Shown here piece after piece: positions 1 to 64,000 of a DNA stretch of 64,000 nucleotides. The notes beneath the pieces were generated by a model. The model worked only from the letters and a program-made list of their open reading frames with translations, ran no database searches and was not told the DNA's origin. The translations under genes were made by a program, and so were the position numbers. This DNA is from Clostridia bacterium (lineage in GTDB: Bacteria; Bacillota; Clostridia; UBA1212): positions 4,374-68,373 of the forward strand of contig JAFSVU010000020.1 in NCBI GenBank assembly GCA_017444825.1, written 5' to 3'. Numbering within the stretch: position 1 is the stretch's first letter; every line of letters begins with the position of its first letter.

Positions 1-738
1 ACAAATATGAAATAGAAACACTTTTCGTAATTGTCAAGTCCCTGAGGCATTTTTTCGATGATCCTGTCCACCACCGCGTAATAGAGGTCCACCGCCCTTC
101 TGACCTTGTCCCTGTCCGATTCGGGATGGTTCAGCCATTCGTTCGGCATATAGTAGGTAAGTTCGTAGGATGTGCCGTAAAAGTCTGAAGAAGGCATCAT
201 GTCGCTGTAGAGAAACAGCTCGGGTCTGTCAAGTCTCAGCGCGTCGATGGCATTGGTTACGGGATAGAAAAGGTCGCTGTCGTAATCGTTCTGGTCAAGC
301 GAATAATCACCGAATTTCTCTGCGTTTTCTTCCACTTTTTCGTAGAACAGTACCTCGTCTGCGCTTTTCAGAGAATCCTTTGCCTTCGGAAGCGATCCGT
401 AAGCTCCCGGATCGAGGTCCTCCGCCAGCCTGTCGCCAAGGGAGTTCATAAGCGTCACAGCCCTTTTTATAATGCCGTCGATCCTTTCGGATGCTTCTTT
501 TTCGATGTCGGAGTTAAATTCCTCACCCGGATCGAAGGAGGTTTCATATTTCGGTTTCAGCGGAGTCGGGTCCGGGGCGTTTGTTTTCTGATCATCCTGA
601 CCTCCGGGCGAGGGGACCCGGTCGTTAGGCACGATTCTTATAATGCCGCATCCGGCCAGGTAGACAACAAGAAGCAGCGCCATAAAAAAAGCGCCGCACC
701 TTCCTATTATTCCGTTACCGCTGAAATATCTTCTCACT
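1..738 (-). CDS. Putative lipoprotein, 3' end beyond window start (start GTG 738 or ATG 683). Signal peptide + lipobox LAGC.
   Basis: Reverse-strand translation gives MRRYFSGNGIIGRCGAFFMALLLVVYLAGCGIIRIVPNDR..., continuing open to position 1. AGGAAAG RBS before GTG. Not in ORF track because it is truncated. Confidence 0.45.
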
Positions 739-752
739 TTGTCTTTCCTGCT

Positions 753-1292
753 TTACAGTCCGAAGACTCTTTTTGCTTCGGGGTTCCTTGACGCCATCTC
801 TTTTTTGATCCTCTCGTCGGGATCTATGAAAATGTCGAACTGAACGCCCTCGTCCTTTCCTCTGGCGGTAAAGAAATATATCTCCTCGCTCTCCTCATTA
901 AAGCAGGGGAGCACCTTGTGATTGTTTTCCTTGGCCAGTTTTTCCTTCACCTCCACCTCTTCGGCTTTGGCGATCTTGAACCCCTGGGCGTCTCTGATGT
1001 CGAAGCTCATCACCTTCTTACGCCAGGTCTGGTTCCTTATCTCCGAGATTGTCATCTCGCCCGATACAATAGACAGCTCGTACTCAAGTCTGCTTCTCTT
1101 TATGAGCAATATCGATCCGTAGCATCCGATTCCGGTGATCATGATGACAAGAAGCACGCCGATCAGCTCAAGCAACGCAAAAAGCACCGTGTCTATCGCC
1201 ACAACAGCGACCGCGATCAGTATTATCCAGACCGGGATCATCTTGTTTTTTCTTGCCCTTATAAATGACTCTGTTACGCCATCGTTCATCAT
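753..1292 (-). CDS. Membrane protein with two TM helices and a bacterial PH-like (bPH_2/YdbT-like) domain
   Basis: ORF track 179 aa. Hydrophobic segments IPVWIILIAVAVVAI and LIGVLLVIMITGIG precede a soluble C-terminal domain. Stop 15 nt before the next minus-strand gene. Confidence 0.45.
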   Translation of the reverse strand: MMNDGVTESFIRARKNKMIPVWIILIAVAVVAIDTVLFALLELIGVLLVIMITGIGCYGSILLIKRSRLEYELSIVSGEMTISEIRNQTWRKKVMSFDIRDAQGFKIAKAEEVEVKEKLAKENNHKVLPCFNEESEEIYFFTARGKDEGVQFDIFIDPDERIKKEMASRNPEAKRVFGL

Positions 1293-1384
1293 ATGTCAGT
1301 CTTTTATCCTCATATTATCGGCAAACACCTTCAGACGCTTCCCGCGTCCGAAGGTGTGTCAGTCTAAATTGTAATCTTAAGTAA

Positions 1385-2830
1385 TTACCGAGTCAGCCAG
1401 CTGGCTTGGGCAGTTTCCTGAAGCTTCTGGAGTCCCTCAAGCATGGTCCTCTCGCCGGAGAGATAGCCTTCAACAGCATAGGCGATGTTGATCTCGCCTG
1501 CGGACATCGTAGGCATGAAGCATCCGAGGGAGCCTGCGAAATCCGCGCTTTCAGCAAAGTTCGAGAAAACGGAGGAGTTCTTTCCGGCCTTTGGATACTC
1601 GCGCCAGAATTTCTCCGAGTTTGCTTCCTTGTTAGCGGGAACGGACTGGCCTTGATCCGCATATCCTTCCGCAGCATCTTTTACCGTTGCGTAAAGAGCC
1701 AGATAAGCGCAGGTGCGGTAGAAGTCGTCGTTGTATGTTTCGCTCTTGCCGTGGTTGACCACTGCAAAGCCGTATACATTGGCGGCGATGGCCTGGTGAT
1801 AAATGCCGTTCTCCTCGTAATTGTCATCTTCCCAGCGGGGGAAATGGATGAAATCCCAGGTCCACTTTTCGCCTTCGGACTCCTCGTCCTCGGCCGCCAG
1901 CAGCGCCTCGCTCCATCTTGCGATATCCTCGTGATCCGCAACTATGAATGCGTATTTTGAAATATCATCGGGCTCAATGTCCTTGGAGTTTACGCAGGCA
2001 ACCAGTCCTCTTGCGGGATCGATTATGTCTGCCATATCCTCAAGGCCTTTTACAACGCCGGGATGTGTGAGGTCAAGCTCTTTTACATCTTCGGAGTTTC
2101 CAACGTAGTCATAAATGTCTTGACCGTAGCTTCTTGCGAAAGCGCCCCATATCGCATAGTCGGTATAGTCCATCGCGATCGGAGTCTCAACGCCCTTCTC
2201 CTTCAGCGCCTCTGCGATCTCGACCATGTCGTCCCAGGTCCAGTCGTCGTGGGGGAAAGAGAATCCCGCGTCTCCTATAAGAGAATAGTTGAGGAGCACG
2301 AACTTGTGGTTGTACTCAAGAGCTATCATGTAGACGGATCCGTTGTAGAAGCAGGCTTCGTAAGCCGCGGGAAGCAGGTCCGTTGCGGGGTTGATCTTCT
2401 TATACGTGTCAAAATTCAGGACAGTTCCGATGTACCGGGTCAGATCAATGATCTTGCCCTCCTGGGCATACTTTGCCATTCTCGGCGCATCCAGCAGTAT
2501 AACGTCTCCCGCCTCTGAAAGGTCGTCCGAGTCCATAAGATCGTCCAGTGTCTCAAAGTAGAGCTCCGGGCTTACACGGTCAAGATCGATATTGATCTCA
2601 ACGCTTGGATAGTCGGAAACGAATACCGATTTGTATCTTTCCAGGTTCTGGGCTCTGTCAGCATATAGATATCCTGAAAGTCTGATCTCATTTACAAGAG
2701 CTTCCGGAGTGGGTCTCGGGGTCGCTTTTGGGCCGTCATCGTCCTTTTTCTTCTCGGCGCAACCGAAGAAGCTGAATGTCAGAAGCAATGTCAGAGCGAC
2801 AGCGATAATGATCTTTAAAGCTTTTTTCAT
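1385..2830 (-). CDS. ABC transporter extracellular solute-binding lipoprotein (family 1, carbohydrate-type)
   Basis: Internal start MKKALKIIIAVALTLLLTFSFFGCAEKKK (signal + lipobox) preceded by a perfect RBS (revcomp TAAGGAGGAGGGACAA-ATG). Last gene of the transporter operon. The ORF track's upstream extension overlaps the permease gene and is rejected. Confidence 0.8.
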   Translation of the reverse strand: MKKALKIIIAVALTLLLTFSFFGCAEKKKDDDGPKATPRPTPEALVNEIRLSGYLYADRAQNLERYKSVFVSDYPSVEINIDLDRVSPELYFETLDDLMDSDDLSEAGDVILLDAPRMAKYAQEGKIIDLTRYIGTVLNFDTYKKINPATDLLPAAYEACFYNGSVYMIALEYNHKFVLLNYSLIGDAGFSFPHDDWTWDDMVEIAEALKEKGVETPIAMDYTDYAIWGAFARSYGQDIYDYVGNSEDVKELDLTHPGVVKGLEDMADIIDPARGLVACVNSKDIEPDDISKYAFIVADHEDIARWSEALLAAEDEESEGEKWTWDFIHFPRWEDDNYEENGIYHQAIAANVYGFAVVNHGKSETYNDDFYRTCAYLALYATVKDAAEGYADQGQSVPANKEANSEKFWREYPKAGKNSSVFSNFAESADFAGSLGCFMPTMSAGEINIAYAVEGYLSGERTMLEGLQKLQETAQASWLTR

Positions 2831-2843
2831 TTGTCCCTCCTCC

Positions 2844-3854
2844 TTATTCGATAACACCGATACGCTCGATACCGGCGGCAAGCTGCTTCTGTCCGAAGAT
2901 GTAGACCAGAAGGACCGGGAACATGACCATGAGGCACCCTGCGAAGAGCATCGGTTCCGAGAGAGCTCTGTCAAGCTCCGACATCATCTGGGATGTGGCA
3001 TACTTGTTGAAGTAGTTTCTTATGTTTGCAAGTCTCGGCTGCAGTGTCTGTTTGCCCTCGAGGTACATGTAGGTGGGAGCCTCGTAGTTGTCATTCCAGT
3101 GCCATACGAATGAGAATATGAACACGATGGCTATGGCCGACTTGACCAGAGGCAGCATGATCTGTCCGAAAACTCTGACAGGGCCCGCGCCGTCGATCCT
3201 TGCGGAGTCGTCCAGTACAGGAGGTATTCTCTGGAAGAAGTACATGTAGATCATTACGAACAGCGCGCCGCGGAGACCGAGTCCGAATACCGCAGGCAAC
3301 ACCACAGGTCCCCACGTATTAACAAGGCTCAAAGTCGCCCAGAGTCCGTACGAAGCAAGTATCATAACCTGAGGCGGGATGAGAAGCACCAATACCACCA
3401 GGATGAACACTATGTTCCTGAATCTGAACTTGTAGCGGCCCAGTGAATAACCAATGAGCGCACAGGACAGTGTCTGGAATATTGCCGAAAGCAGCGACGT
3501 TCCGAGGGAGTTAAAGAATGACGGAATGTAGTCGAGAGCCTGGAAGGCTTTCACAAAGTTGTCCCAGTTTACCGTGGTCGGAATGTACTGGACCGTCGGA
3601 TCCATGTAATCCTGCGACGTCATGAGCGACGTACTGAAGATGTAGATAAAGGGCAGAATGAAGAGGAATGCCATCTCAATGAGAACAAAGTAAACAAATA
3701 TTCTCGATATGAAATGCATTATTTTCTTTTTCGCCTTATAACCAAGGTTTTCGTATTTCTTGATGAGGCCTTTTATACCGCCGATGCGTTTCTTTTCGAC
3801 AACACCTGCAGCGTTTTCAGCAGCATTAACGGTTTCTGTTGTCACTTCAGCCAC
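2844..3854 (-). CDS. ABC transporter permease, MalG-like (CUT1 family)
   Basis: 336 aa, 6 TM pattern. EAA-loop-like DDSARIDGAGPVRVFGQIMLPLVKSAIAIVF. Confidence 0.85.
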   Translation of the reverse strand: MAEVTTETVNAAENAAGVVEKKRIGGIKGLIKKYENLGYKAKKKIMHFISRIFVYFVLIEMAFLFILPFIYIFSTSLMTSQDYMDPTVQYIPTTVNWDNFVKAFQALDYIPSFFNSLGTSLLSAIFQTLSCALIGYSLGRYKFRFRNIVFILVVLVLLIPPQVMILASYGLWATLSLVNTWGPVVLPAVFGLGLRGALFVMIYMYFFQRIPPVLDDSARIDGAGPVRVFGQIMLPLVKSAIAIVFIFSFVWHWNDNYEAPTYMYLEGKQTLQPRLANIRNYFNKYATSQMMSELDRALSEPMLFAGCLMVMFPVLLVYIFGQKQLAAGIERIGVIE

Positions 3855-4780
3855 CTCCTCGTAAACAGTATGAATATGAGTATGACCGCGAGCGTGGCAA
3901 GCATGTACAGCCAGCTGAGAGCGGAAGCCTGTCCGTATTTCGTACCCTCCTGAGTCATGCTGTTCATGATGCTCATAACAGGGTTGTCGGAAGCAACGAA
4001 GGAGTCAACAAGAGCATAGATGCAGTTCAGGATCACGAAAGGTGAAATGTAAGGCAGCGTAACGTGCCAAAAACTTTCCCAGGCGGTAGCACCGTCGATC
4101 TCAACGACCTCGTAGAGGATCGCCGGAACACTCTGGAGCGCTGCGAGGAAGATCAGTATCTCAACACTGCTGGCCCACATGATTGAGCCTATGTTGCTCA
4201 TGATCGTTCCGAAGAAAGTATTTATCTCAGCGGAGCCCGTGGTGATGGAGCTGAATACGCTCATGTTTCCTACGCCATCCGCAAAGAGGTAAGTCATAAT
4301 GGTTCCGGCAAGGATGACCGGGATGAAGAATATGACACGGAACACTGTCCTTCCCGGGAACTCCTGCTTAAGGAGCACAGCCACGAACAGCGAGAACGCA
4401 ACGATGACAGGCACCTTAATGAGAGACATACCGAAGGACTTAAACACCGTTTCACCTACGGACGGATCCTGGATGACCTTAACGTAGTTGTTGATGCCAA
4501 CGAACGTACTGGTTCCCTGGAATCCGTAGAGGTCTGTAAGAACCGTCTGGAAGAAGCTGATCCTTACGGACAGCACCAGCGGCACCACTATGAAACCGAG
4601 AAAACCTATCAGCCAGGGGATCGAGAAAACGAATCCTTCAAGGTTGCGTCTTTTCTCAAAAGACATCAGAGTGTATTTTTGAGAATGCGCAAGCTTCTTT
4701 TTATACTTAATCTGTTTCAAATCAACCGGCCTCCCTTCTTTATCCGACATTAACGGTCTCGAATGCGCCGTTTGTGACAA
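3842..4780 (-). CDS. ABC transporter permease, MalF/UgpA-like (CUT1 family)
   Basis: 312 aa with N-terminal basic region then TM helices. Overlaps the downstream permease by 13 nt (translational coupling). Confidence 0.85.
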   Translation of the reverse strand: MSQTAHSRPLMSDKEGRPVDLKQIKYKKKLAHSQKYTLMSFEKRRNLEGFVFSIPWLIGFLGFIVVPLVLSVRISFFQTVLTDLYGFQGTSTFVGINNYVKVIQDPSVGETVFKSFGMSLIKVPVIVAFSLFVAVLLKQEFPGRTVFRVIFFIPVILAGTIMTYLFADGVGNMSVFSSITTGSAEINTFFGTIMSNIGSIMWASSVEILIFLAALQSVPAILYEVVEIDGATAWESFWHVTLPYISPFVILNCIYALVDSFVASDNPVMSIMNSMTQEGTKYGQASALSWLYMLATLAVILIFILFTRRWLK

Positions 4781-7469
4781 GGCCTATGCCAAGAGCCGGA
4801 ACAACTCCGTCCTCGGTCTCAAAAGCCTCATCTCCGTAGTTAACATAAACCTTAATGCCGTTGCTGTACTCGGTGCAGTAAACATTACCGGATCTTGCTC
4901 CGTCAACGCAACGGTGGCCGGTGATCTCTGCGGCAGCAACAGGGGCGAGCACTTTGTCGGCTATTACGTAGCCCTTCTGAATATCCTTCGAAAGTTCTCC
5001 GTACTGTGCCTTGAAAAGTGAATTGTAGTTTGTGTATCTGAGTTCCTCGGTGGGCTCATGGGTCACTTCGTATGTGAGAAATGCGCCGTACTCAATGGAT
5101 CTCAGGATGGTCTTGGTGTAGTCGGAGCTTCTGTTGACGGCAGATGAATAGTAATCAACCAGTCCGTGATACACGATCTCAAGAAGCGGCACAGACTCAT
5201 CGATGGAGAAGAGTCTCGAGGTCTCCGTAGGAATGTCGAGGATGTTGTCGGCGACTGAAGCCGCATACTCATAGCCATAGTATACCGATACGGTGTCGAA
5301 TACCTCTTTGTACTTCACGATCCAACTGCGGTAGTATTCCAGTCCCTGCTGGCGGAGAAGAGCATTCTCCTTGTTATAGTCGGTATAAAGCAGATTGCCA
5401 AGCTGCTGGAGGTCAAGGTTCTTAAAGCCGAGCTTTGAGAGGTTCTTGATGTCGTTGCTCAGCATCTTGTTGTTGTAGTAGCGGGGGCTCATGTAGTAAT
5501 AGTCCGAATCCCTTCTGAACACGCCCGCGGTGCTGACCAGCTTATAGTTAACGTAGAACGTACCGGGATTCTTTACGACTGCCTGCCTGAGACTTGCGCC
5601 CTTCGGATTTCCGTAGAGTATGAGCATGTTCACGTCAGCAGAGACGGTGGCATCGCTCTCCGCAGCATAGGAGTTGAGATCCTTCAGACCGCCGGAGCCG
5701 CCCATAGCCAGACCGATGTTGTATTTCCGCGTAATGTTTCCGTAGTAGCCGTTCTGCTGCCAGCCCAGCACGGAGTAGCGGATCTTCGGCAATACCGTCT
5801 TAGTGTCGCCGATAATATCCTTTATCTGACCGAAAGTGGTCATGACCTTATAAGTCGGGAATATGGATACCGAAGCCCTGTTTATGTCAGCCACAAAGAC
5901 CTTGAGGTTGAGCACGTCAGGATTCTTGTTCTTGTTCTCCTCAGTGTTTACATCCACCTCGGAATTCTTCAGATAATCAAGGGTCTTCTTATCGTTGCCC
6001 CACTTCTCAATGATAAAGTTTCTGATGTTCTTGGCCACATCCACGTATGAGTAGTCCTTTGAGCTGTCGATCTCAAACATGTATTTCATGGTGAAATCGC
6101 CAATGCCGGACGGAACCTCGAGGAATGTGTACTCGGAACCGCCGTTGCTGAGCTTCGCCTGGTAGAACTCTCTCCACTTGAAGTAATATGAAATGTAGTA
6201 GAACGGGAGGCTCTTCGTGCCGGGCTTGCCCATGAGGATGGAAGCATTGGCTTCGCTCTCGGTAGCAAAGCATGTGAGCATCACTTCGTCGTCGATCGTG
6301 CCGAAAGCGGGAAGCGATATGGTCTCATTGGTCATATTCGGGTAGTTGAACACGTCGAATATGTCGTCGTAGCCGTAAATGCGCTTCTGGTACTCGTCGT
6401 ATGTGGAAATACGGGGCACGTCAAAATATGTGAGACCGCCTGAGCCGTCGGGAGTCACGTAATAACCGCTGTCGCCCTGTCTCTTTGCGCTGATAAAGGG
6501 CAGGCAGGCTATGGAAGCAACTCTCGGCATCTCGTCGGAATCATTGTCGTAGTCCTTTTCCTCCTTGTCCTCATGGACATCCTTCTTGGGAACGTTCACC
6601 ACGAGGTCGCCGTTTTCATCAAGGTAGAACTCAACGCCAATGCTGAACTCATAATTGACCTTGTAGGTCTCCGCCATGTTGTTGGTCTTGGTGATCTCAA
6701 CGGGGATGGTGTATTTAACCTTGAAGCCGTTTTCGATCATGTAATACTCGATGGTAAGCTTATCGTTCTGGTTGATACCCCAGTCCTTTCCTCCGTCAAG
6801 GTTGGAAGCGGTCCAGCCGAGTCTTACAAGAGACGAAATGATGTCATGGTTCTTCTTGTACTTCGGGTAGGGATCGTCTTTGGTGGCGGGATCCATCTCG
6901 CTTTCAAGCGGCGCTGGCCAGCTTCTGATCTCTTTTCTGTCGCCTTTTGCATTGGTTATGTCAAGGATCAGCAGCTGATCGGCAGGCGAGAACTTAAGGA
7001 TTGTCTCACCGCCCTGGCTGTTTTTGACCTTTGCGATCTCGGTCATGCCGGCATCCAGATCAATGCCGGCGCCCACAGGCTTGGGATCGTTCATGACGAT
7101 ATAGTCGCGAAGCCATTTGATGTAGCCGACGTTTCCGCCGAATATTACTTTGTATACTACGAAGACAGCCACGAGGACCACTATCACCGAAATGGTGGTG
7201 GCGATGATCCTGTTTCTCTTCTTTTTCTTTCTCTGCTGCTCGAGGAACCTTTCGGCCTCCTCTTTGTCGACGTAGACATTTCTCTTTACATTTTCCTCGT
7301 CCAGAGACTTGGAGAACAGAGAGGGCTTGTTCTCTTCGGGATTTTCGGTGCCCTGAGTTTTGTCGACAGGATTGGTTTCTGCGGCATTTTCCGGGGTCGT
7401 TCCCTCTATAGTCGTGTTGACTTGAGCAGCGTCTTTATCAGTTTCGGTCTTCTTTATTTTCTTAGACAA
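4740..7469 (-). CDS. Large type-II membrane protein, glycoside-hydrolase-like extracellular domain. Uncharacterised family, paralogous to CDS 41723-43579.
   Basis: 909 aa. TTG start at 7469 with AAAGGAG RBS. About 90 aa of charged N-terminus, then TM IIATTISVIVVLVAVFVVY, then a large ectodomain. Shares GG.SGGLKDL / LGWQQNGYYG / PLLEIVYHG motifs with the cytoplasmic paralog LDGWGKMGYD / GGAEGMKDL / PLFTLVYHE. Confidence 0.6.
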   Translation of the reverse strand: MSKKIKKTETDKDAAQVNTTIEGTTPENAAETNPVDKTQGTENPEENKPSLFSKSLDEENVKRNVYVDKEEAERFLEQQRKKKKRNRIIATTISVIVVLVAVFVVYKVIFGGNVGYIKWLRDYIVMNDPKPVGAGIDLDAGMTEIAKVKNSQGGETILKFSPADQLLILDITNAKGDRKEIRSWPAPLESEMDPATKDDPYPKYKKNHDIISSLVRLGWTASNLDGGKDWGINQNDKLTIEYYMIENGFKVKYTIPVEITKTNNMAETYKVNYEFSIGVEFYLDENGDLVVNVPKKDVHEDKEEKDYDNDSDEMPRVASIACLPFISAKRQGDSGYYVTPDGSGGLTYFDVPRISTYDEYQKRIYGYDDIFDVFNYPNMTNETISLPAFGTIDDEVMLTCFATESEANASILMGKPGTKSLPFYYISYYFKWREFYQAKLSNGGSEYTFLEVPSGIGDFTMKYMFEIDSSKDYSYVDVAKNIRNFIIEKWGNDKKTLDYLKNSEVDVNTEENKNKNPDVLNLKVFVADINRASVSIFPTYKVMTTFGQIKDIIGDTKTVLPKIRYSVLGWQQNGYYGNITRKYNIGLAMGGSGGLKDLNSYAAESDATVSADVNMLILYGNPKGASLRQAVVKNPGTFYVNYKLVSTAGVFRRDSDYYYMSPRYYNNKMLSNDIKNLSKLGFKNLDLQQLGNLLYTDYNKENALLRQQGLEYYRSWIVKYKEVFDTVSVYYGYEYAASVADNILDIPTETSRLFSIDESVPLLEIVYHGLVDYYSSAVNRSSDYTKTILRSIEYGAFLTYEVTHEPTEELRYTNYNSLFKAQYGELSKDIQKGYVIADKVLAPVAAAEITGHRCVDGARSGNVYCTEYSNGIKVYVNYGDEAFETEDGVVPALGIGLVTNGAFETVNVG

Positions 7470-9591
7470 GATAGCTCAACTCCTTTGCAAACTGAACGAT
7501 GAAATCGATAAGCTGTGATGTAAGTCCTCTCACGATCATGAAGAGAACCACAACAGCGGCAACACCTGCGGCCGTAAGCACGAATACCAGCAGCGCCTTA
7601 AGCGGGTTGAATCCGTGTACGCCCTTCATGCACATGAATACGAGGAAAATGACCCATGCGTATGAGATGTATTGTACAATGTTGTAAAGAGGCATTTCCT
7701 GGAGCGTCAGCACCTGGGTGATGATCGCCAAAGGAAGCTGGATGAGTATGAAAGGCACGTGGCAATATGCTCCGCCGATCACAACGTCCCTGAATCTGCC
7801 TTCGCCGTAAAGGATAGTCGTAACACCGTAGTTGACAGTGCAGATGACCGCCCAGGGAAGGATACAGAACAGCAGTTCAAATCCCCAGTCAATGAATTCC
7901 AGAGACTCACCGTTTCTGTAAATGAAGCTCGTGGCGTACAGTGACAGGATATGTGTCACGATGTAGATCACCATGACTATCACCGCATCAAGGTAGGTTC
8001 CCTTGTTCTCATATCTGATATCTTCAAATCCGTCCACCGGATGGATCGAGATATGCACCATATTCTTGAGAAAGGCCACGGTCTTTGTGAAGAAGTTGAC
8101 CTTCGGCTCGCCCTTCGGATGCTTCATCCTGTAGCGCTTCATGATGGACTTAAATACCACGAGACCTACGAGAAGCACCACGAGCACGGTGGCGATGATC
8201 GAGAAGTACTCGCCAAGGAAGTCGGAGCGGAGCTCTTCAAACGCTGTGGACGCACCTGTCGCATCCTCGGCATCGTAGAAATACTGAAGCGCTTCACTGT
8301 ATCTTTCTTCTCTCCAGTAGATCTGACCGATGGACTGAAGCGCAAGAACGTAGAAGTTGTCTTCGCGCTTTACTTCCGTCCACTGAACGAAAGCATTGTC
8401 GGTTCCGGTGGGGTCGTCCGGGTTGTCAGCGGCTTCATATTTTCCGTCGCTGTAATTCTTATTGGCTTTGTGAACAAGTCTTGCAAACTCGGTCTGTTCG
8501 AATACGTAAACGGTGTTGTTCTGACCGTTGAGAACGTACAATCTGCCGTTTTCATCCACCTCAATGGATCTCGGGAGGGAGAACTGGCCGTAGCCCGTAC
8601 CTACCGCACCGAAAGCGAACAGGTTTCTGCCCCACTCATCATATTCATAAACACGGCCGTACGTGGCGTCAATGATGTACGTGTTAAGGTCCTTGTCAAC
8701 GGTGACGTCGATAAAGTTCTGAAGGTCGGCTGAGTTTCTCAAAAGACCTATATCCGAGAAATCCTTTCCGGCGTAAAGAACGTCCGAACCTGCGGGGTTT
8801 ATCTTACGCATCTGAGCACTGGTGTAACCGGTCGTAGTGGCGTAGATATAACCGTCATGTATAAATATATTGTTAAAAGTATAAGGGAGCGTAACAACGG
8901 TTCCTTTTCTGGACTCTCTTGACCAGAGGAATCTCGCGACCATCTCCCAGAATGTGAGAGCAACCTTGTTTGTTCCGAAATAGTTTCTGAACTCACCGTC
9001 GGAGGAGAGCATCAGAATACCGTTCGAGTCGCCAACGGAGCAAACGTAGATGTATCCCTTCTCATCTTTTACGACGCGCTGGGGCTGGTAGTTAAAATCA
9101 TCCACCAGTATGTCACTGGACGGAGTCGGATATGCGTAACGGAAATTGCCGTACTTCGTGAACTCCACAAGTCGCTTGTTACCGTAGTCGGCTACGAGAA
9201 TGGTTCCGTCTTTGTCAACGAACACGCAGGTCGGCTTGCTGAGCTTGCTTCCGTCCTCCTCGAAGCCTGTGATCTCGAAATCGAAAGTGTAGTCACTCTT
9301 CAGAATAACGATCCTGTTGTTTCCCGTATCGGCGATATAGATCTTTCCGTCGGGGCCGATGAAAATGTCCTCAGGGTCGAGGAGTTTTCCGTGCTCCTTG
9401 TCGGGGAAGTCGATTACCTTGCTGATTTGATAAGCCTCCGGTGTGGGAAGGTTCCAGCTGTAATCGTCAGAGGATGACATGAAGTAGTTTGAGTACGGAG
9501 TCGCGGCACTGACAGGCGCTATCGTGAAAAGTGAGAGCACCAACGCCAATGCGACCGAAAGACACACAAATTTTGAAATGTTTCTTCTCAT
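7462..9591 (-). CDS. Secreted NHL-repeat beta-propeller protein fused to a C-terminal multipass (Yip1-like) membrane domain
   Basis: 709 aa. Signal peptide ...APVSAATP. NHL-type repeats IYIADTGNNRIVIL, LVADYGNKRLVEF, YVLNGQNNTVYVF. The C-terminal ~270 aa contain 5-6 hydrophobic helices. Confidence 0.7.
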   Translation of the reverse strand: MRRNISKFVCLSVALALVLSLFTIAPVSAATPYSNYFMSSSDDYSWNLPTPEAYQISKVIDFPDKEHGKLLDPEDIFIGPDGKIYIADTGNNRIVILKSDYTFDFEITGFEEDGSKLSKPTCVFVDKDGTILVADYGNKRLVEFTKYGNFRYAYPTPSSDILVDDFNYQPQRVVKDEKGYIYVCSVGDSNGILMLSSDGEFRNYFGTNKVALTFWEMVARFLWSRESRKGTVVTLPYTFNNIFIHDGYIYATTTGYTSAQMRKINPAGSDVLYAGKDFSDIGLLRNSADLQNFIDVTVDKDLNTYIIDATYGRVYEYDEWGRNLFAFGAVGTGYGQFSLPRSIEVDENGRLYVLNGQNNTVYVFEQTEFARLVHKANKNYSDGKYEAADNPDDPTGTDNAFVQWTEVKREDNFYVLALQSIGQIYWREERYSEALQYFYDAEDATGASTAFEELRSDFLGEYFSIIATVLVVLLVGLVVFKSIMKRYRMKHPKGEPKVNFFTKTVAFLKNMVHISIHPVDGFEDIRYENKGTYLDAVIVMVIYIVTHILSLYATSFIYRNGESLEFIDWGFELLFCILPWAVICTVNYGVTTILYGEGRFRDVVIGGAYCHVPFILIQLPLAIITQVLTLQEMPLYNIVQYISYAWVIFLVFMCMKGVHGFNPLKALLVFVLTAAGVAAVVVLFMIVRGLTSQLIDFIVQFAKELSYLV

Positions 9592-9603
9592 CCGGCGCCT
9601 CCT

Positions 9604-10473
9604 TTACTTGATACCCGAGTGGGCCATCGTATCCATAACGCTCGACTGGGAGACGATGAATACGATAATACTCGGAACAGTCATGATGAGTGAGGCTGCG
9701 GCATTAGCACCTTGTCTTGCAAGACCACCCTGCAGGGTGCTCATGAAGAATGCAAATGTACGGAGCTGCTCCTCATAAATGTAGGTCGTGGAAGCCGAGC
9801 TGTCATTCCAGATGCCCGGGAACGTCAGGATGACGCAGGTCGCCTGGGCATTTCTTAAGAGAGGCAAAGCTATCTTTGTGTACAGCTGCCATTCGGAGGC
9901 ACCGTCTATCTTTCCGGCTTCAAATATGGAATCCGGCACCTGGTCAAGGAACTGCTTCAAGAGGAACATACACGTGCAGTTTGCAAGTCCCGGGATGATA
10001 TATACCAGATAGGTATTGTCCAGATGAAGACCCGTAACGATTATGTAGGACGGGATGGCCGCAGCACCGGATATGATAAGGAGCGCGTTAGTAACGAGCT
10101 TGAAAAGTCCCTTCGCACCGGGGAATTTGTGCTTTGAAAGCGGGTAGCAGGCCATCGTTCCGACGACTATCATTGCGAAAATGTACAGCACCGTGATAAG
10201 CACAGTGTTGAACAGGTATCTTGTGAACGGAACCATCGTGTTTGAAGTAATGCTCACAAGGTCGGTGAAATTCTTGAGTGTCGGGTTGGACACGTAGAAT
10301 CTCGGCGGATAGAGGAACAGCTCTTCGGCAGGCTTGAATGCCGTAACCACGAGGTAGATCAGAGGCAGAAAGGATACAATGCCCGCAAATCCAAGTAAGA
10401 TCGAAATTACGGTCGGAGCATATTCTCTGCGTTTCTTGGCTTTCTTTAAATAATCAACGTCTACTTGAAACAC
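9604..10473 (-). CDS. ABC transporter permease, MalG-like (second pair)
   Basis: 289 aa. EAA-like EAGKIDGASEWQLYTKIALPLL. Confidence 0.85.
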   Translation of the reverse strand: MFQVDVDYLKKAKKRREYAPTVISILLGFAGIVSFLPLIYLVVTAFKPAEELFLYPPRFYVSNPTLKNFTDLVSITSNTMVPFTRYLFNTVLITVLYIFAMIVVGTMACYPLSKHKFPGAKGLFKLVTNALLIISGAAAIPSYIIVTGLHLDNTYLVYIIPGLANCTCMFLLKQFLDQVPDSIFEAGKIDGASEWQLYTKIALPLLRNAQATCVILTFPGIWNDSSASTTYIYEEQLRTFAFFMSTLQGGLARQGANAAASLIMTVPSIIVFIVSQSSVMDTMAHSGIK

Positions 10474-10479
10474 CTGTCA

Positions 10480-11484
10480 TCACCCCTTATCACTTAACAG
10501 CCTGAAGGCAAGTCTTCCTATACCGAGAACCAATGCGGAGAGCACGACGGCGATGGCCGAAGCATAACCGACCTCAAAACGCTGTCCGGCATAGTCTCCA
10601 AGGTGAAGCATGATTGTAAGACCGGCATCCTCAGGGCTCGGGTGTCCCACAAGGGCCTGGCTTATTCCGCCTACCGTAAACGAACCGGTTATCGTAAGGA
10701 CCGCGGAGAAGAGCAGCTGAGGCATCGTCTGCGGTATGTCAATGTAGATAAGTCTCTGGAATCTTGATGTGATACCGTCGACCATGGCCGCGTCGTAGAG
10801 TTCCTTATCAACGTTGGTGAATCCGGCGACGAAAGAAAGGAATCCGGTACCCAGTGAAGACCACAGCGAGACTATGATGATTACAGGCATGATCCAGTTG
10901 ACATTCTGAAGGAACTGTATAGGCTCCGTGATCAGGCCCGCATTGAGCAAAGCTGAGTTTATGTAACCCTGGCTGTCGTTTGCGAAAACCACCAGCCATA
11001 CGACGCTGAGCGCCACGCCGCCGGTAAGGGAAGGCGCGTAGAAGGCCAGTGTGTAGAGCGGCTTCAGCCTCTTCGGAACCTGGTTGATGAACCAGGCGAA
11101 GAAGTACGACGCAATGTAGGAAACAGGTCCGACTATGATCGCGTAGTACAGAGTGTTGCTGAAGGCCTTCAGGAACAGGCTGTCCTCAACGAAGAGGTAG
11201 AGGTAGTTGTCCCAGAAGATGAACCTCGGAAGGCTCAGCGCGTTGAAGTAGAAGAAGCTCAGCGCAGCCGAAGCGATAAGAGGCAACAGCGTGAATGTGA
11301 TGAAGCAGATAAAGAAGGGAGCGATCAGCGCATACGACATCTTGAACTGGCCCATCTCATGGAGCTTAAAGCGGAAATACGATTTCGTATAATCCTTCTT
11401 TTTCTTTCCGGTGGCCAATTCCTGATTGTCGGAATCGACTACCACAGAAGGCTCATTTTTGAGTTTCTTTTCTTTTTTGCTCAT
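10480..11484 (-). CDS. ABC transporter permease, MalF-like (second pair)
   Basis: 334 aa. YDAAMVDGITSRFQRLIYIDIP EAA-like loop. Long basic N-terminus. Confidence 0.85.
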   Translation of the reverse strand: MSKKEKKLKNEPSVVVDSDNQELATGKKKKDYTKSYFRFKLHEMGQFKMSYALIAPFFICFITFTLLPLIASAALSFFYFNALSLPRFIFWDNYLYLFVEDSLFLKAFSNTLYYAIIVGPVSYIASYFFAWFINQVPKRLKPLYTLAFYAPSLTGGVALSVVWLVVFANDSQGYINSALLNAGLITEPIQFLQNVNWIMPVIIIVSLWSSLGTGFLSFVAGFTNVDKELYDAAMVDGITSRFQRLIYIDIPQTMPQLLFSAVLTITGSFTVGGISQALVGHPSPEDAGLTIMLHLGDYAGQRFEVGYASAIAVVLSALVLGIGRLAFRLLSDKG

Positions 11485-11485
11485 A

Positions 11486-14400
11486 TCAGCCCTCCCCCTT
11501 TCTAGTCGACCAGATTATCGAGAAGTCTTCCTTTATAAGGTTACCCTCGCTGTCAAACGCATCATTGAAGAATTCTTTCTGTTTACGTTTCATTTCTTTG
11601 TTGATCTCCCTGACGGCATCCTCGAGAGCGATCCTGATGTTGTCGCCCTGAAGAACGGACTGGTTGAGCGCTGTCAGGAGGTAACGGTCTGTGTAGTATC
11701 CTCCGAGAACCACGGGGTATTCGGTGAAGTACTTCCACTGCTCGTTGATGACTTCCAGCTCATCGTCGCTGTATGCCATGTTGTTTATGGCAAGCTTGTT
11801 GGCTGTGTTCCATCTCGAAGCAACGCCGAACGTGGCCTCGACTTCCTGAGCATACTTGACCTGGATCTCCTCGCTCATCCACCACTTGACGAATTCCCAG
11901 CCTTCGGCTGCGTGGTTTCTGTCGCCCTCGTTTCTGATGAGGATGCAGGTGGTTCCGCTTCCGCCCATGCTTCTGTCAACCGTGCCGTCCTCTTTGAGAT
12001 GTCCCGGAACAGGCGACATAGCCCATTTACCGTTGATCTCAGGAGCGGAATATTTGAGCTGGCAGTAGAGGCCCATATCCGCAACTCCTATCGGCATGTC
12101 GCCGAGCTTGAACTTCATGTAGAAGTTGGATGCGTAAGGAATATTGTATTTATTGTAAAGGTTGGCGTACTCGTAGAAAGCATCGTATGCTTCTGCCGAA
12201 TCCAGGTTGGAGTGGAGACCGTCCGCGTCGTAAACCGACGCGCCGTTCTGGTAAAGGAACGGGTACATGTTTCCGACACCGTAGTTATAGCAGAAATCCA
12301 TGCTCTTTTCCTGGAGTCTCGGAAGTATCTCGTATACCTCTTCCCAGGTGTCCGGAGGATTCTCTATACCCAGTTCCTCCATGATATCCGTTCTGTAGAA
12401 GAGGGCCACCCAGTTCTGGGTCTCCGGCACCGTGTAATACATTCCGCGGTATCTGGAAAGCGTGTAGTTTCCGGGGAGGAAGTTCTCATCGAAATATGTG
12501 TAGAAATCGGTGTTTTCATCCTCCACGCCGTCTCCGTCGAGGTCGTTGTACGCCACCAGAGCGCCTCTGGCGGCATATTCGACAGGCGACCTGTTGCCTA
12601 CCGAGATGGCCACGTCAGGAGCGGTCTTCGTAACATAGCGCAGCATGACGAGGCCTTCGACATTCTGTACCATGTTAACGTTTACTCTGATATATTTCTC
12701 TTCGGTGACCCCGTTAACCGTCACTGCGCGTTTCACCGGTGTGAAGTCCTCGGCGATGAGGGCTCTCAGCATCTCGACGTATTCACGTCCTCTGCCGATA
12801 TAGACCTCGATCTCCTCGGTCTGGTTTTTAGAGGGGTCTTCTCTTGCGCCGACAACGGAGTAATCCTTTACCCAGGAGTCTCCGAATTTGATGGCGCCTA
12901 CGTAGAAGGACTGGAAGCCGTTACTGCGGCATTTATCATAGTTGAACTCGCCGCCGTGAATGACCATGTAATCGATGGCGATGGGCTGCTCGGTGATATT
13001 CTGAAGGGTTGTTGAAAGGCTCGAAAGAGCGTTTGAAATTTCGTTCAGGGATGCGGGAATGTCCTCAAGGCCCTCCGTACCTCTGGCAAGTCTCTCGAAG
13101 AGAGCTTTTGCCACGGCAACGGACGATCCGTAATAAGGGGTGACATCGCCGTTGGCGGCCTTGATCTCGTTAAATATCCTCTCGAAGGTGTCGCGGTAGT
13201 TTGCGATCTCTTCTTCGATTCCCATGATGTATTTATCGAGGTCCCAGTCTCTGTTCTTATCAACGCTGTATCCGCCGGTGGAGCTTCTCGTCGCGCCTGT
13301 GATGTTAACGACCATGCTGATAAGCTTTGAGATCGAATCCATGGACTCTTTGAGACTCTGGATGGCCTTTCTCAGGGGGCCGACCTTCGATGTGATGCTT
13401 ATGGTGTGGGTGCCCTTTGTGAGGTAGAAGTAATAAGGCTGCTGATTTTCGTCTATCAGCGAGGAACCTGCCCATCCGTCTGTGTACGGGAAGCAGTACT
13501 CCTCCATCTGTTCGAAGGGGATCTCGCCGTCAATGTTGATCTCGGCGTACACCGCGATATCCGTCAGTGTATTCTGGTATCTGAAACCGATCTGGTACCA
13601 GCCGTCTTTCTCTACGTTAAAGCTCCAGGAGGCACCGTCGCCGCCGTTGGCCCATCTGTCGCCGCCGAAATAGTTATATCTTGTGACCTTGTAGGATGCG
13701 GGTGATGAAGCATAGTCGCCGTCCCACTCGCTTCTGATGCTGATGGTGTTCTTTGTGTCGGGTACCTCAAACTCTACCTTGGTAAGGCCATCCTTAACGA
13801 TAGCGCTCTCGGAGAAGGAGTTCCGGACCTTGTACTCTTCATAAGTGAGAGACTTGAGAGGAGCCTTCAGTGTGATGGTTTTGATAATAACGGGCTCTCT
13901 TCCGAAGGTGAGCGATATAGTCCTCGGTTTGTCTGCAGATGCAAGGGAGCTGGCGTTGATCAGGAACCTGTAGGGGTTTCTGTAAAGACCTTCGGGATTC
14001 TGAAGAGTGGTCGTCTGCCACATGAAAAGTTCCTGCTGCTGGTTGCGGATCTCGTTTCCTCCGAAATCAAGGCTCTTTTTATCGAAGAATCCGTAAACAC
14101 GCTTAAGCTCGATGCTGGCGGCTTCCTTGAAGGGGTACTTGTTATCTACACTCAGACGGACCAGGGTGTTGTTAGATCTGTTCTCCGGGAGAAAATACTC
14201 AACGTCCATTGAGTAAAGAGCGGTCTCGGGCACATCAGGTTTGTAGATAAACGTGATCTCCTCGATGGCGCTGGAGGAACCGTCACCCGCATCGTTTCTG
14301 CCGAAATATATGGCGGAGGGGTCTGCCTTGATGGTTCCGGAGGCCTCGGTGAACCTGTCTTTCTGATTCGAAGCCGATGTGTAACCGTTCTCGTCTCTGC

Positions 14401-14911
14401 CCTCTTCGATGTCGACCTTGTAGGTAAAACCGTAATCCTCGTCAAAGCTGATGTGATTTACGATCCTCTCGATCTTCCTGACGACCTCCTCGGTGGCAAA
14501 AGAGAATTCTCCGTTAAGGACCTTCCCGTAATCGTAGTTCTTACCGCGGTAGGAGACGTTTTTGTATTCACCGTTATCGTCGCGGTAGAGGTAAAGTGTG
14601 TCGCCGCTGTCGATCTTAAAGCTGATGCCGTAAAAATCTGTAGCGTTAATGACAATATCTTCACCCGCGTAGGACTCGTATTTCTTGTCACCGTACTTCT
14701 TCAGTACCTTTCCGTACTCGAGGAGACTGTTATCGGATCTCTCCTCATAATCGGCAAAGGGGTTGAAGTCAAGAATATCGTCGTTTTCGACTTTGAACTG
14801 CTTGACATCCGCCTTGCGGCCGCCATAGATAAAGAGAGCCGCAATAATGGCAACGACAAGCACTGCAAAAATCACCAAAACGATAATTTTACGCTTTTGT
14901 TTCTTGTCCAT
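11486..14911 (-). CDS. Giant membrane-anchored solute-binding protein. N-terminal TM, ~650-aa extension with a beta-sandwich CBM-like segment, and a C-terminal family-1 SBP domain.
   Basis: 1141 aa. MDKKQKRKIIVLVIFAVLVVAIIAALFIYGG anchor. Middle segment NGGDGASWSFNVEKDGWYQIGFRYQN is CBM-like. The C-terminal ~450 aa (WVALFYRTDIMEELGI...PDTWEEVYEI...) resemble extracellular solute-binding proteins. First gene of the operon. Confidence 0.7.
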   Translation of the reverse strand: MDKKQKRKIIVLVIFAVLVVAIIAALFIYGGRKADVKQFKVENDDILDFNPFADYEERSDNSLLEYGKVLKKYGDKKYESYAGEDIVINATDFYGISFKIDSGDTLYLYRDDNGEYKNVSYRGKNYDYGKVLNGEFSFATEEVVRKIERIVNHISFDEDYGFTYKVDIEEGRDENGYTSASNQKDRFTEASGTIKADPSAIYFGRNDAGDGSSSAIEEITFIYKPDVPETALYSMDVEYFLPENRSNNTLVRLSVDNKYPFKEAASIELKRVYGFFDKKSLDFGGNEIRNQQQELFMWQTTTLQNPEGLYRNPYRFLINASSLASADKPRTISLTFGREPVIIKTITLKAPLKSLTYEEYKVRNSFSESAIVKDGLTKVEFEVPDTKNTISIRSEWDGDYASSPASYKVTRYNYFGGDRWANGGDGASWSFNVEKDGWYQIGFRYQNTLTDIAVYAEINIDGEIPFEQMEEYCFPYTDGWAGSSLIDENQQPYYFYLTKGTHTISITSKVGPLRKAIQSLKESMDSISKLISMVVNITGATRSSTGGYSVDKNRDWDLDKYIMGIEEEIANYRDTFERIFNEIKAANGDVTPYYGSSVAVAKALFERLARGTEGLEDIPASLNEISNALSSLSTTLQNITEQPIAIDYMVIHGGEFNYDKCRSNGFQSFYVGAIKFGDSWVKDYSVVGAREDPSKNQTEEIEVYIGRGREYVEMLRALIAEDFTPVKRAVTVNGVTEEKYIRVNVNMVQNVEGLVMLRYVTKTAPDVAISVGNRSPVEYAARGALVAYNDLDGDGVEDENTDFYTYFDENFLPGNYTLSRYRGMYYTVPETQNWVALFYRTDIMEELGIENPPDTWEEVYEILPRLQEKSMDFCYNYGVGNMYPFLYQNGASVYDADGLHSNLDSAEAYDAFYEYANLYNKYNIPYASNFYMKFKLGDMPIGVADMGLYCQLKYSAPEINGKWAMSPVPGHLKEDGTVDRSMGGSGTTCILIRNEGDRNHAAEGWEFVKWWMSEEIQVKYAQEVEATFGVASRWNTANKLAINNMAYSDDELEVINEQWKYFTEYPVVLGGYYTDRYLLTALNQSVLQGDNIRIALEDAVREINKEMKRKQKEFFNDAFDSEGNLIKEDFSIIWSTRKGEG

Positions 14912-15030
14912 AAACTCAACCTTTCAGCACCCGTTTCGGATGAAAAAGCCCGCAGTTTCCGTTTACTCTCGTAACGTCGCCGGAAGCCGTTTCCCGATAA
15001 GCGAGTCATTTATACAAAATAAACAAATTT

Positions 15031-15059
15031 ATTATAAGTTTTTTGGTTATTTGTGTCAA
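15031..15059 (-). promoter_or_regulatory. Sigma-A-type promoter for the ABC uptake operon (revcomp TTGACA-17-TATAAT)
   Basis: Minus strand reads TTGACAcaaataaccaaaaaactTATAAT. It sits ~110 nt upstream of the 14911 start codon. Confidence 0.5.
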
Positions 15060-15227
15060 TGATTATTTTGGCCGGAGGAGGCTCTGTTTTCGGGTCATCT
15101 CCTTGTAATAATATAATAAAGTCCGGAGGCCTGAACCGGCCGAACCTTGACTGAAGATTGATTTGTTTTATGCTCCGCAAAGAGAAGCTCTTTATGCGTT
15201 CCCTGTTGCACCCCCGAGAACGCAGGA

Positions 15228-15272
15228 AAGACCCCGCGGACGTCTCCTTCCGGAGCACCGCGGGGTCTGCCC
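15228..15272 (-). terminator. Stem-loop downstream of the DHHW gene
   Basis: GACCCCGCGG...CCGCGGGGTC 10-bp inverted repeat just after the stop at 15293. Confidence 0.4.
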
Positions 15273-15292
15273 TTCATGTTCGTTATAAGCTT

Positions 15293-17104
15293 TTATTTCA
15301 GCGGCAGGCTCGACAGGTAATCGTAGCACATGCGCGCACAGTTCACGTTATCCGAGTCGTAACGCTCGACTGCCATGATGAGCAGGAGATCTCCCGCTTT
15401 CAGTTCAGCCAGTGCGTCCTTTATGACGGTCTTTCCGGAGGAAACGACAGCTGCGCCGTCCCCTTCCTTCACGTAGTTTGATACCGTGTTGAAGTCGCCT
15501 CTGTGGGTCACGGTGACCTTGCAGTAGTCCTTGGCGAGATAAGGTGCGATCGCGTGTCTGAACGAATCTCCAATTATCAGGGCCTTCTGCTCCGTTGGCG
15601 CGTCGGACGTATACACTCTGAGCTCCGTGTTGGGAGTCTCATTGCCGCCGGTTACCGTGTTGGAATAGTATGCCGCGACTTTTGATTTGACCCACGGCTT
15701 ATAGTTCACGGAATAGCCGGTGTAATGTGTCGCGGGCCCTACGCCCAGGTTCACAAGGTCCCCGCCCTTGTAATCGCCCTCGGTGACTTCCACGTTCTGA
15801 AGACCGGTCACGGGGAGTCCTATCGCAGAATAGACCTGCATGGCGCCGACGAAGCCTCCAACGGAATTCCAGTGGGTGTCCTGCTGAAGGTATGTCTCGT
15901 AGAGTATCTTTGCGGATTTCATCTGGGTAAGGGGATACACAAACTTTATCGGACTGCCCTGCTGCTTCAGATATTCCACAAACTTTGGTTCGCGCTTCGC
16001 GGAATCGTCCACGATGGTAACGCCCGAAGGCATATACTCTGCGTAGACCTGCTCCTTGTTCGGGGGAATGAGGAACACGACCGAAATGCCTCTTTTCTCG
16101 CATTCGTAGTGAATAAGTTCATACGTATCCTTCCACGATTTGGCATCGGCGGCGGAGAGCACGTTGTCCCCCTGGAAATAGCCCACGCTGTCGTTTCCCG
16201 AATAGAAATACCAGTCGTGAAGGCCCTTGAAGCCTGCGCCGCTGTAAGAGATGGGAGATTTCCCGTCGTAGAATCCTTTAACAGTGGTCCGGAGGACGAT
16301 GTTGCTGACATCCACATCCGAGCACATGGAGCACTTTTTCATGACGTAGCCGTCGTGGGCGTAAGAAGCGTTCTGGCTTTTTACCACCGTATAAATATGG
16401 CCCGGCGCTTTGATGACCTCGTATTTATATTCGCCGCAGTATTCGCACTGATAGCGGGCTTCTCCGTCTTTCGTGCAGGACGACGTTTTAATGACCGTAT
16501 AGTTCACGAAATGGTGAGGACAGGGAGTGGGAGTGGGTGGCTCTGTCGCTTCCGGAGACTCAGTCTCCTCCGGGGATTCGGTCTCTTCCGGCTCCGGTGT
16601 GTCAGTCGCCTCCGGTGTCTCCGTGGGTGTCTCCGTGGGAGCTTCCGTGGGCTCTTCTGTAGGGGCTTCGGTGGGGTCACCGAAAATACCGCCGAAATCC
16701 GGCGTAGGCGTCGGCTCCGGGGTCGGGGTCGGTGTCTGATCGGGTGCCAAAGTTACCTCCGGGGTCGCCGTGGGCTCGGGGGTCGCATTGGCGAGTACTA
16801 TCGCCCTGTAGATCGGGTTTTTGATCCTCTCCTCGTAAAACTTGCTCATTCCGTTGTCCATGTCCTTCATGACCTGAATGTTCCAGTTCCTGAGCGGGGC
16901 ATGGTCTTTTATAAAGCTGTCGACTTTGGCAAAGTAGTCGTTGGAATATTCCGACGGAAAACCCGCAAGCTCCCTGATCTCGCCGCCCTCTTCGTCCTGG
17001 ACAACGTCAAGTCCCGCGATTCCCAGGGCCCAGGGTACGGCTATGGCAAGCGCAAACAGGCTCACCGCCACTATGGATATGATGAAATTCTTCACCTGCC
17101 GCAC
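15293..17104 (-). CDS. DHHW-family (AlgJ/AlgX/DltD-like) protein with N-terminal TM, Pro/Thr/Glu linker and an inserted Cys-rich module
   Basis: 603 aa. DTHWN motif in ETYLQQDTHWNSVGG. Linker TPEPTATPEV...PTPTP. Cys-rich block CPHHF...CTKDGEARYQCEYCGEY...CSMCSD. Lies immediately downstream of the MBOAT gene. Confidence 0.75.
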   Translation of the reverse strand: MRQVKNFIISIVAVSLFALAIAVPWALGIAGLDVVQDEEGGEIRELAGFPSEYSNDYFAKVDSFIKDHAPLRNWNIQVMKDMDNGMSKFYEERIKNPIYRAIVLANATPEPTATPEVTLAPDQTPTPTPEPTPTPDFGGIFGDPTEAPTEEPTEAPTETPTETPEATDTPEPEETESPEETESPEATEPPTPTPCPHHFVNYTVIKTSSCTKDGEARYQCEYCGEYKYEVIKAPGHIYTVVKSQNASYAHDGYVMKKCSMCSDVDVSNIVLRTTVKGFYDGKSPISYSGAGFKGLHDWYFYSGNDSVGYFQGDNVLSAADAKSWKDTYELIHYECEKRGISVVFLIPPNKEQVYAEYMPSGVTIVDDSAKREPKFVEYLKQQGSPIKFVYPLTQMKSAKILYETYLQQDTHWNSVGGFVGAMQVYSAIGLPVTGLQNVEVTEGDYKGGDLVNLGVGPATHYTGYSVNYKPWVKSKVAAYYSNTVTGGNETPNTELRVYTSDAPTEQKALIIGDSFRHAIAPYLAKDYCKVTVTHRGDFNTVSNYVKEGDGAAVVSSGKTVIKDALAELKAGDLLLIMAVERYDSDNVNCARMCYDYLSSLPLK

Positions 17105-17110
17105 CTCCCG

Positions 17111-18622
17111 TCAGAAGTTCTGGTAAATGGACGGCGCATAGGAACCGCCCACCACTCTTACGATGCAGAGTGCGAACAGCGCAAGCAGCAGAACGTACTC
17201 AACGATGCGCACCCAAGTCTTCGTCTTGAACTTTTCAGCTACTTTTGCGAGAGGTCTCTGGAGCGCGCCGCAGAAAACAATGCCGCAGACGAGGGCAATG
17301 ATGACCGAAAGATCAAGGTAGGACAGCACGGAATAGCCCGCGGAGGACGACTTGAAGGAGAACATCTGACCAATGTACTTCCCTGCAAAATCAAGGCTGT
17401 CGGATCTGAAGAACACCCAGCCGATCATGACCACCAGCGTGGTGTACAGCCAGTTCAGAGGCTTCACCGGGTTCTTCTGAAGAAGTTTTCCGAGGAACAG
17501 CCTTTCTATAATGCTCATCACCACGAAAATGAGACCCCAGACTATAAAGGTCAGGTTTGCACCGTGCCAGATGCCCGTCACGAAGAACACGACGGCGACG
17601 TTGAAGCACGCTCTCGCCTTGCTGCACCTGCTTCCTCCGAGGGGTATGTAGATGTAATCCTTGAACCAGTTGGAAAGCGATATGTGCCATCTGCGCCAGA
17701 ATTCCTGGACCGAGAATGACGTGTAAGGATAATTGAAGTTTTCGTCGATCTTAAATCCGAGCATACCGCCCACGCCAATGGCCATATCGGTGTAGCCCGA
17801 AAAATCGTAATAGATCTGGATCGTGTAAAGGACGATGCCGAGCCATGCTATCGGGGCGCCCATGGATTCGATGTTCATGGTGGTATTCTGGGTCGCGAAG
17901 ATCTTGTCCACCGAGGCGGCGACGACATTGGCGATGAGCACTTTTTTCGCAAGGCCGTAAACAAACCGTCTCAGCCCGGCAGTGAAGCCCTCCATCGTAT
18001 GGGTCCTGCTCTCGATCTGCTTTCCCAGGTTCCCGTATCTCATGATAGGTCCCTGTGTGACCTGGCAGAGCAGCGTCATGTACAGCGCAAAGGTGAGGAT
18101 GTTTTTCGAACGCTCCGTCTTCCCGAGATAGACGTCGGTGACATACGAGATCGCCTGGAATATGATAAACGAGATCGCAAGGGGCATCACTATCTTCAGG
18201 ATCCCCTCAGGAACGACTGAAGTGTTGAACTTGACCAGTCCCTCCATGGCCGCGCCGAAACTGCCGCTGTTTTTGAACATGTCTATCATGCTCATGAACA
18301 TGGTGGTGTACTTGAAGAAGATGAGCACGCCCACGTTAAGAAGAAGCGTTCCTACGAAAACCGCCCGCCTGAGGCCTTTTTTCTTTTCGGCATCAATGGC
18401 GCCAATGGCCCACCCCGCGAAAAAGTTCAGCGCTATCAGGGCAATGAAGAGAAGAAGCTCATTGATCCCTCCGAAAGCGTAGAAAACGAGACTTGCGAGG
18501 AGGAGGAAACCGTTTCTGATACCTGTCCTGACCCGCTCTTTTTTGATAAATCCCAGCAGGTAGTATACGATCAGTATTACCGGCAGGAACAGTTCAATAA
18601 ACAAAACCGATGCAAATTCCAT
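17111..18622 (-). CDS. MBOAT-family membrane O-acyltransferase (AlgI/DltB/PatA-like)
   Basis: 503 aa multipass. WRRWHISLSNWFKDYIYIPLGGSR and GIWHGA motifs are typical of MBOAT. Confidence 0.85.
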   Translation of the reverse strand: MEFASVLFIELFLPVILIVYYLLGFIKKERVRTGIRNGFLLLASLVFYAFGGINELLLFIALIALNFFAGWAIGAIDAEKKKGLRRAVFVGTLLLNVGVLIFFKYTTMFMSMIDMFKNSGSFGAAMEGLVKFNTSVVPEGILKIVMPLAISFIIFQAISYVTDVYLGKTERSKNILTFALYMTLLCQVTQGPIMRYGNLGKQIESRTHTMEGFTAGLRRFVYGLAKKVLIANVVAASVDKIFATQNTTMNIESMGAPIAWLGIVLYTIQIYYDFSGYTDMAIGVGGMLGFKIDENFNYPYTSFSVQEFWRRWHISLSNWFKDYIYIPLGGSRCSKARACFNVAVVFFVTGIWHGANLTFIVWGLIFVVMSIIERLFLGKLLQKNPVKPLNWLYTTLVVMIGWVFFRSDSLDFAGKYIGQMFSFKSSSAGYSVLSYLDLSVIIALVCGIVFCGALQRPLAKVAEKFKTKTWVRIVEYVLLLALFALCIVRVVGGSYAPSIYQNF

Positions 18623-18658
18623 ATTGATCCTTCCGTTTTTTCCTGGATTCAGACACTA

Positions 18659-18688
18659 ATTTTACTTTATGGGAAAGCTCATTGTCAA
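18659..18688 (-). promoter_or_regulatory. Putative promoter for the MBOAT-DHHW pair (revcomp TTGACA-18-TAAAAT)
   Basis: Minus strand reads TTGACAatgagctttcccataaagTAAAAT, about 35 nt upstream of the start at 18622. Confidence 0.4.
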
Positions 18689-18769
18689 GGAATATGTTTC
18701 TTTTTCCATCGCCAATGCGCCTGTATCACGGTATATTTTTTCGTTTTTTCGTTGCCTTTCGGGCCTCTT

Positions 18770-19678
18770 TCAAACCCCCAGAAGTTTGCCTATTTCTTCG
18801 GAAGAAAAGTTATATTTGCTGTTGCAGAAATGGCAGCAGAGCTCCGCTCCCTTCCCGTCGTCGCAGATCTCCTGCAGGTCCTTGCGTCCCATTGCCGCAA
18901 GAGCGCCCAGCATCTTCTCTCTTGAGCATCCGCATCTGTATTCAAAAGACCTTGTCTCTTTGATCTCGGGGGAGAAGCCATTCAGCACGTCTTCGGCCAC
19001 ATTGGTTATGGTCGCGCCTGCCGCAAGGAGTGTCGTTACGCTGGGCATCGAAGACATCCTCGTTTCAAGAGTCCCTATGAGTTCCTCATCCGCACCGGGC
19101 ATAAGCTGGAGTATGAAGCCGCCCGCCTTATCCACCAAAAAAGGTTCTTTTCCGCTCTCGTCGGGTCTCACTCTGACGCCAAGGGCCACGCTGGACGGCA
19201 CCTGTTCCGATGTCGCAAAGTAGTACGAAAGGTCGTCCGCTATCTCTCCGCTTACAAGAACGCTGGTCCCCACGTAAGGCTCCTTCATCGAAAGGTCCTT
19301 GATCACCCGGAGGAAGCCCTTGCCGACAGCGCCGCCCACGTCAAGCTTTCCGTCAGTCTCCCTGACGGGCAGCTCAAGCGACGGATTGTTCACGTAGCCC
19401 TTCACGTTTGCATGCACGTCCGAGACGCAGAGTATGCTTCCCAGGGGTCCCCTGCCGCTGACGTGGAGGGTTATCGAGTCGGTCTCGTTCTTAAGCTGGC
19501 CGGACATGAGAGCCGCCGCCGTAAGCGTCCGTCCCAGTGCGGCAGTTGCGACTGCGGAAGTCCGGTGGATGCGCCTTGCATCCTCACAGGCTTTAGTGGA
19601 CTCGCAGGCTGTCATCCTCACGAGGCCATCCGCCGCGGTAACCGTTATGATCGTATTTTGCATTTTATTGCTTTCCAT
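18770..19678 (-). CDS. hslO: Hsp33 redox-regulated chaperone
   Basis: 302 aa. N-terminal Hsp33 fold with ...VATAALGR.... C-terminal zinc centre CGCSRE...CHFCNSKY. Confidence 0.85.
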   Translation of the reverse strand: MESNKMQNTIITVTAADGLVRMTACESTKACEDARRIHRTSAVATAALGRTLTAAALMSGQLKNETDSITLHVSGRGPLGSILCVSDVHANVKGYVNNPSLELPVRETDGKLDVGGAVGKGFLRVIKDLSMKEPYVGTSVLVSGEIADDLSYYFATSEQVPSSVALGVRVRPDESGKEPFLVDKAGGFILQLMPGADEELIGTLETRMSSMPSVTTLLAAGATITNVAEDVLNGFSPEIKETRSFEYRCGCSREKMLGALAAMGRKDLQEICDDGKGAELCCHFCNSKYNFSSEEIGKLLGV

Positions 19679-19699
19679 TATGATTTCCTTTTGGTTATT

Positions 19700-21811
19700 T
19701 CAGATTTTTGTGTAAAAATAGATGATTCCGCTTCTTTTCGGGATCTTTACGGATATGCCCTCCATCGCCTTTTTTGACGACAATGTGAACTTTTCTCCGG
19801 TCTCGCCGTTCTCGAAGCAGTATTTCGCGCCCTTCTCCAGCACAGGCTTCAGTATGAACTCGTCCTCCGGAGCTTTCGTGTTTCTCACCACCTGGACAAA
19901 TCCGTCGCCCCTGTCGGGCCTGTCGAACTGCATTGCGTAATAGTCCTCATTCGACTTGCGGCACTCCGTCAGAGGGTAGTAGTCCCCGCCGATCATGTAC
20001 TCGGCCGCCCTGCGCCAAAGCTTTGTCATCCTGTTTCCGATCTCAAAGCGGTTCTCGTCGTCGTAATACTCGATCATTGACGTCAATGCCGGCGCCATCG
20101 CGCAGTGGTACGCGTACTCGTCGCTGGGTTTGCTCGCCCCCGGGGTGTAGTCGCCGTTCTCATCGTCCCAGTTGTAGGTGTGGGCCCTGAAATAGGGTAT
20201 CCATTCAAACATCATCCTGTGCTGCTTCTGTTTCACCGGATGGACGCCGTAACCAACGTCCGTGTAATGCAGCGCCACAGACCTTCTCATCGTCTCAAGA
20301 TCGTTCCGCCGTCCTCCTGAGGAGCAGGAGTCTATCAGGATGCCGGGATTGGCGTCAAGGATCCTGTCCCAGAGCTTGTAATAGCCAATGATATGAGTGT
20401 TTTCGGTCATTCCCGCCCGGTCCTCACCGTCCGCGGACTGCCAGGCGTTTGCAGGCGCAAAATTGAAGTCCTGTCTGTATATCTTCACACCGCCGTCCTT
20501 GATGATCTTGTTCACCGTTTCGATGGCCCAGTCAAGGCATTCGGAATTTCCCAGATTCAGAAGATTGAACGACGGCACGTTCATGCGCCCCTCGTCCGGC
20601 TCTCTTATGATCCACTCAGGTTTGTTTTTGTCAAGCCACGTGTCCACGTGCACCCTTTCCAGCTCAAACCAGAGAAGCAGCGCAATATCGTTCTCCGTGC
20701 ACTTTTTCCCGACAGGTCCCAGGCCGTTCGGAAAGTTTTCCGGATTCGGCCACCAGTTGCCGGTCACTACCCAATGGCCGTCGCAGGGATACCATCCGGC
20801 ATCTATCCACCAAACGTCGGGCTTCATTCCCTTTCGGATGTATTCATCAATGGCCGCCAATTGGTTCTGCTCGGTGCACCCGGTAAACTCCTCCTTGCCG
20901 TCGATCATCCACGTGTGAAGGCAGAGCAGCGGTTTGATAGGCTTCCCGCCCATGTCCGGCACGATGTGTTTGAACATCCAGCGTCTCCACATGTTCCTGC
21001 TCCTCGCCTCGTCCCCTTTGGAACACATCAACGTGAGCCTCGGTGTCCTGACTGTCTCTCCCGGCTTCAGGTAGGTTCTGAAATTCTTCTGCTTCGCGTA
21101 AACTCTCACGCCGCCCTTTTCCGGCTTGAAGCCCGCCTCCCAGCCTCCGGTCCAACCGACAGCCATGTTGACGCAGCAATCTTTGAATATCAACCTGAAA
21201 TAAGGCAGCGCCCCGCAGCAAGACACGCCAGAGGAAGGGGAATACACCAGTTCCCTGTCCACCGGGTCCTTCCACATCTCATACCCCTCATCGTTACATG
21301 TGTCTCCGTTCCCGTGGTAGAGCACCGGCGAGCTCCCTTTTATGAGGCGGTCTCCCACCTTTACGTTTTCAAGTATCTTGCTTTTTTGCGAAAAATCAAC
21401 GGAAGCCGCCGCCACGTTTCCCTCAAGTCCCGCATAGCTGAGGAAAAAGATCCACTCGCAGACCGGGAAGTCGGGATACTCGTTAAAATGCGCCACGACC
21501 TCAAGACCGTCGTCGTTCCTGCCTGCAATGACTGTGGTCTTTCTGCCGCTCATCAGGTCTTCTCTTACCTCGATGACCATTGGCGAAAATTCCTCCGGGA
21601 TCCCCCTGAACTCCTCTCCGCCGTATGTAAACGATAGCGGAATGCTGCCGAAATCCTCCCCGTCAAAGCGAAAGACATTTCCGGCAAAACCAAAATCATC
21701 CGTTGTCGCAGCAATCCTGTCCATTGGGCCCTCCGTAAATATATAGAACTTTGCGTCTGCGGCACCCGCCGCACCTGCTGGATTTATATCACAAATACCC
21801 GCCGTATTCAA
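19700..21811 (-). CDS. Alpha-galactosidase-like glycoside hydrolase (GH36 family)
   Basis: 703 aa. WWIDAGWY, YRQDFN and DSCSSGGRR motifs are characteristic of GH36 melibiases. Confidence 0.7.
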   Translation of the reverse strand: MNTAGICDINPAGAAGAADAKFYIFTEGPMDRIAATTDDFGFAGNVFRFDGEDFGSIPLSFTYGGEEFRGIPEEFSPMVIEVREDLMSGRKTTVIAGRNDDGLEVVAHFNEYPDFPVCEWIFFLSYAGLEGNVAAASVDFSQKSKILENVKVGDRLIKGSSPVLYHGNGDTCNDEGYEMWKDPVDRELVYSPSSGVSCCGALPYFRLIFKDCCVNMAVGWTGGWEAGFKPEKGGVRVYAKQKNFRTYLKPGETVRTPRLTLMCSKGDEARSRNMWRRWMFKHIVPDMGGKPIKPLLCLHTWMIDGKEEFTGCTEQNQLAAIDEYIRKGMKPDVWWIDAGWYPCDGHWVVTGNWWPNPENFPNGLGPVGKKCTENDIALLLWFELERVHVDTWLDKNKPEWIIREPDEGRMNVPSFNLLNLGNSECLDWAIETVNKIIKDGGVKIYRQDFNFAPANAWQSADGEDRAGMTENTHIIGYYKLWDRILDANPGILIDSCSSGGRRNDLETMRRSVALHYTDVGYGVHPVKQKQHRMMFEWIPYFRAHTYNWDDENGDYTPGASKPSDEYAYHCAMAPALTSMIEYYDDENRFEIGNRMTKLWRRAAEYMIGGDYYPLTECRKSNEDYYAMQFDRPDRGDGFVQVVRNTKAPEDEFILKPVLEKGAKYCFENGETGEKFTLSSKKAMEGISVKIPKRSGIIYFYTKI

Positions 21812-21814
21812 TAA

Positions 21815-22128
21815 GAACAGTATGCTTGTTTCCCAATACCTCTTACTTCTTACCTCTTACTTCTTACCTCTTACCTTGTCCGGCACCGCTCTAACCCGAA
21901 GCGGCACCCCTTACGTCTCGCACCTTGCATCTCGTCACTTGGCTGCACTTCGTGCAGAATCGTTCCTCGATGAAATGTGGTCGACGTGGGCCCACTATTA
22001 CTTTTTACCTGTTACTTAGTCCGGCACCGCTTACGCAGTGACCTCTTACCTATTACCTCTTACCTCTTACCTCTTACTTATTACTTTGTCCGGCACCGCT
22101 CCAACCCAAAGCGGCACCCCTCAAACAG
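21815..22128. repeat. Structured intergenic repeat locus A (reverse orientation). TTACC(T/C)CT heptad runs plus GTCCGGCACCGC / AGCGGCACCCC boxes, two copies.
   Basis: ttacctcttacttcttacctcttacc..gtccggcaccgctctaacccgaagcggcacccc, and again at 22060-22125. Same modules as loci B-E. Confidence 0.8.
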
Positions 22129-22269
22129 TTTAGCTTTTTTTCAGCATTTATACTATAATACCATTGTAACCGCAAATCAGTCAGCGCCGGGAGTAAAAAC
22201 GCCTGCTCACGCAGACGTTAAGGCAGACAATTGAAAAGAAAGGAGCAACCCCGGCAGAGGAGGAATTCT

Positions 22270-22950
22270 ATGCAAATACTGTTGGTCGAGGACGAGCTCC
22301 GGCTCGCAAAAGCTCTCAAGCAGATACTTGAGGAGAATAAATACATTGTTGATACCGTAGCCAACGGCCTTGACGGCTACGAGTACGGGGTCAGCGGCAT
22401 CTATGACGTCATCGTGCTGGACGTTATGCTCCCTAAAATGGACGGAATGCAGGTGGCCAGAAAGCTTCGCGAGAACGGAGTCAGCACACCGATCATCATG
22501 CTCACCGCGAAGGACAGCATCAGGGACAAGATCAACGGCCTTGACAGCGGCGCGGACGACTACATGACAAAACCGTTTTCGCCGAACGAGTTATTGGCGA
22601 GGATCAGAGCTCTCACCCGGAGATATTCAGAGGTGCTGGCTGAAGTCACCGAATTTGGCGATTTTTCCTTCAACACCTCCGTCAACGAGATCTCACGCGG
22701 CGACAAGAGCATCAAGCTCAACTTCAAGGAGGCCGAGATACTGAAGCTGCTTCTTTCGAGGAAAAACGTGCCCGTTGCCAAGGAAGACATCATAACCAAG
22801 GTCTGGGGGCTGCAGTCCGAAGCCAGCGACTCGAACGTTGAGGCTTACATAAGCTTCGTGAGGAAGAAAATGGCCTTCATCGGCTCCGAAGTGACCATAG
22901 TTTCCTACAAGAAAAAAGGCTATATGCTGGAGAACGCCAATGCTAAATAA
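22270..22950 (+). CDS. OmpR-family response regulator
   Basis: MQILLVEDE... receiver domain plus winged-helix C-terminus. GGAGG RBS 5 nt upstream of ATG 22270. The track's upstream M at 22231 is rejected. Confidence 0.85.
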   Translation: MQILLVEDELRLAKALKQILEENKYIVDTVANGLDGYEYGVSGIYDVIVLDVMLPKMDGMQVARKLRENGVSTPIIMLTAKDSIRDKINGLDSGADDYMTKPFSPNELLARIRALTRRYSEVLAEVTEFGDFSFNTSVNEISRGDKSIKLNFKEAEILKLLLSRKNVPVAKEDIITKVWGLQSEASDSNVEAYISFVRKKMAFIGSEVTIVSYKKKGYMLENANAK

Positions 22951-24307
22951 GCTCAGGAACAAAATAGTACTGACCAATCTGATCTTCGTCGGGGTGCTTC
23001 TCATCGTGATCAGCGTCGTTTTGTGCGTCGCCATCGCCAATAACGAGCTCTTCAAAATGAACAAGCGCCTTGATCTGGCTGTCAGGTATGTTTCGGAGGC
23101 GCCGGAAGCGGATTTCATGAGAAGCTTCGGCTTTGAAACGAACAGGAATTCAGGCGTCTTCAACGGAGAAGACAGCGAAAGCGAAGACGGCGAAGACCCG
23201 GCTCCAAAAAGGCCCGACGGGACCAGGCCCCCTCTTCCTGACGGCGCAACAGATGTCATCATAGAAAACGGAGCGAGGCAGACCATTGACGGGGCCGCTT
23301 TTTCAGTGCTTCTTGATGCTGAAGGAAACATTCTGTCAAAGAAGCAGTTTTTTGCTTCAATGGATGATGAATCGCTTGCCTATGCCCTTGCCAAGGTTGA
23401 GTCGGCGGGAACGCTCCGCGGAACCGTTTCAGAGCTGGACCTTGCCTTTGCGAAAAAAAACACTGTTTTGGGCACCGCCGTAGCTTTTACCAGCAAGACG
23501 GAGGCCGATACGACCATCAGGAATTCTATCATCATTGCCGCAGGTCTTGATATCGTGATACTTGCTTTCGTGGCCCTCATCAGCTTCAGATTGGCGTCGC
23601 TCAGCGTCAAGCCGGTCAGAGAGGCCTGGGACAGTCAGAAGAGGTTCATTGCCGACGCGTCCCACGAGCTGAAAACACCGCTCACGGTTATACTTGCGAA
23701 CAACAGCATCCTGGAGCTCAGCGAAAAGGACCCGAATAACATGCAATGGCTCGAAAGCAACCGCTACGAGGCCGAAAGGATGCAGAAGCTCATCGAGGAG
23801 ATGCTTTTCCTGGCAAAGAACGACGAGGGAGGCTACAGACTTTTCCTTGGTGAAGCCGATATTTCCGATATCGCCGAGCAGACATGCCTCAGCTTTGAGC
23901 CGGTGGCGTTTGACCAGAGTGTTTTTATCGAGACCGCTATCGAGAAGGACGTCAGGATCACGACAGACTCGTCAATGGTGGAGAAGGTGCTCATTGTCCT
24001 CATCGACAATGCCGTGAAGCATTCCCCGGAAGGCGGCACAGTCACCCTTTCCCTTGAGAAGGATGCAAAGAACGTCAGATTGTCCGTTCACAACACGGGC
24101 GAGCCTATCGCCAAGGACGACCTCCCCCACATTTTCGAGCGGTTCTACAAGGCCGACACGTCAAGGGTCGCTGATTCCGCCAAAAGCGGATTCGGGCTGG
24201 GCCTTGCGATCGCCCATGACATAGTTGAGAAGCTGGGCGGCACCATCACCGCAAAGAGCAGTTCCGAAGAAGGCACCACGTTTACGGTGACTCTGAAAAA
24301 CCAATAA
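22940..24307 (+). CDS. Sensor histidine kinase (two TM, HAMP, HisKA, HATPase)
   Basis: 455 aa. H-box FIADASHELKTPL. G-boxes GFGLGLAIA and GGTI. Overlaps the RR stop. Confidence 0.85.
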   Translation: MLNKLRNKIVLTNLIFVGVLLIVISVVLCVAIANNELFKMNKRLDLAVRYVSEAPEADFMRSFGFETNRNSGVFNGEDSESEDGEDPAPKRPDGTRPPLPDGATDVIIENGARQTIDGAAFSVLLDAEGNILSKKQFFASMDDESLAYALAKVESAGTLRGTVSELDLAFAKKNTVLGTAVAFTSKTEADTTIRNSIIIAAGLDIVILAFVALISFRLASLSVKPVREAWDSQKRFIADASHELKTPLTVILANNSILELSEKDPNNMQWLESNRYEAERMQKLIEEMLFLAKNDEGGYRLFLGEADISDIAEQTCLSFEPVAFDQSVFIETAIEKDVRITTDSSMVEKVLIVLIDNAVKHSPEGGTVTLSLEKDAKNVRLSVHNTGEPIAKDDLPHIFERFYKADTSRVADSAKSGFGLGLAIAHDIVEKLGGTITAKSSSEEGTTFTVTLKNQ

Positions 24308-24452
24308 ACACTGCCGCGGCACGGTTTCAGGCTTGACCCGGGCTTGATTCTCCCGGGTCTCGGGCTTTACTCACGGCCGCCAAAGTGTTATTATTAGTAT
24401 ATCTATGCAGTCCGGCTGCATAAGTTCTTGTTTGAAAAGAAGCGCAGGTATT

Positions 24453-25844
24453 ATGAGATTCAAACCGTTCAAGGGTAATAACGTTGTAAGACTGGCAGCA
24501 TTCATCATTGCTTTCGCGGTGTTCTTCGGCGGCATTGTCGTCGTCCATTCAGAGGACTACAAAGGCGACATCAGCGACACGAAGGAGCAGATAGACGAGG
24601 CGAATAAAAAGCTTTCGGGCATTCAACAGCTTATAAAGGAAAGGCAGGACTCTCTGGACAGGATGGCAAGCGATATCCTTGCCCTGGAGGCTGAAAAGAT
24701 CAGCCAGATGACCGACAAGGAAGCCGCGATTTCCGAGCTCAAGGAACTCAAGAAGAGTATCGAGAACTTTGACGATGAGATCGCAGCCATGGAAGCCAAG
24801 CATGATGAGCTTGAGGCCCTCTTCCTTGACCGTTCGAGAGCGATGTACCAGTCATCCACAGACTTCGAGCTTCTTTCGGTATTGTTCCAGTCGACCAGCC
24901 TCTTTGATTTTCTCCGCAGGCTTGATATTCACCGCACGATGATCAAGGAGGACAGAGAGCTCATGGAGAGCGTCCGCGAAAGCGAAAGGCAGCTGGAAAA
25001 GAAGAAGGAACAGCAGAAGATCATCGCAGAGAACAAAGAGCAGGTGCTTGCGGACCTGGAACAGGCGATAGCGGAGCTTGAAAGCAACACAGACTTCGTT
25101 GCCGAAAACTATCTGAATCTCTCGGCAATGATCCAGGACCTTGAGGAAGAACAGAACGATTATTCCTCCGAAATAAATGCCCTGACCAAGAAGCTGAACG
25201 ACCTCGAAAAGAAGCAGCGCGAAGCCGAGGAAGCAGCAAGGAAGGCCGAAGAAGAGCGCAAACGCAAAGAAGAGGAAGCCAGAAAAGCTGCAGACGCGGA
25301 GAAGAAAAGGCTTGAAGAAGAAGCCAAAAGAGCTGCCGAAGAGGCGGAGAGGCTAAAACGCGAAGCCGAAGCTGCCGCAAGAGCCAAGGAAGAAGCCGAG
25401 CGGGAAGCGGGTGAGGCGATCCAGTCCCACAACAATCCCGCAGACTGGAACTTCTGCTGGCCCCTCGCAAACTACGTATGCTTCACCGGAAGATTCGGCT
25501 ACAGAGTCCACCCCATCACCGGCGCATGGCAGCTCCACGCGGGAGTTGACATTGCCGCGGCAGGAGGCACCAAGATATACGCCGCACAATCCGGCACGGT
25601 AAGCATGTCCAGGAACAACGGCGCATACGGTCTGACCGTCATAATCGACCACGGACAGGGCCTCCAGACCGTCTACGGACACTGCAGCAAACTCCTCGTC
25701 AGCGAAGGTCAGCACGTTGAAAGAGGCCAGACCATCGCCCTCGTGGGAATGACCGGCGGCGCCACCGGCAACCACCTCCACTTCGAGGTCCGCGAATGGA
25801 CAGTGCCGGTCGATCCGATGCCTTATATCGAAGGAAAGTATTGA
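24453..25844 (+). CDS. M23-family metallopeptidase with N-terminal TM and long coiled-coil (EnvC/PcsB-like)
   Basis: HAGVDIAAAGGTKIYAAQSGTV ... GNHLHFEVRE (LytM/M23). N-terminal Glu/Lys/Ala-rich coiled coil. Alternative upstream ATG at 24405. Confidence 0.75.
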   Translation: MRFKPFKGNNVVRLAAFIIAFAVFFGGIVVVHSEDYKGDISDTKEQIDEANKKLSGIQQLIKERQDSLDRMASDILALEAEKISQMTDKEAAISELKELKKSIENFDDEIAAMEAKHDELEALFLDRSRAMYQSSTDFELLSVLFQSTSLFDFLRRLDIHRTMIKEDRELMESVRESERQLEKKKEQQKIIAENKEQVLADLEQAIAELESNTDFVAENYLNLSAMIQDLEEEQNDYSSEINALTKKLNDLEKKQREAEEAARKAEEERKRKEEEARKAADAEKKRLEEEAKRAAEEAERLKREAEAAARAKEEAEREAGEAIQSHNNPADWNFCWPLANYVCFTGRFGYRVHPITGAWQLHAGVDIAAAGGTKIYAAQSGTVSMSRNNGAYGLTVIIDHGQGLQTVYGHCSKLLVSEGQHVERGQTIALVGMTGGATGNHLHFEVREWTVPVDPMPYIEGKY

Positions 25845-25847
25845 TTT

Positions 25848-25992
25848 AAGGGAGTGCCGCATTTAGTTAGAGGGAGTGCCGCCCAAGGTAATAAGTAAGA
25901 GGTAATAGGTAAGAAGTGACTGCGTGAGGGCGTGCCGCCTTAAGTAATAAGTAACTGCGAAAGAAGTGCCTTCTTAAGTAATAAGAAACAGA
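25848..25992. repeat. Structured intergenic repeat locus B
   Basis: GGGAGTGCCGCatttagTTAGAGGGAGTGCCGCCcaaGGTAATAAGTAAGAGGTAATAGGTAAGAAG then TGACTGCGTGAGGGCGTGCCGCC then TAAGTAATAAG...AAGAAGTGCC. Confidence 0.8.
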
Positions 25993-26094
25993 TAAAAAAG
26001 CAAGAAAATATAGGTGAAAAGGCGTCGGGGTTCAAAGAAGTCCCGGCGTCGTTTTTTATGGTGTTTTGGCATCCTTGCAGGTAAATATCCACTG

Positions 26095-26123
26095 TTGACA
26101 ATATAACGGTTTGCCGTTATAAT
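26095..26123 (+). promoter_or_regulatory. Promoter TTGACA-17-TATAAT for the XRE regulator gene
   Basis: ttgacaatataacggtttgccgttataat, followed by AGGTGA RBS and ATG 26146. Confidence 0.5.
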
Positions 26124-26145
26124 TGTTGGGAGGCAGGTGAATACC

Positions 26146-26715
26146 ATGAGTGTAAGCGAAATCATAAGTCAAAAACATTTATCCAAATACCGTGTTGCTA
26201 AGGACAGCAACATTCCGTATATGACACTTAATGACATTTGCAACGGCAAAGCTCGTCTCGATAAATGCAGTGCAGATACGGTATATAAACTTGCGAAAGT
26301 GCTTAACGTATCTATGGAGGAACTATTGGAACCGTATGTTTCGCCTCGTCCGTCTTTCGATCTGTTTAAAAGCAACGTATGTCACAGGCTCAAGGAACTT
26401 GGCGATATAGATTTCTTGATTGACACTATAGAAAGCGATGACATCACGAAGTATTATAAAAGATCATGGTACCCGGAAAGCCTTTATCTGCTGGCTATGG
26501 TGGACTACATAAGTCGAATCAACAATGTCCCGATCTGCGATGCCTACACCGATATCCGCAGAGCAAAGCTGAAAGATACTGTTTTTCCGTCAAGCGTCAT
26601 CGCCGCCTCAGCTGTAATGAGAGATGAAAGTATTCTGGAAAGAGCAAAGAAAGAATCGATTCCGGAATTCATGCGATTTAATATCGTAGAAAGCGATGTG
26701 AGAAATGTAGATTAA
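26146..26715 (+). CDS. XRE-family HTH transcriptional regulator with an uncharacterised C-terminal domain
   Basis: HTH segment LSKYRVAKDSNIPYMTLNDICNGKARLDKCSADTVYKLAKVLNVSMEEL. ATG 26146 preferred over GTG 26137. Confidence 0.6.
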   Translation: MSVSEIISQKHLSKYRVAKDSNIPYMTLNDICNGKARLDKCSADTVYKLAKVLNVSMEELLEPYVSPRPSFDLFKSNVCHRLKELGDIDFLIDTIESDDITKYYKRSWYPESLYLLAMVDYISRINNVPICDAYTDIRRAKLKDTVFPSSVIAASAVMRDESILERAKKESIPEFMRFNIVESDVRNVD

Positions 26716-26717
26716 AA

Positions 26718-26745
26718 AGGGGCCTTGAGGCCCCTGATCTATATC
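26718..26745 (+). terminator. Hairpin AGGGGCC-ttga-GGCCCCT after the regulator gene
   Basis: Perfect 7-bp stem. The downstream tract is not T-rich, so it is a weak intrinsic terminator. Confidence 0.35.
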
Positions 26746-26778
26746 TGTTCGAATACTTTGTAATGTCTGTGACTGTTA

Positions 26779-26952
26779 CCGGTCAGCTGAGTTTATTTCT
26801 GGCCACCTATTACCTTTTACCTTTTACTTATTACCTCTTAGCGGCACTCCCTTAAACCTTTACTTATTACCTGAGCGGCACTCCCTTAAACCTTTACTTA
26901 TTACTTTGTCCGGCACCGCTCTAACTAAGGGGGCACCCCTTCCGCAGGCACT
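26779..26952. repeat. Structured intergenic repeat locus C (reverse orientation)
   Basis: ttaccttttaccttttacttattacctcttaGCGGCACTCCCttaaacctttacttattacctgaGCGGCACTCCC...ttgtccggcaccgctctaactaagggggcacccc...ggcacttctt. Confidence 0.8.
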
Positions 26953-26954
26953 TC

Positions 26955-27515
26955 TTACTTGCCAAACAGCATCCCTTCCTCAAGCTTATCCGCCGCATTG
27001 CCAAGGCCCAAAGCCCGCAGGATCTCATAAGAAAAAGCCAAAGCCGTGCCGGGGCCTCTTGATGTGATGATATTGGCGTCGCGGACCACTCTGTCTTCAA
27101 CGTAGGACCCGCAGGATTCCATCTTTATCGAGCCCGGATACGAAGTTGCCTTGCGGCCGGAAAGCAGCCCTGCCCTCTCCAGAACGCAGGGAGCGGCACA
27201 TATTGCGCAAACAAGTTTGCCGTCGCTGAAAAAACGCTTGACGCACTCGATAACGCCGTCATTGTCTCTCAAGAGATGGGCATTGGGGAGGCCTCCCGGA
27301 AGAACTACCGCATCATAGCCTATGCCAGCCTTCTCCTTTTCGCCAAAGGGTTTGTCGGCTCTGACCCCGATGCCGTGGGAGCCGTTCATAATGTCATTTC
27401 CGGGCACCGAGCAAAGGGTTACCGAAACGTTCGCCCTTCTCAGCACGTCCACCACGGAAAGCGCCTCTATCTCTTCAAAACCTTCGCAGCAAAGGACCAA
27501 TACCGATCTGTTCAT
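26955..27515 (-). CDS. DJ-1/PfpI (ThiJ) family protein
   Basis: MNRSVLVLCCEGFEEIEALSVVDVLRR... with nucleophile elbow AICAAP. GGGAGG RBS before ATG 27515. The track's longer N-terminus is rejected. Confidence 0.8.
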   Translation of the reverse strand: MNRSVLVLCCEGFEEIEALSVVDVLRRANVSVTLCSVPGNDIMNGSHGIGVRADKPFGEKEKAGIGYDAVVLPGGLPNAHLLRDNDGVIECVKRFFSDGKLVCAICAAPCVLERAGLLSGRKATSYPGSIKMESCGSYVEDRVVRDANIITSRGPGTALAFSYEILRALGLGNAADKLEEGMLFGK

Positions 27516-27603
27516 AATATACCTCCCGAACACTTTGGTTTCATAAAATTTCAAAAAAGCCGCGGGATAGCCCGCGGCCTGATAAAGCTGTTAAACTGTC
27601 AGA

Positions 27604-29292
27604 TCAGCTTGCGGTTCCGAAAACCTTTTCGGAAGCCTTGGCGATGTTCTTATCGTCCTTGCCGGTAACAGCGTATTTGGTGCCTGCATCCTTGACTGTG
27701 TCTTTTACCATGTCATTGGTAGTGGCGGTCTTGAGAACCCTGATGACCACTGCTCTTACGCTGAGGATCGTGTTCTCATCGGCCTCGTCCTCGGAAGGCT
27801 CTTCCTCGGTGCTGTTTTCAAGGTCATAAACATTGATGCACTTAACGATGTAGTAGTAGCTTCCGTCCTGGATGAGGATCAGCTTGGTCTCTTTGAACTT
27901 ACCGTCCTCGGTAACGCTCTCGAGAGTATAGTCGTTGTTGTACTCTGCCCAGGGATCGGTGTCCTCGTCCTCTTTGTCATCGTCGGACTTATCGGCATCA
28001 GCATCAGCCTCAGTTTCGGTCTTTTCCTCGCTGTCGGCAGCCTCTTCGGCATCTTCTTCCTTCGCCCATCTGGTAAGGAGGTCGGATGCTACAGCAGTGC
28101 GGGTGTCGTCGGTCCAGTCAATGGATTCCGCAAACACATCCATCAGATTGCTCTTGGAGGGTTCGCCGTAGAACAGGGTCACACCCTTCTCGTTCATATC
28201 GCTGTCGTACTTCTCGCCCTCTTTTGCTATAATGTCTTCAAATGTGGCGTTTTCGTAAACAGCAACCTCTTTGATGGCATTTCCGTCTGCGTCTTTATTG
28301 CCCGTATCAAGTTCCTTGATGCCCTTGCCGGAATACTTACCGTCGTTCAGCAGTGCCTGATAGATCGTCTCCACCAGCTCGGCAGTCTTCTTGTTTTCCT
28401 CTTCCCAGGTCTTGAGTTTCTCCTCGTACTCGGCTTTTTTCGTCAAATAAGTGTTATATTCCTCGAGTTTGCTCTTGTACTCAACGTACTCGGTGGACGT
28501 CTCATCCTCGGTCTCGGGCTTTACGGGCTCCTCAACAGCTGTGGGCTCGGTGGGCTTGGATCCGCCTTTGCTTATCGCCAATGCGGCAAGCTCGATCCTG
28601 CGGTACTCTACTTTATTGGCTTCGTACTCGTCCTTAATAGCCTGTTCGCCTTTGGAAACGACTTTCTCGGTATCCTCGTCAATGTATCTGAGATCTTCAA
28701 CGTTGAGCTTCTCCGAGATGGAAGTCTTGTAGTTACTGATGGCCTGGCTCTTCACCGAATACTGCACGAACTCATTGATCTCGTCGTATTTAACGTTTGC
28801 TCCGGTCATGAGCGTGGTGACCTGGTCAAGAGTGTAAGAAGGGTACTGGTAGTTCTTGTAGTACTGGATCGCATTGATTACATTGGTGGAGTACTGGTTC
28901 TTTTCAGCCTTTGAAAGAGCAAAGCCGTTCTTCTTAGCCAGCAGATATTCCGCATAAAACTCTCTTACGTCTTCAAGAGCCTTTTCCTCGGCCTCTTTGA
29001 TCTTTTCTGCCGTCCAGAAAGTTTTTGAATCATAATTCTCGTCGTTTTCCGACGCTTCCGACTGCATCTCGGACTTTGTCTGGTCAAGGAACAGTCTGTA
29101 ATCGAATACAGATATCTTCGTTCCGTCAACGGAACCGACATAAGAACTGGTAGCTGTGTTGATAATGAGCGCAGCCAGAATTCCGGCAACGACAACTACG
29201 ACTGCAATGGAGACAATTATAATTATCTTCGAGTCAAAGTTTGAGACCTTTTTCGCTGTGGGCCTCTTTTTGTCATAAACACCTTTAGCCAC
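27604..29292 (-). CDS. Membrane-anchored protein with SurA-N/PrsA-like chaperone region and acidic C-terminal tail
   Basis: 562 aa with a single N-terminal TM. VGSVDGTKISVFDYRLFL resembles the SurA N-terminal domain. No PPIase motif recognised. Confidence 0.45.
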   Translation of the reverse strand: MAKGVYDKKRPTAKKVSNFDSKIIIIVSIAVVVVVAGILAALIINTATSSYVGSVDGTKISVFDYRLFLDQTKSEMQSEASENDENYDSKTFWTAEKIKEAEEKALEDVREFYAEYLLAKKNGFALSKAEKNQYSTNVINAIQYYKNYQYPSYTLDQVTTLMTGANVKYDEINEFVQYSVKSQAISNYKTSISEKLNVEDLRYIDEDTEKVVSKGEQAIKDEYEANKVEYRRIELAALAISKGGSKPTEPTAVEEPVKPETEDETSTEYVEYKSKLEEYNTYLTKKAEYEEKLKTWEEENKKTAELVETIYQALLNDGKYSGKGIKELDTGNKDADGNAIKEVAVYENATFEDIIAKEGEKYDSDMNEKGVTLFYGEPSKSNLMDVFAESIDWTDDTRTAVASDLLTRWAKEEDAEEAADSEEKTETEADADADKSDDDKEDEDTDPWAEYNNDYTLESVTEDGKFKETKLILIQDGSYYYIVKCINVYDLENSTEEEPSEDEADENTILSVRAVVIRVLKTATTNDMVKDTVKDAGTKYAVTGKDDKNIAKASEKVFGTAS

Positions 29293-29551
29293 TATATTTA
29301 CCGCCTTTACTTACAAATAATGATTTCACCGACCGGTTTTTTCGCGACGGAACGTCACGTATTTGAGCCGGGTCGCATAAAACGCAAATCATATTATACT
29401 ATCTTGATTAAAAGAATTCAACGGAAAAATTTTCCGCATTTAAGGCGGTCTTAAGGTGCCGGATCCGTGCGAAACCCGGCATTTTAAGGTTGAAGGCGGC
29501 GGCTCAAAAATGGTAAAATTTCATATCATAAGACACGGGGAGGATGTTCAT

Positions 29552-32053
29552 ATGCAAAATCCTTTTACAAAAGCGATACCCCTGGTTTCAGGCGAGCCCG
29601 GCGACCTGTCCGTCGTGAACGTTTACACGGATTTCTTTGAAGAGTTCACAGCGGATGCCCCTCGGGAGGAAACCAATGTCATTCTCAAGATCAATGCCGA
29701 CAGCGAGTTTGCGGTATGGATAAACGGCAGATTTGCCCTGACCGGCCAGCATTCCCAGTTTCCCGACACCCCCTGCGCTGAGTTTGCCGACATCACGGAA
29801 CTCATCCGGGAAGGCGCCAATACCATTGCCGTGACGGTATACCGCCAGGGTCTCACCACTTCCACCTACATAAGCGGCCCCGGCCAGTTTCTCTACGAGA
29901 TCGCCCTCCTCTCTCCGGACGGCGAAGAAGTTATCGCCGCATCCTCCGAAAACACTCTCAGACGGTTTTCACCGTCGTACAAAAGCGGGCCCGTGCCCCA
30001 GGTCTCCGGACAGCTTGGTTTTTCTTTTGCATACACTCATTCACCGGGCTGTGACGATTTTCTCGGGGCAAGCTACACCGAAGAGGTTGCCAGAGAGGAC
30101 GGTTTTACGAATGCCGTCGTTCTCCGGGATTTTGAGCCTGCGGATTTCACGACGAGGAACATCAAAAACCTTGGTATCTTAAGCGCCGGGACCTCCGAGC
30201 TGGTCGCCCAGGGACTTTTCGACTACGGGCTTGAGTACCGTGAGACCAATTCCATGCCCCACGGCAGCTATATGCAAAACGCCGCGCTCCGCTCAAGATA
30301 CCTTCATCAGCTTCTTGACGACCCCGTGACGACAAGGGAGATACCCGCGGTACAAAACTACGCTCTCGAGCCCTCCGCAGAGCTTCCCGAAGTCAAAAAC
30401 CCGATCAGACTTGTAACAAAAGAGCTCACCCTCACAGGCGCTCTCCGGGAGGGCCGGGGCATATACGCGGTGATAGACATTGGTGCCGAGACCCTTGGTT
30501 ATTTATCCTTCAGAGTCACTACGAAGCGTCCCACGGTCATTGGCGTGGCCTATTCAGACCACCTGATCGACCTCAGGGCCAGGAGCTACGTCGGAGGCAG
30601 GCATTTTGCGGAAACAGTCATCGTTCCTGCGGGGGAGACGGCCCACACCCACCTTCTCAGCAAGATCGGTGCGAGATATATCATGCTCTACGCGGAAACG
30701 GACGACATCACCATCTCCGGAGTCGGGATCATTCCCACAGTCTATCCGGTGGACGGGTACGCCCGGGGCGATTTTGCGGTCAACGACGACCTGCATAAAA
30801 AGATCTATTCCACCTGCCTCAGCACACTTCTTCTTTGCATGAACGAGCACTACATGGATTGCCCCCAGCGTGAGCAGGCACTCTATGCGATGGACAGCAG
30901 AAACCAGATGCTCTGCGGCTACTACGCTTTTGGCGAGTATGCATACGCCAAGGAAAGTCTGTCGCTCCTGTCGAGATCTCTCAGGCCAGACGGCCTCCTG
31001 GAGCTCTGTGCGCCGGCAAAGGTTCCGATCACTATTCCGTCATTTTCACTTCACTGGGTCATCGCCCTCTGCGAGTACACGAAATTCAGCGGCGACACAG
31101 CCTTCTTCTACGAACAGCTTAAGACCGCAAACACCATAATGAGTTCGATCCTCACCTGCCGCGGCGAAAACGGAGCCCTTCTCCGGCGCACCGAGAAGGA
31201 ATACTGGAACTTCCATGAGTGGAACGGCGAGCTTTCGGGTTCCATCGGCAGTCCATCCACCTCCGACGCGGACGGCTGCCTAACGGCACTGTTCATAATC
31301 GCAACTGATAAACTTGCCGAGATCATCGAGGAAACAGGTGGCGAGGACGAAAGCGCCGCTTCTCAGGTCAGAAAGCTCCGGGCCCTCTCGACGTCGATGC
31401 GCGCGGTGTTCAACGACACTTTCTTCGACCCGGAAAACGAGGTCTACTGTTCCTACAAAGACATGTCGGCCGAAACCAATGGGCTCCGCAACCACAGCGA
31501 GTACATGAACGCATTGGCAATACTCTCGGGAGCTGCCTCCCTTGACGAGAACTGCCTTGCAGCCGCAGTAAAAGCGATCACCCGCAAGGCCGAAAAGGTC
31601 GAGATAAGCCCCTGCACTCTCAGCACCTGCCTCTTCAAGTACGATGCGCTGATGTCGGTTTCGAGAGAATATATCGACTTCGTGATGGAGGAGATAACCG
31701 AGCTCTGGGGCTACATGATAAGCCGAGGAGCCACGTCTTTCTGGGAGACTATCAAAGGGGCCGAGGACTTTGACGATGCAGGCTCTCTTTGCCACGGCTG
31801 GGCCGCGATCCCGGTGGCGGTGTATTACAGATACATTCTGGGAATTGAGCCCTTAAAGTGCGGCTTCGAGAAATATTCGGTGAGCCCCGCATTCTGGGAC
31901 AGACATCACGCAAAGGGCAGTATCTTCCTGCCGGCAAAGTCGATGAAGCTGGAGGTCACGGTGGACGACAAGTCGTTTTTCTTTGACGAAAAAGTGCCTG
32001 CGGAAGGGAGTGCCGCCTTAAGTTATAGGGGTGCCGCCCAAGGTAATAGGTAA
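29552..32053 (+). CDS. Six-hairpin glycosidase, GH78 alpha-L-rhamnosidase-like
   Basis: MDCPQREQALYAMD and C-terminal CHGWAAIPV resemble GH78 signatures. GGGGAGGA RBS 8 nt before ATG 29552. An extended -10 TGgTAAAAT at 29510-29518 argues against the 29510 and 29456 starts. The C-terminus runs into repeat locus D. Confidence 0.55.
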   Translation: MQNPFTKAIPLVSGEPGDLSVVNVYTDFFEEFTADAPREETNVILKINADSEFAVWINGRFALTGQHSQFPDTPCAEFADITELIREGANTIAVTVYRQGLTTSTYISGPGQFLYEIALLSPDGEEVIAASSENTLRRFSPSYKSGPVPQVSGQLGFSFAYTHSPGCDDFLGASYTEEVAREDGFTNAVVLRDFEPADFTTRNIKNLGILSAGTSELVAQGLFDYGLEYRETNSMPHGSYMQNAALRSRYLHQLLDDPVTTREIPAVQNYALEPSAELPEVKNPIRLVTKELTLTGALREGRGIYAVIDIGAETLGYLSFRVTTKRPTVIGVAYSDHLIDLRARSYVGGRHFAETVIVPAGETAHTHLLSKIGARYIMLYAETDDITISGVGIIPTVYPVDGYARGDFAVNDDLHKKIYSTCLSTLLLCMNEHYMDCPQREQALYAMDSRNQMLCGYYAFGEYAYAKESLSLLSRSLRPDGLLELCAPAKVPITIPSFSLHWVIALCEYTKFSGDTAFFYEQLKTANTIMSSILTCRGENGALLRRTEKEYWNFHEWNGELSGSIGSPSTSDADGCLTALFIIATDKLAEIIEETGGEDESAASQVRKLRALSTSMRAVFNDTFFDPENEVYCSYKDMSAETNGLRNHSEYMNALAILSGAASLDENCLAAAVKAITRKAEKVEISPCTLSTCLFKYDALMSVSREYIDFVMEEITELWGYMISRGATSFWETIKGAEDFDDAGSLCHGWAAIPVAVYYRYILGIEPLKCGFEKYSVSPAFWDRHHAKGSIFLPAKSMKLEVTVDDKSFFFDEKVPAEGSAALSYRGAAQGNR

Positions 32054-32135
32054 TAGGTAAAAGGTAAGAAGTTATAGGGAAAAAATGACTGCGTGAGCGG
32101 TGCCGGACAAGGTAATAAGTAAAAGGTAACAGGTA
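32004..32135. repeat. Structured intergenic repeat locus D
   Basis: GGGAGTGCCGCcttaagTTATAGGGGTGCCGCCcaaGGTAATAGGTAATAGGTAAAAGGTAAGAAG...ATGACTGCGTGAGCGGTGCCGGACaaGGTAATAAGTAAAAGGTAACAGGTAAAAGG. Confidence 0.8.
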
Positions 32136-32193
32136 AAAGGTGCGGGCGCATTCGGATGGATGATCCGGGCGCCCGCTTTAAGCAGATACGTTT

Positions 32194-33000
32194 TTATGCT
32201 TTTCTGGCGGTCACAAGCCATCTTCCCGGATCAGCCTCCGCCTGAACGAGTTCAAACACCTCAAAACCGTTTTTGATCAGTTCGGTTTTTACGTTTTCCG
32301 GCTCAAGAGCCCTCTCGGTGACAGTATCCTCCGACCTTTCAAACAGGCCGTCCTCCGTCTCCGCATAGCATATGACGTCGTAGGTCATGATCCTATCCTT
32401 GTATTCCGCGGTCCAGATGCACGTGCCCTCCTCTGAGTCCTCGAAGAAAACGCCCTTCTCCGCAGCAGCCGTGAAATAAGCGTCCGTGAGGAAATCAAAT
32501 ATCAGAAGACCGCCCTCATCGATGAAATTCCTGGCGTTTGAAAGGAACCTGCCGAGGTCATCCTCACCGGTCATATGGTTCACGCCGTCCTCGAGGCAGT
32601 ACATTGCCGCATAGGAGCCGAAGGTGTCCATTTCCCGCATATCCTGGCACAGCCAGAGTATCTGCTCGCCCTTCTCATAACCAAGCTCCGACGCGATCTC
32701 AAGCATCTCGGGGCTGAGGTCGAGGCCCGTCATGTCGTAGCCCCGTTCGGAGAGCAGCACGGTGAGCTTTCCGGTGCCGCAGCCCACGTCTATAACCAAT
32801 GTGGACTTTGAAATATCCGCTCCGTTCTCTTCGCCCGGTGTGCCTCGTTTGAGCCCATTGGTTTCGAAGGAACGGGTCGCCACCGCTTTCAGACCCTCGT
32901 TTCCGAACCTTTTGAAGCGGTCTTCCAGGAGATCCGCCAGTCTGTCCCGGTCAAGATCACCGGTGTACATATCGTAAAACCATGCGAGATTTTCGTACAT
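32194..33000 (-). CDS. Class I SAM-dependent methyltransferase
   Basis: Motif I VIDVGCGTGKLT. Confidence 0.75.
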   Translation of the reverse strand: MYENLAWFYDMYTGDLDRDRLADLLEDRFKRFGNEGLKAVATRSFETNGLKRGTPGEENGADISKSTLVIDVGCGTGKLTVLLSERGYDMTGLDLSPEMLEIASELGYEKGEQILWLCQDMREMDTFGSYAAMYCLEDGVNHMTGEDDLGRFLSNARNFIDEGGLLIFDFLTDAYFTAAAEKGVFFEDSEEGTCIWTAEYKDRIMTYDVICYAETEDGLFERSEDTVTERALEPENVKTELIKNGFEVFELVQAEADPGRWLVTARKA

Positions 33001-33012
33001 AAACGTCTCCTT

Positions 33013-34470
33013 TCAACCCCTGAGGACCCTCACGGCCTCTATCAGCTGTACGTCGCTTTCGCGGGGAATATCCGCGGCCCTCGTACCCGAAAACTCCGCT
33101 GCCGTATCCAGGATGATATCCGGAGTGATTCCTGTGCCGTCCACGCACTCCCCCGAGGGTGTGTAATATTTGTATGCGGAAAGAGAGATGCCGCTGCCGT
33201 CGTGTTCAAAGGATTTCATGATCTGGCCAACCGCCTTGCCGTAGGTTTTTGTGCCTATAACTGTGGCAGCCTTCATGTCCCGGACCGCTCCCGTGAGAAG
33301 CTCCGAGGCGCTGGCAGTGCCGGAATTTACGAGGAGTACCAAGGGAAGGCCGATGGAGCCGGGCTTTGATCTGTAAGTCTCTATTTCATTGCCTTTTCTG
33401 TCCTTTGCGACCGCGATCACGCCCTCCGGAAGAAGAACGTCGGCAATGTTCACAGCCTGGTCAACGTATCCACCCGGGTTGTCCCTGAGGTCAAGTATGA
33501 GGCCTTTTGTGGCATTGGTTTTGAGCACAGCCAGAGTCTCGTTAAACTCATCCGTTGACTCGGGGGTAAACTGGTCTATCCTTATGTAGATTATGCCGGA
33601 ACCAAGGTCCTCGCCGGACACCACGTGCCTCTTGAGCTTGACAGTAGAACAAGAGACCGCTCTTACGGTCTCTCCATTTCTGACTAAAAATGAAAAAGTC
33701 GCATCGGTCTGCGACAAAATGTTTTCAATGTTCTGAAGTGTCTTCCCTGCGGTCTTTTCACCGTTGATTTCAGTGATTATGTCTCCGGCGACAAGTCCGG
33801 CGCTCTTTGCGGGCGATCCGTCCTCCACTTCCTTTATCAGAAACCCGTCCTCCGAGCTCTCCATCAACGTTCCGATGCCCGTGTAGCTTCCGTTCACGTA
33901 GTCCTCAAAGGAGTCCATCTTGCCGGGCCTGTGGTAGCTGCCGTAGGGGTCGTTTATGGAAGCCGCCATGCCCGCCACAGCCCCTTCAAGGAGCTCGTCG
34001 GGGTCGGTCTCCATGTAGTAATTATCGGAGATAAACGTAAATATCTCCGCGAACTTTTCGATCTGGTCGCTGCCGGCTCCGTATTTTTCGAAGACGACAT
34101 TCACCGCATTCTGTCCGGTCTGCTTCGACCTTGACGCGATCTGGACGATAAATACGATGCACAGTATCAGCAGCACCAATATGAGAAGTGCTCCGATCAC
34201 CACTATCGATATGGTGGTCTTGTCCTCCTTGGTCAGCTCCGACGACTCGTCAATGTCATCCCTGTCCTTCGCCTCGGCTTCCGCCGGATCCTCCGCAGGT
34301 GCCCCCGGGATGCCTGCACCCATCTCGTCCTGCTCGTCCGAGTCAAACTGGCCGTACAGGCCCGGGGCCTTTGGTTTTTGGGCATCATCGTTCACGACAC
34401 CCGCAAAGAACGATTCCGCCCACGGGTCCTTGTCTACGTTTAACCTGCTGTCCTTGTTACCGTTTTCCAT
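33013..34470 (-). CDS. S41-family C-terminal processing peptidase (CtpA/Prc-like) with N-terminal TM
   Basis: PDZ region. GLILDLRDNPGG and GTASASELL (Ser/Lys dyad context). Confidence 0.8.
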   Translation of the reverse strand: MENGNKDSRLNVDKDPWAESFFAGVVNDDAQKPKAPGLYGQFDSDEQDEMGAGIPGAPAEDPAEAEAKDRDDIDESSELTKEDKTTISIVVIGALLILVLLILCIVFIVQIASRSKQTGQNAVNVVFEKYGAGSDQIEKFAEIFTFISDNYYMETDPDELLEGAVAGMAASINDPYGSYHRPGKMDSFEDYVNGSYTGIGTLMESSEDGFLIKEVEDGSPAKSAGLVAGDIITEINGEKTAGKTLQNIENILSQTDATFSFLVRNGETVRAVSCSTVKLKRHVVSGEDLGSGIIYIRIDQFTPESTDEFNETLAVLKTNATKGLILDLRDNPGGYVDQAVNIADVLLPEGVIAVAKDRKGNEIETYRSKPGSIGLPLVLLVNSGTASASELLTGAVRDMKAATVIGTKTYGKAVGQIMKSFEHDGSGISLSAYKYYTPSGECVDGTGITPDIILDTAAEFSGTRAADIPRESDVQLIEAVRVLRG

Positions 34471-34473
34471 AAC

Positions 34474-35376
34474 TTATACCTTCATATACTTTCTCGCCGC
34501 AAGCATACTGGCGACAAAACCCGTCGCTATGCCGAAGAGTATGAAGCCGACGAAGATAGCCCCGCCGCCGGACTCTGCGAACGTCTTGGGGACGATATTG
34601 GTTTGTGCCGCAAGCTCACTGATGAAATTGAACACCGCTTTGTAAACGCCCGAGAGAACTATCCAGGCTATGATCGCGCCAACGATGCCCGTGGAGACAC
34701 CCTCTAAAATGAAAGGTGTGGCAATGTAAACGTCCGTGGCGCCAATGTACTTCATGATCTCGATCTCACGGTGCCTTGCGATGACGGTGAGTTTTACAGT
34801 GTTAAAGATGAGGAGAAGCGAGAGGCCCGTCATGATCACCGCAGCGGTAATTGTCCCTACGTTTACCCAGAATCTTGTAAGCTCCATCTTGTCCACGGTC
34901 TCGACGATGTCCTTCACGCTGTCGATGCCGTCAAGCTGCTTGATCTCATTGACGAAAGCGGTGCCGTCCTCGAAATGGTTCAGCTGCACCTCGATGGACA
35001 CGAACTGAAGTCTTTCGCTGTTGCGGTAATTCTCGAAGAGCTCCTTGTCATCCTTGAAGTAGTCGAGGATCTTGTTCAGGTTCTCTTCCTTGGTTATGTA
35101 GGTCGCGGTCTTGACTCTCGCATCCTTCGAAATGACGTCGAAATACTCCTTTGCGGTCTCGTCGGACACGATGTAGCTGAAGTTGATCTGTATCTCAGCC
35201 CTGTCGCTGAACTGCTCGATAACGGAGCCAAGAGTAAGGCCCGCCTCGATGAAAATGCCCACCACGAGGAGCACGAAGAAAACGACCACAACGGACGCGA
35301 ACACCATGAAAAGGTTTCTCAATATGTTTTTCACGCTCTGGCGGAGTACGTAATAGACTATCCTGATATATTTCAT
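34474..35376 (-). CDS. ftsX: FtsX-like permease
   Basis: 300 aa. N-terminal TM, large extracellular loop, then 3 TM. Adjacent to ftsE. Confidence 0.8.
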   Translation of the reverse strand: MKYIRIVYYVLRQSVKNILRNLFMVFASVVVVFFVLLVVGIFIEAGLTLGSVIEQFSDRAEIQINFSYIVSDETAKEYFDVISKDARVKTATYITKEENLNKILDYFKDDKELFENYRNSERLQFVSIEVQLNHFEDGTAFVNEIKQLDGIDSVKDIVETVDKMELTRFWVNVGTITAAVIMTGLSLLLIFNTVKLTVIARHREIEIMKYIGATDVYIATPFILEGVSTGIVGAIIAWIVLSGVYKAVFNFISELAAQTNIVPKTFAESGGGAIFVGFILFGIATGFVASMLAARKYMKV

Positions 35377-35389
35377 AACGCCGCCCCCT

Positions 35390-36118
35390 TTACTTATTGC
35401 CCAGAATCCTGACGCCGTGGCTCAGTTCTATGACCCTGTGCCCGATTTTCGACACCAGCTCTTTCTCGTGGGTCGCGACAAGCACCGTCGCGCCGAGCTC
35501 CGTGTTTATCTTCTGGAGAAGCTCCATGATCTCCTGGGAGTTCTCGGTGTCCAGGTTTCCCGTAGGCTCGTCGGCAATTATAAGGCCCGGCAGGTTTACC
35601 ACCGCCCTTGCAATGGCAACTCTCTGCTGCTCGCCTCCCGAAAGGTGCCCCGGGTACTCATTTCTCTTCTTCGCAAGACCGACCAGATCGAGGGCCGCCA
35701 TGACCTGGGTCTCTATCTGCTTCCGGCCCGCGCCAAGCATCTCCAGCGCAAACGCTACGTTTTCAAACACGGTCATGCTGGATATGATCCTGAAGTCCTG
35801 GAAAACTATGCCCACAAGTCGCCTGTAATATGGTATGCCGCTGCTCTTTACGGAGTTCAGGTTTATGCTCCCCACCAGGATATCACCCGACGTGGCCCTT
35901 TCCTCGAGCATCAGCAGCTTCGTAAGTGTCGACTTTCCCGAGCCCGAATGGCCCATAAGGAACGCAAACTCGCCCGGAGCCACGCGAAAGCTCACATTGT
36001 CAAGTGCTCTCACGCCGTTCTGGTATTCCTTCGTAACGTTCTCAAAAACTATTTCCGGACCCTTGTTATCGTCCTCCTGAGAACTGTAATCGTACCGGTA
36101 ATCATTCTCCATACTCAA
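35390..36118 (-). CDS. ftsE: FtsE ABC ATPase
   Basis: Walker A GHSGSGKST. Signature LSGGEQQRVAIARA. Walker B IIADEP. Confidence 0.85.
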   Translation of the reverse strand: MSMENDYRYDYSSQEDDNKGPEIVFENVTKEYQNGVRALDNVSFRVAPGEFAFLMGHSGSGKSTLTKLLMLEERATSGDILVGSINLNSVKSSGIPYYRRLVGIVFQDFRIISSMTVFENVAFALEMLGAGRKQIETQVMAALDLVGLAKKRNEYPGHLSGGEQQRVAIARAVVNLPGLIIADEPTGNLDTENSQEIMELLQKINTELGATVLVATHEKELVSKIGHRVIELSHGVRILGNK

Positions 36119-36163
36119 TTTCCCTCCGTTAAGACCCTCAGCAACCGGCTTCAGGCCAACGAT

Positions 36164-37378
36164 TTATCTTTTGTTCGTTTTTTTCACCTTGGAACTCATC
36201 TGAGCCGTTCTCTTCTCCGCAGCACCGTCGTCTCCCGGCGGCAGCTGTGTCTCCAGATAATTGACCAGCATAAAACCAATGCTTATCCTCACTCCGTCCT
36301 CAAACCTGGTACAGTCAAGGCCCGTGAGCTTGTTGAATTTTTCAATGCGGTAGTTAAGAGTGTTTCTGTGGACGAAAAGCGCCTTGGCGGTCTCCGTGAC
36401 GTTCTGGTTGAGCTTCAGATACATCTTGATGGTAAGAAGCAGCTCGTCATCGCTCTCGGAACGGTTCTCACTGTCCTGCACTCTCAGGCAGTTTTCAAAA
36501 AATGTGTTTCCGAACACCTCTCTCAGGTAGCTCTCGCACACGTCCCTCTTCTGACCGTAAAGGATCCTGGCGACGCCAAGGTTATCGTAGGAATAAACGA
36601 CGCTGTCAATATCAAACGCCTCTCCTATCGCCAATGCCCTCTCCGCCGTTTTGTACGCCGCGTCAATGTTCCGGAGCAGCTTTACCCTGCAGCCCACCGA
36701 GACGTTTATGTCGATGGCAAGCTCGGTCCTCACGGTGTCGATAACGGACTCCGCCGCCTCAAGAGCATTTTCAAACTGCATGTCCTCCGAAAGAGGCACG
36801 ATGACCGCGCAGGCGTCCGATCTTATTCTCACGGTGACGAAACCGTCGCTCTCCGGGAAAGCGTATTCAAGAAGAGAAGTCACCTCGGTCATCCGGTCAA
36901 CTTCTCTGTCGTCCTGCTTTTTCTTTCTGGCGAGGGTCACAAGGAGCGCGGTGTATTCCTGGGCAGGCACGTTTTTCTTAGTGTTTACCGTAAAATCGCC
37001 CTGTGTCACCGAGTCCTTTCCTCCCAGCAGCAGCTGACGGAAAAACTCATTTCTTCTGGAAAAGCTGGCGGTGACGTTTTCGGTATAGAACAAAGATGCT
37101 ATCTTCAGTGCCTTCGCAGCACCGTCCTTTGCGTCCTGTCCGCCCTCCGGAACGTCGCAGAAAAACCAGAGTTCCCTGCCCTCGCAGGTTATCTGGCAGA
37201 ACATCCTGCCGCCGGAAGTCACGATGTCGCCGTCCTCGTCCGGCAGTTCGTAAGTTTCTTCCGAAACAGGGTACAGCACCCGGCCCGAGCTGTCGCAAAC
37301 GCCGAAGCCCCGGCCCATCGTCTCCGCTATTTTTTCGATAAAACCAATGTCATCGATCTTGCCCGGTTCAATACTCAT
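36164..37378 (-). CDS. PucR/CdaR-family transcriptional regulator
   Basis: C-terminal HTH TAKALFVHRNTLNYRIEKFNKLTGLD is typical of the PucR C-terminal domain. Confidence 0.65.
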   Translation of the reverse strand: MSIEPGKIDDIGFIEKIAETMGRGFGVCDSSGRVLYPVSEETYELPDEDGDIVTSGGRMFCQITCEGRELWFFCDVPEGGQDAKDGAAKALKIASLFYTENVTASFSRRNEFFRQLLLGGKDSVTQGDFTVNTKKNVPAQEYTALLVTLARKKKQDDREVDRMTEVTSLLEYAFPESDGFVTVRIRSDACAVIVPLSEDMQFENALEAAESVIDTVRTELAIDINVSVGCRVKLLRNIDAAYKTAERALAIGEAFDIDSVVYSYDNLGVARILYGQKRDVCESYLREVFGNTFFENCLRVQDSENRSESDDELLLTIKMYLKLNQNVTETAKALFVHRNTLNYRIEKFNKLTGLDCTRFEDGVRISIGFMLVNYLETQLPPGDDGAAEKRTAQMSSKVKKTNKR

Positions 37379-39225
37379 CCTGCGTACCTGAAGCTGAGCG
37401 CCCCGATGGGGAAGCTCCTTCCCGACACATAGTAGTCCATAATGTCGTTTTCGACCTCTATGCCGTCAGCGATCTTAAAATAGAAACTGTCTGTGCCGAT
37501 AACTGTTTTCGGCACTTTCACAAGCATAACGTTACCTGTCACGTTGTATCCCGCAAGTCCCGCGTCCGCGACGGAAAAATCCGCAGAAAGCTTTTCGACA
37601 CTGAGGGTGTTTCCGTTTTCGCGCCTTCCGATCACATATTCGTAGCCCTCCCAGCCTTTTTTCTCAAGCTTTCCGGTGCCGATGAATATGTTCATCCAGG
37701 ACGTTTCGCCATTCTCTCTGAGAACCAACGTGTCCTCCGTTTGGATCCTGAAGTAGTAATTGTCACTGTCCTCGCATATCCTCACTTCGTTTATGAAGTT
37801 TCTGGCGGCGGGGGCGGTGTATTTGACGGAGGATGCTCCTCCCGCGCTGTTTCTGGCTTTGTTTACGACCATTGCGGTGCCGAATACCGCATGGACACTG
37901 TTCCACTCGCTGCTGTCGGAGGATATATCCATGGTGATCATGTCCGTCTTTACTCTCGCATTACCCAGCGGAACGTTCTTGTAAGCCCTGATGTTGGCGG
38001 CCAGCTGGATGTAAAAATTGTCCATATGTCCGCCCTTCATAGGCTCCGCATCTCTGGAGAACTCGGTGTTGCACTGATCCACCATCGCATAGCCGTCACC
38101 GTATTCAATTCTTCCCGCGGTCCATTCGTTCCAGCCCGTCACGAATACGATGGCCGGATCCGCCTTTAGCGCCACGTCCCAGGTGGACTGGAAAAACTGC
38201 CCTTCGGCGGCCTTGTCGCTTTCATTTTTCAAAGTTTTCACGTTCCAGCCTCTGCCCCAGTTGTCGGCTCCTTCAGTCACCGAAAGGGACATGGGAAGGC
38301 AGGGATGGGCCGATACCGCGACGTTTATGACGCCGTTATGGACCGGAGCCGGATAAGTGAATTCTATCCAGGGAAATCCGTTCTCACGGAACTCCTCCGT
38401 GGGCCACTGGCATTCTCTGAAGTAAAAATAGTTTTCGATCTCATCGCCAAAGGGTTCCGGGCTGTAATTCAGGTCGCCCCTGCCTCTTGCCTCGGAAAGA
38501 TCGTCATCCATATCGATGCGGCCTATGATCAGCGGCTTCCCGTCGATTCTGTACCACGCAGAGTCATATTTGCCCTGCTTGTAGAACTTGTCGTAAAGGT
38601 CCCTGATCACCGTGTGGGTGTAGGATGCGGTGTAGAACACCAGTTCCGGGCAATCCTCCCGGCCCGCCTCCTTCAGTTTTTTGACCTCTGCCGCAATTTT
38701 GGCGGCCACTATGTCGTAGGTGACTGCATTGGTCACGTCAAAGACCAGAAAGTCCACGCCCGCGGCGCCCAGCATTTCAAGATGCCTGCGTATCACCCAG
38801 CTGTCCGAGGAATTGTAGTACCCGAAAAGGGGCTCTCCCCAGTAGTAAGCCGGGTTCCCCGGAAACTTGTAGCTTTTGTCAAGGAACATTTTTTCGAGGC
38901 CGCCCTCCTCTTCGAGGAGTTCGGACACGTTTACCACCGATGTGCTTCCGTGCTGGCCCGAGCAGAGGAAATAGAATATTCCCACATCACGGGATTTGTC
39001 GTTTTTCTCACCCCGGGTCGCCTCGAAAGTTCTCCCGAGACGGTCCATGCCTATGACCGGATTCGAGTTTTTTCCGCCGGCGTAGTATTCCGATGCTTCT
39101 ATATATGTCACCGTATTCTCCTCCGGCCCGTCGTTTACGTTACGCGAGCAGCCCGCAAAACCGATGCATCCCGCAGTCAGGACCATCGTCAGCGCCAAAA
39201 CCGCAAAGCCTCGGACCCTTTTCAT
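37375..39225 (-). CDS. Lipoprotein, putative TIM-barrel glycosidase (possibly GH99/GH71-like; family uncertain)
   Basis: MKRVRGFAVLALTMVLTAGC lipobox. YYWGEPLFGYYNSSDSWVIRRHLEMLGAAGVDFLVFD and TGWNEWTAG resemble endo-mannosidase-like folds (from memory only). Confidence 0.5.
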   Translation of the reverse strand: MKRVRGFAVLALTMVLTAGCIGFAGCSRNVNDGPEENTVTYIEASEYYAGGKNSNPVIGMDRLGRTFEATRGEKNDKSRDVGIFYFLCSGQHGSTSVVNVSELLEEEGGLEKMFLDKSYKFPGNPAYYWGEPLFGYYNSSDSWVIRRHLEMLGAAGVDFLVFDVTNAVTYDIVAAKIAAEVKKLKEAGREDCPELVFYTASYTHTVIRDLYDKFYKQGKYDSAWYRIDGKPLIIGRIDMDDDLSEARGRGDLNYSPEPFGDEIENYFYFRECQWPTEEFRENGFPWIEFTYPAPVHNGVINVAVSAHPCLPMSLSVTEGADNWGRGWNVKTLKNESDKAAEGQFFQSTWDVALKADPAIVFVTGWNEWTAGRIEYGDGYAMVDQCNTEFSRDAEPMKGGHMDNFYIQLAANIRAYKNVPLGNARVKTDMITMDISSDSSEWNSVHAVFGTAMVVNKARNSAGGASSVKYTAPAARNFINEVRICEDSDNYYFRIQTEDTLVLRENGETSWMNIFIGTGKLEKKGWEGYEYVIGRRENGNTLSVEKLSADFSVADAGLAGYNVTGNVMLVKVPKTVIGTDSFYFKIADGIEVENDIMDYYVSGRSFPIGALSFRYAG

Positions 39226-39887
39226 TCCGCGGTCTCCGGCTCGTAACCGTAGCATACGAAGTCATATATACTGCAGTAGGGATAGTCGCTGAATTCCTCA
39301 TCCTCCGGGAAATCCACCGTTATCATGATCTTTGTGGCGAAGGTGTCCTTCGGGAACGTGCTCTCATCCAGCAGCATAGTGGGCTTTGTGTAAACGTCGT
39401 AGAACTCGTAGACCTCTTTCCATTCGCTGCCGTCCTCGGTCACAAGTATCTTGTAGTAACCGGTCAAAGTCTCCCAGGTGATGGAAAAGTCGCTGAGTTC
39501 ATATCGTCCCCCGAGATCGATGGTGATCTCATGGTGAAGATCTGTTCTCCAGTTCGGTCTCTGCAGGTCAAATCCGCTCCACCTCGTGGTCTCGTCCTCA
39601 TCCACTATAGCTTTCGGATCTCCGTATTCGCCGCGCTGTGAGTAGTCCGCTTCCACTTCTTTATCGTAGACGACGTTCATAATTTTCCTTGAGGGCGTCG
39701 GTTCGGCCGTAGGCTCGGACGTGAGCTCCGGTGTGGCTTCGGGAGCCTGCGTTTCTTCGACAGGATCTGCCTCGGCAGTAGCTTCGGCAGTGGCCTCTGA
39801 GGGAGTGTTGTTACCGGGGGTTCCGGCGCATGCCGCCAGACAAACCAATGCAATCAAAACCGCAACCGTCACGAAAAATTTCTTCAT
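39222..39887 (-). CDS. Lipoprotein with F5/8 type C (discoidin/CBM32-like) carbohydrate-binding domain
   Basis: MKKFFVTVAVLIALVCLAACAG lipobox. Pro/Glu/Thr/Ala linker. DETTRWSG... discoidin-like core. Confidence 0.55.
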   Translation of the reverse strand: MKKFFVTVAVLIALVCLAACAGTPGNNTPSEATAEATAEADPVEETQAPEATPELTSEPTAEPTPSRKIMNVVYDKEVEADYSQRGEYGDPKAIVDEDETTRWSGFDLQRPNWRTDLHHEITIDLGGRYELSDFSITWETLTGYYKILVTEDGSEWKEVYEFYDVYTKPTMLLDESTFPKDTFATKIMITVDFPEDEEFSDYPYCSIYDFVCYGYEPETAE

Positions 39888-39904
39888 TAAGATTTCCTCT
39901 TTCC

Positions 39905-39960
39905 TGTTGTTTCAGTATGTAATTTGCACATATCCTTTTTTTGTGCAATCTGCACATATT
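39905..39960. promoter_or_regulatory. Operator-like inverted repeat TTGCACA-N15-TGTGCAA-tc-TGCACA in the divergent promoter region
   Basis: gtaatTTGCACAtatcctttttttGTGCAAtcTGCACAtattc. It lies between the lipoprotein start (39887, minus) and the DUF4091 gene (40066, plus). Confidence 0.3.
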
Positions 39961-40065
39961 CTACAGCTTGACCTCCCTTTTTTCAAGTATAATCATTGCG
40001 CCGAAGAGCCTTATCTGTTAAAATAAAAAACAATTCAAATACACTTCTCCGAAGGAGACCAGGTC

Positions 40066-41709
40066 ATGTTTTACAGAATCGTTTCTTCTCTCGACAAATG
40101 CTTTCCGGATATGAAAGCCGGGGATTTCAAGGAGCTCACCTCCTTTTCGATGCTTCGGAACGAGCGGTATTCTTTTCAGCTCTGTTACGACTCGGAGCCC
40201 GGCACAAATCTTGCATCCGCTCCCACGGAGATATTCATAGAATCACCCTTAAGCGAATACATAAAGCTTTACAAAGTGCGGTGCGTCCCTTCGGAGCACC
40301 CCGTTTCCGCCGGTTTCTACGACGAAAACTACGAGCGCATTAAACCGGGCCTCTTTCCGGACGTGCTGGAACCGATGTCTCCCGGCGAGCGGATCTTAAA
40401 GAGCGACTCTCTCAACGCCATCTGGTTTGAAGTCGACCCCTGCGGCAAAGCCGCGCCGGGAACGTACCCGATCACGGTAAAGCTTCTTTCCCCCGGAAAG
40501 GAAGAGCGGGTCTCCGTAAGCTGTGAGATCATTGGCGCATCTCTTCCGGATACGGATTTTATTTTCACCCAGTGGTTCCACGTGGACTGCCTGAAGGATT
40601 ATTACCTCACCGGGGACTACGACGACAGGCTATGGAAGATCATTGGCGATTTTGCCGCAAACGCAGCGAGATACGGCCAGAATATGATCCTCACGCCGGT
40701 CCTCTCGCCCGAGCTTGACACGTTTCCGTCCATTTACAGGACCAACGTGCAGCTGGCAAAAATAAAGGCGGATAACGGGGTCTACAGCTTCGATTTTTCA
40801 CGCCTCGGGAAGTGGATCGCCCTTTGCGAAGAAAAAGGTATCAAATATTTTGAGATCAACCACCTCTTCTCCCAGTGGGGCGCCGCGAAATGTCCTCAGG
40901 TCTGGGCTGTCAAAGACGGGGTGTATCAGAGAATCTTCGGCTGGGAAAACGATGCGGACAGCGAGGAGTACATTGGTTTTTTGAAGCAGTTCCTGCCTGC
41001 CCTCGTAAGATACCTTAAGAGAAAAAAGGTGCTTGACAGGTGCTTTTTCCACATATCCGACGAGCCGAATATCACCATGCTTGAGCACTACGGTAGGCTC
41101 GCATCCGTCGTAAAGCCTCTTCTCTCCGGAAGACCCGTGATGGACGCCCTGTCCGATTACGATTTTTACGAGAAGGGTATCTGCGACATTCCGATACCGT
41201 CGAACGATCACATTGGTCCGTTTATCGAGCACAAGGTGCCGGGCCTTTGGACGTATTACTGCTGCGGTCAGTGGAAGGACGTTTCCAACAGGTATTTTTC
41301 TATGCCCTCCGCCAGAAACCGTGCCATTGGCGTCCAGTTCTGGAAGTTCAACATCAAGGGATTTTTGCAGTGGGGGTATAACTTCTACAATTCCTTCCTT
41401 TCGTTTACAAAGATCAATCCGTTCCTCACCACAGACGGCGACGGCTTCGTGCCCTCGGGAGATACCTGTTCCGTGTACCCGGGCCGTGAGGAGACTCCCC
41501 TCCCTTCCCTCCGCGAAGTTGTGTTTTTCGACGCTCTTCAGGACATGAGGGCCCTATACCTGCTGGAGAGCTTCATCGGGAAAGACGCCGCGCTGGCCAT
41601 TGTGGAGAACGGTATCGAGCCCGTCTTATTCAACAGATTCCCGTATAGCAGAGATTTCGTTCTGGGCCTTAGAGAAAGGATCAACGCCGAAATCAAAAAA
41701 CATATTTGA
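40066..41709 (+). CDS. DUF4091-like putative glycoside hydrolase (GH123-like, DE catalytic pair in HISDEP)
   Basis: 547 aa, no signal peptide. FHISDEPN contains an Asp-Glu pair like the GH123/GH20 retaining hexosaminidase catalytic dyad. Assignment from memory of family signatures. Confidence 0.5.
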   Translation: MFYRIVSSLDKCFPDMKAGDFKELTSFSMLRNERYSFQLCYDSEPGTNLASAPTEIFIESPLSEYIKLYKVRCVPSEHPVSAGFYDENYERIKPGLFPDVLEPMSPGERILKSDSLNAIWFEVDPCGKAAPGTYPITVKLLSPGKEERVSVSCEIIGASLPDTDFIFTQWFHVDCLKDYYLTGDYDDRLWKIIGDFAANAARYGQNMILTPVLSPELDTFPSIYRTNVQLAKIKADNGVYSFDFSRLGKWIALCEEKGIKYFEINHLFSQWGAAKCPQVWAVKDGVYQRIFGWENDADSEEYIGFLKQFLPALVRYLKRKKVLDRCFFHISDEPNITMLEHYGRLASVVKPLLSGRPVMDALSDYDFYEKGICDIPIPSNDHIGPFIEHKVPGLWTYYCCGQWKDVSNRYFSMPSARNRAIGVQFWKFNIKGFLQWGYNFYNSFLSFTKINPFLTTDGDGFVPSGDTCSVYPGREETPLPSLREVVFFDALQDMRALYLLESFIGKDAALAIVENGIEPVLFNRFPYSRDFVLGLRERINAEIKKHI

Positions 41710-41722
41710 AGGAGATAAACCA

Positions 41723-43579
41723 ATGTCACCGTTCCAGTTTAAAACCGACGATCTGTCAGTATCATACGACCCCGAGACCCTTTCTCTGACCGCCGCCTCC
41801 GGCGGAGAGACCTGGAGGACCAAACCGGGCTCCGAAACTTATATCGTATCCCGAAAATTCGGGAACATTCCCTTCGCCTCCGCAAAATGCGAAGCCTCAG
41901 CTTACAAAACAGGCACCGTTTCGGGGGTAAAGGCGGTCTACACCTTCGAGGAGAGCGGCATCACGGCCGTCACCTACGTATTTGCCGAAGGATATGACGA
42001 CACACTCCACTGCGAATTTTTCCTGAAGGGAGACATTTCCTCCGACGTAAGGGCCGTCTACTGGCCTGCGCCCCTTGAGTTTAACGCGGACGACGGCTGC
42101 ACCGTACTTCCCAAGATGCAGGGAGTCCTTCTTCCCGCAAAGTGGGACGGGAAGGTTCCGAACTTTCAGAACTGGCAGATGCTGTCGAGAGATTTTTACA
42201 TGCCATTTGCCGGCCAGGTCAGAAACGGCTCCGGCTGCATGATGATATTTGAGACACCCTGGGACGCAAACTGCTTCGTGGACCACATCCCCGGAGGCGA
42301 CACCACACTGGTTCCCTACTGGAGACCGTCTCTCGGCCACTACTCGGCGCATGACAAGAGAAAGCTCAGCTACCGCTTCCCGAAAAATGCCGATTACAAT
42401 CTTTTTGCGAAAATTTACAGAAAATACGTGTGCGAGCACGGCGATTTTGTAACGCTCCGCCAGAAGGCAGAAACCAATCCCAACGTATCCTACATGACGG
42501 GTACGCCGGTCTACATTGACGGCATATGCACCATGATACACCCGGACTCGGAAGCCTACGACAAGGCCCACCCCGAAAGAAACACCCACGTGTGCAGGTT
42601 CGAGACCGTTGGCGAAAGGCTCGACATGCTGAAAAAGGAAGGCTTTGAGAAGATCTACCTCCATCTGGACGGATGGGGAAAGATGGGCTACGACAGGCTC
42701 CACCCGGACGTATTCCCGCCCTGCCCCGAGGCCGGCGGCGCTGAAGGCATGAAGGACCTTAGCGACAGGTGCAGAGAGCTGGGCTACAGGTTCGGTATCC
42801 ACGACCAGTTCAGGGATTACTATTTCGAGGCGGAGACGTTTGACATGGACAACGTGGCGGTGGACGAGGCCGGCGGCTATGAGTGCTACAACGTGTGGTG
42901 CGGCGGTCCCCAGACCTTTATGTGCCCCGAGCTCAGTCCCCAGTACGTCCGCAGGAACTACGCCACCTTCGACAGCCTCGGCATAGGCATCGACGGCACG
43001 TACCTTGACGTGTTCTCGGTGGTAGATCTTGACGAGTGCTTTAACGAGAAACATACGGTGACAAGAAAAGACTGTGTAAAATACCGCAGAGAGTGCTATG
43101 ATTTTCTGAACAAAAAAGGTATAATCACATCTTCGGAGGAGGCTGTTGACGCAGTTCTTCCCTCGTTTGTGCTCTGCCACCACGCGCCCTTCGCCGTTGA
43201 CGAGCTTTCGTCCTCCACCGGCAAGGCTGTGGGCATTCCGATACCGCTGTTCACGTTGGTTTATCACGAGTGTTTGATCGTGCCCTGGTTCGGCATCGAT
43301 AAAAAAGGCGGCTGGCACATTCCGATCACGGACAGCGGCTACCTCTACGCACTTCTTACGGGCGGCACAGTTTACGTATGGCCGGGCATGACGAAGGAGG
43401 AGCGCAGACGGGCGGATATCGCATTGGCGCTTCAGGCCGAGGTCTGGGACAAGGAGCTTGTCTCCCATGAGTTTATTGACGGAAACCCCCGCAGACAGCG
43501 TTCGACGTTCGCGGGCGGCACTACAGTTACAGTTGATTTTGAAACGGAGGAATTTAGTATAAGCCATGCTTCCAATTGA
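41723..43579 (+). CDS. Cytoplasmic glycoside-hydrolase-like protein, paralog of the 909-aa membrane protein (uncharacterised family)
   Basis: GGAG RBS then ATG 41723 (MSPFQFKTDD...). Motifs LHLDGWGKMGYD, GGAEGMKDL and PLFTLVYHE are shared with CDS 4740-7469. Confidence 0.55.
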   Translation: MSPFQFKTDDLSVSYDPETLSLTAASGGETWRTKPGSETYIVSRKFGNIPFASAKCEASAYKTGTVSGVKAVYTFEESGITAVTYVFAEGYDDTLHCEFFLKGDISSDVRAVYWPAPLEFNADDGCTVLPKMQGVLLPAKWDGKVPNFQNWQMLSRDFYMPFAGQVRNGSGCMMIFETPWDANCFVDHIPGGDTTLVPYWRPSLGHYSAHDKRKLSYRFPKNADYNLFAKIYRKYVCEHGDFVTLRQKAETNPNVSYMTGTPVYIDGICTMIHPDSEAYDKAHPERNTHVCRFETVGERLDMLKKEGFEKIYLHLDGWGKMGYDRLHPDVFPPCPEAGGAEGMKDLSDRCRELGYRFGIHDQFRDYYFEAETFDMDNVAVDEAGGYECYNVWCGGPQTFMCPELSPQYVRRNYATFDSLGIGIDGTYLDVFSVVDLDECFNEKHTVTRKDCVKYRRECYDFLNKKGIITSSEEAVDAVLPSFVLCHHAPFAVDELSSSTGKAVGIPIPLFTLVYHECLIVPWFGIDKKGGWHIPITDSGYLYALLTGGTVYVWPGMTKEERRRADIALALQAEVWDKELVSHEFIDGNPRRQRSTFAGGTTVTVDFETEEFSISHASN

Positions 43580-44693
43580 TGTTATTAAAGGATTTTACAC
43601 TGATATCGAAAACTACGACGCCCTTGATATAACCAAAATCGAGAGCGGCCACATTAACAGGACCTACGAGGTCAAGGACAGGACACTTGCGGGCACGTAC
43701 CGGGGCCACTACATTTTTCAGCGCATCAACACGTCCATCTTCAAGAACCCTGTGGGGCTCATGAACAATATCATGCTGGTGACGGAGCATGCCGCAGCCA
43801 GCGCAATTGCCGCGGGAAAGGATCCGAAGGTATCGACGCTCACGCTCATGAAGTCGGTGCAGGACAAGGTATATTACGTCGACAGCGAGGGGTATTATTG
43901 GCGCTGCTATCTGTTCCTTCCCAATTCCATCAACCTTGACGTGGTGGAGGTCACGCCGGGAACTTACGTTCAGGCCGGCGGCGCATTGGCGGATTTTCAG
44001 AGAATGCTGGCGGATTTCGACGCGTCTCTCCTCTGCGAAGTCATTCCGGGCTTCCACGACACGAGAAACAGGTTCAAAAATCTCAAGAAGGCCATCGAAG
44101 AGAACAGGTCGGGCCGGGCTGCAAACGCCAAGGCGGAGATCGAATATGCCCTTTCCCTTGAAGGTATCACAGGCACTATAGTCGACCGCCTGCGGGACGG
44201 CAGGCTGCCTCTCCGCGTGACCCACAACGACACCAAGCTCAGCAACATCATGATCGACAATGACACCCACGAAGTAATGTGCCTGATCGATCTCGACACT
44301 GTCATGCCGGGCAGCGCCCTTTACGATTTCGGCGACGCTCTCAGGGCTGGGGGCTCCTCTGCAGCGGAGGACGAGGCTGATCTCTCCAAGGTCAACTTCC
44401 TCGAACTCAACTTCGAGAAATATTGCGAGGGCTACATCGGCGGCGCCAAGGACTTCCTCACGGACGAGGAGCTGAGCCTGCTTCCGGAGTCTGCGGCCAT
44501 ACTCACATATGAGTGCGGCATCAGGTTCCTGTCGGATTACCTTGACGGCGACACATATTTCTCCACAAAGTACCCTGAGCACAATCTGGTGAGGGCCAGA
44601 AACCAGTTTAAGCTGGTGAAGGACGTGCTGGGGAATCTGGAGAGGCTGCACGGGATCGTTGAAAAGGTAATGGTTAAAGGAGTGCCGCACTAA
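43566..44693 (+). CDS. nahK: N-acetylhexosamine 1-kinase (NahK/LnpB-like, APH-fold)
   Basis: PLRVTHNDTKLSNIMID, IDLDTVMPGSALYDFGD and YFSTKYPEHNLVRARNQFKLV closely match my recollection of Bifidobacterium NahK. Overlaps the upstream gene by 14 nt. Confidence 0.7.
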   Translation: MLPIDVIKGFYTDIENYDALDITKIESGHINRTYEVKDRTLAGTYRGHYIFQRINTSIFKNPVGLMNNIMLVTEHAAASAIAAGKDPKVSTLTLMKSVQDKVYYVDSEGYYWRCYLFLPNSINLDVVEVTPGTYVQAGGALADFQRMLADFDASLLCEVIPGFHDTRNRFKNLKKAIEENRSGRAANAKAEIEYALSLEGITGTIVDRLRDGRLPLRVTHNDTKLSNIMIDNDTHEVMCLIDLDTVMPGSALYDFGDALRAGGSSAAEDEADLSKVNFLELNFEKYCEGYIGGAKDFLTDEELSLLPESAAILTYECGIRFLSDYLDGDTYFSTKYPEHNLVRARNQFKLVKDVLGNLERLHGIVEKVMVKGVPH

Positions 44694-44832
44694 GTTAAAG
44701 CGGTGCCGGACAAAGTAATAAGTAATAGGTAAAAGGTAAGAAGTAATAGCTTTAGGGAGTGCCGCTCAGGTAATAAGTAATAGGTAATAGGTAAAAGGTA
44801 ATAGGTAAAATTCAGTAAATATAGGTAAAAAG
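44684..44832. repeat. Structured intergenic repeat locus E
   Basis: GGAGTGCCGCactaagTTAAAGCGGTGCCGGACaaaGTAATAAGTAATAGGTAAAAGGTAAGAAG...GGGAGTGCCGCTCAGGTAATAAGTAATAGGTAATAGGTAAAAGGTAATAGGTAAAA. Confidence 0.8.
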
Positions 44833-44845
44833 TAACAGGTGGGAA

Positions 44846-45757
44846 ATGAGCAGGATATTGAATTTCGGGTCGCTGAACGTTGATTACGTTTATCACGTGG
44901 ACCATTTTGTGGCGCCGGGAGAGACCATTGCGTCGACGGCAAGGGACGTAAACTGCGGAGGCAAAGGTCTCAATCAGAGTATCGCATTGGCGGCGTCCGG
45001 AGCGACCGTTATGCACGCCGGAATGATCGGGTCTGACGGTAAAATGCTAACGGACCTTCTCTCTTCCGCGGGCGTCAGCACAGCTCTTGTGGACATCTCG
45101 GACGGTCCCTCGGGGCATGCGATAATTCAGGTCGACAAAAACGGCCAGAACTCCATCATTCTCTTCCCCGGCGCAAACCACGAGATCACCCCCGAAATGA
45201 TAACCTGCGTCTTCAGCCACCTGGAGGAAGGCGACACAGTTGTCCTTCAGAACGAGATCAGCCGCATCCCGGAGATCATGACCTTCGCCAAAACTTCGGG
45301 CATAAGGATCGTTTTCAACCCTTCCCCCGTGACCCCCGAGCTGTTCGACTACCCTCTGGAACTGGTGTCGCTTTTTGTGCTTAATGAGATCGAAGCGGCC
45401 GCCCTCTCGGGAACCGACGACTTTGCGCAAATGCCTGATGCCCTCAGGGAGAGATTCCCGGATGCGGATTTCCTCCTCACCTTCGGCACCCACGGCGCGG
45501 TCTTCATAACCAATGACACCGTCATTAAATACGGCATCCACAAGGCTCCAGTTGTCGACACCACTGCCGCAGGGGACACGATACTCGGTTTCTTCACGGG
45601 ACTTACCGCGGAAGGCATGGAGCCCGAAAAAGCTCTCCGGCTTGCCACAAAAGCCGCATCGGTCACAGTCTCAAGGAAAGGGGCCGCTCCATCGATACCG
45701 ACTTTGGATGAAGCGGAGGCTTGCGATTTCCCGTACGTGCCCTTCGACCTTTTCTGA
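44846..45757 (+). CDS. PfkB-family sugar kinase (ribokinase-like)
   Basis: N-terminal GG motif region VNCGGKGLNQ. DTTAAGD anion-hole motif. Confidence 0.8.
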   Translation: MSRILNFGSLNVDYVYHVDHFVAPGETIASTARDVNCGGKGLNQSIALAASGATVMHAGMIGSDGKMLTDLLSSAGVSTALVDISDGPSGHAIIQVDKNGQNSIILFPGANHEITPEMITCVFSHLEEGDTVVLQNEISRIPEIMTFAKTSGIRIVFNPSPVTPELFDYPLELVSLFVLNEIEAAALSGTDDFAQMPDALRERFPDADFLLTFGTHGAVFITNDTVIKYGIHKAPVVDTTAAGDTILGFFTGLTAEGMEPEKALRLATKAASVTVSRKGAAPSIPTLDEAEACDFPYVPFDLF

Positions 45758-45814
45758 TCGTTCCTTTTTCATTTCACCCGCAAGAACTGTGCCGTGCCCG
45801 GCACACCGTCAAAA

Positions 45815-45861
45815 CGCCTCCGGAGCCACTATGGCGAAGGAGGCGTTTCGGTTTATCACAT
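45815..45861. terminator. Bidirectional stem-loops between convergent ribokinase-like and GtrA genes
   Basis: GTGCCG-tgcc-CGGCAC and AAACGCCTCC...GGAGGCGTTT (10-bp stem). Confidence 0.4.
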
Positions 45862-45871
45862 TGGCTATTGT

Positions 45872-46384
45872 TTATTCCTTGGGTTCGTCTTTTGGCGCAT
45901 CGGTTTCGGGCTTTTTGAAGGCAAAGAAACGCTGACCGAAGTAGTTCAGGATCACAAAGAGGCCTGCGCCCACAAGGGTCGCAACGTAGCCGACGTAACC
46001 CGGCACTTCCACGTTCTGCCATGGGAATATCCAGGTGCCCGTGAAAATGAGGGTGACCAGGGGCTTGGCGACGCCGTAGGCGACTATCCAGCAGACGATG
46101 ATATTGGCGATGAAGCGGAGAACCTCTGCGAAGCTTTTTGCGTTACTCTTAAACGTGAAATACTTGTTGAGGAAAAAGCTCAGGATGCTGCCGATCACGT
46201 AATTCCCGGCGGAGGCGATCCAGTAGGATGCATTGTCGGAAAGGCCCCACCTTGGCAGGAGAAACAGAAGAAGGTAGTTCACGCCAAGGCCCACAACCGT
46301 GTTGAGGACGCCCACCAGCACAAATCTCCAGAAGGTCTTATCCAGCACTGTTTTCTGAAAAAATTTTTTGATCAGCTCTTTCAT
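45872..46384 (-). CDS. GtrA-family membrane protein
   Basis: 170 aa, 4 TM. FVLVGVLNTVVGLGVNYLL is typical of GtrA. Confidence 0.7.
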   Translation of the reverse strand: MKELIKKFFQKTVLDKTFWRFVLVGVLNTVVGLGVNYLLLFLLPRWGLSDNASYWIASAGNYVIGSILSFFLNKYFTFKSNAKSFAEVLRFIANIIVCWIVAYGVAKPLVTLIFTGTWIFPWQNVEVPGYVGYVATLVGAGLFVILNYFGQRFFAFKKPETDAPKDEPKE

Positions 46385-46540
46385 GGCGGCTCCTTTGGTT
46401 TTTGGAATGCTTTCGCACTAAAATCATACACCAAAGAGATCTGTTTGGCAATACGGTTGACAGAGGCCCTCTTTGATAATAAAATAATTCTTTAACTGTC
46501 GGAAGCCTTGGGATCAAGTCCTTAAGGAGCCGAAAAACCT

Positions 46541-48664
46541 GTGAAGAAGGGTATTGACATGGGAGAAAAAGCAGTAAATATTCCCGAAATTTTCGGAAGT
46601 CTTGTGTTTAACGACAAGGAGATGCGGGAGCGTCTGCCCGAGGATATCTATGCCTCACTGCAGAAGACCCTGAGTGAAGGCGGCGAGATCGAGAAAGACG
46701 TCGCCAATGCAGTCGCATCCGCTCTCAAAGACTGGGCGATTTCAAAAGGGGCCACCCACTTTACCCATTGGTTCCAGCCCATGACAGGCATCACTGCGGA
46801 AAAACATGACAGCTTCATCACGGCAATGCCGGGCGGCACCGCCATAATGGAGTTCAGCGGCAAATCCCTCATCAAGGGCGAGCCCGACGCGTCCTCCTTC
46901 CCTTCGGGCGGCCTGAGAGCCACCTTCGAGGCCCGTGGCTACACCTCATGGGATCCCACGTCCTCCGCATTCATAAAAGACAACTGTCTCTGCATTCCCA
47001 CCGTCTTCCGTTCATTCAGCGGCGAGGTCCTGGATATGAAGACCCCCCTGCTCCGCTCAATGGAACTGATCAACACGGAAGCGCTGAGGATACTGAGGCT
47101 CTTTGATATAAACGACGTCACCAAAGTCACACCGACAGTGGGCCCCGAGCAGGAATATTTCCTCGTGGACAGAAAAATGGCCGAGCGAAGACGCGACCTG
47201 ATGCTCACGGGCAGAACTCTCTTCGGGGCAAAGCCCCCAAAGGGACAGGAGCTGGCAGACCATTACTTCGGCTCTCTCCGCCCAAGGGTAAGGGAGTTTA
47301 TGCAGGAGCTTAACGAGGAGCTCTGGAAGCTTGGCGTTTACGCAAAGACCGAGCACAACGAGGCGGCCCCCGCTCAGCACGAGCTGGCCCCCATATTCGT
47401 GGCCGCAAACCTTGCCGCCGATCACAACCAGCTGACCATGGAGAAGATGAAGATCATTGCCGAAAACCACGGCCTCCTGTGTCTCCTCCACGAAAAGCCC
47501 TTTGAAGGCGTAAACGGCTCCGGCAAGCACAACAACTGGTCCCTCGAGACCGATACCGGGAATAATCTGCTCCGTCCGGGCCACGACCCTGCGGGCAACA
47601 AGCTCTTCCTTCTCATGCTGGTCGCAGTCATCAGCGCGGTACACAAGCATCAGGACCTGCTGCGCATTGCCGTCGCCTCAGCCTCCAACGACAACCGTCT
47701 GGGCGGCAACGAGGCACCTCCCGCCATCGTATCCATGTTCATAGGCAGCGACCTGGAGGGTATACTTAACTCAATGGCAGGCATCGCGCCAATGCCCTCC
47801 GCCGAGGTCTCCCGGAAGCTGGACTCCGGCGTAAAGTCACTTCCCAACATCAACAGGGACAAGACCGACCGCAACCGCACCTCGCCCTTCGCTTTCACCG
47901 GCAACAAATTTGAGTTCCGTATGCTGGGTTCCAGCCTCTCCGTTGCCGAAACCAACGTGATTATAAACACAATCGTTGCCGACGAGCTGCGCTCCTTCGC
48001 AGAGGTCATTGAAGCCGCTCCAGACCGCGCAGCAGCCATCGATGAGGTCATAGTGTCAAAATACAGGGAACACTCCGCCGTCATATTTAACGGTAACAAT
48101 TACGACCCCGGCTGGAGCGAGGAAGCCAAGCACCGTGGACTTCTAAACCTTCCCACCACGCCCGACGCCCTCCCCTACCTTACTTCGGAGGAGAACATTG
48201 GTTTGTTCGCGAGAAATCACGTCTATTCAGAGACCGAGCTTGTGAGCCGTCAGGAGATCCTGTACGATAAATACGAAAAAGACATACTCATCGAAGCCAA
48301 CACCATGATAGAGATGGCCTCCCGTCAGATCCTTCCGGGTGTGATCGAAAATCTGAACGTGCTCCTCGGCACGTTGAAATCGAGGCACGATATCGGTCTT
48401 CCCACGTCGCTTAACGCAGAGCGGCTGCTCATCGAGAAGATCGACCCCCTCGCCAAGGCCATGGTCAATGCCATCGACAGCCTCCGCAGCACCGTTGACG
48501 CCTGCTCGGAGCTGGCCCACGCAAAAGACAAGGCGGATTTCTGCCGCGACCGGGTGATACCGGCGATGAAGGAGCTCCGCACCGTAAGCGACAGCCTGGA
48601 GGAGATCACAGGGGAATATTACTGGCCCTTCCCGACCTACGCGGACCTGCTCTACGGAGTCTGA
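46541..48664 (+). CDS. glnN: Glutamine synthetase type III
   Basis: 707 aa. WAISKGATHFTHWFQPMTGITAEKHDSFI and GSGKHNNWSL match GSIII. Start GTG 46541 after AAGGAG, or ATG 46559. Confidence 0.85.
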   Translation: MKKGIDMGEKAVNIPEIFGSLVFNDKEMRERLPEDIYASLQKTLSEGGEIEKDVANAVASALKDWAISKGATHFTHWFQPMTGITAEKHDSFITAMPGGTAIMEFSGKSLIKGEPDASSFPSGGLRATFEARGYTSWDPTSSAFIKDNCLCIPTVFRSFSGEVLDMKTPLLRSMELINTEALRILRLFDINDVTKVTPTVGPEQEYFLVDRKMAERRRDLMLTGRTLFGAKPPKGQELADHYFGSLRPRVREFMQELNEELWKLGVYAKTEHNEAAPAQHELAPIFVAANLAADHNQLTMEKMKIIAENHGLLCLLHEKPFEGVNGSGKHNNWSLETDTGNNLLRPGHDPAGNKLFLLMLVAVISAVHKHQDLLRIAVASASNDNRLGGNEAPPAIVSMFIGSDLEGILNSMAGIAPMPSAEVSRKLDSGVKSLPNINRDKTDRNRTSPFAFTGNKFEFRMLGSSLSVAETNVIINTIVADELRSFAEVIEAAPDRAAAIDEVIVSKYREHSAVIFNGNNYDPGWSEEAKHRGLLNLPTTPDALPYLTSEENIGLFARNHVYSETELVSRQEILYDKYEKDILIEANTMIEMASRQILPGVIENLNVLLGTLKSRHDIGLPTSLNAERLLIEKIDPLAKAMVNAIDSLRSTVDACSELAHAKDKADFCRDRVIPAMKELRTVSDSLEEITGEYYWPFPTYADLLYGV

Positions 48665-48691
48665 TATGGCTTTAAAGTACGTAAACCAGCC

Positions 48692-48745
48692 GCGGCAGGA
48701 AGCCTCATCGGGGCCCTGCCGCGGCTGGTTTCATTTTTTCTAAAT
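48692..48745. terminator. Strong bidirectional intrinsic terminator
   Basis: aaccagccgcggcagg...cctgccgcggctggtt followed by TCATTTTTTC. Confidence 0.8.
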
Positions 48746-48752
48746 ATAATGA

Positions 48753-51374
48753 TCAAGGCTTCATGTCTCTCTCACTGCTGCAGGTGAGGTATATGATCTG
48801 CTTGGTCTCGCCGATCCTTCTCAATAGTTTTTTCACCGCCTCGAGGTTTGCATTGCTGAGGCTCATGAACGGATCATCGAGCACCATGAAGCACCTGTCG
48901 CCGCCCATTATACCCTCCGCAAGAGCCAGCTTCACGCAGAGCGCGACACAGGCCAGCTGTCCCGTGCTGAGATGTTCCTGCTTCCTTAAGGCGCCGCTCT
49001 TTTCAAATTCCACAGTAAAGTCCCTACGGAGAGTTATCCCGGCTCCCACCGCATTTTCAAGGTCCTTTCTGTACGTCTCGAAACGGGCTGTCACCGGCCC
49101 CATGTGCCTGTCCTTAAGCTCCTTTTCGGCTTTTTCCAAAAGCCTGTCTGCCAAGGTCAGCTCGGCGTAAAACACTTTTGCGTCATTCAGCTTTTCCTCT
49201 GTGTCCATGATATTGGCCTCGAATTCGCCGATACGCTCCGTCTCGTTTTCATCACGCCTGATGGATATCTCCACCTCCCGGAGCCTGCCCTCCAATGTGA
49301 CGATGTTATTGCTGTAGAGAGCTTCCGCGCCGTCCGGAACGGGACCCGGCCGCTCTTCATCCCCGAGGCCTGCCCTGAAGCCTGCAAGCCTTGACTCCGA
49401 AGACGTGATCTCCCCTGAGAGGACCCCTATCAGAGTTACATCGGTTTTCACAGTCTCGGGGTCTGAGATAAGTTCCTCCGCTGTGACATCAGGCATATAT
49501 TTTTCGATAAAATCCGATATGACAGCAAGTGCCGAGGATGTGGTGTAGCTGGTGCTTGCGGCATTCTTTTTCTTTACCGACAGCGCCTCAAGCTCCCTCT
49601 TCATGGATTTTAAGGCGTCAAAGCGTTCCCTGAGACTGCCTTCGCTGATACCGTAGACCTTGAAATATTTTTCAAGATCGCGCTCCTTTTCGGCCGCATT
49701 TTCCCTGAGGCTTGCGATCTCAGTTTCCTCACGCTTTGCCGCGGATACGCTCCTCCGGTAATACTCCACGTGGGATAAAAACACCCCCGCACCGTTATCT
49801 GACGTATACTCTTCGCCAAAGGCACCAAGGCGTCCCGAAAGCTCAGCCTTTGCATCCCGGGCTTTCTTTTCAAGCTCACCGATCTTTTCTAAGCCCGTTC
49901 CTTTTTTTCTGACGGCAGCCCTACCTATCAAAAGGCCGAGACCTGTGGCAAATAACACCGCTCCCGCACCTGCGGCTGCGTAGAAAAGTGCCGGAGATAT
50001 GCCTGCATTTGCAACCTTAAGTATGACGCCTGCGGCAACGGCAAGTATCCCGAGGGTGAGAAGCACTGCACCTGCAACGGCCATGCCCGTCTCCCTGCGC
50101 CTCATTTTTTCTTTTAAAGCCTCGTGGTCTGAAGCGCCGTTTCTGAACGCGTTTTCGGCATCCTGAGCGGCTTTCGTAAGGCCCGGGATGTCGTTTTCAA
50201 GGGATGATATTTCATTTTCTCTTCCCCCGAACCTCTCCTCAAGCTTTTTCTGTTCCGGATCTTCCGCTCCCCGCCTCAGATTTTCCTCCCTGCTGTCGGC
50301 ACTGTTTTTTGTCCGTTCCACCTCGGATATATCAGCCTCAAGAAGCCCGAAATCTGCACCGAACAAACTGTCATCACCGTAAGCTCCGATCCTGCCCTCG
50401 GCACAGTTCCTTGACAGATCGTCAAGCCGCGCCTCTTCCTCCGGTCCGAAACCAATGACGTCAGCTCTTCCCCGGTTTATCCTGACAGCCTCCGCGGCGT
50501 TCCGCATCCCGTCCACTTCACTGAGTTCCGGAAGCTTTCCCGGAAACCGCCCGGTCTTTTCCTCAAGGCGTCTCTTCTTTTCGACCAGCTCAGCCATGCC
50601 CCGGTCGTAGTCGTCCCACTTTTCAATGAGCCTCCGCCTGCGCCTGATATCCTCCACCAGAGCCTTGTTGGTTCTAAGCCCCTCCAGCAGTTTCTCCCGC
50701 TCCTCATATTTTGCAGGAAGCCCGTCCCTAACCGCCTCAAGCCTCCTGAGTTCCAGTTTGAGACTCGTCAGCCTGTCCTCAAGTATCGGTATCCTGCTGT
50801 GGGTGTCGGCACGTCTGGTCTTCGGCTGAAGCTCGGTCTTTGCCTTGTCCAGTTCCTCCCTGGCCTTGGCGTAAAGCAGGTTCTCATCGTTTTCGAAATT
50901 TCCTATTTTACCGCTTATTTCACTGTTTCCCGAGGGGATCATCGTGAACGGGTTCATGTACGCGAGATTTCTGAAGGTGTCGGGGCCCACGCCCAGAAGC
51001 TCATAACCAATGTCATTGCCGCAGGACACCTCGTCCCCGTTAACATAAAACTTGACAGTATCTCCGGTCAGGCTCTTCCTGTCAAACTGCCGCTCTATCC
51101 TGCAGCGCTTCTCCACGCCGTCGATGGCATGCGTAAAAGTCATGGAGCCGCCGAAGGACGACCCGTCAAAGGGCATATAGTGGGCTCTCGGTTTAAGTTC
51201 CTTGTCTCTGGCATTTAACGAATCCATGCCGTAGAGCATTGCCGTGATGAACTCGCAGAGGGTACTTTTGCCCTCGCCGTTGTCCCACAAAAAAGAGTTG
51301 AGGCCGCCTATAAAACCGATCTTCTGACCGGAGAGCTTTCCGAAACCCGCTATGTATATCTCCAGAAGCTTCAT
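48753..51374 (-). CDS. SbcC/Rad50-like ATPase with internal TM helices (B. subtilis YhaN/SbcE-like)
   Basis: Walker A DNGEGKST at N-terminus. Long coiled coils with a central hydrophobic pair of helices. C-terminal signature/D-loop CFMVLDDPFMSLS. Confidence 0.7.
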   Translation of the reverse strand: MKLLEIYIAGFGKLSGQKIGFIGGLNSFLWDNGEGKSTLCEFITAMLYGMDSLNARDKELKPRAHYMPFDGSSFGGSMTFTHAIDGVEKRCRIERQFDRKSLTGDTVKFYVNGDEVSCGNDIGYELLGVGPDTFRNLAYMNPFTMIPSGNSEISGKIGNFENDENLLYAKAREELDKAKTELQPKTRRADTHSRIPILEDRLTSLKLELRRLEAVRDGLPAKYEEREKLLEGLRTNKALVEDIRRRRRLIEKWDDYDRGMAELVEKKRRLEEKTGRFPGKLPELSEVDGMRNAAEAVRINRGRADVIGFGPEEEARLDDLSRNCAEGRIGAYGDDSLFGADFGLLEADISEVERTKNSADSREENLRRGAEDPEQKKLEERFGGRENEISSLENDIPGLTKAAQDAENAFRNGASDHEALKEKMRRRETGMAVAGAVLLTLGILAVAAGVILKVANAGISPALFYAAAGAGAVLFATGLGLLIGRAAVRKKGTGLEKIGELEKKARDAKAELSGRLGAFGEEYTSDNGAGVFLSHVEYYRRSVSAAKREETEIASLRENAAEKERDLEKYFKVYGISEGSLRERFDALKSMKRELEALSVKKKNAASTSYTTSSALAVISDFIEKYMPDVTAEELISDPETVKTDVTLIGVLSGEITSSESRLAGFRAGLGDEERPGPVPDGAEALYSNNIVTLEGRLREVEISIRRDENETERIGEFEANIMDTEEKLNDAKVFYAELTLADRLLEKAEKELKDRHMGPVTARFETYRKDLENAVGAGITLRRDFTVEFEKSGALRKQEHLSTGQLACVALCVKLALAEGIMGGDRCFMVLDDPFMSLSNANLEAVKKLLRRIGETKQIIYLTCSSERDMKP

Positions 51375-51380
51375 GACGGG

Positions 51381-52451
51381 TCACCTCTCTTTCTTGTAAT
51401 CTGCCAGATCGCCGTAGAGCGCCTTCAGTCCGATGGTTATGATCCTCGATCTGTCAAGCTCCTCCGGAATATCCGCATCCCTTGCCAGGCGCACGAACTC
51501 TCCCGCGAGAGTCTCCTCCGTTGCGACGGCGTCAACGTCGACCCCGGATCTTGTTTCGTCCTTCACCGACACATTGTAGAATCTGTGCTTCAGCCTCTCC
51601 TTCGTATCAGCCGCCAGACCCGCGGTGTCAAAAGAGGTCTCGCCCGTAAATACAAGGCGGAGGATGTCTTTTTGAGGGATGTCACCCGTCATCGCGATGG
51701 CCATCGCCAATGCCTCCTGCTTGTCCCGGGCCCCGGTAACGTCCGTCTCCACAAGTCTTATAGTCCTTTGAGCAAAGGGAATGAAGCGGTGGCTCACACC
51801 GGCACCCGTCTCCAGCTCCACGAAGCCCTTTTCACCGGTCTCGTCAAAGCCCCTTCCTTCAGGACACCCGCAATAGACATATTTTCCCCTCCCGTCAATA
51901 TCGCCGCAGGAGTAGGAATGCACGTGGCCGAGAGCAACGTAGTCGATGCCCTTCCCCGCGTAGTCCCTGATCACTATGTCGTCGTCAGTGGAACCGGTCT
52001 GCCCGTGGAGCATCACGATATTGATGTCATTAGGATCGCATATCAGACTCTCCGCAGCTGCCCTCTTCCCCTTTTCCGGAAGCTCTATGCCGTAAACGCA
52101 CACGTTCCCGAACCGGTAGCAGGTCCACTCAGGGCCGAAGGTGAAAAGGTTGGGAAGCTCCTCGGTAAAAGAGGTCACGCAGTCGTGGTTTCCCTTTAAG
52201 TAGAGAAATCTAATGTTCGGATGTCTCTTCACCACATCGTAAAAATAGTCCTTGTCCGTTCTCGGGGGGAGATTGGCGTCGAATACGTCACCCGCAAGAA
52301 GCATAAGTTCAGCGCCTCTTGACTCCGCGTAGTCGGCCATATTGGCGAACGTACCTACAAGTTCCCTCCGCCTCTCCGCGATCTTGTCTGCGGGAAGTGC
52401 GCTGCCGAGGGACGAACCAAGGTGCAAATCAGCTGTGTGTATGATCCTCAT
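51381..52451 (-). CDS. SbcD/Mre11-like metallophosphoesterase (YhaO-like)
   Basis: MRIIHTADLHLG...LLAGDVFD...GNHD calcineurin-like motifs. Confidence 0.8.
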   Translation of the reverse strand: MRIIHTADLHLGSSLGSALPADKIAERRRELVGTFANMADYAESRGAELMLLAGDVFDANLPPRTDKDYFYDVVKRHPNIRFLYLKGNHDCVTSFTEELPNLFTFGPEWTCYRFGNVCVYGIELPEKGKRAAAESLICDPNDINIVMLHGQTGSTDDDIVIRDYAGKGIDYVALGHVHSYSCGDIDGRGKYVYCGCPEGRGFDETGEKGFVELETGAGVSHRFIPFAQRTIRLVETDVTGARDKQEALAMAIAMTGDIPQKDILRLVFTGETSFDTAGLAADTKERLKHRFYNVSVKDETRSGVDVDAVATEETLAGEFVRLARDADIPEELDRSRIITIGLKALYGDLADYKKER

Positions 52452-52478
52452 AATCCACCTAACAAATAAACCGTTTAC

Positions 52479-53357
52479 CTATTTTTTGAAATATGCATAA
52501 ACCATGGGCAGCAGGGAAAGCACCGTAAGAAGCGCAAACACCGCCCCCGATATCACCATCAGGGTGTTTCTTATATCCTCAAACATGGCAAGGGACACAC
52601 CCGTATCCTCCCAGCCGCCGTGGTCAAGAGCCAAAAACTCCGAATCGGTCTTAAGATAGTAGTCATAGCCGGGCTCCGTGCCGTTGTCGTCCCAGGTCAC
52701 GTCCACGTGATACCACTTGAAGCCCAGTTTTACCGCGTTCCAGGTGTGGTCGGAATTGGTTTTTACCCCGTATTCGATGCCGAACCGCTTGGCCAGTGCG
52801 CTGAAAAGCGACGTGTACCCGTTACAGGTGCCCACTCCTCTTTCGATCATCGACAATGCATTCCCGCTCGCCAGAGAATGGTCGTACTCATAATTTTCTA
52901 TGATGTAGTCGTGGATCCACTTCACCGCCTCCCGGTCGTTTGAAAACCCCGGCGCCGATCCCGCTATACTGTCTACCGCATTGTTGAAGCGCTCAAGATT
53001 CCTCTCGTAGTCGCCGGCGTAGCTGTTGATGTTAAACATGTAGGTCACGGTGTCGTTCATTGATATGTACGAATAACTGTCCACAATGAAAAGCTCCGGG
53101 GTCGAAAAAACCGCCCTCTTCACCGCCATCTCAGAAAGCATCGTCTTTTTCAAAGTTATGGACGTGCGGCCCGAAACCAATGCCTCGCAGGTCTTTTCGT
53201 AGTACTCCTGGTACTTTGCCTCCATCACCGCCGCGGCAATGCTCACACCGATAGCCAGGACCAGCGTAATGACCGGCACCAGAAACGCAGTCAGCGTCGT
53301 TGAATGGTAATTCCCTTTTCGAGTCCTGAACGTAAAAACCAATGGGTCCTCCCGCAA
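52479..53357 (-). CDS. Membrane-anchored transglutaminase-like cysteine protease domain protein
   Basis: GVGTCNGYTSLFSALAKRFGI ... DHTWN ... D (Cys-His-Asp core). N- and C-terminal TM helices. Confidence 0.6.
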   Translation of the reverse strand: MREDPLVFTFRTRKGNYHSTTLTAFLVPVITLVLAIGVSIAAAVMEAKYQEYYEKTCEALVSGRTSITLKKTMLSEMAVKRAVFSTPELFIVDSYSYISMNDTVTYMFNINSYAGDYERNLERFNNAVDSIAGSAPGFSNDREAVKWIHDYIIENYEYDHSLASGNALSMIERGVGTCNGYTSLFSALAKRFGIEYGVKTNSDHTWNAVKLGFKWYHVDVTWDDNGTEPGYDYYLKTDSEFLALDHGGWEDTGVSLAMFEDIRNTLMVISGAVFALLTVLSLLPMVYAYFKK

Positions 53358-53379
53358 AGCAAAATTTGAAGTTTTTTTG

Positions 53380-55083
53380 TCAGTTCTTTTTCTTTCCGAT
53401 CACGACTCCGATGAGCACGCATATCGCGCAGAGCGCCAGCACTCCCACAACGATAAGGACGATAAACAGCGGATTCAGGTCCGTGCTGTTCCCGTTCGAG
53501 GGCTCTCCGGTTTTCTCAGGTTCAGCGGTCTCTCCGTTCTCCGGTGTCTTTTCTCCGGCATCAGGCTCTTTCGTGGTCCCGTCGGGGGCTTTTGTGGGTT
53601 CCTCACCATCCGGGGTGGGAGTCACCTCCTCCGCTTTTTCAAGCATCACCGAGAATATGAGGTGACCGCCTGAAGTGTAGCCTCTGTCGTCCACGGCGTA
53701 GACCTCATAGTAAAACACCTTTCCGGCGTCCTTCTCGTCAATGGCAGGCAGGTCTATGCTGTAGCCGTTGCCGAGGGGATGGGCCCTGTCCGGAGTTCCG
53801 TCACTGTCGCAGGGGAACCAGTCAACGGAGCACTCCGAAATGTTGTTTTCGAGAACGGCCTCCACCGAGACAGGCTTGCCTGCCTCCTTCACGACTATCG
53901 CCTCACCCTGGGCAACGGACACCTTGATCTGTTCATCATCGCCCTCTATGCCCGAAGGAAGAAGCGTGTAGGGGATGACAGCCGCGCAGGAACGTTTTGC
54001 TCCGTCCGTCTCCTGAACAGTGACCAATACGTATTGATCCATCATCATCTCCCCAGCCGGGATGCCCTTCAGCATGACCGAGTAGCCCTTTCCGAAGGAT
54101 TTGTCGCCGGTCTTCTCGCCAAGAGCATCGCAGTAGAACCACTGGATATTCACCTGGCCATTGGCGTTTTCAACCTCCACCTTGGCGTTGGTCTCCTGAA
54201 GCGCATGGTACGTGTAGAACTGGATCTCTCCGTCTGCGGGCTTGACAGTGAGATTGTTTTCGCCAAGGGTCGGGAAGGTTTTGCAAATAAATCCAACCTT
54301 TTTGGCATCGTCGCCCACAAGCTTTGTTCCCGTGGCGGCGGCTTCATTGTTTATGGTGGCGCCTATCACACCCGCAAGAGTTGATCCGGATTTCGCCATT
54401 ACCTCGATGTAGAATCTGTAGGCACAGCCCTCCTTGAACTTGCTTGACTGGTTCGGATCCAGCGCTGTCCAGGTAAGTCCGCCGTCGGAAGACTCGTCCC
54501 AGCGTGCTCCCGCACCCGCAAGCGAAGCAATTACGTCGGAATATTCGCTTATCTTGAACGAGTATGAAACGTCCTCACCTGCCTTCGGGGTGACCACGTC
54601 GGTGATTCCTACAAAAGACACCAATCCTTCCCACGTGAGAGGTCCGAAATCCTTTGAAACAGTCAGCGTTTTTCCGCTGATGGAGTAATCGGCGGCGGCT
54701 CCGTTGATCTTAACGGTCAGGTTGCCCTCGTCCCATGAACAGTTCTGTTCGGGCTCATACTCCGCCATAAAACGGTAATAATAGTTTTCCTTGAAGAACT
54801 GCCTGCTCCCGTCGCCAAAAGACTCATAGCCCATGGGCATTAATGTGTAATCCTTGCCGTCCTTGGATTCATACCAGCGTCCTCCCGGGCCCGCCGTTAC
54901 GGCTGTAAACTCTGTCTGGTTCACAACAGCCCAATTGTACTCAGGCTCCCATCCGACAACGGGCTCCGTAAGATCTTTTATTTCCACGGTGCTGATGACT
55001 GACCCTGCAAACGCACTCAGTCCGAATGCGCCGACCGCCAGCATAACTGCCAGCAAAGCAGCAAACAACTTAGATATTTTCAT
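53380..55083 (-). CDS. Cell-surface repeat protein with C-terminal Pro/Glu/Thr stalk and TM anchor
   Basis: Start MKISKLFAALLAVMLAVGAFG after GGGAGGA RBS (ATG 55083). Repeated ~120-aa modules (RWYESKDG / RWDESSDGG). C-terminus ...LFIVLIVVGVLALCAICVLIGVVIGKKKN. Confidence 0.55.
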   Translation of the reverse strand: MKISKLFAALLAVMLAVGAFGLSAFAGSVISTVEIKDLTEPVVGWEPEYNWAVVNQTEFTAVTAGPGGRWYESKDGKDYTLMPMGYESFGDGSRQFFKENYYYRFMAEYEPEQNCSWDEGNLTVKINGAAADYSISGKTLTVSKDFGPLTWEGLVSFVGITDVVTPKAGEDVSYSFKISEYSDVIASLAGAGARWDESSDGGLTWTALDPNQSSKFKEGCAYRFYIEVMAKSGSTLAGVIGATINNEAAATGTKLVGDDAKKVGFICKTFPTLGENNLTVKPADGEIQFYTYHALQETNAKVEVENANGQVNIQWFYCDALGEKTGDKSFGKGYSVMLKGIPAGEMMMDQYVLVTVQETDGAKRSCAAVIPYTLLPSGIEGDDEQIKVSVAQGEAIVVKEAGKPVSVEAVLENNISECSVDWFPCDSDGTPDRAHPLGNGYSIDLPAIDEKDAGKVFYYEVYAVDDRGYTSGGHLIFSVMLEKAEEVTPTPDGEEPTKAPDGTTKEPDAGEKTPENGETAEPEKTGEPSNGNSTDLNPLFIVLIVVGVLALCAICVLIGVVIGKKKN

Positions 55084-55264
55084 AATGATCCTCCCAAAAC
55101 CAACAAGACCGGAAGCCTGCCGGTCAATGTCATTGTATCGTGTAAGAGGTGTGTTTTCAAGCAAAACTGCGCTATTTCGGCCGGTGAAGCGCCAAGCGGT
55201 TGATTTTCGGCACCGTTTCGGGTATGATTCCCTGGTCTTTAAGTTTAAGACAGGCGGAGGCATC

Positions 55265-55819
55265 ATGGAAAAAAGTCAGTCAAAAGCAGATCCGGTCACG
55301 ATCGTAAAAGTCGACCGGGTTGAAATAAGGGAAACGACAAAGGCGGATCTTAAGGACGTTCAGAGGCTCTGGGCAGACGGCGACGTCATGAAATTTGTGG
55401 GGTTCCCGGATGGGCTCCGCAACACTGACGAGGAGATGGAGGACTGGTACGGCTGGATCGACGCTGGCAGGCCCCTTATCAACCACTTCTCGGTTTTTGA
55501 GAACGGAGTCTACTCCGGTGAATCGTTTTACGAGATCAGCAGGGAACACGGAAACTATGCAGCTGTTGACATAAAGCTTTTCGGTTTCGCAAGAGGACGG
55601 GGCATCGCCGCAAAAGCGCTGTCCTTCGCCGTCAATGAGGCATTCAGAAACGGTGCGGAAAAGGTCTGGGTGGACCCAAATCCCGAAAACGCCAAAGCCA
55701 TCGCCCTCTACAAGCGCTTGGGCTTTGAAAAAAAGGAAAGGCCATCATTCACGGTTTCAAGCGACTGGGCCCCCTCCTCGGTCTATATGGAGCTTGGCAA
55801 AGAAAAGCATCGCCAATGA
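55265..55819 (+). CDS. GNAT-family N-acetyltransferase
   Basis: GGAGG RBS, ATG 55265. ARGRGIAAKALSFAVNEAF...LYKRLGFE acetyl-CoA binding motif. Confidence 0.75.
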   Translation: MEKSQSKADPVTIVKVDRVEIRETTKADLKDVQRLWADGDVMKFVGFPDGLRNTDEEMEDWYGWIDAGRPLINHFSVFENGVYSGESFYEISREHGNYAAVDIKLFGFARGRGIAAKALSFAVNEAFRNGAEKVWVDPNPENAKAIALYKRLGFEKKERPSFTVSSDWAPSSVYMELGKEKHRQ

Positions 55820-55930
55820 TTCGGCCTCGCACCCGTCTGCAAGTCCGGTGTGTCATGCCGCGATGCACCCCACGGGCCCTAAAAAAGATATTGACACAAA
55901 ACCGGTATTTTGTTATACTCTCAAGGCCGT

Positions 55931-56008
55931 GGTGGCTATAGCTCAGTTGGTTAGAGTACCAGGTTGTGGCCCTGGGGGCCGTGGGTTCGAGTCCCACTAG
56001 CCACCCCA
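55931..56008 (+). tRNA. tRNA-His (anticodon GUG) with G-1 and encoded CCA
   Basis: Acceptor stem GTGGCTA/TAGCCAC with extra 5' G paired to C73. Anticodon loop TTGTGGC. T-arm GTGGGTTCGAGTCCCAC. 3' CCCA. Confidence 0.85.
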
Positions 56009-56055
56009 TAGAAAAAGCGAGATGAACTGTGTTTGTCTCGCTTTTTCTATGGGGT
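56009..56055 (+). terminator. Terminator hairpin within a long inverted repeat that includes the tRNA 3' end
   Basis: ctagccaccccatagaaaaagcgaga...tctcgctttttctatggggtggctag is a ~28-bp perfect inverted repeat. The inner stem AAGCGAGA/TCTCGCTT is followed by TTTTC. Confidence 0.6.
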
Positions 56056-56096
56056 GGCTAGTTTGGTGGAGCGAGAATACACTAATAAAGGGGCCC

Positions 56097-56145
56097 CCGA
56101 AAGTGCTTGCACTTTTGGGGAGAAGGAGATGCGAGCGATGCAAAT
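56097..56145 (+). repeat. Hairpin+SD motif copy 1 (CCCCGAAAGTGC-tt-GCACTTTTGGGG-AGAAGGAG)
   Basis: 12-bp stem with one G-U, then AAGGAG and ATG codons. Three copies in the island (copies 1 and 2 by sequence, copy 3 by structure). Confidence 0.6.
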
Positions 56146-56215
56146 GCAGCCTTTCAAGAGGCGATCTTTTGTATTTCTTGGAAGGCGGAATCGGCAGCGC
56201 TCGCAGCGACGCGTA

Positions 56216-56230
56216 CCACTAGCCACCCCA
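56216..56230 (+). repeat. Direct repeat of the tRNA-His 3' end (att-like)
   Basis: CCACTAGCCACCCCA is identical to 55994-56008, and 17 of 18 bases match with the flank included. Confidence 0.6.
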
Positions 56231-56356
56231 AGGTGTTTAGACTACAAATATATGCACACGCAAAATCGGCTTTTTTTGCTTATTTTTGCTATCAAAAGGC
56301 CCAAAATTTTAGTGCGAAATAAAAAGATACAAAAGCCCTTTTTCGAAGGGAACATA

Positions 56357-56405
56357 TAGGGGACCCCGAAAGTGCTCGCACTTTTGGGGAAAAGGAGGCG
56401 CAGAG
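56357..56405 (+). repeat. Hairpin+SD motif copy 2
   Basis: GGGGACCCCGAAAGTGCTCGCACTTTTGGGGAAAAGGAGgcgcagagacgcaaacgaag. Confidence 0.6.
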
Positions 56406-56535
56406 ACGCAAACGAAGTGGTCCAAGCGAATACAATCTTATAATGCTTGAAACACGCAGTCGGCGTCTCTTGCGGTGACGCATTCGTACGCTATTGATCA
56501 AAGTCCCAGGGCTGTTTTTGTTATCAACAAATTCG

Positions 56536-57129
56536 TTACTCTTCGGAATAACTTCTCAAAAAATGATCGAATCCGAAAGACGATATCTTTTCAAGGATTT
56601 CGGAAACCGCCTCGGCAGACGGAGAAAAACCGTCGATGATCCATTTTCTGTAAACAGCGATCCTTCCCGCGACGGCAAATGTGAGGATCATATCGATTTG
56701 CGCAGGCGGAATCGACGTTTTTGAATTCAGAGTTGCCTTTAGCTTCTCCCTGACCGTATAGTTGATTTTTTCAAGAAAATTGATATTCTGATTGGCGAGC
56801 AATATTTTTGAATAAAACCCAATCTCAGACATTATCTCTTCGTTGACTTTTTCTAAAAACTGTTTCCGGCCGTAGATAAAATCGTCAAGATCTGTGTTCT
56901 CAAGAAGAACTTTGAACCTCGACAAAACAATATCCTCTATATCAGCTTCAATGTCTGCAATGGTCTTATAGTGCCGGTAAAAAGTCGTTCTGTTGATATT
57001 GCTTGCCTCGCACAAATCATTTACAGAGATGTAATCGCGATCTCTTTGTGACAGCAATTCCGCATACGCCTTTATGATTTCATCCCTTGTGGCTCTTGCC
57101 CGAGGATCTGAGCAATTCCTGTATAGCAT
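56536..57129 (-). CDS. TetR/AcrR-family transcriptional regulator
   Basis: Start MLYRN after GGGAG RBS. HTH ISVNDLCEASNINRTTFYRHY. Confidence 0.7.
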   Translation of the reverse strand: MLYRNCSDPRARATRDEIIKAYAELLSQRDRDYISVNDLCEASNINRTTFYRHYKTIADIEADIEDIVLSRFKVLLENTDLDDFIYGRKQFLEKVNEEIMSEIGFYSKILLANQNINFLEKINYTVREKLKATLNSKTSIPPAQIDMILTFAVAGRIAVYRKWIIDGFSPSAEAVSEILEKISSFGFDHFLRSYSEE

Positions 57130-57427
57130 CTTTTTTCTCCCAAAAAACATGAAATTCTCAACTTCTGCAACACTTTTCCCGGAAAAACGTTGCACAACTC
57201 CCGGTTAATTCATAGTATAATGTACTTGATGGTGAGTGTCAATGCAGGCCGATTGTTTTTTGCTGAAGAAATATATATGTGATCTGTGTGGCTTGGAAAC
57301 AGCTACAGGATCTCTTGATGCTGGTGTTAAATCCGTGGTGAAAAGACAACTCACTCCAATTGGTTTGTACAACGCTTTAATAAAGGATGCGTAGTTTCAC
57401 AAGAGCAAAGATTGGGTTTAGGAGATA

Positions 57428-58153
57428 ATGCAAATGAAATATAGAGTAGTAATTATTATAATGTGTGTTTTAATCTGCCTATGTGGCTGCTCGCCTAGCC
57501 ATTCTAATTTGCCACAAGACAACATATGTGTCAAATGGAAGTACCATCTCTCACCTTACCAACGCTCATCGTTTGTCTACAATGAGATTGAATATAGATT
57601 AGTAGATTCACAATGGGAAATTGATGAAGCCTCAACCCAAAAAATAGGTACCCTTTTGACGGGGGGGACTGGAGGAAGTTCGGCCCCGATAGTTGTATTT
57701 GGCATCCCAGTAATCAGTGGTTATCGAGATGCATATACATTTAGGTCTAATGAAGAAGAAATAAAGTTTATTGCGACCGCGGAAGCTATTTGGGTTGATT
57801 CTAGAATCAATTTCGACGACAAGGAAAACTTATCATTTTATAAACTCGGCATAATTATTGATTCGATATGTGACGAGAATAGTAATGAGTTAACGGCAGA
57901 AAAAAACTTTACTTTCGAAGAAATGATTGATAAGTCAGTTATTATCGAACAACAGGAGATTGCTACATGTTCATATAGGGTAAGACTATACTTAGAAGAA
58001 GTGAAGGGTTTGTTTTGTTACATTGAAATTGTTCGCATAAATGACTTACTTTATACCCCATTACAAATGTGTGCTTACATTAGTGGACAAGGACAGCAAT
58101 TAGTCTTACTAACAGACGAATGGACGAAATGCATCCTAAACCTTATCACTTGA
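57428..58153 (+). CDS. Hypothetical lipoprotein (AT-rich island cargo)
   Basis: MQMKYRVVIIIMCVLICLCGCS lipobox. RBS AGGAGATAATGCAA-ATG. Confidence 0.5.
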   Translation: MQMKYRVVIIIMCVLICLCGCSPSHSNLPQDNICVKWKYHLSPYQRSSFVYNEIEYRLVDSQWEIDEASTQKIGTLLTGGTGGSSAPIVVFGIPVISGYRDAYTFRSNEEEIKFIATAEAIWVDSRINFDDKENLSFYKLGIIIDSICDENSNELTAEKNFTFEEMIDKSVIIEQQEIATCSYRVRLYLEEVKGLFCYIEIVRINDLLYTPLQMCAYISGQGQQLVLLTDEWTKCILNLIT

Positions 58154-58723
58154 AGTGGTCTGGTATGGAAAAGTATTAGTGGGTAATGTGCTATACTATA
58201 CATGGCAAGGATGAGTAGAAAAATGCCAGGCAACAATTGGAGTGTGATGAAAAAGCCTTAGCTGTTTCGACAACGCAGTGTGATGTTTTTTCACCAAGGT
58301 AACGCTACCATCAGGCCCGTGTGGGGGCGACTCCATACAGGTTCAAGGCGGCGGCTCCGCACCAAATGGGACAAATCCGAACTCTAAGCCGATTGGCGAA
58401 GGGTTCGGATTTGTCGTTTATTTCGGCGATCTGAATTTGACCTCAGGCAAAAACAAACCAAATTGAAAAACGGAGTTCAAGAAAATGAATTTGAACATAG
58501 GTAAAATCGGAGTCTGGGGACTCCGGCATTATGAATTTCTTGAATATAGCGCACCAAACTGGACACTTCGGCCGCACTGATTGAACAGTTGCGACGCAGA
58601 AAACTGAACACCCTCGTCGTTTGAAACTGAACAGTATCGTCGGAGAAGTTGAACGCCGAAAATACAGGCGGTAATATGTTGCTACACGCAAGAGCGTGAA
58701 TACAACATAAGGAGGTCAAGAAT

Positions 58724-58861
58724 ATGACCAATTACCGTGAGATTCTGAGACTTAAAAAACTCGGGCTCAACAATTCCCAAATTGCTCAACCTTCACATTT
58801 TTATACTAACATTTACAACAAGTACCACTTGAAGAAGATTTATCGAGAAGAAGCCGCTTAA
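58724..58861 (+). pseudogene. Truncated transposase N-terminal HTH fragment (IS21/IstA-like)
   Basis: AAGGAGG RBS then MTNYREILRLKKLGLNNSQIAQ..., stop after 45 aa. The pattern resembles IstA-type N-terminal HTH. Confidence 0.35.
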
Positions 58862-59116
58862 ACAATTGTTTGATAGAATAAAAAAATTGAAAAATCCCAC
58901 AGCCTTGTGTGCTGAAGGGTGCTTAGTCATACCCTAAAATTAGGACGTTTTGCCTGTTAAGTGATAAAAACGATTAGATCAATTCATGAATGAACAAAAC
59001 ATGAAAAAGCCAGCAGTTTTTGCAGTAAAGCAATTACTTGCCGGCTTTTTTCACTGGGCTTTTTTTACAGCCCCTTTTCATGTGACCTAGCGTGGGACTC
59101 GAACCCCTTGGGCCCC

Positions 59117-59165
59117 CCGCAAAGTCCACGACTTTGTGGGGAAAAGGAGCCGCAGCGGAACAATT
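59117..59165 (+). repeat. Hairpin+SD motif copy 3 (stem variant with compensatory changes)
   Basis: CCCCGCAAAGT-ccacg-ACTTTGTGGGG-AAAAGGAGccgcagcggaacaattgaag. Arms differ from copies 1 and 2 at several positions including a 1-nt indel, yet an 11-bp stem is still maintained (compensatory changes). Confidence 0.55.
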
Positions 59166-59291
59166 GAAGTCTATTGACATTGGATATAATCGAAATATCG
59201 TTGGCAATGAAGTGTGAACGCTTGATATGTGGCTTAATTTAGTATATAATTTAGTCACAGCAACACATGCTGATCTTGGAGGTATTTCACT

Positions 59292-59546
59292 ATGACGATT
59301 GTCCCCATGCGTGATCTCAAAAACACTGTTGAAATTGAGCGTCTCTGCGCTGAAGGCGGCCCTGTATTTGTAACAAAAAACGGATACGGAAGGCTCGTTG
59401 TGATGGACATTGAGTACTACGAAAAAACAATGGGCAATATCTATGAAGCCGGACTTGTGAATGATGGCCTTTCTGATCTCGAAAACGGCAGGACAATTGA
59501 CGGCGATTCTGTAAAATCAAGGATAAAGGGAAACTATGGACTCTAA
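59292..59546 (+). CDS. Phd/YefM-family antitoxin (orphan, convergent to doc)
   Basis: MTIVPMRDLKNTVEIERLCAEGGPVFVTKNGYGRLVVMDIEYYE. Upstream TATATAAT -10. Confidence 0.65.
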   Translation: MTIVPMRDLKNTVEIERLCAEGGPVFVTKNGYGRLVVMDIEYYEKTMGNIYEAGLVNDGLSDLENGRTIDGDSVKSRIKGNYGL

Positions 59547-59619
59547 ATATTCCTATCGCTTTACCGAATAAGCATAATAATTTCAATGCAGCAGCCACTT
59601 TCCTTGTGCAGTTATGATT

Positions 59620-60000
59620 TTAACCATCAATATGGTTTTTTATCCAGCTCAACAGATCCTCATAATCTATCTTTCCCGAGGCAACGCCAAGGATGATATT
59701 GGTTAATTCCTCCTGTGTATAGGTTAATTCAGTATCGTTTACAGCCAGGAAAACTAACATCGAATGCGCACCTATTCTTTTGTTGCCGTCAATAAACGCA
59801 TGATTCTTTACAAGACCGAAGCACAGACGTGCAGCCTTCTCAATCACTGTCGGAAACAGTTCTGTGCCATCAAAAGACTGGAACGGTGCCGAAACCGCCG
59901 AATCAAGAAGCCCTTCGTCGCGAAGTCCGGCAGCTCCGCCAGTTTCCCGCAATAGGTGTTCATGGAGCAAAAGAACCTGTTTCTTGGTGATTATCTTCAT
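59620..60000 (-). CDS. doc: Doc/Fic-family toxin
   Basis: Fic motif HAFIDGNKRIG. Confidence 0.8.
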   Translation of the reverse strand: MKIITKKQVLLLHEHLLRETGGAAGLRDEGLLDSAVSAPFQSFDGTELFPTVIEKAARLCFGLVKNHAFIDGNKRIGAHSMLVFLAVNDTELTYTQEELTNIILGVASGKIDYEDLLSWIKNHIDG

Positions 60001-60251
60001 TTTGAGAGCACCTCATATGCCTGTCGGTTCTTATCGATCAAAGACTTAGATACTGACAGCAGCTCCTCGTCGCTGACTGTGACGGCATTGTTTGTCTTGC
60101 GAATTTCAAAAGGGATACCGTTGTAATCAACAGAAGACCTCAAAAAAACCGTTATGGCCGAGGACATATTTAGCCCAAGTTCGGCAAACAGTTGCTCCGC
60201 CCTCTTTTTCAGATCCTCATCAATTCGAATATTTAAGTTTGTTGTTGCCAT
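59997..60251 (-). CDS. RelB/DinJ-family antitoxin, translationally coupled (ATGA) to doc
   Basis: MATTNLNIRIDEDLKKRAEQLFAELGLNMSSAITVFL (ribbon-helix-helix). AAGGAG RBS. Confidence 0.65.
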   Translation of the reverse strand: MATTNLNIRIDEDLKKRAEQLFAELGLNMSSAITVFLRSSVDYNGIPFEIRKTNNAVTVSDEELLSVSKSLIDKNRQAYEVLSK

Positions 60252-60391
60252 AGAAATCAACTCCTTTCGCAATATCATTGTACTGAAATCCGAAAGAATA
60301 GTCAATACATTGTAAAGATATTTTCTTTACAATGAGAAGCATTTATTTCAAAAACGCAATTTTACCAATCTATTTTTATTGAAAAACCAAT

Positions 60392-60488
60392 ACAAAAATG
60401 CTACCATACCCGCATAATAGCAAAATAATAACATTTGCCTTTGAGCATAATTAAAGTTTGCCCGAGGGATAGTCAAAACACATCTCGC
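60392..60488 (+). repeat. 97-bp direct repeat, copy 1 (upstream of ATPase cassette)
   Basis: acaaaaatgctaccatacccgcataatagcaaaataataacatttgcctttgagcataattaaagtttgcccgagggatagtcaaaacacatctcgc. One mismatch to copy 2. Confidence 0.9.
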
Positions 60489-60512
60489 CCCAGTTTAAAA
60501 ACAAAAAATCCG

Positions 60513-60541
60513 TTGATAATTTCTAAAAATATGTTACAATA
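60513..60541 (+). promoter_or_regulatory. Promoter TTGATA-16/17-TGtTACAAT for the ATPase cassette
   Basis: ttgataatttctaaaaatatgttacaat. Imperfect palindrome AAAAC-N2-GTTTT just downstream. Confidence 0.45.
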
Positions 60542-60599
60542 GCCTTGACAACAAAATCAAAAACGCAAAACACGTTTTTAAATCGCGGAGGCATTATAA

Positions 60600-61753
60600 T
60601 GAAACTTCTCAGATTTACAGCTCAAGGGCTACCGCTTTTCAAAGAAAAGCTCGATATTTGTTTTTACGCAACTCAGCGCATTTCGGAGGAACAAAAAGAT
60701 CTGCTCTATCCGCTGTTCTCAAATGTTTACCTAAATACCACAAGTGGCTTCATCGGAATCAATGCTTCCGGAAAAACATCGGTACTGAAAGTCATCCTTC
60801 TGATTCTCGGGATACTTAACAATGAGCCGATAAACTACATTGAAACCAAAGATATCCTTGGCGATGCAGATAACGTTGTTATAAATACGTACTTCTACTC
60901 CGATAAAAGCAAAGAAGTCTGCAGATTGGAAACAACTATAACGGGAAACAGGGCTAAACCTGACGGAATAGTCTACAGCATTGTTTCTGAGAAACTCTGG
61001 TCTAAGAGGACAGATGAAATAGCCACCCGCAAGAGCATGCTTGATTTTGAAGGCAGAGAACCCGTAATGATCAGAAGCGGTCTGGAAGACTACCTCTCCG
61101 AAGATGTAAGCATTCTGATAGCAAGGAACAAGAGAATCGGCGAAAGAGTAAACTTTGTAAATCTTCTTCAGTTCACAAATATAAATGTGCTTCCTTTCTC
61201 TGAAGATATCCCGTCAGAGGTTATAACCTTTCTTGATCCAACAATAGAAAGCCTGCATTTTGGCGAACAGGATAACAAAACCAATATCGGGCTGAAATTC
61301 ATTGGTAAGGAAGAAATTATTCTCAGCAACCCGGTAGAACTCAACAACTATCTCTCTTCAGGCACTGTGAAGGGAATGATCATATTTACATTGGCGCAGG
61401 AAGTGCTCCGGGATGGTGGTTACCTTGTTGTAGATGAAATCGAGAACCATTTCAACAAAGAAATCGTCACAACATTGATGCGTTTCTTCATGGATGCGAG
61501 GTTTAATAAAAATGGCGGAACTTTGGTCTTCTCGACGCATTATCCGGAGCTGCTGGACGAGTATGATCGGAATGACAGCATCTATATTACAAGAAACCGC
61601 AACGGAATCACTGTGGATAATCTGTCTGCGATCCTCAAGCGAAATGATATTAAGAAGAGTGATGCGTATCAAAGCGGATTTCTCGAAGGAACCACCCCTG
61701 TGTATGAGGCGTATATCCGGCTAAAGAAGAGCATTGCAAAAGCACTCAGTTAG
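60600..61753 (+). CDS. AAA_21/ABC-type ATPase (defence-associated family type)
   Basis: GGAGG RBS, MKLLRF.... Walker A GINASGKTS. Signature-like LSSGTVKG. Walker B YLVVDEIENHFN. H-loop VFSTHYPELL. Confidence 0.7.
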
Positions 61754-61762
61754 GAGGCACCA

Positions 61763-62284
61763 ATGGAATTGGCGAAATATAAGGCCTGCATTTGCGAAGG
61801 TTCCGCCGAGCAAGCCATCATTGACGTTCTTCTGGATAATGCACTCCTGATTTTCTCCAGAGAAGACATGCTGGAGGAAAGTGTTATTCGGTGCAGAGAC
61901 GGCAAGCAGTTCGAAGCCAAATATTTGAGAAAAGGCTTTGCAGACAAGATATCTGTTATTCGCGTGCTTGATTCAAGGCGTGAAAACTTCAAACTCAGTA
62001 AAGCATATGAGCAAAAGGTGGATGTCATTAATATTGTCACCGCACCTGAGATTGAGATGTTGATAATTCTGAATGAAGATAAGTACTCAGAATTCAAAAG
62101 ATCCGGAGAAAAACCAAGTGAGTTCTGCAAGAAGCATTTGAAGATGTCGAGTGTGAAGACCTATGATTTTGTGAAAGAATACTTTTCAGATCCGTCTGTA
62201 TTGGTTGCATCGATTAAAGAATATCACAGAATATCGAAAAAACGTAAAGGCGAATATACTTTACTTGAGCTGTTGAAAGATTAG
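61763..62284 (+). CDS. Small partner protein, possible TOPRIM/RloB/DUF4276-like nuclease
   Basis: 173 aa. N-terminal ACICEGSAEQAIIDVLL (Glu motif) and acidic DVINIVTAPEIEMLIILNED. Starts 10 nt after the ATPase stop. Confidence 0.5.
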   Translation: MELAKYKACICEGSAEQAIIDVLLDNALLIFSREDMLEESVIRCRDGKQFEAKYLRKGFADKISVIRVLDSRRENFKLSKAYEQKVDVINIVTAPEIEMLIILNEDKYSEFKRSGEKPSEFCKKHLKMSSVKTYDFVKEYFSDPSVLVASIKEYHRISKKRKGEYTLLELLKD

Positions 62285-62285
62285 A

Positions 62286-62382
62286 ACAAAAATGCTACCA
62301 TACCCGCATAATAGCAAAATAATGACATTTGCCTTTGAGCATAATTAAAGTTTGCCCGAGGGATAGTCAAAACACATCTCGC
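62286..62382 (+). repeat. 97-bp direct repeat, copy 2 (immediately after cassette stop codon)
   Basis: 96 of 97 bases identical to copy 1. Spacing 1894 bp. Confidence 0.9.
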
Positions 62383-62415
62383 AGGCTTTCTGCAAACAGG
62401 ACCGGGAGGTTTTTA

Positions 62416-63423
62416 ATGTCTAAAAAACGATATTCAGTAATTGTGATCGTGTGCATTATTGCATTGGCGATACTCGCAGGGTGCGGTGATGACGACTTAT
62501 CGCCAACGGCAGATCCCACAGTTGAGCTCACACTCGAGCCATCCGCTGAACAATCTACACCCGAGTCAACGGAAGAGCCTTCACCTGAACCAACGATATA
62601 CCTTTACACCCGCGACGGCGACTACATTTATTTCGGCTCCTACCCGCAGTCTGTAGTAACTGACGAAACCCGCAAAGAGTCTCTCACAAACACTGCAGGT
62701 GACACAGGTACCTGGACATCTTACGACTATTACATCGAAGGCGAAGCATCCGACTTCATGGTCTACAAGGATGTAAGCTATGAAGGCGAAAAGTATAGAG
62801 GCGTTTTTTTCACAAAATACAGGCCAATGTACACAACCAACAAATCCTCGGCAGATTACTCTTATCAGGATAACAACGGTTATTACGCCAACACCGTATA
62901 TTGGTTTAAGTATGAACCAATTAAGTGGAAGATATTATCGGAATCTGACGGCGACGTATTTCTTTTGTCAGAGCTGCTGCTTGATTCCCAGGACTATCAT
63001 TATACACAGGATACGATAAACGACTATAGCGCAAATGATTATGAACAGTCTCACATCAGGGCCTGGCTAAATGATCATTTCTACAATACTGCATTTTCTG
63101 AATCGGAAAAAGCCATTATCAAAGAAACACTTGTGGATAACACAAATGATAAGATATTCCTCCTAAGCTATAGCGAAGTTAACAACGGCAAGTACTTTGT
63201 CTTCGATAACAATGCCGTAGTTAAAAAACCCAGTGATTACTCGAAGGCACAGGGCACGACCGTCTACTCCGGAGAAGGTTATTGGTGGTTGCGGTCACCT
63301 GCAAGCACCGGGAGCGTTGCCGCGTACGCTGTCGACTGCGAGGAGAAACCAAATGCCATGACCTACAACGTTAATGCAACTGTGTTTGGCGTCCTGCCTG
63401 CCTTGCATTTAGACATTGGTTAA
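62416..63423 (+). CDS. Hypothetical lipoprotein with Thr/Glu/Pro linker and WWLRSP-containing C-terminal domain
   Basis: GGGAGG RBS, MSKKRYSVIVIVCIIALAILAGCG lipobox. Confidence 0.5.
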   Translation: MSKKRYSVIVIVCIIALAILAGCGDDDLSPTADPTVELTLEPSAEQSTPESTEEPSPEPTIYLYTRDGDYIYFGSYPQSVVTDETRKESLTNTAGDTGTWTSYDYYIEGEASDFMVYKDVSYEGEKYRGVFFTKYRPMYTTNKSSADYSYQDNNGYYANTVYWFKYEPIKWKILSESDGDVFLLSELLLDSQDYHYTQDTINDYSANDYEQSHIRAWLNDHFYNTAFSESEKAIIKETLVDNTNDKIFLLSYSEVNNGKYFVFDNNAVVKKPSDYSKAQGTTVYSGEGYWWLRSPASTGSVAAYAVDCEEKPNAMTYNVNATVFGVLPALHLDIG

Positions 63424-63653
63424 TAACTCCCTAAATATGATTTTTTTGCAGCGCTGATGGAATACATTGGCGCTGTCTTTAAATACCCTTAAATCCCCGC
63501 AAAGCGTCGGCGTTTCAGAAGACTTTCCCGAAATTTGATGTTAGAATATCATTGAATGAAGAAACCAATGGATCGGGCTGTGCTCTTTTATCGGCCCGGC
63601 AGTTTACGAAAAATTCCGGTTTGAATGATCAGAAAGCACTACAGGAGGTTGTT

Positions 63654-64000
63654 ATGAAACGTTTTTTTGCATGTATATGTTTGTTTTTTGCGGCAGTCAT
63701 GATACTTACCGCATGTTCCCCGAGGTTCAATGCGGCAGTTTATGAGGACGTCCACATTGACGAGAGTCTCGGGTTTGAAAGCCGGGCGTTTTTGCTCAAA
63801 AATACCGGTGACGTCGAAGCTCACATCGAGTCCCACGAGACGGATGAGTTTTCAAAGCCTTATTACGGTGACCTGAAAAAGTATGATAGCAAGTTTTTCG
63901 AAGAGAACAGTTTAGCGGTCGTTTATTATTATGACTCCACCACCTCAGCAAAAATATCCGTAAAAGGGATACAGTATAGTGGTGATACCGTCACGGTCAT
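63654..64000 (+). CDS. Hypothetical lipoprotein, 3' truncated by window end
   Basis: AGGAGG RBS, MKRFFACICLFFAAVMILTACS lipobox. Confidence 0.45.
   Translation, partial: MKRFFACICLFFAAVMILTACSPRFNAAVYEDVHIDESLGFESRAFLLKNTGDVEAHIESHETDEFSKPYYGDLKKYDSKFFEENSLAVVYYYDSTTSAKISVKGIQYSGDTVTV

Follow-up and report, generated by a model that had tools for sequence, protein, structure and literature searches.

A repeat-flanked cassette pairing an ABC-type ATPase with a short predicted TOPRIM nuclease, a probable split OLD-class defence operon in Clostridia

The window analysed here, a stretch of 64,000 nt from a Clostridia bacterium, contains a compact two-gene operon enclosed by two copies of a 97-nt direct repeat. 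Its features are the following.

60392 to 60488, no strand: left copy of the 97-nt repeat, local intergenic DNA of the RelB-DUF6273 interval
60489 to 62285, plus strand: whole inserted cassette of 1,797 bp, with promoter region, ATPase gene and partner gene
60498 to 60514, plus strand: box 1, imperfect palindrome AAAAC(G)-N-CGTT, a candidate operator overlapping the -35 hexamer
60513 to 60540, plus strand: promoter TTGATA, 16-nt spacer, TG-n-TACAAT (extended -10), a 10/12 match with TG
60559 to 60579, plus strand: box 2, palindrome AAAAACG-N7-CGTTTTT, a candidate second operator between the -10 element and the ribosome-binding site
60599 to 61753, plus strand: ABC-type ATPase (AAA_21) of 384 aa, AbiLi-like, identified by PF13304, by the PADLOC AbiLi and AriA models and by invariant motifs
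61763 to 62284, plus strand: predicted stand-alone TOPRIM nuclease of 173 aa, with a TOPRIM core at about residues 1-98 and a helical domain at about 99-173
62286 to 62382, no strand: right copy of the 97-nt repeat, 33 nt upstream of a DUF6273 lipoprotein gene (ATG at 62416)

The ATPase gene begins with an ATG that is preceded by GGAGG at a distance of 7 nt; the TTG at 60545, which the ORF tool had listed, falls inside the promoter. The two ORFs are 9 nt apart and each has its own ribosome-binding site. Because the GGAGG of the partner gene overlaps the ATPase stop codon, the partner appears to be translationally coupled to the ATPase gene. The promoter that the original prediction had assigned to the pair, with a TGn -10 element, was recovered: its score is the joint highest in the region, equalled by two minus-strand sites, and among these three 10/12 sites only the one just upstream of the ATPase gene carries the TG. 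Its position is kept across loci. Likewise, most of 69 distinct upstream regions contain the box 1 motif, approximately 95 to 108 nt before the ATPase start codon, and box 2 is found in many loci at approximately 34 to 47 nt upstream. The two palindromes that flank the promoter probably allow autoregulation.

The ATPase carries the Walker A (GINASGKTS, residues 53-61), Walker B (VVDEIENH, 277-284) and H-loop (STHY, 312-315) motifs that had been predicted, as well as an LSSGT signature (252-256); these ABC motifs are invariant among its relatives and all are intact in the window protein. Pfam assigned it to AAA_21 (PF13304, E 4.1e-12). Of the PADLOC models, AbiLi (PDLC02335) gave E 1.9e-29 and 100.8 bits, with ATPase residues 2-365 aligned to profile positions 49-284 of 326, and the 304-position AriA model PDLC02980 gave E 8.6e-14, over a stretch of the ATPase and of the profile identical to that of the Pfam AAA_21 match; PDLC02979, the specific AriA model, reached 3.8e-5 only. 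Neither the single sequence nor a profile matched the sequence of any PDB chain, those of PARIS included, and the structure predicted for the ATPase from a shallow alignment (pLDDT 39.9) was unusable. If the pair were a housekeeping factor for DNA repair or chromosome maintenance, i.e. a RecF/SbcCD/SMC-like ATPase with its nuclease, then SbcCD and Rad50-Mre11, which likewise combine an ABC ATPase with a nuclease, would be its precedents, and SMC_N did match weakly (E 0.007, 16 bits against a cut-off of 40 bits). However, no NCBIfam housekeeping model came near its cut-off, and FtsE and SMC_N stayed far below theirs. The comparison of sequence models supports a grouping with defence ATPases, as had been proposed, and not with named housekeeping families.

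The partner contains CICEGSAEQ at residues 9-17, in agreement with the CxCEG...E motif noted earlier at its N-terminus. In an alignment of 87 relatives, E12, G13, E16, D70 and E98 are invariant, and R67, E74, T93, P95, E96, K132 and Y154 nearly so. The family is large, with 2,083 close homologues and 897 clusters at 50% identity, mostly of 170-200 aa, and yet the partner sequence had no match in Pfam, NCBIfam, PADLOC 2.0 (none at E ≤ 1) or the PDB chains, which upholds the suspicion of an undescribed variant. PHROGs returned a marginal match only (phrog_1303, E 0.058), the INPHARED phage collection held no homologue, and a profile of the 87 relatives gave chance-level matches to the PDB. The AbiLii, DUF4435, RloB, DUF4276 and OLD-TOPRIM models failed to match the partner itself and matched weakly in only 3 to 6 of the 87 relatives; for AbiLii this was 3/87 with a best E of 9.1e-5, and none of ten divergent family members tested separately. 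One RefSeq copy of the partner is annotated as 'N-6 DNA methylase'.

A confident AlphaFold model of the partner (pLDDT 96.7) resembles PH0156 (2P62), its best structural match, and the TOPRIM region of OLD proteins, so that the absence of a nuclease or TOPRIM fold, on which the original prediction could have foundered, was not observed. The model has the TOPRIM fold, the conserved Glu after strand 1 and the acidic metal-binding cluster, and on this modelled structure the partner is a TOPRIM-fold protein with an invariant acidic cluster. A fold search of BFVD returned nothing significant; a RloB-like phage protein ranked 11th, with E 0.18.

The two genes form a fixed pair. In every locus with upstream sequence (> 100 loci, down to approximately 30% identity) the partner gene is immediately preceded by the ATPase gene, and the two were separate genes in all loci examined; the divergent pairs at 30-47% identity are found on Ligilactobacillus and Bifidobacterium megaplasmids. 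Identities of ATPase and partner co-vary (r = 0.86), and dN was 0.11-0.37, with dS saturated in nearly all comparisons. As judged from these sequence comparisons, strong purifying selection maintains the pair as a unit in both Bacillota and Actinomycetota. The partner family is common in Lachnospiraceae of the human and animal gut, and also occurs on megaplasmids of Lactobacillales and Bifidobacterium.

While the pairing is constant, the surroundings are not. We found the pair in at least 48 distinct neighbourhoods, among them toxin-antitoxin genes, an HsdM gene, megaplasmids, 33 IMG/VR contigs (predicted proviruses) and an ICE-like element that also encodes ImmA/ImmR, MazF and two integrases; on a B. 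longum plasmid, YafQ and GNAT/DUF1778 genes surround it. Plain chromosomal settings also occur, e.g. between cobalamin genes and an HD-domain gene (L006-L015). In the window, the cassette sits in an AT-rich island next to toxin-antitoxin genes, as had been described: GC content is 0.33-0.46 at the cassette region vs. approximately 0.53 before 56 kb, and adjoining it are RelB antitoxin and Doc/Fic toxin genes and a Phd-like ORF. A tRNA-His gene lies next to the island, and 15 nt of its 3' end recur close by. In two related strains (L101 and L111) a RelE/HTH_3 module takes the place of the cassette at the same site, beside a single repeat copy and a decayed stretch of the partner 3' end, which leaves the order of events there ambiguous. 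Patchy occurrence in unrelated neighbourhoods, plasmids, an ICE-like element and predicted proviruses, together with replacement by a toxin-antitoxin module, makes the housekeeping role considered above highly improbable. Of the recent cassette-type acquisition that had been proposed, the cassette-like mobility is borne out by the number of contexts and the RelE/HTH_3 exchange, whereas 'recent' comes down to the near-identity of the two repeat copies, and an empty site was not found: exact-protein look-ups with DUF6273 (also as a 95%-identical variant), Doc and RelB yielded only contigs bearing the cassette or RelE/HTH_3.

We then considered the repeats. As predicted, two 97-bp copies that differ at one base (A/G at repeat position 39) are present, and they are the only ones in the whole window; shuffled-sequence controls gave 0 matches. 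The same repeat-cassette-repeat structure occurs in four independent metagenome assemblies and is therefore not an assembly artefact. No Rfam family was found within 59-64 kb, and the repeat is therefore not a known RNA. Across unrelated neighbourhoods the conserved DNA extends from approximately 105 nt upstream of the ATPase ATG to the partner stop codon or near it, so that in the window only 5 nt (CCCAG) on the left and 1 nt (A) on the right separate the repeats from conserved cassette DNA. The right copy corresponds to the sole copy in the strains that carry RelE/HTH_3 instead. The 97-bp repeats are two copies of local DNA from just upstream of the DUF6273 gene, and not transposon ends.

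Direct repeats recur around the cassette: they flank it in 9 of 48 real contexts, whereas 98 mock placements gave none (Fisher p = 2.6e-5). Those of seven loci (L024, L050, L079, L083, L092, L094 and L125) measure 46-268 nt, are unrelated between loci and share no core motif. Several copy the ends of genes: the L083 repeat is a perfect repeat of the last 46 nt of tRNA-Cys, those of L125 and L092 copy the 3' half of tRNA-Ser and its terminator, and those of L050 and L024 are the 3' ends, with stop codon, of tpiA and of a DUF3786 gene respectively. The distal copy in L125 is a decayed tRNA fragment, and in L125 and L094 the cassette is the sole gene content between old repeats. In L024 and L079, 12 of the 13 differences between copies are synonymous (binomial p ~5e-6 vs. 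an expectation of 0.3). The second copy in L079 falls within a small ORF that runs over the stop codon of the partner, so that the two copies might instead be paralogous coding sequence. Repeats of 33-38 nt in L022, L032, L054 and L056 were not counted as insertion scars; in the last three of these loci they appear to be similar terminator hairpins. Scanning JGI metagenome contigs with the window repeat and with the L094 repeat found nothing.

Several ways of generating such repeats were rejected. A single site-specific recombinase target does not suit repeats without a common core. Flanks carried over from earlier sites were dismissed on the grounds that the extra DNA between repeat and cassette in the seven repeat-flanked loci has no counterpart in the other loci retrieved, apart from that between L092 and L086. 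A transposon or insertion sequence is contradicted by the missing inverted repeat at the cassette ends, a content of only two genes and the variable length of the duplication. An integron gene cassette was rejected as well, given that the unit has its own promoter and that conservation in most contexts does not extend beyond the partner stop codon.

Our preferred explanation, which we put forward tentatively, is that the repeats arose by single-crossover (Campbell-type) homologous recombination of a circular or ends-in copy of the cassette that carried the stretch concerned. The synonymous differences in L024 and L079 and the decayed tRNA copy in L125 fit an att-type duplication as well as they fit Campbell integration. 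We regard it as less likely that a tyrosine integrase acting in trans produced the repeats, the unit then being an integrase-less, CIME-like mini-island with attL and attR. Such an origin would explain why the repeats in relatives copy classic integrase targets (the 3' ends of tRNA-Cys, tRNA-Ser, tpiA and DUF3786 genes), would suit the near-exclusively synonymous differences, as expected of an element-borne surrogate 3' end, and would be in keeping with the tRNA-His, with its nearby 3'-end repeat, that adjoins the window island. Against it, neither the space between the repeats nor the DNA beside them holds a recombinase or integrase ORF in the window or in L083, and the window repeat is intergenic rather than at a gene 3' end. 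Moreover, since the seven repeats share no core, several different integrases would be needed, and a gap of just 1 to 22 nt between left repeat and cassette in L079, L092 and the window (where the right-hand gap is equally short) leaves no room for arm-type binding sites on that side.

The close fit of the window repeats would also be expected of a true target-site duplication, made by fill-in after breaks staggered by approximately 97 nt or after replication template switching; a one-base difference between the copies is what a fresh duplication would show, and the range of repeat lengths between loci suits an imprecise process. We nevertheless consider this unlikely, given that no junction microhomology is common to the loci and that the bias to synonymous differences in L024 and L079 indicates copies that evolved as coding sequence in different lineages, and therefore not from one template. 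Finally, it is conceivable, though we would give it lower odds still, that the cassette is itself the minimal mobile unit: a recombinase-free operon of 1.8-2.3 kb that settles repeatedly at conserved gene or tRNA 3' ends and makes the locus-specific repeats, either because its own nuclease/ATPase pair breaks DNA in a homing-like manner and so stimulates recombination, or through a hitherto undescribed route of RecA-driven excision and re-integration of circles by means of portable target homology. If this were true, modules of this defence class would be equipped to spread by themselves.

Whatever its route, the cassette bears comparison with CIMEs (defined in PMC5704250), which keep attL and attR but have lost the integrase, and with minimal mobile elements. 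Like these, it is small, lacks an integrase and is enclosed by direct repeats of target DNA; the repeats of its relatives copy tRNA or protein gene 3' ends, and one site holds either the cassette or RelE/HTH_3 between conserved flanks. It differs from them in that no more than 1 to 22 nt separate a single two-gene operon from the repeat on at least one side (on both in the window), at unrelated sites and in different species, with neither a decayed element backbone nor a cognate integrase seen at the repeats.

The two proteins place the cassette in the class of split ATPase and TOPRIM systems that includes PARIS, AbiL and RloAB. From sequence and predicted fold, we consider it probable that 60489-62285 is a self-contained two-gene anti-phage operon of this 'split OLD' class, with an ABC ATPase and a separate TOPRIM nuclease; the same evidence supports its being a short-partner variant of the class that has not been described before. 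In comparison with AbiL of Lactococcus lactis (AbiLi and AbiLii), the first gene encodes an AbiLi-type ABC ATPase, albeit with a match limited to part of the AbiLi profile, whereas the second lacks the AbiLii match that so few of its relatives show. Members of the OLD family (P2 Old, class 1 Ts OLD, class 2 Bp OLD and GajA of Gabija) are single polypeptides; here, the two activities are divided between adjacent genes. Gabija has a UvrD-type helicase partner, of which the cassette has none. GajB, which the original prediction listed among the known partners, is a helicase and not a nuclease.

PARIS (AriA and AriB) follows a similar plan: its ATPase, like the one here, is an ABC protein of the AAA_15/21 type, and its TOPRIM effector is likewise encoded separately. 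The best structural match of the partner, PH0156 (2P62), is also the top HHpred match reported for a lactococcal AriB (PMC11381338). AriB uses E26, D30, D88, E90 and E122 (PMC11464382); judged by order and spacing, residues E12, E16, D70, E74 and E98 of the partner would correspond to these. In contrast to AriB, the partner has no DUF4435 (PF14491) match, and both proteins are shorter, with 173 aa (~20 kDa) vs. ~35 kDa for AriB and 384 aa vs. ~55 kDa for AriA. In PARIS, a phage anti-restriction protein acts as activator, the nuclease is released and tRNA is cleaved (PMC11464382); the sequester-and-release, tRNA-cleaving mechanism proposed here is taken from that system. By analogy with PARIS and P2 Old, an oligomer of the ATPase would keep the nuclease inactive until the ATPase senses a phage-derived cue, which would lead to ATP-dependent release or activation of the nuclease. 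The latter would then cut tRNA (or, less likely, DNA) by two-metal catalysis through the five acidic residues, and cleavage would halt growth of the infected cell.

Could the pair instead be mainly an addiction module, with the nuclease as toxin and the ATPase as antidote, that stabilizes the islands, plasmids and integrative elements carrying it but is not dedicated to defence against phages? PARIS itself acts as a type II toxin-antitoxin pair (reviewed in PMC13064643), and palindromes over the promoter recall toxin-antitoxin autoregulation. The company of toxin-antitoxin genes in the window, of MazF in the ICE-like context and of YafQ and GNAT/DUF1778 on the B. longum plasmid points the same way, and persistence as the only gene content between the old repeats of L125 and L094 would suit a module that is hard to lose. 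However, the best matches of the ATPase are defence ATPases, its complete set of ATP-hydrolysis motifs is kept although a passive antidote would not need it, and in the plain chromosomal settings (L006-L015) there is nothing to stabilize. A mainly addictive function thus seems improbable to us; addiction and defence are in any case not mutually exclusive roles. We therefore retain anti-phage defence as the probable function.

The partner family, which comprises thousands of sequences and, at 50% identity, approximately 900 clusters, is missed by Pfam, NCBIfam and PADLOC 2.0, and naming it would close a gap in censuses of gut-bacterial defence systems. At 173 aa, the partner may be the smallest stand-alone TOPRIM effector paired with an ABC ATPase. 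The compact cassette is well suited to asking what ATPase-gated TOPRIM nuclease immunity minimally needs, and a 2026 review of lactococcal Abi systems raised minimal requirements as a question for AbiL, RloAB and similar pairs. Long, locus-specific repeats around a cassette without an integrase provide a testable case for how small defence cassettes spread to new sites.

In the window, a 97-nt sequence occurs exactly twice, at 60392-60488 and 62286-62382, with a one-base difference between the copies; the same search in shuffled sequence found nothing. The arrangement recurs unchanged, down to the mismatch, in four independent metagenome assemblies, and the near-perfect flanking repeats described in the original prediction are thus real. 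Between them lies the cassette (60489-62285), and all motifs previously quoted for its products were found (GINASGKTS, VVDEIENH and STHY in the ATPase, CICEGSAEQ in the partner), as was an LSSGT signature. The cassette and its surroundings comprise the following features.

55932-56008: tRNA-His
59292-59546: Phd-like ORF, under the Pfam cut-off, converging on the RelB-Doc pair
59620-60000: Doc/Fic toxin gene
59997-60251: RelB-family antitoxin gene, overlapping the Doc/Fic toxin gene
60498-60514: palindrome 1, overlapping the -35 hexamer
60513-60540: promoter-like site, TTGATA-16-TACAAT with preceding TG, just upstream of the ATPase gene
60559-60579: palindrome 2, between the -10 and the ribosome-binding site, ~61 nt downstream of palindrome 1
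60599-61753: ATPase ORF, 384 aa from ATG, GGAGG 7 nt upstream, same strand as the partner ORF
61763-62284: partner ORF, 173 aa, its own GGAGG overlapping the ATPase stop codon

This last overlap suggests that the two genes are translationally coupled. The promoter-like site scores 10/12, joint top in the region with two minus-strand sites, and, unlike these, is preceded by a TG, in agreement with the TGn -10 promoter proposed for the pair. Both palindromes are imperfect (AAAAACG-N5-7-CGTT(TTT)) and conserved upstream of the ATPase gene across loci, which makes them candidate operators for autoregulation. A further promoter-like sequence, TTGAAA-17-TACCAT with preceding TG, straddles the left edge of each repeat copy (60379-60407 and 62273-62301). 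At the right copy its -35 hexamer is supplied by the last codons of the partner, so the downstream DUF6273 gene may have kept a promoter after insertion.

The cassette region has a GC content of 0.33-0.46, as compared with ~0.53 upstream of 56 kb, and its neighbours are the RelB antitoxin with Doc/Fic toxin, the Phd-like ORF and a DUF6273 lipoprotein, confirming the location in an AT-rich island beside toxin-antitoxin genes. RelB with Doc/Fic, the Phd-like ORF being separate, is an unusual toxin-antitoxin pairing. The last 15 nt of tRNA-His (CCACTAGCCACCCCA) recur at 56216-56230, and GC falls from ~0.53 to ~0.40 just after this 3'-end repeat; the whole AT-rich stretch, which begins at 56 kb and runs to the end of the window, resembles an island or stacked remnants of islands at tRNA-His. 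In another assembly of the same organism (L001 1-2500, ERZ27256819), the Phd-like/Doc/RelB block is preceded by genes for TnpV, a 352-aa Fic protein and a type I HsdM methylase, while the counterpart at ~56500-58700 of the window holds a TetR regulator and a 241-aa ORF. Given this differing gene content, the island is mosaic between strains.

The two genes form a conserved unit. With the partner as query, 80 species-representative loci were retrieved, and in 80/80 the partner gene is immediately preceded by the ATPase gene or the 3' end of that gene, at a distance of 10-20 nt. The 33 IMG/VR contigs retrieved show the same order wherever they include upstream sequence, at identities as low as 28-30%, as do megaplasmids of Ligilactobacillus salivarius and Bifidobacterium. 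The identities of ATPase and partner co-vary (r = 0.86; 82 loci). With dN at 0.11-0.37 and dS saturated in nearly all comparisons, protein identities of 70-80% reflect strong constraint rather than recent spread.

The ATPase matches AAA_21 in Pfam (E 4.1e-12). In PADLOC, AbiLi was its best match (E 1.9e-29) and AriA the second (8.6e-14), followed by the lower-ranked defence ATPases HEC-01, NsnB, MAD3, PtuA and GajA. Pfam SMC_N fell far under its cut-off, and NCBIfam housekeeping ABC models, whose cut-offs are several hundred bits, gave no more than 13-17. Close homologues number thousands, under source names including 'AAA family ATPase' and 'predicted ATP-dependent endonuclease of OLD family', and no solved structure was detectable by sequence search.

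The partner sequence matched nothing in Pfam, NCBIfam, PADLOC or PDB; PHROGs gave a marginal hit (phrog_1303, E 0.058), and the top Foldseek match, 6nk8, was not significant. Its family nevertheless comprises 2,083 close homologues, mostly of 170-200 aa, in 897 clusters at 50% identity. Across 87 aligned members (identity down to 35%), E12, G13, E16, D70 and E98 are invariant, and R67, E74, T93, P95, E96, K132 and Y154 nearly so. E12, E16, D70, E74 and E98 occur in the same order and at nearly the same spacing as the metal-binding residues of PARIS AriB (E26, D30, D88, E90 and E122; PMC11464382), and 2P62 (PH0156), the best structural match of the partner, was reported as the top HHpred match of a lactococcal AriB (PMC11381338). 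Some relatives weakly match Pfam OLD-like_TOPRIM (6/87) or PADLOC AbiLii (3/87, best E 9.1e-5). Collectively, the 2P62 and AriB parallels and these weak matches identify the partner as an OLD/AriB-type TOPRIM nuclease, bearing out the predicted TOPRIM-like small protein. In one 277-aa family member (P0055), the partner is fused to an additional PF14267 (DUF4357) domain, possibly a hint at what the nuclease binds or senses.

The pair was found in at least 48 distinct neighbourhoods, including the following settings.

Common human-gut organism: cobalamin-synthesis genes on one side, an HD-domain gene on the other
ICE-like element in ~25 species: Y-family polymerase, ImmA/IrrE, HTH_3 regulator, cassette, MazF, two tyrosine integrases
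L. salivarius pBNS11-360kb, a mobilizable megaplasmid (L109 5983-6525, NZ_CP089851.1): partner homologue at 47% identity
Predicted proviruses

The ICE-like context is near-identical in L062 and similar loci (L054-L081) from Dorea, Gemmiger, Intestinimonas, Alitiscatomonas and other genera, and is probably a broad-host-range integrative element. On the megaplasmid, an ArdC-like gene and a toprim-domain gene lie just downstream of the pair, with an adhesin gene alongside; the label of its partner homologue (WP_095759350.1), 'N-6 DNA methylase', looks like a mis-annotation. At the site corresponding to the window's, two related strains (L101 and L111, the latter with a DUF6273 protein 95% identical to the window's) carry a RelE/HTH_3 (HigBA-like) module in place of the cassette, with junctions at window 60344 and 62264. 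Both keep a decayed ~33-nt partner 3' end beside a single 97-nt copy. This marks the site as a hotspot, at which a cassette-bearing state was apparently ancestral to the RelE/HTH_3 state, and the cassette is not a fixed, syntenic unit.

Compared across unrelated neighbourhoods, the conserved DNA extends from ~105 nt before the ATPase ATG to the partner stop codon or its vicinity; some lineages have added their own terminator. The window's repeats lie 5 nt (left) and 1 nt (right) from this conserved DNA and consist of local DNA, with 33 nt between the right copy and the start codon of the downstream DUF6273 gene. At E < 1e-6, direct repeats flanked the cassette in 9/48 distinct contexts, as against 0/98 mock placements at the same loci (Fisher p = 2.6e-5); L079 and L125 are two further cases.

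Repeats flanking the cassette at other loci
L083: 46 nt, perfect; copies the last 46 nt of tRNA-Cys; integrase absent nearby
L125, L092: ~100-115 nt; copies tRNA-Ser 3' half and terminator; distal copy decayed in the tRNA part, not the terminator
L050: 175 nt; copies tpiA 3' end and terminator
L024: 118 nt; copies the 3' end of a DUF3786 gene
L094: 268 nt; copies a stretch without a long ORF

The repeats of different loci are mutually unrelated, and their comparison revealed no common core motif. Simple staggered-cut duplication possibly made the window's own repeats, but 12/13 copy-to-copy differences in L024 and L079 are synonymous; there the copies diverged as coding sequence in separate lineages and do not stem from fresh fill-in duplication. 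In L079, the second copy of the 93-nt repeat lies within a small ORF (1965-2160, ~66 codons) whose ATG overlaps the partner stop (ATGA), so that what counts as a repeat in this lineage may be paralogous coding sequence or a third gene coupled to the pair. The main rival is an integrase acting in trans on a CIME-like unit (PMC5704250), one that keeps attL and attR. The repeats are indeed similar to the att duplications that integrative elements have, and the tRNA-Ser 3' end with terminator, found in three tandem copies at L092 3457-3708 (one genuine, two decayed) and two in L125, suggests repeated recombination at an attachment-like site. Unlike such elements, however, the cassette repeats lack an integrase, occur at several unrelated targets and in several cases leave nearly no space for other element DNA on at least one side. 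Our preferred explanation is that a circular copy of the cassette, carrying part of the target, integrated through a single homologous crossover; if the flanking repeats recombined with each other, that circle would form again. Exact-protein look-ups of DUF6273, Doc and RelB and scans of JGI metagenome contigs found no empty site.

PARIS, AbiL, RloAB and OLD have been treated as one ATPase+TOPRIM group (PMC11464382, PMC13064643), to which the cassette system most likely belongs by homology and architecture. Its partner lies outside all four families used for annotating such systems, TOPRIM-Old, DUF4435, RloB and DUF4276 (PMC11464382), so that by the partner families that define them the cassette is a member of neither AbiL nor PARIS. 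It represents a new and compact variant within this known group and is missing from current annotation resources; the original prediction, supported on each testable point, had suggested that it may be undescribed. Domain content, catalytic-type residues, coupling of both genes and accessory distribution were observed directly; for function, the PARIS mechanism is by analogy the best-supported model. AriB cuts tRNA-Lys and P2 Old cuts tRNA anticodon arms (PMC11464382, PMC12445682); alternatively, the nuclease may cleave DNA instead, as GajA does. Under the PARIS model, an ATPase oligomer would sequester the nuclease and release it once the ATPase had sensed a phage cue, and the freed nuclease would cleave tRNA and thereby arrest growth.
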